From assembly GCA_048938385.1 (NCBI GenBank), contig JBHLMG010000004.1, forward strand, positions 101,342 through 126,397: DNA of 25,056 nucleotides, read 5' to 3'. The position numbers were made by a program, and so were the translations under genes. Below, one piece after another: positions 1-25,056 of the stretch; positions within the stretch are counted from its first letter, which is position 1, and each line of letters begins with the position of its first letter. The notes beneath the pieces were generated by a model. It made no database searches and was not told where the DNA came from. It saw only the letters and a list, made by a program, of their open reading frames with translations. This stretch comes from Promethearchaeota archaeon (lineage in GTDB: Archaea > Asgardarchaeota > Hermodarchaeia > Hermodarchaeales > Hermodarchaeaceae).

Positions 1-28
1 AGCTGAGGAAGCTGAGGAAGCTGAGGAA
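1..28 (+). repeat. In-frame 9-nt tandem repeat (agctgagga) x3 encoding AEE repeats
   Basis: Seen directly at the window start; may extend further upstream. Confidence 0.85.
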
Positions 29-229
29 ATTCTCGGACCAGATGAATTTCCATCACTTACCGAAGAAGAACGAACAAAATTACTAGAAGAACTAAAGGAC
101 CTAAGCGATGAGGAAAAGCGGAAAGTGCTAAGCACCTTCCGCGAAAAACATACAGTTGAAACAGCAAAAGGAAAAATCGTAAAGGGCAAAAAGACGATTG
201 AAACTGATGAGTCCGAAGACGAGAAGTAA
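1..229 (+). CDS. 3' end of an acidic helical hypothetical protein (5'-truncated by the window)
   Basis: Frame from nt 2 is open to TAA 227-229: AEEAEEAEEILGPDEFPSLTEEERTKLLEELKDLSDEEKRKVLSTFREKHTVETAKGKIVKGKKTIETDESEDEK*. Absent from the ORF track because it has no start. Confidence 0.8.
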   Translation, partial: AEEAEEAEEILGPDEFPSLTEEERTKLLEELKDLSDEEKRKVLSTFREKHTVETAKGKIVKGKKTIETDESEDEK

Positions 230-427
230 TCGATTTGAATATCCATAACCTAGCACCCAGTCGTCAAAAATAAGAAGAAATTCGACTTCAAAATTCTGAA
301 TCTAAAGAAATGCAATAGCCGAGCCAATATCATTGTCAAGACTGCAATTTTCCGACGAATAACCGGTAACACTATTAAGCGGGACCTCCTGCCTATCTTC
401 TCTAAGACAAAATGAAGGTGGCAGATC

Positions 428-1204
428 ATGGTGGAACCTGACCTAAGCGAGTTCATGCTCAATCTCATCAAAGAACGCCATGCGATTCGTGATTACCTAA
501 CCGATCAACAGGTCAGCGACGAGCTCCTATACAAAATCATCGAAGCTGGTGGATACGCACCGAGTGCTGAAAATCAGCAACCTTGGCGTGTCATCATCGT
601 TCGAGATCGGGAGAAACAGCGTCGGATCGGTGAACTAGCCGTCCAGCGCACCATCGAACTCTTTGGCCGGATCACCCCGCGCCAAGAACTAGAACGACGA
701 TTAGGCTATGTCAAGGCGTTGCCCAGCCGTGAACGTACCATCGACTGGCTCATTACAGGGCGCCGCTTCGAATACATCAAAGGTGAACCCGAAACCGATG
801 GGGCACCCTTGCTTTTTGTCCTAGCCATCGAAGCGACCCATGTAGGTAACTCGCAAGCAACTCTTCGTGGAACAGGTGGCGTATACGGATGGAGCAGCCA
901 ACGCCACGCTGTTATTGCTGGTAGCATGTTCATGCAGAACTGTTGGCTTGCAGCCACGGCACTCGGTTTAGGCGCCTGTGTCTCAAGTGTACAACTAGAT
1001 CATTATGATGATGTGCGCGAAATCTCTGAACTCTTAGGCATCCCTCATCCCCACTGGCTACCTATCCTTTGTCTCACAATCGGCTATCCCAAATACCCCC
1101 GTGTGCAGGGTCCACCTCGCTTATCCCCAGAAGAAATCACCTATGTCGACACCTGGGGGAATAATTGGCAACCACAAAAAACACCTAGAACGAAGAAGGA
1201 ATGA
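428..1204 (+). CDS. Nitroreductase-family flavoprotein
   Basis: RHAIRDY (RxSxRxY-like), APSAENQQPW, LAATALGLGAC and IGYP motifs; SD-like gaaggtg upstream. Confidence 0.9.
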   Translation: MVEPDLSEFMLNLIKERHAIRDYLTDQQVSDELLYKIIEAGGYAPSAENQQPWRVIIVRDREKQRRIGELAVQRTIELFGRITPRQELERRLGYVKALPSRERTIDWLITGRRFEYIKGEPETDGAPLLFVLAIEATHVGNSQATLRGTGGVYGWSSQRHAVIAGSMFMQNCWLAATALGLGACVSSVQLDHYDDVREISELLGIPHPHWLPILCLTIGYPKYPRVQGPPRLSPEEITYVDTWGNNWQPQKTPRTKKE

Positions 1205-1210
1205 AGCCTC

Positions 1211-1753
1211 ATGGACCAATTCAAGACTCTACAAGAATTCATCGTTGCGTGGATGGATGAGCTCTGGTATAGCCTGCGTGACCGTGTCGGCGCGCTTTCC
1301 ATGATAGAAAGCCTGCAAAACTCTTGGAAAGCTGCGGGTCAGAAGGTCGGAGAACTCGCAAAAAGTGAAGGACTCACAATCGCTGAAACCGCAAAGACGG
1401 CTCATCACATGCTCGGGCGCACAGTCACGCTTGAAGGAAATACGCTGATAGTGACGACTTGCCCCATATGGGATCGAATCCTGACAGGGAACCTTGAGTA
1501 TGGACTACGCTGTGAGGAATTCGTTTGCGCGCCCTATCTTGATGGCATGAAGGGCGCTCTAAATGCAAAGGAGGCTATCGTTGAGACAAATCTTCGACTT
1601 GCCTATGTGAAACGCGCCCAACTTGAATACAAACTCTCAAAACTAAAATCCCAACCTTCTGAGGATTCGAAGGCTCAGAATGAACGAAAAGTCCTTCAGA
1701 AGCAATTGGATCAATTGCCCAAGAGTCCAGCATGTGTCTTCCGGGTCAAATAA
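1211..1753 (+). CDS. V4R/HNOX-like putative metal-binding protein with a helical insertion
   Basis: Helical N-terminus, then LIVTTCPIW...CEEFVC...CVFRVK, the Cys spacing typical of V4R-type domains; 6 nt after the nitroreductase stop. Confidence 0.55.
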   Translation: MDQFKTLQEFIVAWMDELWYSLRDRVGALSMIESLQNSWKAAGQKVGELAKSEGLTIAETAKTAHHMLGRTVTLEGNTLIVTTCPIWDRILTGNLEYGLRCEEFVCAPYLDGMKGALNAKEAIVETNLRLAYVKRAQLEYKLSKLKSQPSEDSKAQNERKVLQKQLDQLPKSPACVFRVK

Positions 1754-1764
1754 ATGGGTGTTCA

Positions 1765-3045
1765 CTACCTATTGCCTTCAATGATCGACTTGGCTAATGC
1801 TACCACTTCTTCAACGCTCAAGTCCGCTTTTAGATGACTGAACTCAGTCTTACATTGGTCGAACCGCTTCAAGATCTCCTCTTTATCTTTCTGTGCATGA
1901 TACTGCTTAACCGCTTCAGCTACTTCACGAATTTGAGTCTTAGTAGCCAGAACGCTGTTCTCACGCAAAATGTATTCGATGAGGTGACGCCCAGCAAATT
2001 TCCCCAAGTAGAAGCTGCGTTGTCGACCCACGAGTTCTGGCGGAATTGGCTCATAAGATAAGGAATGTGCCAAAGTTCCATGGACATGAATCCCCGAGCC
2101 ATGGTTAAACGCGTTCTGTCCCACAATGGCCTTATGCACAGGAATCGGGATTGCGAAACTGCGTTCTACTAACTTGGATAGCTCAAAGAGCTTTTTCGTC
2201 TTGATGCCAGTCTTTATTCCGTACAAGGTTTCTAGAGCCATTACCACTTCTTCCAACGCCGCATTACCCGCCCGTTCGCCAAAGCCATTCACGCATACAT
2301 GGGGGTAGGTAGCCCCCATCTCTACAGCAGCCAGCGTATTTGCGGTGGCTAGACCAAAATCATTGTGACAATGAATACCCAAAGCAAATGACTTCTTCGT
2401 GGCTTCTGTTAGCCTCTCTTTGACCTCTTTAACGATATATTGTATGACCCCAGGTCGACAAAATCCCACTGTATCCGCAATCACAATCGTATCCGCCCCT
2501 GCTTCAATGGAGGCCTTCGATATCTGCACAACTTTGTCCAAGTCACTACGTGTGGCATCTTCTACAACATACGCCACATTAGCTCCATGATCGACAGCAT
2601 AAGCGGTACACTCTGTGAGGTTATCGATGGCTTCTGCTAAGGTCATTTTGAGTTGATATTCTAATCGTAACTTGCTTGGCGCAATGAAAATAGGGATGAC
2701 TTCTGCTCCGGTATCAATACAAGCTTGGACATCGCCAAGCACCGCACGAGCAGGTGCGGCAAGTTTTGCGTTTTGAAATCCTTCCTTCGAGAGGCGCCGG
2801 ATAGTTTCTCGTTCTTCTTTTGAAACCATAGGAAATCCCGCTGCAATCACCGCAACCCCAATCTCATCCATTAACTTAGCAATCTCGATTTTCTCATCTA
2901 CCGTAAGGAGAGTTCCTGCTGTCTGTTCCCCATCACGCAAGGTTTCATCCCAAATCCATACACGATTCGGTGTGGATGGTAAACGCAATTCGTTGCGGCG
3001 GTTGTGATTCACGATGAGCCCGGCGGCTTCTAATTCGCTAGTCAT
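1765..3045 (-). CDS. Homocitrate synthase / isopropylmalate / citramalate synthase family (DRE-TIM metallolyase) lacking the LeuA regulatory domain (AksA/NifV-like)
   Basis: DETLRDGEQ, HCHNDFGLATAN, GFGERAGNA, HGSGIHVHG and YEPIPPELVG motifs; 426 aa. Confidence 0.9.
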   Translation of the reverse strand: MTSELEAAGLIVNHNRRNELRLPSTPNRVWIWDETLRDGEQTAGTLLTVDEKIEIAKLMDEIGVAVIAAGFPMVSKEERETIRRLSKEGFQNAKLAAPARAVLGDVQACIDTGAEVIPIFIAPSKLRLEYQLKMTLAEAIDNLTECTAYAVDHGANVAYVVEDATRSDLDKVVQISKASIEAGADTIVIADTVGFCRPGVIQYIVKEVKERLTEATKKSFALGIHCHNDFGLATANTLAAVEMGATYPHVCVNGFGERAGNAALEEVVMALETLYGIKTGIKTKKLFELSKLVERSFAIPIPVHKAIVGQNAFNHGSGIHVHGTLAHSLSYEPIPPELVGRQRSFYLGKFAGRHLIEYILRENSVLATKTQIREVAEAVKQYHAQKDKEEILKRFDQCKTEFSHLKADLSVEEVVALAKSIIEGNR

Positions 3046-3205
3046 GAATGTCGACCCCTAATGATCGCTATTTCAGCCTGCGGCTTCTTCATCCTTTATC
3101 TTTTTTGAAGCACGACTTTTCAACGCGCTGTAGACCCCACATTGCGAATGCTTCTTAAGCAAAACTCACTAAACGAGCCAATATAACCAGTTTATTTCGA
3201 ACTCG

Positions 3206-4588
3206 GTGACTGGGATGGCTGCGAAAACACCTAATCAACCTCTGATCTCGCTCTTCTCCGCTAGCTCCGTGGTCCTTATTGGCGCCAGTGCAAATCCCCA
3301 GTCCTTCGGTTTTCAAGTAGCCCGAGCCCTCATCCGAAATTTCAAGGGCTCAATCAGTTATGTGAGCGCTACCGAGGCTAAGGTGTTAGGAGACCCTACT
3401 TATGCAACCATTGCTGAAGTGCCAAAGGGGAACCATCTTTGGATTATTGCCACGGTCACCAAAAATTTTGATGAAACTCTACAATTAATCGGGCAACGGA
3501 ATCCCCTTGCAATCCTTATACTAGTCGAATTACCTTCCGAACAGCAAGAAGGTGTGAGGAAGGTCATCACTTCCCTTTCCTGCCCCGTGATTGGTCCCCG
3601 CAGCGCCGGCTTCTATGATTCTACGACGCGCCTTGATATGTTTCCGCTTCCTCCCGAAGTACTCGGACGACCACCAAAGGGATCCGCTGGCGTAATCACT
3701 GATAACCGCGATGTCGCCTTCGGACTCCTCGAACAACTCAGCAATTACCGCTGTGGAGTCTCAAGATTTGTTGACCTAGGCGAAACCTTTGGAACGCGAG
3801 AAGCTGACGCTCTCTCATTTTTCGCTCAAGATGACGCTACAAAGATCGTCCTCCTTGGAACTGGTCAGGTATCCAATCTACGGGCATTCAGACAAGCTGT
3901 CAACAAAGTGCATGGCGCAAACAAGCCAGTTATCGTATCGCTTTTCCCGGAGGAAATTACAGCCCGCCTAGGACTTCACCGTCGAACAGGAACTACCGTT
4001 ACTCCCCTCACCAAAGATATCGCACAACAAACTGGCTTAATGGTCACTTCGTCATGGGACCACGCAGTTGACTTGACCCTTCTCTGCCAACACCAATCGC
4101 TCCCACAAGGGCCCAATGTTGCAGCCATCTCAAATTTTGGCGCCTACTGTGTCTATGTTGCAAGTGCCTTGCATACTTCAAAACTCAAGCTAGCCAACCT
4201 TGCCCCAAATACTAAGCGAGCCCTGAACGAAAATCTCCCCCCCTATTGTCGGTGTGAAAACCCCATCTGTCTATACACTAACGCTGATGAAGTCCGGCTC
4301 GATACAGCCCTGCGCCTAATCCTTCCCGATCCAAACACTCACAGCCTCATCCTCAGCCTTCTCCCCCAATCACCCAACCTTGACCCCGACTACCTCTATG
4401 TTATGCTCCGACAGCGCCTCAGAACCCTTGCCACTCCCAAACCAATCATCGCTGTAATCCCGGCTAGAGAACGCGAAAACCTTCTAGTTCAAAGCCTTGA
4501 ACATCTCCACATCCCTGTCTACTCCAACCACTACCGTGCACTGGGTGCCTTAGAAAACGCCTACCGTCTCTCAAAACTCCATGATTAA
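3206..4588 (+). CDS. Degenerate paralogue of ADP-forming acyl-CoA synthetase alpha subunit (probable pseudo-enzyme); ATG 3215 is an alternative start
   Basis: Collinear with 5015..6418 (IGAS CoA-binding loop, GVSRFVDLG, NPI motif), but GPNC reads GPRS, SQSG reads TDNR, YMEG reads GTGQ and SHTG reads RRTG. Confidence 0.8.
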   Translation: MTGMAAKTPNQPLISLFSASSVVLIGASANPQSFGFQVARALIRNFKGSISYVSATEAKVLGDPTYATIAEVPKGNHLWIIATVTKNFDETLQLIGQRNPLAILILVELPSEQQEGVRKVITSLSCPVIGPRSAGFYDSTTRLDMFPLPPEVLGRPPKGSAGVITDNRDVAFGLLEQLSNYRCGVSRFVDLGETFGTREADALSFFAQDDATKIVLLGTGQVSNLRAFRQAVNKVHGANKPVIVSLFPEEITARLGLHRRTGTTVTPLTKDIAQQTGLMVTSSWDHAVDLTLLCQHQSLPQGPNVAAISNFGAYCVYVASALHTSKLKLANLAPNTKRALNENLPPYCRCENPICLYTNADEVRLDTALRLILPDPNTHSLILSLLPQSPNLDPDYLYVMLRQRLRTLATPKPIIAVIPARERENLLVQSLEHLHIPVYSNHYRALGALENAYRLSKLHD

Positions 4589-4714
4589 TGAGTGGCTTAG
4601 TAACGCGCGATCACTATCCTTCCAGCTTCATGGCAGAAAGACCACTCATCTATCTCGGCAAGAACACTTATCTGCTAAAACATGCCGCATAACCTCCAAC
4701 AAGGTGAATTTATC

Positions 4715-4972
4715 ATGTACAAAGCCTATGTCCTCATCAAAGTCGCACCCCAACAGGAAGACGCCATTCTACGAGAGATTTCTAAGCATCCCACAATATC
4801 TGAATCTCACAAGCTCTTTGGAATGTACGATCTTATTGTCGAAATCGAGCGAAAGGGCATGCGTGAAATCATGCAATCCATCTCAAAAATTCGTGCGATT
4901 AAAGGCGTACTAGACACGATAACCAACCTCGTTGCTGACTTTGAGATGGATGTACACGGAGCACCAATCTGA
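4715..4972 (+). CDS. Stand-alone Lrp/AsnC ligand-binding (RAM) domain protein, no HTH
   Basis: KAYVLIKV...LFGMYDLIVEI...IRAIKGVLDTIT; aaggtga SD before ATG 4715 (ORF track starts at 4682). Confidence 0.85.
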   Translation: MYKAYVLIKVAPQQEDAILREISKHPTISESHKLFGMYDLIVEIERKGMREIMQSISKIRAIKGVLDTITNLVADFEMDVHGAPI

Positions 4973-5014
4973 TTGTCAGGATAAGGAACGGAGGTCAGTT
5001 GAGGGACGCATCGC

Positions 5015-6418
5015 ATGGCATCAGACCTGGACCCTTTTTTTAATCCTCAAACCGTTGCGGTGGTCGGTGCCTCGGCACGCAAAACGAGTGTTGGCGGTGT
5101 GATTTTCCGCAACTTCCTGAAACCGACATTTAAGGGTGTAGCTTACCCTATCAATCCCCGCGCCACTGAGGTCTTAGGTATCCCTTGCTACGAAAAAGTG
5201 TCAGCGATTCCTCAACCCGTCGACCTTGTAGTTATCGCTGTCCCGGCAGGCATCGTTCCCAACATCATGCTTGACTGTGAAACTAAAGGAGTCAAAGCTG
5301 TCATCATCATAAGCGGAGGATTCAAAGAAATCGGATCTGAAGGTGCCTATCTCGAAGAGCAAGTCGTGGAAATCGCCAAACGGAGTGGTATTCGCGTCAT
5401 TGGTCCCAATTGCGTTGGTATTTATGACACCAATACTGGCGTAGATACGACCTTTCTTCCTGCCTCGCGCATGGGACGTCCAGGGAAAGGTTACATCAGC
5501 TTCATCAGCCAAAGTGGTGCCTTTGCAGCAGCTATCCTCGACATGAACGCTTTATCTGGGTTAGGAGTCAGTCGGGTTATCAGTTTTGGGAACAAAGCTG
5601 ATGTGAATGAAATTGACCTTATTAAGTACCTCGGAAACGACCCTGAAACGCGTGTTATTGTAGAATATATGGAAGGGCTATCACCGAGTACAGGGGGAAC
5701 ATACCTGACCACTGCTAAGGATGTAACCCAGCAAAAGCCTCTCATCGTGGTCAAAGCGGGGCGGTCTTCCCGTGGATCTGCCGCTGCTGCAAGTCATACG
5801 GGAGCCCTCGCGGGTGATGCTAAACTCTATGACTTTGCTTTTCATCAAGCTGGTATCTTAACTGCGCGTGATTTTGAAGATGGGTTCGAGATGGCGAAAA
5901 CCCTAGCGTCGCAGCCACCAGCTCAAGGTAATCGTGTGCTCATTGTCACCGATGCTGGTGGCGCGGGTGTTATGACAGTCGACGCTTGTGAAGCGCTTGG
6001 GTTAACTGTTCCCGAACCTCCCCAAGATAAAAAGAAAATTCTCCGCGCAGCCTTTCCTGGGTATTGCAGTGTCCACAATCCCATTGACTTAACAGGGGAC
6101 ACCGATGCTGAACGTTATCAAATCGCTCTAGAAACGCTGTTAGGAACACCTCATTATGATGCCGCTATTGTCATCGTCATGATGCAAGTTCCCCTTCTCG
6201 ATTTAGACATCGTCGACCGCCTCATGGCTATTGTCCGTAAATTCAACAAACCTCTCGTTGCGTTAACAGCTGGTGGACGATTCACCATGAAGGGGGCTCG
6301 ACTCCTCGAAGAAGCTGGGATTCCAGCTCTCCCCACTCCCGCTCGAGCTGCAAAGGCGCTGTGGGCTCTCGTTGAGTACGGTCAGCGCATAAAGAAGCGG
6401 CATTCCCGTTCTGATTAA
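5015..6418 (+). CDS. acdA: Acetate/acyl-CoA ligase (ADP-forming) alpha subunit
   Basis: VAVVGAS, GPNCVG, SQSGAF, FGNKAD, YMEG, phospho-His loop ASHTGALAG, GGAGV and NPIDLTGD all intact. Confidence 0.93.
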   Translation: MASDLDPFFNPQTVAVVGASARKTSVGGVIFRNFLKPTFKGVAYPINPRATEVLGIPCYEKVSAIPQPVDLVVIAVPAGIVPNIMLDCETKGVKAVIIISGGFKEIGSEGAYLEEQVVEIAKRSGIRVIGPNCVGIYDTNTGVDTTFLPASRMGRPGKGYISFISQSGAFAAAILDMNALSGLGVSRVISFGNKADVNEIDLIKYLGNDPETRVIVEYMEGLSPSTGGTYLTTAKDVTQQKPLIVVKAGRSSRGSAAAASHTGALAGDAKLYDFAFHQAGILTARDFEDGFEMAKTLASQPPAQGNRVLIVTDAGGAGVMTVDACEALGLTVPEPPQDKKKILRAAFPGYCSVHNPIDLTGDTDAERYQIALETLLGTPHYDAAIVIVMMQVPLLDLDIVDRLMAIVRKFNKPLVALTAGGRFTMKGARLLEEAGIPALPTPARAAKALWALVEYGQRIKKRHSRSD

Positions 6419-6530
6419 GTGAAAGGACGTCTTTGTTGGCTTCAAGGAGTTTTGGACGATGCAATTGTTTTTAATCGCATGAGAATACCCTTTTCCCACG
6501 GTTTCCTCGCGCTAGTCGAGGTGTCCTATA

Positions 6531-7691
6531 GTGATCAATGTAAGCATTGTTGGTGCCGGACAGACAAGGTTTGGACGACACGACGATTACGATTTACGCG
6601 AACTTTTTGCTAAGGCAGCTCACGAAGCCCTTGAAGAGGCAGGCTTGGCTCCGAAGGATGTAGATGCTGCGTTCATCGGGAACTTATCTGCTGACCAGTT
6701 TAACCGTCAAACCCACATTGCTCCCCTAATGGCTGATTTTGCAGGAATGAAAGGCATTCCTGTCACCAAATGCGAAGCCGCATGCGCATCTTCAGCAACA
6801 GCTCTTCGTGCAGCTATTCTAGCCATCGAATCTGGGCACCATGAGGTTGTCATGGCGGCAGGTGTTGAAAAAATGACTGACTTACCCACACCGGGAGTCA
6901 TTGAAACTCTAGCCATGGCTGCCGATCAAGTCTTTGAAGCCCAGCCAGGTATTACATTTCCCGGAATATTTGCAGTCCTTGCCGTAGCACACATGGCTAA
7001 ATATGGAACCACTAAAGAGCAACTAGCCGCTGTGGCTGTGAAAAATCATGCTAATGCGGTTCACAACCCCTTGGCGCAATATCAAAAGGAAATCACTATG
7101 GAAAAAGCCCTTTCTTCAAGGATGGTCGCATGGCCTCTTGGACTCTTCGATTGCTCTCCTATCACTGATGGTGCCGCGGCTGTTATTCTGACTCGAACAA
7201 AAAAGGCTCGTAAATTTACAGATACGCCAGTAAAGATCATCGCGTCAGCACAAGCCAACGACACGATGAACCTCTGTGATCGTACTGACCTTACTAGTCT
7301 CTATGCCGCGCGAACCGCAGCTCACCGAGCCTACCAACAGGCTAGAATCGGACCAAAGGACATTGATTTTGCCGAAGTTCACGACTGTTTCACCATCGCC
7401 GAAATCATTGCTACTGAAGACCTCGGGTTCTTTAAACCTGGCCAAGGTGGACCTGCTGTTGAAGATGGACGCACCCAAATCCATGGTGAAGTAGCGATCA
7501 ACACCAGTGGAGGTCTAAAAGCGAAAGGACATCCTGTTGGTGCTACGGGAGTCGCCCAAATCATCGAAGCTTATCATCAATTGCGCGATGAAGCTGGAAA
7601 ACGCCAAGTTGACGATCCAAACTATGGGCTTTTGCACAATGTGGGCGGTACCGGTGCGACCTGTGCAATTCACATATGTGAGCGGTGGTGA
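6531..7691 (+). CDS. Archaeal/SCP2-type thiolase (acetyl-CoA acetyltransferase family)
   Basis: EAACASS (catalytic Cys), HDCF, SGGLKAKGHPVGATG and HNVGG; gaggtg SD and GTG start. Confidence 0.93.
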   Translation: MINVSIVGAGQTRFGRHDDYDLRELFAKAAHEALEEAGLAPKDVDAAFIGNLSADQFNRQTHIAPLMADFAGMKGIPVTKCEAACASSATALRAAILAIESGHHEVVMAAGVEKMTDLPTPGVIETLAMAADQVFEAQPGITFPGIFAVLAVAHMAKYGTTKEQLAAVAVKNHANAVHNPLAQYQKEITMEKALSSRMVAWPLGLFDCSPITDGAAAVILTRTKKARKFTDTPVKIIASAQANDTMNLCDRTDLTSLYAARTAAHRAYQQARIGPKDIDFAEVHDCFTIAEIIATEDLGFFKPGQGGPAVEDGRTQIHGEVAINTSGGLKAKGHPVGATGVAQIIEAYHQLRDEAGKRQVDDPNYGLLHNVGGTGATCAIHICERW

Positions 7692-8101
7692 TGATCGTGA
7701 GTGACGAGACGACGATAAAGAACTATTTCAAGCTGATTAACGATGGCAAGTTATGTGCCGCTGAATGTTCTAGCTGCCATGAACTCGTTTTGCCTCCTCG
7801 CCTATTCTGTCCAAACTGTAACAGTAAGACAACGCATTGGAAAACACTCAGTGGGAAGGGTAGGCTTAGTTCCTTCACCGTGATTCATGTTGCTGGAACC
7901 TCCTACGCTGAGGATGTTCCCTACATTGTCGCAATTGTTCAACTAGAAGAAGGGCCTTCAATTTGTGCCCGGTTAGTGGGTGTCGATCCCCTGAAGCCAG
8001 AAGAGATTCATGTCGGAGATTCCGTTATGGCTGGTTTTGAAGAGCTTCCAGGATCCACCCCTGAGGAATCGACGAAGCGGTTAGTTTTTCATCCTGCCTA
8101 G
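7691..8101 (+). CDS. DUF35 Zn-ribbon + OB-fold protein (thiolase partner)
   Basis: CSSC...PPRLFCPNC, G.L.SFTVI and PYIVAIVQLEEG; TGATG stop/start overlap with the thiolase. Confidence 0.92.
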   Translation: MIVSDETTIKNYFKLINDGKLCAAECSSCHELVLPPRLFCPNCNSKTTHWKTLSGKGRLSSFTVIHVAGTSYAEDVPYIVAIVQLEEGPSICARLVGVDPLKPEEIHVGDSVMAGFEELPGSTPEESTKRLVFHPA

Positions 8102-8106
8102 TCAGG

Positions 8107-9432
8107 TCATTTTTTGACTCCGAGGAATCGAAGTGCAGACACTGCGAGAACCTTGGTGACCTTGATTAAGGCATCAATGGAGATGCTTTCATCAGCGACA
8201 TGAGCTTGCGTCATGTTGCCTGGACCGTATACTACGCTCGAGGTAAGTCCGGCTCGACGCAGAAGTCGTGCGTCGGTTGCGTAAGGCACGAGAAAGTACA
8301 CAGTCGGTCCCATAATGTCCTTTGAGGTATTGTACAAGGTAGTGACCATTTCGTTTTGCTGATAGTCTGGTATCGAATTCCCTGCAAAGGCTTCAATGAT
8401 TTCCACATCCACAATATCTATCAAACCGCACTCAGTTGCGAGGGTGCGGACGAAGTTAACTATTTCTTGTGGGTGTTGACCAGGTAATATTCTGAAATCG
8501 ATTTGGACTTCGCACCGATCAGGAACGACATTAGCGGCAGCGCCACCCTTGATAACTCCGATGTTCATTGTAGTAGTTGTTAACGCTTCTAATCCTGCTG
8601 AAAGTGGATTTCGTCCACCTTGAAACTGTCCCTCCATAAGTGATAGTTCAACTCCAAGTGCTTTGGCAAATTGTGTCAAAATGGCGTTTCGGCTGATGGG
8701 AGGTGTTGTAGTGGGAAGTGGTGTGTGCTGAAGAGCTTGGAGAAGTTGCATCATCAAGTCAATCGCGTTTCGCCCAGCAGCCGGAATACTTCCATGCGCT
8801 TTTTCCCCCTTGGTTGTAATTCGCAACCATACCGGCCCTTTCTCACCAATGTTTACAGCATACCCAAGCTGACCAAGCCCAGATGGTTCTGGAATGATTG
8901 CCGCATCAGCTTTGATTTTCTCCCAGGCATTCTCGATACACCAGGTCGTGCCTAATTGACCTTGCCGCTCCTCATCTCCCACGGCGTTTAGAATGAGCGA
9001 CCCGTTCAAGGGGATGTCTAGATCTCGTAAAGCACACATTGCTATAGTCATTGCGGCCACGCCTCCCTTCATATCCATCGCCCCCCTTCCATAGATTAAA
9101 TCATCACGAACTTCTGCCGTAAAAGGATCAACTGTCCAGTCTTCACCAGGTGGCACCACATCTACATGTCCATTAAACAGGAGTCGTCGTTCCCCCTTCT
9201 TCACCTGCCAGGTAGCAATTAGGTTCTCGATGTTTGGGTGAGAGGATAGGTACTCGGTAGGAATATTCCGCTTTTCTAAGGTCTTTCCAACTCGGTGTGC
9301 AACTTCGGCTTCTCCTCGAGTGTCCCGATCCCAACTAGGAATGCGAATCAGGTCTTGACATAACTCGACTAACTCGTCGGCTAGGATGTTAACCTGCTCC
9401 ACGACTTGTTGGTCCCATTCAGTAAGTTTCAT
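8107..9432 (-). CDS. M20-family metallohydrolase (ArgE/DapE-like deacylase)
   Basis: FNGHVDVVP, GRGAMDMKGG, GDEE, PEP, HGS and AHVADE metal-ligand motifs; GTG 9438 is an alternative start. Confidence 0.92.
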   Translation of the reverse strand: MKLTEWDQQVVEQVNILADELVELCQDLIRIPSWDRDTRGEAEVAHRVGKTLEKRNIPTEYLSSHPNIENLIATWQVKKGERRLLFNGHVDVVPPGEDWTVDPFTAEVRDDLIYGRGAMDMKGGVAAMTIAMCALRDLDIPLNGSLILNAVGDEERQGQLGTTWCIENAWEKIKADAAIIPEPSGLGQLGYAVNIGEKGPVWLRITTKGEKAHGSIPAAGRNAIDLMMQLLQALQHTPLPTTTPPISRNAILTQFAKALGVELSLMEGQFQGGRNPLSAGLEALTTTTMNIGVIKGGAAANVVPDRCEVQIDFRILPGQHPQEIVNFVRTLATECGLIDIVDVEIIEAFAGNSIPDYQQNEMVTTLYNTSKDIMGPTVYFLVPYATDARLLRRAGLTSSVVYGPGNMTQAHVADESISIDALIKVTKVLAVSALRFLGVKK

Positions 9433-9559
9433 GTCCACAACCTCGCCAACTCTTCGTTTTTGGCAATGAAAAAGTTTGAGTGTGTTGAGTAGGCACCAAA
9501 GGTCTTATACTCTTCTTCCTCCTCTTCTCCACTAGCGTAGGTGGCGTCAAAGCGTGACT

Positions 9560-10537
9560 ATGGATTCGAAAACAGAACGACGGTTTTGGGAAATTGCAGA
9601 ACACAGCCAGTTTGCCATGCTTCTCGACATTCTGACTCCCAAACCAGGAAATGTCCATCGCTACCAGGACCATCCCGATACCAATATCTTACACTTCGCT
9701 GCAAGCATCACTCGTCTTGGGCACCCCTTATATGAAGCCGCGAAATGGGGTTCTCGGCAAAGGTCCTCCAGTTCCGAACCTTCACAACTGGGAAAATTAC
9801 TCAAGCACGCCACTCAAGCAGCCATGCAACCGCATGACAAAAATACCCTTCTCGGCACTATTCTCCTTCTCGTTCCCTTGGCTGCCGCCGCTGGTTGTGA
9901 TGTTCCGCAGGAACGCCCCTCTCTCATTACTCTTCGTCAAAATCTTGCTCGCATCTTACATAATACCACAGTCGAAGATGCAGTAGAACTAGTCCGTGCC
10001 CTACAGATTGCCAATCCTGGTGGGGCGATTCCCAAAACCACTGAGTGGTCTTCTAAGTCCAAAGCCTTTGACTTTCAATCCCCCCACACAGTAGACCTCA
10101 TCCGTCGTCAACGCCTTAGACTACTAGACCTCCAAGCTCTTGCCACATCTTATGATGCGATTGCACAAGAGTACACATCTGAATTCGCTTATACCTTTCA
10201 AAGTCTTTATCCACAATTCGACAAAGCTCTGAACCGCTATCAACACCTCGATGACGCTGTATTAATTACCTTTCTTTGGGCATTAAGTCAACGACCTGAT
10301 AGTTTCATTCAACGCAAAGCAGGAACAGAAGCCGCTGAAAAGGTCAGACAGCAAGCAATCAAATTTCATCTACGGGTCCTTAAAATGCCTGCAAATCGTT
10401 GGGTAGCTGAACTCGCACCATTTGATGAAGCGTTACGGGCAGAAGGCTCAAAACTTAACCCAGGAACCACTGCTGATCTCCTCTCTGCCGCCATCTTTTT
10501 GGCTCTTCATTTGGGGAACATCAAAGCGATACTTTAG
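9560..10537 (+). CDS. citG: Archaeal-type CitG / triphosphoribosyl-dephospho-CoA synthase family protein
   Basis: PKPGNVHR, NTLLG, DSFIQRKAG and LNPGTTADL motifs; GTG 9554 is an alternative start. Confidence 0.88.
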   Translation: MDSKTERRFWEIAEHSQFAMLLDILTPKPGNVHRYQDHPDTNILHFAASITRLGHPLYEAAKWGSRQRSSSSEPSQLGKLLKHATQAAMQPHDKNTLLGTILLLVPLAAAAGCDVPQERPSLITLRQNLARILHNTTVEDAVELVRALQIANPGGAIPKTTEWSSKSKAFDFQSPHTVDLIRRQRLRLLDLQALATSYDAIAQEYTSEFAYTFQSLYPQFDKALNRYQHLDDAVLITFLWALSQRPDSFIQRKAGTEAAEKVRQQAIKFHLRVLKMPANRWVAELAPFDEALRAEGSKLNPGTTADLLSAAIFLALHLGNIKAIL

Positions 10538-10604
10538 TAAAACAATATTAGTACAAAATTAGAAAGAATTAGTGAACAATTGTCTTTTGTTCAGAGTGGA
10601 GAAA

Positions 10605-10883
10605 ATGGCCTACTCAGGTTCTGTTGCTGCGGCTTCATCTGCTGAATATACTGCTACAGCGTCAGCTCTTTGCCTACCTGCACCCTATGTGAAGGTGTTG
10701 CCTGAGGATTTCGTCATCTTGGTGGAGAATCTGTTCACTATCGTCCATATATGGAAAGGTTCTCGCCATCTTTACTTTGGACGATTTCTGGACCGCTTTG
10801 TCGTGTATACTCAAACCCGCGAACCTTTGAAAATTCCTGTTGATCTGGAAGGAGATAAAATCACGAAAACAATCCGCTTGTAA
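10605..10883 (+). CDS. Small hypothetical protein, paralogue of 10898..11158
   Basis: ATG 10605 after a ggag SD; Ala-rich N-terminus, then VKVLPEDF...IVH...HLY...YT...PL...KI...RL. Confidence 0.7.
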   Translation: MAYSGSVAAASSAEYTATASALCLPAPYVKVLPEDFVILVENLFTIVHIWKGSRHLYFGRFLDRFVVYTQTREPLKIPVDLEGDKITKTIRL

Positions 10884-10897
10884 TGGAGGATGAATAA

Positions 10898-11158
10898 ATG
10901 AAATTTCAAGGCGTACTTCCTGCTTCTCGAGTTACAATAGGGGGATTAGCAATTAAGCTAGATCCGTACTTGTTCCAGCAATTCGTTGTAAGGGAGGAGC
11001 TCCCCATAGTGCATGGAATGATAGGGATTATTTCGAAAAACCATGTGTATTTGACCGTTCATGACGGGATGACTTTCTATACCAAAGTCCAATATCCTTT
11101 ATCGGGATTCCAGGTGGTCGTTGAAGCAGAGAAGATTACAAGTTATGTGCGATTGTAG
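10898..11158 (+). CDS. Small hypothetical protein, paralogue of 10605..10883
   Basis: ggagg SD; IKLDPYLF...IVH...HVY...FYT...PL...EKI...RL. Confidence 0.75.
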   Translation: MKFQGVLPASRVTIGGLAIKLDPYLFQQFVVREELPIVHGMIGIISKNHVYLTVHDGMTFYTKVQYPLSGFQVVVEAEKITSYVRL

Positions 11159-11173
11159 CTAAAGTACTTCGGG

Positions 11174-12658
11174 CTAAGGTTCCCACTTGAATGGGTGCTT
11201 AGCAAACTCTTTATCGCGGAGCAGTTCTTCAATGTTAGGTCGCCCCTCGATCGCCCGTCGGAGGGCATGGCGCATAGCCTTATAGTTGTTGATCAGGATG
11301 CGTCGGCGATCCACCGCGGTTGGATGTACGAAAACTGTTGCCACGATGACCAGCTGGTCTACAGCGTCTTTAGGAATGAATCCTTCCTCAACCGTGTCTA
11401 TAATTGCTTTTGCACAACCTGCCTGAGCTGGACCCCCAAACAGGCTAGCTTGGTGCATACTCCGATTCGCCACCGTTGGAACCAAGAGTGTTTCGGGTTT
11501 AACCATGAGGTTAGGTTCAAGAATTGCAAGTAAGGGTTCCATACGCTCTTTAGGAGCTGCTTTTGCTTGGGCAAAAGCGAAACCGACAGGCCCGTCTTTT
11601 CGTCCAATCATGAGGTCAATGTGTGCGACTTCTGCGCCGCTTCCTGCCAAGCCTTCACCAACCTTCAGTGAGAAATCCTTTACTTGGTCGGGAGTAAAAC
11701 CAAATACACCGAATCGTGCCTGGAGGGGTTTCTTTGGCTCGACCTCAATTTGAACTTCCTTCCGCTGGATCTTTCCGAGTTTTTCAAGTTCGATGCGAAT
11801 CTCTTCACGATTCTCGTAGGTTAACACGCCACCAAAGGTTAAGGGTAGCCGAGGGTTCCCAACAGGAATGCCCATCATTTTTAATCCAGCTTTCACCCCA
11901 GCGGCTCCGGATCCTACGATGAGTCGGGTAAGTTTCTGAACTTTGAGTTGAAGCTCTACGGCTTCAGCGAATTTACCTGATTTAACTTTGTTGAGCATAT
12001 CAACCCAGATATCACCGATTAATTGAGCGCTGGCTAAAATACAACCGGCTGCTCCTGAGGCTAGGGCGGGGAAAACGACCTCGTCGTGACCAACTAAGAC
12101 TTTGATTTTCGAACCAACCTTTTCCAATACCGCTAAGATGAGTTTGAGTTGTCCGCTTGAATCTTTCAACCCTGCGATGTTATCTAGCTCTGCGAGGTCC
12201 TCGACGATCTGCCAGGGAATTTCTAGCCCAGTACACTGGGGGATGTTGTATAAGAGAATGGGAATACCAACTTCGTTTAAGAGGCGATAGTGCTCATAAA
12301 GGCCCCGAAGTGTTGGGCGAAGAAAATATGGGGTGACCACAAGACATGCATCAGCACCAGCTTTCTTGGCATGTTTGACGAGTTCTAGAGTTGTTTTAGT
12401 ACTCGTGGCCCCAGCTCCGGCGATTACAGGAACCTTCCCTGCTGCTTCTTCAATTGTAATTTCAATGATTTTTTTGTGTTCACTAAGCGTCAGGTTCGGG
12501 AATTCTCCCGTCGTTCCTGCAGGAACGAGACCTGTTACTCCGAGCGTGTCAATACAATGGCGAATCAGCTGGCGGAAAGCTGGTTCATCAACTTTGGATT
12601 CGTCTTTGGTGAATGGTGTAATTAATGCTGGGTTTACACCACCTGGTTCATAACCCAT
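11174..12658 (-). CDS. Fusion of a DapA/NAL-family class-I aldolase (aa ~1-296) and formaldehyde-activating enzyme Fae (aa ~330-494)
   Basis: N-terminal PALITPF, GTTGE, LYNIP and GLKDSSG (Schiff-base Lys); C-terminal VGEG..G.G.EVAHIDL.IG, GPAQ, VFVHP, NY and HPF (Fae signature). Confidence 0.92.
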   Translation of the reverse strand: MGYEPGGVNPALITPFTKDESKVDEPAFRQLIRHCIDTLGVTGLVPAGTTGEFPNLTLSEHKKIIEITIEEAAGKVPVIAGAGATSTKTTLELVKHAKKAGADACLVVTPYFLRPTLRGLYEHYRLLNEVGIPILLYNIPQCTGLEIPWQIVEDLAELDNIAGLKDSSGQLKLILAVLEKVGSKIKVLVGHDEVVFPALASGAAGCILASAQLIGDIWVDMLNKVKSGKFAEAVELQLKVQKLTRLIVGSGAAGVKAGLKMMGIPVGNPRLPLTFGGVLTYENREEIRIELEKLGKIQRKEVQIEVEPKKPLQARFGVFGFTPDQVKDFSLKVGEGLAGSGAEVAHIDLMIGRKDGPVGFAFAQAKAAPKERMEPLLAILEPNLMVKPETLLVPTVANRSMHQASLFGGPAQAGCAKAIIDTVEEGFIPKDAVDQLVIVATVFVHPTAVDRRRILINNYKAMRHALRRAIEGRPNIEELLRDKEFAKHPFKWEP

Positions 12659-12683
12659 ACAAGCACACTCCTATGTGTTTCTA

Positions 12684-13631
12684 TTAGGGTTGAGGAATGG
12701 CAAGGTCCTTTGGTCCAAGCTTTGAGAAGTTGGCTTCAGGATAGTTATCTTGGATGATGTTTCGCACGATTTCAGCCCACTTGACTTTTTCACGAGCTAG
12801 AAACTTTAGCCCTTCAACGGAGGACCAGGGCGTATAAAGCGCCATACTTGGACCTGGTTCGAATTTGTAATAAACGGGTTGGACACATCGAGTGATCTCA
12901 GGGGCGTCGTAGAATCGGTTGAAACCACCAAAACTGGGCATTAACATAATGTGGATGTCAATGGGGAAGTTAGTGGCTTGACGAATGGCGGCTAATTGTG
13001 GGACCGACATATCAGCGACGGGGTTGAAACTGCCTGCACCTAGTTGTTCAAGCAGTTTTCCTCCTGCTGGCGATGCATGACCAGCAAAAATGCTCACTTT
13101 GAAGGTGATGTCTTTGGGGATTTCTCCGATTTCTTTCAACTTATTCAGTGTCCAGAGCAGTCCTTCGTCAATGACTAAGAATCCGCGAAAGCCTAGCTCA
13201 ATTCCTCGTTGTATGTCGGTGATCACTTCAACGAGTTTGTCGGCTCCACGAAATCGCATACCCGAAAGGATCCCGTCTGGTGTGGCAATTTGGCGACCAA
13301 TATCCCAGCTGACCCGAGGACCGGGAGTTAAGATGACTTCCATCTTGGCATCGTGTGCCATTTGGGCAAATTTTCGGAGTTCTTTATCGTCAAGAAGAGT
13401 GGCACCCATAACCACGCTAATGAGGCGGTGACAGGGAATGTCTCGTTTTTCTGACTCGTCAATCAATGCCTCCAAGACTTCGGGGCGTTCAACACCAGAA
13501 ATTTCAATACGATAGCCAGCACCGTCTGGAAACCGCTTCTCGCTCGTTGGCAAATCGTAAGCATCTTGTCCGGGTAATCCAATTTTTTCTAAGGCTCTAC
13601 GGACCTTTTCATATGATTTCAGGCTAACCAT
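12684..13631 (-). CDS. Uncharacterised TIM-barrel protein ('peptidase U32-like' annotation family)
   Basis: LPTSEKRFPDGAGYRIEI, GPRVSWDIG, GFRGFLVIDEGLL, GAGSFNP and PVYYK; gagggt SD before ATG 13631; no U32 Fe-S Cys cluster; 25 nt upstream of the aldolase-Fae gene. Confidence 0.7.
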   Translation of the reverse strand: MVSLKSYEKVRRALEKIGLPGQDAYDLPTSEKRFPDGAGYRIEISGVERPEVLEALIDESEKRDIPCHRLISVVMGATLLDDKELRKFAQMAHDAKMEVILTPGPRVSWDIGRQIATPDGILSGMRFRGADKLVEVITDIQRGIELGFRGFLVIDEGLLWTLNKLKEIGEIPKDITFKVSIFAGHASPAGGKLLEQLGAGSFNPVADMSVPQLAAIRQATNFPIDIHIMLMPSFGGFNRFYDAPEITRCVQPVYYKFEPGPSMALYTPWSSVEGLKFLAREKVKWAEIVRNIIQDNYPEANFSKLGPKDLAIPQP

Positions 13632-13680
13632 TATTGGACCCTCGTATAGCAGGGTTTTGTCCACTGCGTGCACAAAAAGG

Positions 13681-13856
13681 TTGCAGTTGTTGCGTGAAAG
13701 GAGTGTTTTTCAACTGCGGAGATATTTCTTACATGGCTCCGTCTTCCTGGCTATCTTAAACCCACCGAGTCCTCCGGACGGAGATGCAAGGATAGTGGGT
13801 TCGGTCGAGACGGAGCCACAACTTACAGGTTCAAATCCAGTTCTCCGGTAACCTGT
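13681..13856. ncRNA. Candidate structured RNA (unclassified ncRNA or cis-regulatory leader)
   Basis: Perfect 11-bp helix 13734-13744/13808-13818. Further 7-bp helices: 13683-13689/13711-13717, 13751-13757/13789-13795, 13759-13765/13795-13801 and 13825-13831/13850-13856. T-loop-like GGTTCAAATCC at 13828-13838. Confidence 0.5.
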
Positions 13857-13864
13857 CATCTATC

Positions 13865-14830
13865 GTGGAGGAAGCAGATGTTCTAATGGAATCCGTCCCC
13901 ACTTTTCCAATCCAATTTCAGAAACGCTTTCAAGCTCTTCTTGGGGAGGAATATGATCAATTCATCACCTGCCTCTCCCAACCACTTACCAGTTTCGTAC
14001 GAATAAACACCCTCAAGGTGAACCTTCAGAGAGGCTTCGACCAACTAAAAGCCCTGGATATCGCTCCCATCTCCTTACCCTGGTTCGCTGCTGGCTTCCG
14101 AGTAACTGGAAACCTCGAGCAACTACCCTTTACACGGGAATACGCCCTCGGCTACTACTACATTCAGGAGGGAGGGAGCATGATACCTCCTATAACCTTA
14201 GACCCCCAATCATCACATACTATCTTAGATCTTTGTGCTGCACCAGGCTCAAAAACAACACAGCTCGCACAGATCATGCGCAACCAGGGCGTCATCATTG
14301 CAAATGACCGTTCGTTTCGTCGTTTAACAAGTCTCGGTCATAACATTCAGCTATGCGGCGTAATTAACACCTTTCTGCTGTGCACCGATGGACGCCATCT
14401 TGCCACACAATTTCCTTTAAAATACGACCGTGTACTCGTCGATGCACCCTGTACCGCTTCTGGCCATCTTCGTAGTAAACCTCCCCAATTGCTATCTCCT
14501 AACCTCAAACGGATAAGAGGTATTCAAGCCGTGCAGAAGGGACTTCTAACCTCGGGGTTTAAACTGCTAAAACCAAATGGCCTTCTCGTCTACGCCACCT
14601 GTAGCCTTCATCCCGAAGAAAATGAAGTAATTGTTAACCACCTCCTGTCCAAGTTCAACGATGCAAAAATAGAACGACCGGTTCTAATTGGCCTTAAGAG
14701 CCATTCAGGGTTAACACATTGGGAAGACTTGGAATTCAACGATGTTATGCATAAATGTCTGCGTGTCTATCCACACGATAACGATACCGACGGGTTCTTT
14801 ATAGCTCTCATCAGGAGGATCACAAGTTGA
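13865..14830 (+). CDS. RsmB/NOP2/RsmF-family RNA m5C methyltransferase (ATG 13886 is an alternative start)
   Basis: YYIQE, LDLCAAPGSKT, DAPC, YATCSLHPEENE and DGFF; both catalytic Cys present. Confidence 0.94.
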   Translation: MEEADVLMESVPTFPIQFQKRFQALLGEEYDQFITCLSQPLTSFVRINTLKVNLQRGFDQLKALDIAPISLPWFAAGFRVTGNLEQLPFTREYALGYYYIQEGGSMIPPITLDPQSSHTILDLCAAPGSKTTQLAQIMRNQGVIIANDRSFRRLTSLGHNIQLCGVINTFLLCTDGRHLATQFPLKYDRVLVDAPCTASGHLRSKPPQLLSPNLKRIRGIQAVQKGLLTSGFKLLKPNGLLVYATCSLHPEENEVIVNHLLSKFNDAKIERPVLIGLKSHSGLTHWEDLEFNDVMHKCLRVYPHDNDTDGFFIALIRRITS

Positions 14831-15297
14831 CACCCCCCAAACCTCCTTCGCTTCAAATTGATCCTGAATGGGAAATCCATGTCTGGAGGTTATTGGACGC
14901 TCAGTTTGGCATTCCCAGAAAGCCTCAATACAGGTTACTCCGATCAGGTCGGAAACGGATTCGACTAGTAAGTGAAGCTGTATACAATTTACTCCCACAG
15001 CTACCTTTCAAAGGCACAGCAGGTTTGTATGTGGGTGAATACTCACCCAACGCTATTCGGCTCTCAATGGACGGTGCCCAACTTCTAGGGTCGTTAGCCA
15101 CCAAACAGGTCATCGAATTAGATGATGACCAAGCCGAAACTTGGCTTAAGGGTGAACCGATTAATTATAAAGCTGAGCACAAAGGGTATGTCATCGTCGT
15201 CAATAAAGGAGACATCTTAGGTTGTGGAAGTATATCTGAGGGCGTACTCCACAGCTTCGTCCCCAAAGTACGACGACTCAAGCAATCCAAATCCTAA
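14827..15297 (+). CDS. Pre-PUA + PUA domain protein (NIP7 / RsmF C-terminal-like)
   Basis: GLYVGE...IRLSMDGAQ, IELDDDQAETWLKGE and GYVIV...DILGCG...LHSFVPK; TTGA overlap with the methyltransferase stop. Confidence 0.8.
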   Translation: MTPPKPPSLQIDPEWEIHVWRLLDAQFGIPRKPQYRLLRSGRKRIRLVSEAVYNLLPQLPFKGTAGLYVGEYSPNAIRLSMDGAQLLGSLATKQVIELDDDQAETWLKGEPINYKAEHKGYVIVVNKGDILGCGSISEGVLHSFVPKVRRLKQSKS

Positions 15298-15313
15298 GGT
15301 GCTGACACCAACA

Positions 15314-16684
15314 ATGACCGTGACGATAACCATTCATGGCGGCGCCGGAGAGATCGGGGCCAATAAAATCCTCATCGAAGATAAAGGACATGAAGTTAAA
15401 TTCTTTCTCGATTTCGGTAAGTCCTTTGAAACCATGCGCGAATACTACGATTTCCCCATTAGCCCCCGATCACTAGAGGAACTCATTGACACCGGTGCCA
15501 CTCCAGACATCCCAAATCTCTACCACGATTCGGAAGCAAAAAAACCAAAACCTTCAGATATCGACGCCGTCATCCTTTCACATGCCCATACTGACCACAG
15601 TGGCTACATTCCCCTCCTCAATCGCAGTATACCCATCCACATGGGTGAGTGTACTCAACGCGTCTATGAGGCTCGTCTGCAAGGGATACGCAAAAGTTTC
15701 GATACCGATACCGAAGGTCAACAAATCAAGCCCTTCCGGACGGGCGATAAAATTCGCATTGGAAATGTCGAAATCCACCCCTTTCATGTGGACCACAGCA
15801 TCCCCGCAGCTTACGGATTTCTCATTCATTGTGCGGAGGCTAGCATTGTATATTCAGGAGATTTTCGTCGTCATGGCACACGCCCCGACCTCACTCAAGA
15901 TTTCGTCGATGCAGTCCAACAAGCTGGATCTCCTGATGTAATGCTCTGTGAAGGCACGAACATCGCTAAAGCCGAAATGGCCAATGAAGAAGAAGTCCAT
16001 CAAAAAGTCACAGCAATCATCAGTGAATGTAGAAGCCTCGCCATAGCTGATTTCAGTGAAACTGATTTCGACCGGTTTCGAACCATGCAATCTGCCGCAC
16101 ATACCAATAACCGTGAGCTTGTCATCGAATCCCGGCGGATGTGGGTACTCCATGCTCTCAACCAATGCCGCGAACTTGATTCTCCAAGCATTGCAAAGGA
16201 CTCGACTATTCACTGGTTTGACGCTGAAAAGAAACGCACTTCCAAATACGAAACTCTCCTCACGGAAGCAGACCCCCCCATCAACGAATTCGATGAGCGC
16301 GCAGTCACAGCTGAGGACCTCCGTCAGAACCCACAGCGATATCTAGTCTCCAGCAGCTTCGGCAGTATCAGCACCATTCAACGAATTAAACCCCCCGAAT
16401 CAGGCATCTACCTACTCAGCGCCTCTGAACCCTTCAACGAGGAGAGCGAAATCAGCTTTGACAAACTCCTCAACTGGCTCGCCCTTCAAGGATTAGCCAT
16501 GTTCACCGTACACTGTTCTGGCCACGCTCATCCCATCCATCTTTTTAAGACCGTTGAAGAAATGGCTCCTAAGCAACTCATCCCCATTCACACCGAACAC
16601 CCCGAACTTTTCAAAAAATTCATTCGAACCATTGGTGTTCATGTCAAGGTTCCAAAACCTGGAATTCCCATTTCTTTGCGCTGA
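15314..16684 (+). CDS. Metallo-beta-lactamase / beta-CASP ribonuclease (RNase J-like)
   Basis: EIGANKI, LDFG, HAHTDH, DHS, SGDFR, CEGT, CSGH and PIHTE; ATG 15314 preferred over the track start 15224, which overlaps the upstream gene. Confidence 0.9.
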   Translation: MTVTITIHGGAGEIGANKILIEDKGHEVKFFLDFGKSFETMREYYDFPISPRSLEELIDTGATPDIPNLYHDSEAKKPKPSDIDAVILSHAHTDHSGYIPLLNRSIPIHMGECTQRVYEARLQGIRKSFDTDTEGQQIKPFRTGDKIRIGNVEIHPFHVDHSIPAAYGFLIHCAEASIVYSGDFRRHGTRPDLTQDFVDAVQQAGSPDVMLCEGTNIAKAEMANEEEVHQKVTAIISECRSLAIADFSETDFDRFRTMQSAAHTNNRELVIESRRMWVLHALNQCRELDSPSIAKDSTIHWFDAEKKRTSKYETLLTEADPPINEFDERAVTAEDLRQNPQRYLVSSSFGSISTIQRIKPPESGIYLLSASEPFNEESEISFDKLLNWLALQGLAMFTVHCSGHAHPIHLFKTVEEMAPKQLIPIHTEHPELFKKFIRTIGVHVKVPKPGIPISLR

Positions 16685-16758
16685 TACCAGAAAAAACGCA
16701 GGAAGATTCAGTTGACCCGAAATAGATTTTAGCAGGTTCGCAAGAACCATGCCGCATT

Positions 16759-18027
16759 ATGTCTTTTCTTCGTGGAGATCCACGCAAATCTGCAATTAAA
16801 CACGAAAAACGCGCTCGTGAATGGCAAGACCGAGGCAACGAAGCCAAAGCTGCAAGAGAATGGCTCGCTGCAGGACGTGATTACATTCGCATCCCCGACT
16901 TTAAACGAGCTCACGAATCCTTTCTTCAGGCCGCACAATTCTACCTTGCCCTGAAAGACACAAACAACGAAAACGCCGCACTCCACGCTGCCGTTGATGT
17001 GGCCATTGCTAAAAAAGACTACGAAGCCGCAGCAAAAGCGTTAGATCAAGTTACTCGAATTGGAACCCGGCTAAGAGACGACGATATGTTACTCCATACC
17101 TTAGCCCTAAAAACTATCATCTTCATTGCCGCTAATGACTTAGCCAAAGCCAAAGAAACCCACCGTGAAGCCTTAAAAGTTGAAAAGCGTCTTGACCAGA
17201 AACGAGCTCAAAATCCCCTCTTTTTGATCGCATCCACACTCACTACCCGCTTCATTGAAGGTGAAACAATTCCTGAAGACACTGTTCTACCAAGTCGCGT
17301 GAACGAATCAGAAAACATCGACAGACTAGTAGATACCCTCCTGCGAATTTTTTCAGAAACTAAGAATAGCATCCTGACCTTATCTTTAGATAGAACCGAA
17401 GTCAAACGCAAAGACCATGTTTCAGGACACTGCTCATTTCAGTTTTCAACTCCACTCCAAATCGTACGGGTAAAACTCACCTTACCTCCCAACATCGCGC
17501 TCATCGAAGACTTTGAGCTTCCTGAAAACCCTGTAACGAAGTACAAGCTTCCCTTCGCAATTGAACCACGCCTTCCCGGCACTTTTAATGTGGGTCCCCT
17601 CTCTGCAACAATGCAAAAAGAAAAGCAACAATTCCTCTTCACATCAAATATTGTGTCTATGGATGTCGCCGCAGCAAAACCTCGTATAACCCTTACTGCA
17701 GAAGCAACAACTCCTCTTCACACTCAAGAAGAATTCGAACTCATTGTTAAGGTAAACAATACCAGTTTAGGCGATGCTTCAGAGGTAAACATTGCCATCA
17801 CTCTCCCCCCCACTCTTATCTGCAAAACCGGAACCCTAGAAAAACGCATCATCACCCTTCCCGCCCAACAGGATGTAAGTTTCCCCCTCTACATTATCGC
17901 AACAAAGGCTGGAACCCATGAAGGCACCATAATCTGTACGCACAAAGCTCCTAGCGGCACTACACGCAAAGTTGAGAACACCTTTTCCATCGAGGTACTC
18001 CCCCGAATTCCAAAGGAAAAAGATTAA
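16759..18027 (+). CDS. SNAP-like TPR solenoid followed by two Ig-like beta-sandwich domains
   Basis: aa ~1-170 helical TPR-like repeats (AAREWLAAGRDY...AHESFLQAAQFYLAL); aa ~205-420 beta-rich with F.L.V.V.N...G.A..V.I...LP patterns; no signal peptide or TM segment. Confidence 0.65.
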   Translation: MSFLRGDPRKSAIKHEKRAREWQDRGNEAKAAREWLAAGRDYIRIPDFKRAHESFLQAAQFYLALKDTNNENAALHAAVDVAIAKKDYEAAAKALDQVTRIGTRLRDDDMLLHTLALKTIIFIAANDLAKAKETHREALKVEKRLDQKRAQNPLFLIASTLTTRFIEGETIPEDTVLPSRVNESENIDRLVDTLLRIFSETKNSILTLSLDRTEVKRKDHVSGHCSFQFSTPLQIVRVKLTLPPNIALIEDFELPENPVTKYKLPFAIEPRLPGTFNVGPLSATMQKEKQQFLFTSNIVSMDVAAAKPRITLTAEATTPLHTQEEFELIVKVNNTSLGDASEVNIAITLPPTLICKTGTLEKRIITLPAQQDVSFPLYIIATKAGTHEGTIICTHKAPSGTTRKVENTFSIEVLPRIPKEKD

Positions 18028-18066
18028 TGAGTGGCTCCACCGCTGTCACCCATAGGGATTATTTCA

Positions 18067-19365
18067 ATGCGTGCACTCCTTCTTGCTGGCAGTGAAAGTC
18101 AACGCATGTGGCCACTGGTAGACACCTACCCTAAACCCTTACTCGATATCGGTGGTAAACCCATTGTCCAATGGATTATCGAGGATATGCAGGCTGCAGG
18201 CATCAAAGATATTCTAGTCTCGATTGGGTATCGCGGGCGTCAAATCCGAGATGTTCTTGGTCGTGGACACAGTTTCGGCGTCAAAATCGATTATGTCGAA
18301 CAGAAGGAACGCCGAGGAGTGGCTGACTCTATACTCGTTGCCAAAGAAGAACTTCAAGGCGAGGACGCGTTCTTCGTGGTGAATGCTGACATCATCGGTG
18401 AACCTCGAATGTTCCGTCGCGCCCAAAGACACTACAAAGAGTTAGGCGCTGAAGCAGTAGTCAGCCTCACGCTAACTAGCACACCCCAGTTTTATGGAAT
18501 TGCTGTGATCGACGAGCGTGCTCGAATTAAAAAACTAGTCGAAAAACCACAACCTGACGAAGTCCAAAGTCGATACGCTGTCGCCGGTATCTATGTGTTC
18601 AAATCAGAGATCTTCCCAATGCTGGAAAAAACCCATGATCTTCCTACCACAATTCAAGAGCTCATAAAAACCAACAAGGATGTTTACGGATCCGTCTGGG
18701 AGCGGGACTGGGTTGAAATATCCTACCCTTGGGATTTAATCCGAGCGAACCGTTTCGTCTTAGATCAAACGCTCACTGGTAAAGGGTCGTTCATCGCTGC
18801 TTCAGCAGATATTCAACAACCAAGTCGCATTGAGGGGTCCGTTCATATCTCCGAAGGCGTCGTAGTTCGTCCACACACCACAATCCGAGGACCCACCTAC
18901 ATTGGACCCAACACCTACATTGGAAACAATGTGCTAGTCCGTGAATATACTTCTCTCGGTTCCAATGTACTTGTTGGCTTTGGAGTCGAAATCAAAGAAA
19001 GCCTCATTTATGATGAAACTAAAATGGGTCGACTTTGCTTCATCGGCGATAGCGTTGTAGGACGCAATGTGGATATTGGTGCTGGCGCTCAACTCGTCAA
19101 TCGCTCTCTGGCTGGAAAAAACATCACCTCGGTTATCAAAGGAAAAGTCGAAACGGTTCCCCGTGAGAAGTATGGCGCAGTAATTGGAGACAATGCCATT
19201 CTCAGTCCTAATGTTTCAGTCTATCCTGGCGTTAAGATAGGCGTCGGATCAGTAATACTTCCTGGGACAATTCTCTCAGAAGATGTCCCCTCCCACACAG
19301 AAGCACAGGCCTCTCACCAAGTCGCATTCCGAACCCTCGACACAGTAAAGGAGAAAAAGACTTAA
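18067..19365 (+). CDS. Sugar-1-phosphate nucleotidyltransferase + left-handed beta-helix protein (archaeal GlmU-like)
   Basis: ALLLAG...RMWPL...PKPLL, YVEQ, FYG, EKP and YPWD, then hexapeptide repeats and KYGAVIGD; track start GTG 18031. Confidence 0.88.
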   Translation: MRALLLAGSESQRMWPLVDTYPKPLLDIGGKPIVQWIIEDMQAAGIKDILVSIGYRGRQIRDVLGRGHSFGVKIDYVEQKERRGVADSILVAKEELQGEDAFFVVNADIIGEPRMFRRAQRHYKELGAEAVVSLTLTSTPQFYGIAVIDERARIKKLVEKPQPDEVQSRYAVAGIYVFKSEIFPMLEKTHDLPTTIQELIKTNKDVYGSVWERDWVEISYPWDLIRANRFVLDQTLTGKGSFIAASADIQQPSRIEGSVHISEGVVVRPHTTIRGPTYIGPNTYIGNNVLVREYTSLGSNVLVGFGVEIKESLIYDETKMGRLCFIGDSVVGRNVDIGAGAQLVNRSLAGKNITSVIKGKVETVPREKYGAVIGDNAILSPNVSVYPGVKIGVGSVILPGTILSEDVPSHTEAQASHQVAFRTLDTVKEKKT

Positions 19366-19402
19366 AGGTGGACACGGTTTTCGTCACTCTCGGTGACACG
19401 GA

Positions 19403-19633
19403 GTGGCAGTTGTACTCGCCTTTGTCCTCATCCTATCTAAATCCGGACGAGAAAACGAAATCATTGAAATTCTGAAAGAGTTCAAAGAGGTCAAAGAAGC
19501 CTGGACGATTCTTGGTTCCTGGGACATCATAGTTCAAGTCGAAGCCGAATCCATGGAAGATCTTTATGTTCTCGTTGAACGCATCCGTGGCCTTCGTAAT
19601 GTAGAACGCACTTCAACCCTCATTACGCGATAG
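19403..19633 (+). CDS. Stand-alone Lrp/AsnC ligand-binding (RAM) domain protein
   Basis: AFVLI...GRENEI...GSWDIIVQVE...IRGLRNVERTSTLI. Confidence 0.85.
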   Translation: MAVVLAFVLILSKSGRENEIIEILKEFKEVKEAWTILGSWDIIVQVEAESMEDLYVLVERIRGLRNVERTSTLITR

Positions 19634-19730
19634 TTTAGTTGCCTTGATTCACCTACAGCTCACCCCCCATTTTTTAACCACAACACTACAGTAGATACCA
19701 AATCGAAACATCTTTTCGAGGTCAACACCG

Positions 19731-20762
19731 ATGGCTCAAGAACATTCCGTGGCTTCAGATGAAGACAGCTTAAAGAATCGCGCCGGAGATGCCAAATTCT
19801 ACCTATTTTGGGGAAGTGGTGCGTTCTTCCTACTTGGTGTCCTTTTTCTCCTTCCTGTCTTTCTGCCCCTTATTCTTCTCATTAATATTCAGAATGCTCT
19901 CCTTCTAACAGGACTTGGTTATCTAATCCCGGGATTCGTCCTCTTCCTTTGGGGATTAGTGAAAGTTTTTCGTGGAAAGGACTTGACCTTCTCTCAGGTC
20001 TGGCAAGCACAAATTCAGCGCAGCGATGTTAAACGAACCCTCCGTTTCCTGCTCTTCGTTTCTTTCTTTATCATTCTACTTGTTATTCCCGTGCTAATCG
20101 GGCTCTCTATTGTAGATCTTATGAACGGTGTCATTGATTGGGCATTCATCACCTTTGGACCAGTTGGTATCTACCTTGGAATCTTTCTTGTCAGCATCTT
20201 TGGAAATTTCACTGTTATTTTTCCTGTCCCATATCTATTCGTTCTTCTCTGGCTAGTCATCGGATGGCCTGGTGGAATCACTCTCGTTGATGGCTTATTA
20301 CTGGGTTTCGTAGTAGGGGCTGGGGCTGCTATTGGTGAAACTACGGCTTGGCTCCTTGGACGAACGCAAACAGGGTCTCTTGAAGAATCTTCAACTGGTC
20401 GTCGAATCCTTAAACTTCGTGAGCAAATCGAACGAGGATTTGGCGGACTTCTCATCTTCTTGTACGCCGCTTCACCCCTTCCTGATGATATACTACTTAT
20501 TGCTTTGGGGGCCACGAAGTATCCCTTATGGAAGGCCCTTCTTTATTCCTTCTTGGGTAAGGTCACTTTAGCACTCATCATCACTTTAGGCGCTCTTCAA
20601 CCACTAATTCAGCCAATCTTAGTGCAAATCTTTGGAGGGGTTTCAGATCCTGTAAGTGACACAGCTTATCTTATCCTCGGAATTGCCTTAATTGGCCTCT
20701 TCTTCATTCCGTGGGGGAGCTTGTTACAAAAATTGAGAAGAAGGTCACCAGAGCTGGAATAG
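19731..20762 (+). CDS. DedA / VTT (SNARE-associated Golgi protein) family membrane protein with extra N-terminal TM helices
   Basis: Many hydrophobic helices; GAAIGETTAWLLGR and SPLPDD motifs. Confidence 0.8.
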   Translation: MAQEHSVASDEDSLKNRAGDAKFYLFWGSGAFFLLGVLFLLPVFLPLILLINIQNALLLTGLGYLIPGFVLFLWGLVKVFRGKDLTFSQVWQAQIQRSDVKRTLRFLLFVSFFIILLVIPVLIGLSIVDLMNGVIDWAFITFGPVGIYLGIFLVSIFGNFTVIFPVPYLFVLLWLVIGWPGGITLVDGLLLGFVVGAGAAIGETTAWLLGRTQTGSLEESSTGRRILKLREQIERGFGGLLIFLYAASPLPDDILLIALGATKYPLWKALLYSFLGKVTLALIITLGALQPLIQPILVQIFGGVSDPVSDTAYLILGIALIGLFFIPWGSLLQKLRRRSPELE

Positions 20763-21500
20763 GTAGAGTTTCTCGCCAAATCCAAGTAATCGCCCCTGTG
20801 CAATAATTCTGTACCGATATCTAATCTCTTGGATTCGGCGAAGAATTCTTCTCAAGGGTGCTGCAGAACTTGCTAACATTTGAATGCATCCCTCCTCGTT
20901 CATGTACGAACGCGCCTCAACAAGGAACCGATCGATTAATTCACACTTAGGACCCGCTGCCCACGCTGAACCTATCCAGCTCTCCGTTATAAGATCGAAG
21001 TAAGGCGGATTAAAGAGAATAACATCAAACACTTCGCCTTGAACCGGTGCAAAAAGATCTCCCCTCAATACGGTAACGCGAGTTTCCACCTTGTTTAATT
21101 TCATCGTACCTTGTGCACAGTTCACGGCGTAAGGATTCACATCCGTTGCTGTCACATCATGGGTAATCCGTGCAGCCGCTGCTGCAATAGCGCCAGTTCC
21201 AGTTCCGATTTCTAATACACGATTTTGGGGATGGAGAATCATGTGCTGAATAAAAAAGAGCGTTGTTCGCCCATAGCCAGGATGAAATACTTGGGGACAA
21301 ATTTGAATACACAAATTGTCTAACATAATCACCCTTGGTTGTGTAAGTCGGCGATGCAGAATGTGCAAAAGGCTATTCATGATACGACGATACACTCGGG
21401 GGAAACGCATCTGCAAGACTTCCTGGTCTCGAACAGGTCTCAAAGGATAATATGACTTGGTTTTCTCTAAAAACTGCGTGTAATCGTCCCTATAGCCCAC
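20745..21500 (-). CDS. HemK2/MTQ2-like class I SAM-dependent methyltransferase (start uncertain; ATG 21410 possible)
   Basis: VFHP, VLEIGTGTG, DVNPYAV, GDLF and FNPPY motifs. Confidence 0.88.
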   Translation of the reverse strand: MGYRDDYTQFLEKTKSYYPLRPVRDQEVLQMRFPRVYRRIMNSLLHILHRRLTQPRVIMLDNLCIQICPQVFHPGYGRTTLFFIQHMILHPQNRVLEIGTGTGAIAAAAARITHDVTATDVNPYAVNCAQGTMKLNKVETRVTVLRGDLFAPVQGEVFDVILFNPPYFDLITESWIGSAWAAGPKCELIDRFLVEARSYMNEEGCIQMLASSAAPLRRILRRIQEIRYRYRIIAQGRLLGFGEKLYLFQLW

Positions 21501-21541
21501 AAGGTTTTAAACCATTCAATCCAAGATGAAGACGATTGAGA

Positions 21542-22003
21542 ATGGCGTTTGGTGGATTTGATTTCCTACAGGCAGAAAAAGACACATCGAAGAAAGTTGA
21601 AGAACTCGCGCAAGTTCTTGAAAATGTGGCTACAATCTTTCTCAACGGTGTTGGTGCGCTCGAAAAGCAGCTCCAAGACATGCGAACCCGGTTAGACAGA
21701 GTGGAAACCCAGATCGACACGATGGTCCGAATGGGTGGAGCTCGTGCTGCTTCTGCCCCCATATCAGCCAGTACAAAGGCATCAGAAGGTTCTGGTGTTC
21801 CGCCATCGCCCTCTATGCCTCCAAGCCCTGGATTCACGCCAACTTCTCCCGGGCTTGCCGCCGCACCACCTCAAGCCCCCCAATCACCTATGGGGGCTAC
21901 CCCAAGTGCCATTGGTATTCGGGCCCAAATGCAAGGCGAATTACAGTCTTTTCTTGCTCGCCGTCGGGCTGCTATCGAAGAATCAATGAAAGACCAGGAA
22001 TGA
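21542..22003 (+). CDS. Small coiled-coil / Pro-rich / basic amphipathic helix protein (candidate WASH/WAVE-complex-like actin regulator)
   Basis: ATG 21542 downstream of a TTTTAAA TATA-like box (~21505-21511); heptad coil aa ~15-62, Pro/Ser/Ala linker, C-terminal MQGELQSFLARRRAAI. The CDS is well supported; the function is inferred. Confidence 0.75.
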   Translation: MAFGGFDFLQAEKDTSKKVEELAQVLENVATIFLNGVGALEKQLQDMRTRLDRVETQIDTMVRMGGARAASAPISASTKASEGSGVPPSPSMPPSPGFTPTSPGLAAAPPQAPQSPMGATPSAIGIRAQMQGELQSFLARRRAAIEESMKDQE

Positions 22004-22014
22004 CCTTCCTTGGC

Positions 22015-22647
22015 TCACTCTCTTTGTTCTGAAAAGAATCGGCCTAATCCTAACTGTCCCTTTTCCTCGCTTTTTCCCAGACTTCCTTCTTCAGCAAGTA
22101 ATTGCTTTAGTCGTTGCATGTCTTCTTGCAAGGTTGGAACTAATGCTTGATTATACAGGCCTGCTGCTGGATGATACATCACAAAGAAGGCCTGTCCCTT
22201 TTGCGTAAGGGTTTGCCCGTGCGTGGCCCCCATGCGAACTGCTGTGTTCAGCAGGGATTCTGCTGGAACGCGGCCAACCAAGGCGATCACCTTCGGTTGA
22301 ATGTAAGCCAGCTGGCGAATAAGAAGGGGTCGACAAGCATCTTGCTCACTTTGTGTGGGTTGTCGGTTATCCGGAGGTCGGCATTTCACCGTATTTGTGA
22401 TAAAAACCGTTGTACGAGGAATTCCTGCCTCTTCTAATAGCTGTGTGAGGAGTCTTCCTGCTGCACCGACAAAGGGTTCTCCTTGAAGGTCTTCTTGACG
22501 GCCTGGAGCTTCCCCAATGATTACCAAGCGTGCGGTGTTAGGTCCAACACCTGGTACGGCTTGGGTTCGAGAATGAGCCAATGGACACCGTTTGCAGGAA
22601 AGGATTTCTTGGGTAAGCTGCTCCCACTCGCTAGTTGTGGAGGCCAT
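22015..22647 (-). CDS. udg: Family-4 uracil-DNA glycosylase ([4Fe-4S]) with C-terminal PIP box
   Basis: CKRC, GEAPG, PFVG, KCRPP, YHPAA and C-terminal QLGLGRFF; ATG 22647 preferred over track start 22674. Confidence 0.94.
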   Translation of the reverse strand: MASTTSEWEQLTQEILSCKRCPLAHSRTQAVPGVGPNTARLVIIGEAPGRQEDLQGEPFVGAAGRLLTQLLEEAGIPRTTVFITNTVKCRPPDNRQPTQSEQDACRPLLIRQLAYIQPKVIALVGRVPAESLLNTAVRMGATHGQTLTQKGQAFFVMYHPAAGLYNQALVPTLQEDMQRLKQLLAEEGSLGKSEEKGQLGLGRFFSEQRE

Positions 22648-22703
22648 GGTTTCACCACAGGTGAACAAGGACACAATAGAGAATGGGATTCTCCTTCTTA
22701 ATG

Positions 22704-23555
22704 CTATTCACTTACGGTTGCCACTCGTAAGCGTCGGCGTTTTCGGAACGCATAGATGAAGACAAGAAGCAGAAAGATGCTCACAGGAATAATAATGGCG
22801 ACGAGTTTGTTCAACACCGTCATATCGACAGGGACTAAAATTACCTCGCTATCAATCAATTCGTCAAGGTAATACATTGAAACATTAACGGCTGACATCC
22901 CGAAGTCATAGACATGGGTAACATTGTGCGAAAGTAGAAGTACGATGTTGTTTTGCCCTGGTGCAAGCTCTACTTCTTCTGAGGTGTTCACGAACTTGGA
23001 ACCGAAAGTGTCCAACCTGACGATCCGTGGCGTATCAACATGGTTTGTTATGGTGACGATGAGGCTGCCGGTAGTGCCCTGCGTGAACACATGGCCTGGT
23101 GAAACGGATGTAATTGTAGCTACTGGGACGACTGCAATTTCATATTGTTCAAACAGAAAGGAAAAACCACCTACATTGATTTCAAAGGTGACAACATGTA
23201 TGCCGATCGTGGCGTTCGCTGCGACGGAATAATCAAGGGAAATGTTTAGCTGGGCTTCTGGACCAATCGTGAAATTCAGCATGGGGATGTAGGGGTCCTG
23301 TGGGCTATGGCTAATGATTTCTCCCAAATCGTCTGAGAACAGCGCAAACCCATCATGTGTAAGGTTTTGAGGGTTTGTGATGGTGGCTTTTACCTGGCCT
23401 CGGGCGGCCTGTGCGACCTCGCTGGGGACTTCAACATCAGTGATTTGGATGGGGATGGGTTGAGCAGCTACGGGCGAGGCGTTTTGTATTCCAAGAACTG
23501 AGGCGATGAACAGTATGGTGATGAGAAGCGAACAGATGCGAAGAGAGAGTTTCAC
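22704..23555 (-). CDS. Type-I membrane protein: signal peptide, Ig-like extracellular domains, C-terminal TM helix and basic tail
   Basis: Hydrophobic N-terminus ending VAAQ; beta-rich body with several N-x-S/T sequons; TM LVAIIIPVSIFLLLVFIYAF followed by RKRRRLR. Confidence 0.8.
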   Translation of the reverse strand: MKLSLRICSLLITILFIASVLGIQNASPVAAQPIPIQITDVEVPSEVAQAARGQVKATITNPQNLTHDGFALFSDDLGEIISHSPQDPYIPMLNFTIGPEAQLNISLDYSVAANATIGIHVVTFEINVGGFSFLFEQYEIAVVPVATITSVSPGHVFTQGTTGSLIVTITNHVDTPRIVRLDTFGSKFVNTSEEVELAPGQNNIVLLLSHNVTHVYDFGMSAVNVSMYYLDELIDSEVILVPVDMTVLNKLVAIIIPVSIFLLLVFIYAFRKRRRLRVATVSE

Positions 23556-23668
23556 TAGGGGCTCACCTTGTTCTTTCTGGACTTAGGGTGCTGTGCCAAT
23601 GTCCAGCTCATCTTTTAAAGTTTATTTCTTCAGCGGAAGTCAGAAAGCTGAGCTAGAAATTAGATAGG

Positions 23669-23676
23669 TTTAAATA
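23669..23676 (+). promoter_or_regulatory. Archaeal TATA box of the padR-cdc48 unit
   Basis: TTTAAATA about 60 nt upstream of ATG 23735. Confidence 0.65.
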
Positions 23677-23701
23677 AGGTAGCGTTACTGCTTTGTCTCA
23701 C

Positions 23702-23720
23702 TATATAGCCACGCTATATA
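23702..23720. promoter_or_regulatory. Palindromic operator TATATAGC-cac-GCTATATA (probable PadR site)
   Basis: Perfect 8-bp inverted repeat with a 3-nt spacer, about 26 nt downstream of the TATA box, near the expected transcription start. Confidence 0.7.
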
Positions 23721-23734
23721 CTGGAGAAACGAAA

Positions 23735-24160
23735 ATGACCGAAACTCCCACCGACAGAACCCTAGAAAAGCTCCGTGAATGGACACGGGAAATCAACCGA
23801 GGCATTCTCGAATTCTGGGTGTTGAACCTGTTACGCCGTGAAAAGGCGCAATACGGGATGCAAATCGCAAATCTCATCGAAGAAATGTCGGAGGGGCGAA
23901 TCCAACTGGAACCAGGCACGATCTACCCATTACTCAATCGTCTCGCAAAAAGTGGGTGGATTATTATTGATGATAATATTAGTAGTCAAGGGCGCGGGCC
24001 TGTCCGGCGCTACTATCGACTTACTGACGAAGGAACCAAACTTCTAAACGCAATGATTGATCACTACTTCGAAACCTACGATGCTCTATTCCAACTGATG
24101 GCCGCCCAGTTCCGGTCAGTACGTACACGATTATCCGAAATGATGGAGGATTTCGAGTAA
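23735..24160 (+). CDS. PadR-family winged-helix transcriptional regulator
   Basis: RGILEFWVLNLL, YGMQI, GTIYPLLNRL and RRYYRLTDEG; ATG 23735 after a ggag SD (track start 23693). Confidence 0.92.
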   Translation: MTETPTDRTLEKLREWTREINRGILEFWVLNLLRREKAQYGMQIANLIEEMSEGRIQLEPGTIYPLLNRLAKSGWIIIDDNISSQGRGPVRRYYRLTDEGTKLLNAMIDHYFETYDALFQLMAAQFRSVRTRLSEMMEDFE

Positions 24161-25056
24161 ATGCCAGAAAAAATTCAACTTCGTGTTGTCTCACTTCCTA
24201 GTGACGAAGCTGGACGGGGAATCGTCCGCATCGATCCTAAGATCATGGATCAATTAGGCGTGAAATCCGGAGATATCATCGAAATCACCGGAAAAAAGAC
24301 TACAGGTGCACGGGTCTGGCGGGGCCAATCAATCCACGCTGGATCCAGTAAGATTTTCATGGACGGTCTGGTTCGGAGTAATGCGGGAACCGGAATTGGA
24401 GAATTTATTGAAGTAAGACGCATTGATCCGCCCCCAGCAAAACGCGTCAGCTTGGCACCTGCCCAAAGTGGAGTTCGTATTGTTGCAGAAGGCGAGGCAG
24501 TAAAACCCAGCTTGCTCCAGCGTCCAGTGGCTCCTGGTGACATTATCGGAACCGCTCGAGCTGGTGCCTATGGTAGCGGTGACTACTCCCTTTTTGAAGC
24601 GATGATGCGTAGCGCTGGCGCTCCCTTTGCCCTGCGTGAACTCAAATTCATTGTCACAACAACGACTCCCAAAGGCATAGTGAAAATCACAGAAGACACA
24701 GTGATTGAGATTCAACCTGAAGCTATGGAAATCACACCTAAAGCGCCGTTGGTTACTTATGAAGATATAGGCGGTTTGAATGAAGTCATAACGCGTGTTC
24801 GAGAAATGATCGAACTCCCCCTCAAACACCCTGAACTTTTTGACCGCCTTGGAATCGACCCTCCTAAAGGGGTCTTGCTGTATGGACCACCTGGCACAGG
24901 TAAAACTCTTCTCGCAAGAGCTGTCGCCAACGAATCCGATGCTACTTTCAAATCGATCAATGGGCCAGAAATCATGAGCAAATTCTACGGCGAATCCGAA
25001 AAACGCCTCCGCCAAATCTTCGAGGAAGCCGAAAAGAACGCCCCCAGCATCATCTT
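24161..25056 (+). CDS. cdc48: CDC48/p97/VAT AAA+ ATPase (3'-truncated by the window)
   Basis: My translation: [10 protein letters not shown]...GRGIVRIDP...VTYEDIGGL...[28 protein letters not shown]...[33 protein letters not shown]. The ATG directly follows the PadR TAA. Missing from the ORF track. Confidence 0.96.

Follow-up and report, generated by a model that had tools for sequence, protein, structure and literature searches.

What reaction is catalysed by an archaeal protein that joins an aldolase barrel of the DHDPS/NAL family to a Fae domain, and is it the lysine biosynthesis enzyme that its database name implies? The gene in question belongs to an Asgard, Hermodarchaeota-like archaeon (Promethearchaeota archaeon, GCA_048938385.1; genome 90% complete) and is located on contig JBHLMG010000004.1, within positions 101,342-126,397 of the forward strand. 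This whole stretch of 25,056 nt was analysed and is referred to as the window; all feature coordinates are positions within it. The relevant features are:

11174..12658, minus strand: whole aldolase-Fae fusion gene, 494 aa, ATG start, stop included (ORF translation and Pfam)
11837..12643, minus strand: DHDPS/NAL barrel, residues 6-274 (Pfam PF00701, 4e-70)
11663..11836, minus strand: C-terminal helices of the barrel plus linker, residues 275-332 (between the two Pfam envelopes)
11189..11662, minus strand: Fae domain, residues 333-490 (Pfam PF08714, 1e-54; TIGR03126)
12684..13631, minus strand: orphan TIM-barrel partner, 315 aa from a conserved Met (the ORF reaches 13673), directly upstream of the fusion
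8107..9438, minus strand: M20-family metallopeptidase or deacylase (Pfam Peptidase_M20 and M20_dimer), a loose recurrent neighbour

A preliminary description of the locus had recognized a complete DapA/NAL barrel and a complete Fae domain in a single ORF, which is borne out by both Pfam and NCBIfam. The barrel scores 230.4 bits against the NCBIfam dapA model TIGR00674, above its curated cut-off of 206.15, and the Fae domain scores 190.9 bits against TIGR03126 (cut-off 118) and 185 bits against PF08714 (cut-off 27), covering profile positions 1-158 of 159. The concern that the fusion might be an assembly artefact can be set aside, because a homologue search retrieved more than 120 full-length fused homologues and because the same stretch was found again in several sediment metagenome assemblies; no RNA data set is listed for it. 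The length of the helix and linker segment (residues 275-332) is kept across the fused homologues. Their names in the source databases all say DapA, and searches of the literature on Fae in connection with aldolases or methanopterin turned up no description of the fusion.

The barrel is 37-42% identical to DHDPSs of solved structure, and the DHDPS positions were placed by alignment to these PDB structures, with motif codons checked and columns counted in 120 fused homologues. The pyruvate machinery that had been noticed in the sequence is complete: GTTGE (residues 48-52, including Thr49/Thr50), Tyr137 in LYNIP, and the Schiff-base Lys165 in GLKDSSG (codon 12164-12166) align with the Lys161, Tyr133, and Thr44 set of E. 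coli and are invariant among the 120 homologues. The position of Arg138, which in DHDPS binds the carboxylate of aspartate semialdehyde (ASA), is occupied by Cys142 (codon 12233-12235; YNIPQCT aligned with YNIPGRS). This substitution, too, had been described correctly, and it extends to the entire family, in which the column contains C 101, V 16, T 2, A 1, and R 0 times; the preceding Gln is invariant. The reported change of PYY to PYF is true of this protein, which has Phe112 at the position of Tyr107 (TPYFLRP aligned with TPYYNKP), but it is not a family trait, with Phe in only 3/120 and Tyr in 117/120 fused homologues.

In a FastTree phylogeny of fused and standalone DHDPS-family sequences, the fused barrels from Bathyarchaeia, Asgard archaea, Thermoplasmata, and some bacteria are united with strong support in a single clade (SH-like value 99). 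None of the 72 Arg-type standalone sequences falls inside this clade; all are placed elsewhere in the tree. Membership among NanA, KDG aldolase, HpaI-like enzymes, or KdgD was rejected, since the scores against the other DHDPS/NAL subfamily models are all under their respective cut-offs (TIGR02313, 171 vs 397; NF003164, 156 vs 281; TIGR00683, 145 vs 382; NF040954, 109 vs 390; TIGR03249, 105 vs 374).

The fusion is the only DHDPS-family gene detected in this 90% complete genome, so that a separate Arg138-type dapA, whose presence had been considered, was not found. The gene dapB was found neither here nor in 14 genomes of the same genus, and searches of this genome for asd and homoserine dehydrogenase (Homoserine_dh) were likewise negative; in control searches of 14 reference genomes, asd was matched in 14/14 and dapB in 11/14. 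In one relative (G023), canonical dapA and dapB genes lie side by side, and a fusion is encoded separately. The family-wide absence of the Arg, the failure to find dapB and asd, and the coexistence of both gene types in the relative provide good support for the earlier view that the protein is not a DHDPS; its two intact domains would instead make it a bifunctional enzyme distinct from the lysine enzyme DapA.

Fae interconverts formaldehyde plus H4MPT and methylene-H4MPT, and its equilibrium favours methylene-H4MPT and thus the capture of formaldehyde. Alignment with the Fae structure of M. extorquens (1y5y) confirmed that the domain keeps AHIDL (His346, codon 11621-11623) and GPAQ; no variation is seen at His346, Asp348, or GPAQ among the 120 fused homologues. 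The replacement of the canonical Lys by Thr, which had been read from the sequence, was also verified: Thr395 (codon 11474-11476) lies in PTVA, where the M. extorquens enzyme has NKVT and the genome's own Fae-Hps has PKVT, and Thr is found in 120/120 fused homologues. The question of whether the organism has an H4MPT pathway can be answered by the presence of the marker Mch (401 bits), which together with a canonical copy of Fae-Hps (598 bits, NF009833) implies that the Fae domain has its cofactor in this genome. Many lineages possess a tandem pair of fusions whose Fae domains keep complementary motifs, each paralogue having lost one of them. DHDPS enzymes typically assemble as tetramers and Fae as pentamers.

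Among 121 Asgard genomes, 55 encode the fusion, 49 Homoserine_dh, and 8 both (8/55 fusion genomes vs 41/66 fusion-less genomes; odds ratio 0.10), and among 81 genomes of Bathyarchaeia, the corresponding numbers are 24, 49, and 3 (3/24 vs 46/57; odds ratio 0.034), but the genomes are not independent, and a family-majority table for Asgard archaea (3/6/11/5) gives p = 0.12 only. Fusion and homoserine dehydrogenase rarely occur together in these two archaeal lineages, and a total of 11 archaeal genomes contain both. In a Loki-like family (f9), asd is present in every genome, whereas 10 genomes have only the fusion, 6 only Homoserine_dh, 3 both, and 2 neither. Homoserine_dh is also absent from five fusion-bearing genomes of which four have contigs titled "chromosome". 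Bacterial genomes with tandem fusions present a different picture, with Homoserine_dh in 4/5 and Mch in 1/5; as most of these carriers possess homoserine dehydrogenase and lack Mch, the role of the fusion, its cofactor, or both must differ there.

A recognized homoserine kinase was not found in this genome, and a match to TIGR02535 was rejected because it represents a phosphoglycerate mutase. The absence of a GHMP-type ThrB is uninformative here because ThrB occurs in only 10/121 Asgard genomes. ThrC-like genes were rejected as a discriminator, being present in 104/121 Asgard genomes regardless of their fusion or homoserine dehydrogenase status.

The orphan TIM-barrel gene directly upstream is a conserved partner of the fusion. 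The two genes are separated by 25 nt, with a GGAG upstream of the ATG of the fusion, and are probably co-transcribed; a gene of this kind adjoins the fusion also in other Asgard families, Bathyarchaeia, Thermoplasmata, Chloroflexota, and Myxococcota, as it does in the Hermod lineage. The partner has no match in Pfam or NCBIfam, but its AF2 model (pLDDT 82) is a TIM barrel whose nearest clusters are U32-like. Two forms of the partner, U32-like and UNK430, share the same upstream slot, and their hhalign comparison (E 5e-5 and 2e-4; probability 48-66%) moderately supports the possibility that they are distant homologues. In Asgard families without the fusion, UNK430 is the first gene of an operon that also encodes an aminotransferase, a homoserine dehydrogenase, and AOR. 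Fold searches with the U32-like form retrieved CutC (Z 15.2), pyruvate kinase (14.9), class II FBP aldolase (14.4), YdjI (14.2), MfnB (14.1), and the U32 peptidase Mk0906 (13.4), and every Z obtained with the UNK430 model was ≤ 11.7; because both forms match only generic TIM barrels, fold does not assign a function. Homologue searches with both forms returned exclusively "hypothetical protein", and a predicted complex of fusion and partner, run without controls, scored 0.00 and is neutral with respect to their binding.

Beyond the partner, the neighbourhoods of the fusion are not conserved between classes, but certain gene types recur. M20 genes lie at most about 4 kb from the fusion in Hermod, Promethearchaeota, Thor, and Bathyarchaeia loci. 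In two loci of Myxococcota, an amino-acid dehydrogenase gene of the Glu/Leu type separates the fusion pair from the partner; a ThrC-like gene follows an unfused member of the fused-barrel clade after 12 bp; in a locus of Bathyarchaeia, the gene after the fusion resembles a Ser/Thr dehydratase; and ThrC, CysK-like, and SAH hydrolase genes are located near the fusion in Anaerolineales. A UxaA-type dehydratase gene adjoins one fusion of Bathyarchaeia. Apart from the M20 and UxaA-type genes, these neighbours point to a metabolism of hydroxy-amino acids.

These patterns suggest, without proving, that the fusion may link the C1 pool to 4-hydroxy-2-oxobutanoate (HOB), a precursor of homoserine, in archaea lacking homoserine dehydrogenase, a reading that we consider evenly poised between right and wrong. 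Its two domains would together constitute a hydroxymethyl transferase/lyase (pyruvate + methylene-H4MPT <-> HOB + H4MPT) in which the intermediate, formaldehyde, would be held by the enzyme between the barrel and Fae. Comparative genomics indicates that the reaction would most likely run towards HOB in this archaeon, given that the searches for asd and homoserine dehydrogenase were negative. HOB would then be transaminated to homoserine, from which threonine and methionine obtain their C4 skeleton, and the orphan TIM-barrel partner would catalyse either the preceding or the following step.

A link between pyruvate plus formaldehyde and HOB or homoserine had already been put forward in the preliminary description. 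It gains indirect support from the alternation with Homoserine_dh in archaea, the neighbours, and the UNK430 operons, but sits poorly with the bacterial members, which coexist with homoserine dehydrogenase, mostly without Mch. In weighing the HOB reading, the intact domains and catalytic motifs, the single clade, the anticorrelation with Homoserine_dh, and the neighbours were counted in its favour; the lack of a recognized homoserine kinase in the genome, the eleven archaeal genomes with both genes, the non-independence of the genomes, the bacterial tandem carriers, and the family-wide change from Lys to Thr in Fae were counted against it. A broader proposition is that homoserine, together with the threonine and methionine derived from it, is formed via the HOB route of the fusion and not from aspartate in Bathyarchaeia, many Asgard archaea, and some Thermoplasmata, and that the partner superfamily represents an undescribed enzyme of homoserine metabolism; it is tentative, with the chances leaning against it. 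If true, it would tie the synthesis of C4 amino acids directly to the C1 pool of the Wood-Ljungdahl pathway in archaea that are among the most abundant in sediments.

The closest known design is Fae-Hps of methanogens and other archaea (NF009833), in which Fae is likewise covalently joined to an aldolase-type enzyme that makes or uses free formaldehyde, in organisms with H4MPT. However, the order of the domains is the opposite, with Fae at the N-terminus of Fae-Hps and at the C-terminus of the fusion; the other domain is a class I Schiff-base barrel of the DHDPS/NAL family and not Hps; the proposed co-substrate is pyruvate and not ribulose 5-phosphate; and the Lys of the Fae motif is a Thr. 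Against NF009833, the fusion scores 160 bits (cut-off 274), and the match comprises only the Fae part (profile positions 2-161). The proposed chemistry has a precedent in engineered E. coli, where the formation of HOB from pyruvate and formaldehyde and its transamination to homoserine were shown to work (reviewed in PMC8879981). In that synthetic homoserine cycle, the HOB step, which is the same reaction as that proposed for the fusion, is catalysed by the promiscuous E. coli enzyme RhmA, a class II metal aldolase, and HOB is called non-native (PMC8879981). Unlike RhmA, the fusion would be a dedicated natural class I enzyme that receives its C1 unit from H4MPT via the fused Fae domain.

The reverse, catabolic direction would be equally possible chemically, and since the equilibrium of Fae lies on the side of methylene-H4MPT, it should even be the easier one. 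A catabolic lyase, which we judge unlikely but still a serious contender, would cleave HOB, or another 2-oxo-4-hydroxy acid ending in CH2OH, to pyruvate and formaldehyde in the barrel; the substrate would be supplied by the partner or by an amino-acid dehydrogenase or transaminase, and Fae would capture the released formaldehyde as methylene-H4MPT, to be oxidized or passed to the Wood-Ljungdahl pathway. The logic is that of Fae-Hps, which is encoded in the same genome, and formaldehyde capture is the favoured direction of Fae. A catabolic role would also accommodate the coexistence of bacterial members with Homoserine_dh, the catabolic appearance of some loci with genes for amino-acid dehydrogenase, MFS transporters, and flavin/nitroreductase, and the UxaA-type dehydratase beside one fusion of Bathyarchaeia. 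It leaves unexplained, however, why fusion and homoserine dehydrogenase alternate in two archaeal lineages, and with neither Hom nor asd found, a source of HOB is not evident in the genome; moreover, the neighbourhoods, apart from the partner, are not conserved.

Decidedly improbable is the same chemistry with another substrate, be it a different 2-oxoacid (for example 2-oxobutanoate or 2-oxoisovalerate, leading to a product like ketopantoate) or a larger aldehyde that the partner produces, which would render the link to homoserine merely correlative. Barrels of the DHDPS/NAL family accept many substrates, and the substitution of Arg138 by C or V does not reveal specificity. PanB indeed hydroxymethylates a 2-oxoacid at C3 with a methylene-pterin as donor, as proposed for the fusion, but is a single-domain protein of unrelated fold with metal-dependent enolization. 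Replacement of PanB by the fusion in an H4MPT organism was rejected because canonical PanB (PF02548) is present in this genome and in 22/26 relatives, so that a role in ketopantoate formation is not needed. The unchanged pyruvate-binding residues and the recurrent contexts, which concern metabolism of the Asp/homoserine/Thr type, also argue against another substrate.

There is very little likelihood that the Fae-like domain is non-catalytic and serves as an oligomerization scaffold or a pterin-sensing regulator of an aldolase unrelated to formaldehyde. The loss of one Fae motif in each tandem paralogue, the lack of Mch in most of the bacterial carriers examined, and the exchange of the conserved Lys for Thr would fit such a role, but the single-copy form, as in this archaeon, keeps AHIDL and GPAQ invariant or nearly so in 120 sequences, its score exceeds the Fae equivalog cut-off, and the losses in the tandem pairs are complementary, as expected of a site still used between subunits. 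That the protein is a working DapA (4-hydroxy-tetrahydrodipicolinate synthase) with an incidental Fae domain has next to no probability: it shares fold and Schiff-base Lys/Tyr/Thr set with DapA (TIGR00674; E. coli DHDPS), passes the dapA cut-off (230 vs 206 bits), is the sole DHDPS-family gene of the genome, and is called DapA by every source, but it has Cys in place of the ASA-binding Arg that is missing across the fused family, belongs to a clade separate from Arg-type sequences, carries an extra Fae domain, resides in a genome in which dapB and asd were not found, and in G023 occurs alongside a genuine dapA-dapB pair.

Public databases name thousands of these fusion genes "4-hydroxy-tetrahydrodipicolinate synthase". 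As a result, metabolic reconstructions of Bathyarchaeia and Asgard archaea assign these genes a lysine step that they almost certainly do not catalyse, and a C1-linked reaction is missed. If the HOB reading is true, the fusion would represent a natural formaldehyde-condensing route to homoserine that is wired to H4MPT and has so far been known only in engineered form with promiscuous enzymes. It would account for the ability of free-living archaea with 1.5-2.7 Mb genomes to do without homoserine dehydrogenase, and would supply synthetic methylotrophy with a class I aldolase dedicated to HOB. At least one more unknown enzyme is indicated by the conserved orphan TIM-barrel partner; in another genome (G081), a divergent U32-like paralogue is located between GATase_4 genes, an uninformative context.

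The aldolase–Fae fusion is encoded directly downstream of an orphan gene (the partner):

11174–12658, minus strand: fusion ORF, ATG start, 494 residues
12684–13631, minus strand: partner gene, directly upstream of the fusion, 25-nt gap with GGAG

As the preliminary description had read it, this single ORF combines a DHDPS-family barrel (residues 6–274; Pfam, 4e-70) with a full-length Fae domain (residues 333–490; 1e-54); the barrel scores 230 bits against the curated NCBIfam cut-off of 206 for dapA, and the C-terminal part 191 bits against that of 118 for Fae. All public copies that bear a functional name are labelled “4-hydroxy-tetrahydrodipicolinate synthase”. In an alignment to solved DHDPS structures, the pyruvate machinery is intact (GTTGE, Tyr137, Lys165), and YNIPQCT aligns with YNIPGRS, which places Cys142 at the position of the Arg that binds aspartate semialdehyde (ASA), Arg138 in E. 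coli DHDPS. The Fae domain retains AHIDL and GPAQ when aligned to Fae of M. extorquens, with PTVA in place of NKVT in that enzyme and PKVT in the archaeon's own Fae-Hps. These motif residues, all confirmed at codon level, agree with the preliminary description, and both the exchange of Arg for Cys or Val and that of Lys for Thr are family-wide among 120 fused homologues. Phe at the position of Tyr107 (PYF for PYY), by contrast, is present in the window's fusion but is not a general trait, occurring in only 3 of the 120.

The fusion is real, old, and widespread. An artefact absent from relatives is contradicted by the more than 120 full-length fused homologues retrieved, with identities of 77–89% in Promethearchaeota/Hermodarchaeota and about 60% in Bathyarchaeia; the nearest entries bear the name Hermodarchaeota. 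Fused relatives in a scan of species-representative genomes belong to Bathyarchaeia, Loki-, Hermod-, Heimdall-, and Thor-type Asgard archaea, and Thermoplasmata, and to the bacterial lineages Anaerolineae/Chloroflexota, Myxococcota, Thermodesulfobacteriota, and Spirochaetota. In a tree of 153 barrel domains (FastTree only), 33 of 34 fused barrels form one clade (SH-like support 99), which also includes three short unfused sequences; the remaining fused barrel, from a 600-aa protein, falls outside, as do all standalone sequences whose 138 position holds Arg (72/72). Thor-type archaea, Thermoplasmata, some Bathyarchaeia, and nearly all bacterial carriers possess a tandem pair of fusions, the first copy lacking the AHxDL His motif but keeping GPxQ, the second keeping AHxDL but lacking GPAQ, whereas the single-copy fusion of the window has both motifs. 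Because the active site of Fae lies between subunits, this complementary loss makes the tandem pair look like a heteromer with shared Fae sites.

The fusion is the sole DHDPS-family gene of the source genome (2.48 Mb, 90% complete), with no separate dapA carrying the canonical Arg. dapB was found neither there nor in 14 genomes of the same genus (control: 11 of 14 reference genomes matched), and both asd and the homoserine dehydrogenase gene escaped detection in the source genome at its 90% completeness (controls: 14/14 each). A relative (G023) has a canonical, adjacent dapA–dapB pair and, elsewhere, a separate fusion that is 53% identical to that of the window. Added to the missing Arg and the distinct clade, these findings make a role in lysine biosynthesis unlikely; the assignment as DapA was rejected, as the preliminary description had anticipated. 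A check for the H4MPT pathway revealed Mch and a canonical Fae-Hps, so that the cofactor side fits the Fae domain and the genome encodes a second Fae domain within another type of fusion:

G000:C23:94657–95133 (source genome; locus L002, ORF 1462–2673): canonical Fae-Hps bifunctional gene, 403 aa, NF009833 at 598 bits

The source genome, in which a recognised homoserine kinase was not found either, also encodes two threonine synthase equivalogs (G000:C29:833–1807 and G000:C23:225698–226702; loci L011 and L012).

The presence of a formaldehyde/H4MPT enzyme and a pyruvate Schiff-base aldolase in one protein points to the reaction pyruvate + C1 <-> 4-hydroxy-2-oxoacid. The simplest product would be 4-hydroxy-2-oxobutanoate (HOB), the keto acid that corresponds to homoserine; the acceptor would then be formaldehyde, which may be handed between the two domains. 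Fae-Hps likewise joins Fae to a formaldehyde-handling aldolase. No report of a DHDPS–Fae fusion turned up in the literature searched. The route from HOB to homoserine is known to work in engineered E. coli, where HOB is described as a non-native metabolite and a class II enzyme acts promiscuously as the aldolase (PMC8879981).

The homoserine link was tested by gene distribution. Among 121 evenly sampled Asgard genomes (at least 80% complete), 55 encode the fusion and 49 a homoserine dehydrogenase, but only 8 encode both (47 fusion only, 41 dehydrogenase only, 25 neither; odds ratio 0.10, with related genomes not independent); a family-majority table yields only p = 0.12. In a Loki-like family (f9), asd is present in 21/21 genomes, whereas most carry either the fusion alone (10) or the dehydrogenase alone (6), with both in 3 and neither in 2, and this alternation is seen even inside a single genus, which indicates that it is the homoserine step and not ASA supply that alternates with the fusion. 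The fusion alternates with homoserine dehydrogenase also in Bathyarchaeia (81 genomes, at least 85% complete), where 24 genomes have the fusion, 49 the dehydrogenase, and 3 both (odds ratio 0.034, again among non-independent genomes). The dehydrogenase is absent from five large fusion-carrying genomes, namely three Bathyarchaeia chromosomes, a 1.37-Mb Bathyarchaeia contig genome, and a Thermoplasmata chromosome.

We favour a role of the fusion in homoserine supply in the source archaeon, with substrate, product, and direction inferred. The main rival is the catabolic direction, in which the fusion, like Fae-Hps, would trap formaldehyde, here released by cleavage of HOB or a related acid. This direction is easier on thermodynamic grounds and suits the bacterial carriers better. 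Of five bacterial carriers tested, four have homoserine dehydrogenase and only one has Mch. Mch was not found in four Chloroflexota/Myxococcota genomes with the tandem pair (G026, G027, G029, and G030; loci L055, L057, L079, and L086), whose Fae-like domains may depend on another carrier instead of H4MPT. Of the earlier proposal of an aldol reaction between pyruvate and formaldehyde, the homoserine link gains indirect support from the alternation in two archaeal groups, but the bacterial carriers differ.

The gene directly upstream is the only neighbour of the fusion conserved across phyla. It matches no Pfam or NCBIfam family. The archaeal copy in the window and those of Chloroflexota or Myxococcota share 48–91% identity, and numerous Arg, Asp, Glu, His, and Lys positions are invariant. 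Its predicted structure is a TIM barrel (pLDDT 82), nearest to U32-peptidase-like clusters but without their Fe–S cysteines. Four Asgard families (f1, f8, f17, and f20) have it immediately beside the fusion; in f13 the two are no more than about 2 kb apart.

The slot is filled differently in Loki-type archaea and most Bathyarchaeia, namely by another orphan protein (UNK430, about 428 aa), which has a helical domain at its N-terminus as well as a TIM barrel and was not found in the source genome. Profile–profile comparison (E 5e-5 and 2e-4, 224 columns, probability 66% and 48%) suggests that the two forms may be distant homologues. UNK430 also exists independently of the fusion: Asgard families f4 and f21 have it at the head of a conserved four-gene operon, followed by genes for an aminotransferase of class I/II, homoserine dehydrogenase, and aldehyde:ferredoxin oxidoreductase (AOR). 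This operon could provide an ATP-free route from aspartate via ASA to homoserine, with AOR reducing the acid, or the reverse. The operon was seen at loci L099–L104, L110, and L111 (genomes G129, G074, G123, G062, G018, G105, G114, and G120); the respective families lack the fusion and mostly also an archaeal-type asd. In Thor-type genomes, UNK430 lies downstream of an ECF transporter S-component gene and divergent from a ThrC-like PALP–PadR fusion gene. In the latter (L105–L109, L112), a PadR DNA-binding domain is joined to a PALP enzyme of about 498 aa that resembles threonine synthase; the aldolase–Fae pair of these genomes is located elsewhere.

Less constant neighbours of the fusion agree with the homoserine-related contexts of UNK430: a Glu/Leu-type amino-acid dehydrogenase gene between fusion pair and partner in two Myxococcota loci, a ThrC-like gene 12 bp downstream of an unfused gene from the clade of fused barrels, a Ser/Thr dehydratase-like gene after the fusion in one Bathyarchaeia locus, and genes for SAH hydrolase, a CysK/CBS-like protein, and ThrC within 6 kb of the fusion in Anaerolineales. 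Further genes of the window are:

9554–10537, plus strand: CitG-family gene (PF01874, 6e-61), far below the CitG/MdcB equivalog cut-offs
10572–10883 and 10898–11158, plus strand: two small ORFs, alike at their C-terminal ends, no family
1765–3045 (minus strand), 3206–6418 (plus), and 6531–8101 (plus): stretch with a homocitrate/isopropylmalate-synthase-type gene (HMGL-like + HCS_D2), two ADP-forming acyl-CoA synthetase-like genes, a thiolase, and an OB-fold/zinc-ribbon (DUF35-type) partner

CitG-like genes are part of the H4MPT-linked gene sets of methylotrophs. The one in the window is convergent with the fusion, a position kept in Hermod-type relatives (L006). About 636 bp (10538–11173) separate it from the end of the fusion, compared with just 48 bp in L006, an 85% identical relative; GC falls to 0.44 in the 1-kb segment 10001–11000. 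The gene order of the synthase–thiolase stretch is the same in L006.

What the first reader, a model, noticed from the sequence alone, without database searches (positions are those of the whole stretch)
13681..13856. Unclassified, densely base-paired intergenic element with competing helices and a T-loop-like motif
Seen in the ~230-nt divergent spacer: (a) hairpin gcagttg/caactgc (13683-89/13711-17); (b) perfect 11-bp helix tggctccgtct/agacggagcca (13734-44/13808-18), with a rough chance expectation of about 0.006 for a spacer this size; (c) inside it, two crossing 7-bp helices ctatctt/aggatag and aacccac/gtgggtt that share G13795, so they form either a tight pseudoknot or mutually exclusive folds; (d) a second gacggag (13777-83) that can compete for ctccgtc (13737-43); (e) 3' hairpin acaggtt/aacctgt enclosing GGTTCAAATCC. 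An alternative + strand fold gives an acceptor-like stem cggaga/tctccg (13717-22/13842-47), an unpaired D-region, the long helix and a T-arm. This resembles the topology of a miniature tmRNA/YrlA tRNA-like domain, but G1-G72 and one T-stem pair mismatch and there is no G3-U70. ACA follows helix (b) directly, as in H/ACA guides. On the minus strand, hairpin (a) is followed by TTTTT upstream of the TIM-barrel/aldolase-Fae operon, which looks like an attenuator. I match it to no family I know. Inference: either a new ncRNA ahead of the RNA-modification genes or a riboswitch-like leader for the C1 operon.
Basis: partly seen in the sequence, partly recalled or inferred. Interest (0 to 1): 0.7.

Follow-up and report, generated by a model that had tools for sequence, protein, structure and literature searches.

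The report
Asgard H/ACA pseudouridine guide RNA
The "unclassified" intergenic structure is an unannotated small RNA gene of an Asgard (Hermodarchaeia) archaeon: a single-hairpin box H/ACA guide RNA that most likely directs pseudouridine formation at the base of helix 69 of 23S rRNA, a site also modified in Sulfolobus, yeast and human, so it is a new member of a well-known RNA class.

Summary
Comparison with 16 relatives shows that only part of them is a conserved element.

**What is conserved:** a + strand hairpin of about 90 nt (window about 13733-13823). It has a 10-bp lower stem followed directly by an invariant ACA, a large internal loop, a 7-bp upper stem, invariant K-turn-type GA/GGA nucleotides and a small apical hairpin. 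Seven pairs show compensatory changes. Sixteen G·U cells fix the strand as +.

**What is not conserved:** the crossing helix ctatctt/aggatag, upstream hairpin (a), and the 3' hairpin with GGTTCAAATCC. The two T-runs are divergent archaeal TATA boxes, not an attenuator.

**Predicted function:** the invariant loop strands complement 23S rRNA on both sides of one uridine in GACUC-U-CUUAAGGUAGCC (E. coli U1923). This is the unique best rRNA match (0 of 300 shuffles as good). The same site is Ψ2066 in S. islandicus, Ψ2266 in yeast and Ψ3749 in human. Cbf5, Nop10 and Gar1 are encoded in the genome.

**Deviations:** a C·C mismatch sits next to the target U, three target nucleotides are unpaired, the upper stem is 7 bp, and the spacing to ACA is 16-17 nt. 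Published archaeal guides tolerate comparable deviations.

**Limits:** no Rfam, tRNA or tmRNA match, and no RNA data.

This scan has already found H/ACA guides in Asgard genomes, including another locus of this genome. Verdict: a new member of a known kind.

The parts
13697..13714 (+). Promoter of the sRNA gene: purine-rich BRE-like AAAGGAG (13697-13703) and TATA-type box TTTTTCAAC (13706-13714), centred about 25-26 nt before the first base of the lower stem
   Evidence: GGAG and the T-run are invariant in 13 relatives. The same TTTTTCAAC box lies at a similar distance upstream of a tRNA-Pro gene of the same genome, and similar AAAG-N-TTTTT-AAC boxes precede other tRNA genes. The promoter role is an inference.
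13733..13823 (+). Predicted mature box H/ACA sRNA (about 90 nt). The ends are inferred from the TATA distance and from where conservation stops (ACA plus about 3-6 nt)
   Evidence: Conservation covers this span only. Covariance model R1 finds exactly one copy in 16 of 18 other genomes of the class. The core folds with z -2.84.
13735..13744 (+). Lower stem (H1), 5' strand GGCUCCGUCU
   Evidence: Pairs with 13808-13817. Six of 10 pairs have changes on both sides across 17 sequences; 97.6% of cells are paired.
13745..13758 (+). 5' strand of the pseudouridylation pocket. The guide part GGCUAUCUUA (13749-13758) pairs with 23S UAAGGUAGCC (E. coli 1926-1935). 13745-13748 is a variable non-guide part
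   Evidence: GGCUAUC is invariant in 17 sequences, and GGCUAUCUUA is invariant in genus g1 (the window's own genus). The neighbouring 4-6 nt vary freely. Complementarity comes from the target scan.
13759..13765 (+). Upper stem (H2), 5' strand AACCCAC
   Evidence: Pairs with 13795-13801. 100% of cells are paired; one pair shows C-G / U-A / U-G.
13766..13769 (+). K-turn/K-loop candidate, non-bulged strand C-G-A-G. Proposed sheared pairs are G13767·A13792 and A13768·G13791, with G13769-C13787 closing
   Evidence: All four bases are invariant in 17 sequences. The assignment to a K-turn is by consensus only (inference).
13772..13783 (+). Apical hairpin CUCC-N4-5-GGAG
   Evidence: The stem is invariant; loop length and sequence vary.
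13787..13794 (+). K-turn/K-loop candidate, bulged strand C-[R-A-G]-G-A-W-A
   Evidence: C87, A89, G90, G91, A92 and A94 are invariant. R88 and W93 change together.
13795..13801 (+). Upper stem (H2), 3' strand GUGGGUU
13802..13807 (+). 3' strand of the pocket, CGGUCG (consensus CRGUCR). 13803-13807 pairs with 23S UGACU (E. coli 1917-1921). C13802 faces C1922
   Evidence: GUC is invariant. The two R positions vary only G/A opposite target U's, apart from one U at 13807 in one relative.
13808..13817 (+). Lower stem (H1), 3' strand AGACGGAGCC
13818..13820 (+). ACA box, immediately 3' of the lower stem
   Evidence: Invariant in all 16 sequences that reach this position.
13674..13682 (-). TATA-type box (AACCUUUUU on the minus strand) of the divergent TIM-barrel/aldolase-Fae operon. 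Not part of the RNA.
   Evidence: Invariant AAAAAGGTT. It lies about 45 nt upstream of the conserved ATG (13631) and the conserved SD CGAGGG (13640-45).
13825..13856 (+). Genome-specific hairpin (e) with GGTTCAAATCC. Not part of the conserved element
   Evidence: No counterpart in any of 14 relatives.

Best explanation
Window about 13733-13823 (+) is the gene of a single-hairpin archaeal box H/ACA guide sRNA of a Hermodarchaeia-type Asgard archaeon, transcribed from its own TATA box.

**Proposed mechanism.** The lower stem plus ACA would anchor Cbf5 (with Nop10 and Gar1). The invariant GA/GGA motif above the 7-bp upper stem would bind L7Ae. The two strands of the internal loop would pair with 23S rRNA on either side of one uridine:
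- The 3' strand (R-G-U-C-R) pairs with U1917-U1921.
- The 5' strand (GGCUAUCUUA) pairs with U1926-C1935.
- C1922-U1923-C1924-U1925 (E. coli numbering) is left at the top of the pocket.

The predicted product is pseudouridine at U1923, at the base of helix 69. A neighbouring U (1921 or 1925) might also be converted.

**Shown here:** sequence conservation, covariation, strand, ACA invariance, unique rRNA complementarity, and the presence of the protein genes.

**Inferred:** transcription, RNA ends, L7Ae/Cbf5 binding, and the actual modification.
For: 1. **Conservation.** One copy occurs in 16 of 18 other genomes of the class and in none of 133 other Asgard genomes. Conservation stops just after ACA.
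2. **Structure.** 98.9% of cells are paired and 7 pairs changed on both sides, against 0-2 pairs in slid controls and no shuffle reaching 7 (0/500).
3. **Strand.** Sixteen G·U cells on + would be A·C on -. ACA is invariant.
4. **Descriptor.** An H/ACA descriptor (H1 of at least 9 bp + ACA, pocket, H2 of 5-7 bp, flanking GA...GA) hits only 4 places in the 2.48-Mb genome. These include this one and a second H/ACA-like hairpin. It hits 0 in the reversed genome.
5. **Target.**
   - The unique best bipartite match in Asgard 16S+23S scores 35-37, against 24 for the next site.
   - 0 of 300 shuffles reach 35.
   - Genome-wide background is about 7 sites per 5 Mb, which gives about 0.006 expected in rRNA.
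6. **Target sequence.** It is identical in 23S of both genera of the class.
7. **Pattern of variation.** Guide bases are invariant or vary only G/A opposite target U's, while adjacent pocket bases vary freely.
8. **Known Ψ site.** The same site is Ψ2066 in S. islandicus, guided by the H/ACA-like sR148 with genetic proof (PMC11077068). It is also yeast Ψ2266 (snR84) and human Ψ3749 (PMC2794176).
9. **Proteins.** Nop10, Gar1 and a TruB_N/Cbf5-type synthase are encoded.
10. **Promoter.** The promoter box is identical to that of a tRNA-Pro gene.
Against: - There is no transcript evidence (no RNA run listed) and no Rfam hit even at E of 10 or less.
- The geometry is not the Pyrococcus canon (PMC2377435):
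  - H2 is 7 bp, against 5-6.
  - 16 guide nt lie between ACA and the top of the pocket, against 14-15.
  - A C·C mismatch sits next to the target U.
  - Three target nucleotides (UCU) are unpaired.
- In the sister genus g2 the top 1-3 pairs of the 5' guide duplex are lost.
- The K-turn has only one clear Watson-Crick pair in its C-stem and an extra base on the NC side, so L7Ae binding is not assured.
- The own genome assembly lacks this part of 23S, so the target comes from congeners.
Confidence: 0.83

Rival explanations
1. It is an H/ACA-shaped RNA that binds the H69/H70 region of pre-23S rRNA as a folding or splicing chaperone. It would hold the two exon ends that flank the local rRNA introns, without, or in addition to, making pseudouridine.
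For: - The pocket is atypical: 4 target nucleotides are not paired.
- In relatives the 23S gene carries introns exactly inside the target: between 1923/1924, 1931/1932 and 1928/1929.
- For the 1923/1924 intron, the two guide strands pair with different exons.
Against: - Genus g2 has the RNA, but its one available 23S has no intron here.
- The site is a proven Ψ in Sulfolobus and eukaryotes.
- Archaeal BHB splicing needs no guide (established knowledge).
- Atypical pockets are catalytically active in Haloferax and Pyrococcus.
Confidence: 0.07
2. It is a cis-acting 5' leader (riboswitch-like or processing signal) of the gene that follows on the + strand.
For: Only about 45-65 nt separate ACA from the next start codon in the window and in several relatives, and no obvious separate promoter lies between.
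Against: - The downstream gene differs. It is RsmB-like in the window and in 2 of the 14 relatives aligned, an unrelated gene in most others, and others again.
- Conservation ends at ACA.
- The architecture and rRNA complementarity are unexplained by a leader role.
Confidence: 0.04
3. One reading: a minus-strand attenuator or riboswitch leader of the TIM-barrel/aldolase-Fae operon, or a miniature tRNA-like (tmRNA/YrlA-type) domain.
For: - The element always lies next to the TIM-barrel gene.
- The minus strand folds slightly better by energy.
- A GGTTCAAATCC motif is present in the window.
Against: - The core lies upstream of the operon's conserved TATA box, so it would not be in that mRNA.
- Sixteen G·U cells would become A·C on the minus strand.
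- Hairpin (a) is not conserved.
- A TnpB-type insertion separates the element from the operon in one relative.
- The T-loop-like motif and the acceptor-like 3' strand are not conserved.
- ARAGORN and Rfam are negative.
Confidence: 0.02

Closest known systems
Classic single-hairpin archaeal box H/ACA sRNAs (e.g. Pyrococcus Pf9/Pab91-type motifs, PMC2377435; S. islandicus sR115 and sR435, PMC11077068)
   Same: - A lower stem followed directly by ACA.
- A large internal loop with a bipartite rRNA-complementary guide.
- An upper stem capped by a GA/GA kink-turn-type motif.
- Length of about 70-90 nt, with the Cbf5/Nop10/Gar1/L7Ae protein set.
   Different: - No detectable sequence or covariance-model similarity (Rfam negative).
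- H2 is 7 bp rather than 5-6.
- 16-17 nt to ACA rather than 14-15.
- The K-turn C-stem is replaced by an irregular region plus a 4-bp apical hairpin.
- A mismatch sits next to the target U, which lies in an unpaired UNN.
Haloferax volcanii sR-h45 stem-loop 2 (guides Ψ1940/Ψ1942 = E. coli 1915/1917 in helix 69; PMC7075261)
   Same: - It targets the same rRNA helix.
- Its pocket is atypical, with four unpaired target nucleotides (UNUN).
- Its target-to-ACA distances are 17 and 19 nt. That is the same count I obtain here for U1923 and U1925.
- Activity of such pockets depends on the ACA box, which is invariant here.
   Different: - sR-h45 is a two-hairpin RNA, whereas this is a single hairpin.
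- The target uridines differ (loop of H69 versus base of H69).
- The unpaired string here is CUCU rather than UAUG.
S. islandicus sR148 (atypical H/ACA-like RNA guiding 23S Ψ2060 and Ψ2066; PMC11077068), and yeast snR84 / its human counterpart (Ψ2266 / Ψ3749; PMC2794176)
   Same: The predicted target uridine is the same (E. coli U1923 equivalent).
   Different: [quoted passage not shown]
- The eukaryotic guides are two-hairpin H/ACA snoRNAs without a K-turn.
- No sequence homology to any of them was detectable or testable here.

Membership tests
Archaeal box H/ACA guide sRNA | Hairpin with a basal helix H1 of at least 7 bp | tested here: met
   10 bp (13735-44/13808-17). 97.6% of cells are paired in 17 sequences, and 6 pairs have changes on both sides.
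Archaeal box H/ACA guide sRNA | ACA (ANA) trinucleotide immediately 3' of H1, near the RNA's 3' end | tested here: met
   ACA at 13818-20 is invariant in 16 of 16 sequences that reach it. Conservation ends a few nt later. The 3' end itself is not mapped.
Archaeal box H/ACA guide sRNA | Internal loop whose two strands pair with a target RNA on both sides of an unpaired U-N | tested here: inconclusive
   5 bp + 10-11 bp with 23S rRNA is the unique best rRNA site, with 0 of 300 shuffles as good. However, there is a C·C mismatch next to the U, and UCU (UNN) is unpaired rather than UN. UNN and UNUN pockets are active in Pyrococcus and Haloferax.
Archaeal box H/ACA guide sRNA | Target U 14-16 nt (15 +/- 1) from the ACA box | tested here: inconclusive
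   16 guide nt (13802-13817) lie between the top of the pocket and ACA. By the counting of PMC7075261, U1923 lies at n+17. That is outside the Pyrococcus optimum but within the range active with an ACA box in Haloferax.
Archaeal box H/ACA guide sRNA | Upper helix H2 of 5-6 bp capped by a K-turn or K-loop with tandem sheared G·A pairs (L7Ae site) | tested here: inconclusive
   H2 is 7 bp, with covariation. The invariant G13767-A13768 and G13791-A13792, a 3-nt bulge R-A-G, and closing G13769-C13787 fit the K-turn consensus. The C-stem is irregular and one extra base lies on the NC side.
Archaeal box H/ACA guide sRNA | Host encodes Cbf5, Nop10 and Gar1 (and L7Ae) | tested here: met
   PF04135 Nop10 (74.8 bits), PF04410 Gar1 (37.4 bits) and PF01509 TruB_N (97.8 bits) all score above cut-off in the own genome. 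L7Ae was not searched.
Archaeal box H/ACA guide sRNA | Expressed as a small RNA, bound by Cbf5, with Ψ present at the predicted site | not testable with these tools
   No RNA run holds the locus. The organism is uncultured.
Curated Rfam H/ACA families (HgcE/F/G and others) or any other Rfam family | Score at or above the family's gathering threshold | tested here: not met
   No hit at gathering thresholds in the window. Only two chance-level hits at E of about 7-8 in the spacer. RF00064 is not found in the genome.
tRNA-like domain (tRNA, tmRNA, YrlA) | Acceptor stem plus T-arm with a conserved T-loop, detectable by ARAGORN or Rfam | tested here: not met
   ARAGORN finds 0 genes and there is no Rfam tRNA/tmRNA/Y RNA hit. 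The T-loop-like GGTTCAAATCC and the 3' acceptor strand are absent from all relatives.
Transcription attenuator / riboswitch leader of the minus-strand operon | Conserved structure inside the 5' UTR, between promoter and start codon, on the mRNA strand | tested here: not met
   The conserved core lies upstream of the operon's conserved TATA-type box. Hairpin (a) is paired in 69.7% of cells, no better than shuffles. G·U pairs indicate the + strand.

The most novel reading that the evidence does not exclude
The guide's target spans an intron hot-spot of Asgard 23S rRNA. Introns sit between 1923/1924, 1928/1929 and 1931/1932 in different relatives. The RNP could therefore engage its full target only after splicing. 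Alternatively, its two guide strands might clamp the two exon ends, which would couple rRNA intron removal, exon ligation or quality control to H/ACA RNP binding at helix 69. This would be an RNA-guided checkpoint not described in archaea.
Probability: 0.08. Interest if true: 0.65.

Novelty: new member of a known kind. Interest (0 to 1): 0.36.

Why it matters
- **Annotation.** It adds a well-supported, unannotated RNA gene to Asgard genomes. No H/ACA guide for these genomes is in Rfam, and I found none in the papers searched.
- **Evolutionary reach of the site.** It suggests that the helix-69-base pseudouridine shared by Sulfolobus, yeast and human is also guide-directed in the closest archaeal relatives of eukaryotes. 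Here the guide would be a classic ACA-type hairpin rather than the ACA-less guide used by Sulfolobus.
- **Test case for pocket geometry.** Its deviant pocket (7-bp upper stem, 16-17 nt spacing, mismatch beside the target) is a natural test case for how much tolerance the H/ACA RNP has.
It also removes a supposed new riboswitch or tRNA-like element from the list.

Tried and rejected
- **Known families.** Rfam at gathering and at E of 10 or less, and ARAGORN: nothing. Rfam HgcG in the own genome: nothing.
- **Own 23S rRNA.** It is not assembled in this MAG, so the target was taken from congeners and other Asgard 23S.
- **Pattern search for guides with the same two guide strands in 400 Asgard genomes.**
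  - Outside the class the hit rate equals the control rate.
  - The one conserved pair of hits (L074/L075) lies in coding sequence.
- **Weak model hits in G002 and G011.** Both are coding sequence.
- **Paralogues with the same K-turn module in the genome.** None found.
- **Expression.** No RNA holder is listed for the locus; read laying was therefore not used.
- **Papers on Asgard H/ACA RNAs.** None found in the library.
- **Alternative K-turn registers.** R88-A89 as the sheared pairs, or the C-stem formed by H2, were rejected because the required partners are not conserved.
- **Alternative target U1921.** It was judged less likely because five target nucleotides would be unpaired.

Full report
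**1. What is in the sequence.**

The spacer lies between two divergent genes.
- On the minus strand is a TIM-barrel gene. Its conserved start is the ATG at 13631, preceded by the conserved SD CGAGGG at 13640-45.
- On the plus strand is an RsmB/NOL1-type methyltransferase gene.

ARAGORN finds no tRNA or tmRNA. Rfam 15 finds nothing at gathering thresholds in the whole window. At E of 10 or less, only two chance-level hits appear in the spacer.

Folding energy:

| Stretch | + strand z | - strand z |
|---|---|---|
| Whole spacer | -1.39 | -2.82 |
| 93-nt core | -2.84 | -3.49 |

Energy alone is unremarkable for the whole spacer on + and cannot choose a strand.

**2. Organism and conservation.**

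Record titles of loci encoding the neighbouring TIM-barrel protein name Hermodarchaeota/Promethearchaeota (Asgard) MAGs. The spacer is conserved at 67-82% identity in 13 of 14 congeners and in a sister genus, but only over window about 13674-13824. I call the window's own genus g1 and the sister genus g2.

An alignment of 15 orthologous spacers shows four things:
- A highly conserved core runs from GGCUCC (13735) to GCCACA (13820).
- Two conserved T/A runs lie upstream of the core.
- Similarity is lost a few bases after ACA. The 3' hairpin with GGTTCAAATCC exists only in this genome.
- The downstream gene differs between genomes: RsmB-like in the window and in 2 of the 14 relatives aligned, other genes elsewhere. 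The TIM-barrel gene is always the upstream neighbour.

In G013 a 1.3-kb insertion encoding a 391-aa TnpB/OrfB-like protein separates the TIM-barrel gene from the element. The element keeps its own upstream boxes and stays intact.

**3. Structure.**

On 17 orthologues aligned to covariance model R1, three helices were scored:

| Helix | Window coordinates | Cells paired | Variation |
|---|---|---|---|
| Lower stem | 13735-44 / 13808-17 | 97.6% | 6 of 10 pairs changed on both sides |
| Upper stem | 13759-65 / 13795-801 | 100% | one pair C-G / U-A / U-G |
| Apical stem CUCC/GGAG | 13772-75 / 13780-83 | 100% | invariant |

- Overall, 98.9% of cells pair and 7 pairs have double changes. Slid controls give 27-48% pairing and 0-2 such pairs, and no shuffle reaches the observed count (0/500).
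- Sixteen cells are G·U on the + strand and would be A·C on the - strand. No cell shows the reverse. The RNA is therefore on the + strand.
- Hairpin (a) pairs in only 69.7% of cells, no better than shuffles (44/500).
- The 'competing' second gacggag is the 3' half of the apical hairpin.

**4. Architecture.**

The conserved parts, in order, are:
- H1 (10 bp);
- an internal loop (14 nt on the 5' side, 6 nt on the 3' side);
- H2 (7 bp);
- invariant C-G-A-G on the 5' side and C-R-A-G-G-A-W-A on the 3' side;
- a small apical hairpin;
- an invariant ACA directly after H1.

This is the layout of an archaeal box H/ACA motif as defined in PMC2377435 and PMC11077068.

The invariant bases allow a K-turn or K-loop in the orientation used by archaeal H/ACA RNAs:
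- sheared G13767·A13792 and A13768·G13791;
- a 3-nt bulge at 13788-90;
- a closing pair G13769-C13787.

The C-stem is irregular and one extra base lies between the sheared pairs and H2, so this feature is consistent but not proven.

A descriptor of this layout hits 4 places in the 2.48-Mb genome and none in the reversed genome. One hit is this locus. Another is an H/ACA-like hairpin at C37:18892-18954.

Nop10, Gar1 and a TruB_N/Cbf5-type synthase are encoded in the genome.

**5. Promoters.**

- The box TTTTTCAAC (13706-14), preceded by AAAGGAG, is centred about 25-26 nt before the first base of H1.
- The identical box lies at a comparable distance before a tRNA-Pro gene of this genome. Similar boxes precede other tRNA genes.
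- The other conserved run (AACCUUUUU on the minus strand, 13682-13674) lies about 45 nt before the TIM-barrel ATG and is that operon's TATA-type box.

**6. Target.**

I scanned Asgard 16S and 23S rRNAs for a U flanked by sequences complementary to the two loop strands. I allowed UN or UNN unpaired and one unpaired guide base at the top of each strand.

- The best site by far is the U in UGACUC-U-CUUAAGGUAGCC of 23S. It scores 35-37, against 24 for the next site.
- 0 of 300 shuffles reach 35.
- Across the whole genome, sites this good occur about 7 times per 5 Mb. That gives about 0.006 expected in 4.6 kb of rRNA.
- The own assembly lacks this part of 23S. The sequence is identical in a congener (G006) and in the sister genus (G017).

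Pairing with the target:
- 13803-07 (R-G-U-C-R) pairs with E. coli U1917-U1921.
- 13749-58 (GGCUAUCUUA) pairs with U1926-C1935.
- C13802 faces C1922.
- U1923-C1924-U1925 are unpaired.

Pattern of variation:
- Across the 17 orthologues the guide bases are invariant, or change only G/A opposite target U's. One exception is a U at 13807 in one relative.
- The non-guide part of the loop varies freely.
- In genus g2 the uppermost 1-3 pairs of the 5' duplex are lost. This fits the published finding that the 3' guide duplex matters more than the 5' one.

By the offsets given in PMC2794176 (yeast Ψ2258 = E. coli 1915, Ψ2260 = 1917), U1923 corresponds to yeast Ψ2266 (snR84) and human Ψ3749. PMC11077068 shows that the same site is Ψ2066 in S. 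islandicus. There it is lost on deletion of the ACA-less H/ACA-like sR148.

**7. Deviations from the canon.**

- In Pyrococcus, functional motifs have an H2 of 5-6 bp and 14-15 nt between ANA and the target. Here H2 is 7 bp and 16 guide bases precede ACA.
- The same paper shows that a UNN configuration works.
- Haloferax sR-h45 stem-loop 2 modifies two U's of an unpaired UNUN at 17 and 19 nt from an obligatory ACA box. By that counting, U1923 and U1925 here also lie at 17 and 19.
- I therefore predict Ψ1923 as the main product. Whether U1921 or U1925 is also converted remains open.

**8. Rivals.**

- *Leader of the downstream gene.* This is unlikely because that gene is not conserved.
- *Leader or attenuator of the minus-strand operon.* This is contradicted by strand, by position relative to the TATA box, and by the TnpB insertion.
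- *tRNA-like reading.* It rests on non-conserved sequence.
- *Non-catalytic chaperone role at the intron-rich H69/H70 junction.* This cannot be excluded.

**9. Verdict.**

This is a real, conserved, unannotated box H/ACA guide sRNA gene, specific to the Hermodarchaeia class among the genomes searched. R1 finds one clear copy in 16 of 18 other class genomes and in none of 133 other Asgard genomes under strict filters.

It is a new member of a known kind. Earlier reports of this scan describe other H/ACA guides in Asgard genomes, including a three-unit one elsewhere in this genome. I did not rely on them for the verdict.

Noticed in passing
L029 (G006:C17), L030 (G006:C60), L023 (G019), around the 23S H69/H70 junction: 23S rRNA genes of relatives carry introns inside the predicted guide target. 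A roughly 700-nt insert lies between E. coli 1923/1924 (G006:C60). A roughly 330-nt insert lies between 1931/1932 (G006:C17, and the same 3' junction in G008). A roughly 28-nt mini-insert lies between 1928/1929 in G019. One MAG holds two different configurations. G017 has none here.
   Followed up: partly
L002:880-2193 (G013:C91): A 1.3-kb insertion encoding a 391-aa TnpB/IS605-OrfB-like protein with a C-terminal zinc ribbon lies between the TIM-barrel gene and the sRNA promoter. It is flanked by a 14-nt duplication of the spacer sequence (window 13671-13684).
   Followed up: partly
window 13788 and 13793: Two unpaired positions of the K-turn region change together: G...A in 14 sequences, A...U in the window, and A...C in G013 and G007. 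This may be a tertiary or non-canonical contact, or shared ancestry. It rests on too few events to tell.
   Followed up: no
G000:C37:18892-18954 (+): A second H/ACA-type hairpin occurs in the same genome: a 9-bp stem + ACA, a pocket, a 5-bp upper stem and a UGA...UGA K-loop. It was found by my descriptor scan. It is probably the PTC-directed guide noted earlier by this scan.
   Followed up: no
window 13821-13886 and orthologous positions in L003, L005, L006: Only about 45-65 nt separate the ACA box from the next start codon, and no obvious TATA box lies between. In some relatives an SD is present. The downstream mRNA may arise by read-through from the sRNA promoter, or may be leaderless.
   Followed up: no
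window 12684-13673 (-): The TIM-barrel ORF is probably 315 aa, starting at the conserved ATG 13631 with SD CGAGGG, not at GTG 13673. It has no Pfam match. Its relatives at 55-70% identity occur in Bathyarchaeia and in Chloroflexota/Dehalococcoidia MAGs, which hints at inter-domain transfer.
   Followed up: no
window 13865-13890 (+): The RsmB-like gene most likely starts at ATG 13886 (MESVPTF...), with GGAGG at 13868-72 as SD, rather than at the GTG 13865 listed mechanically.
   Followed up: no
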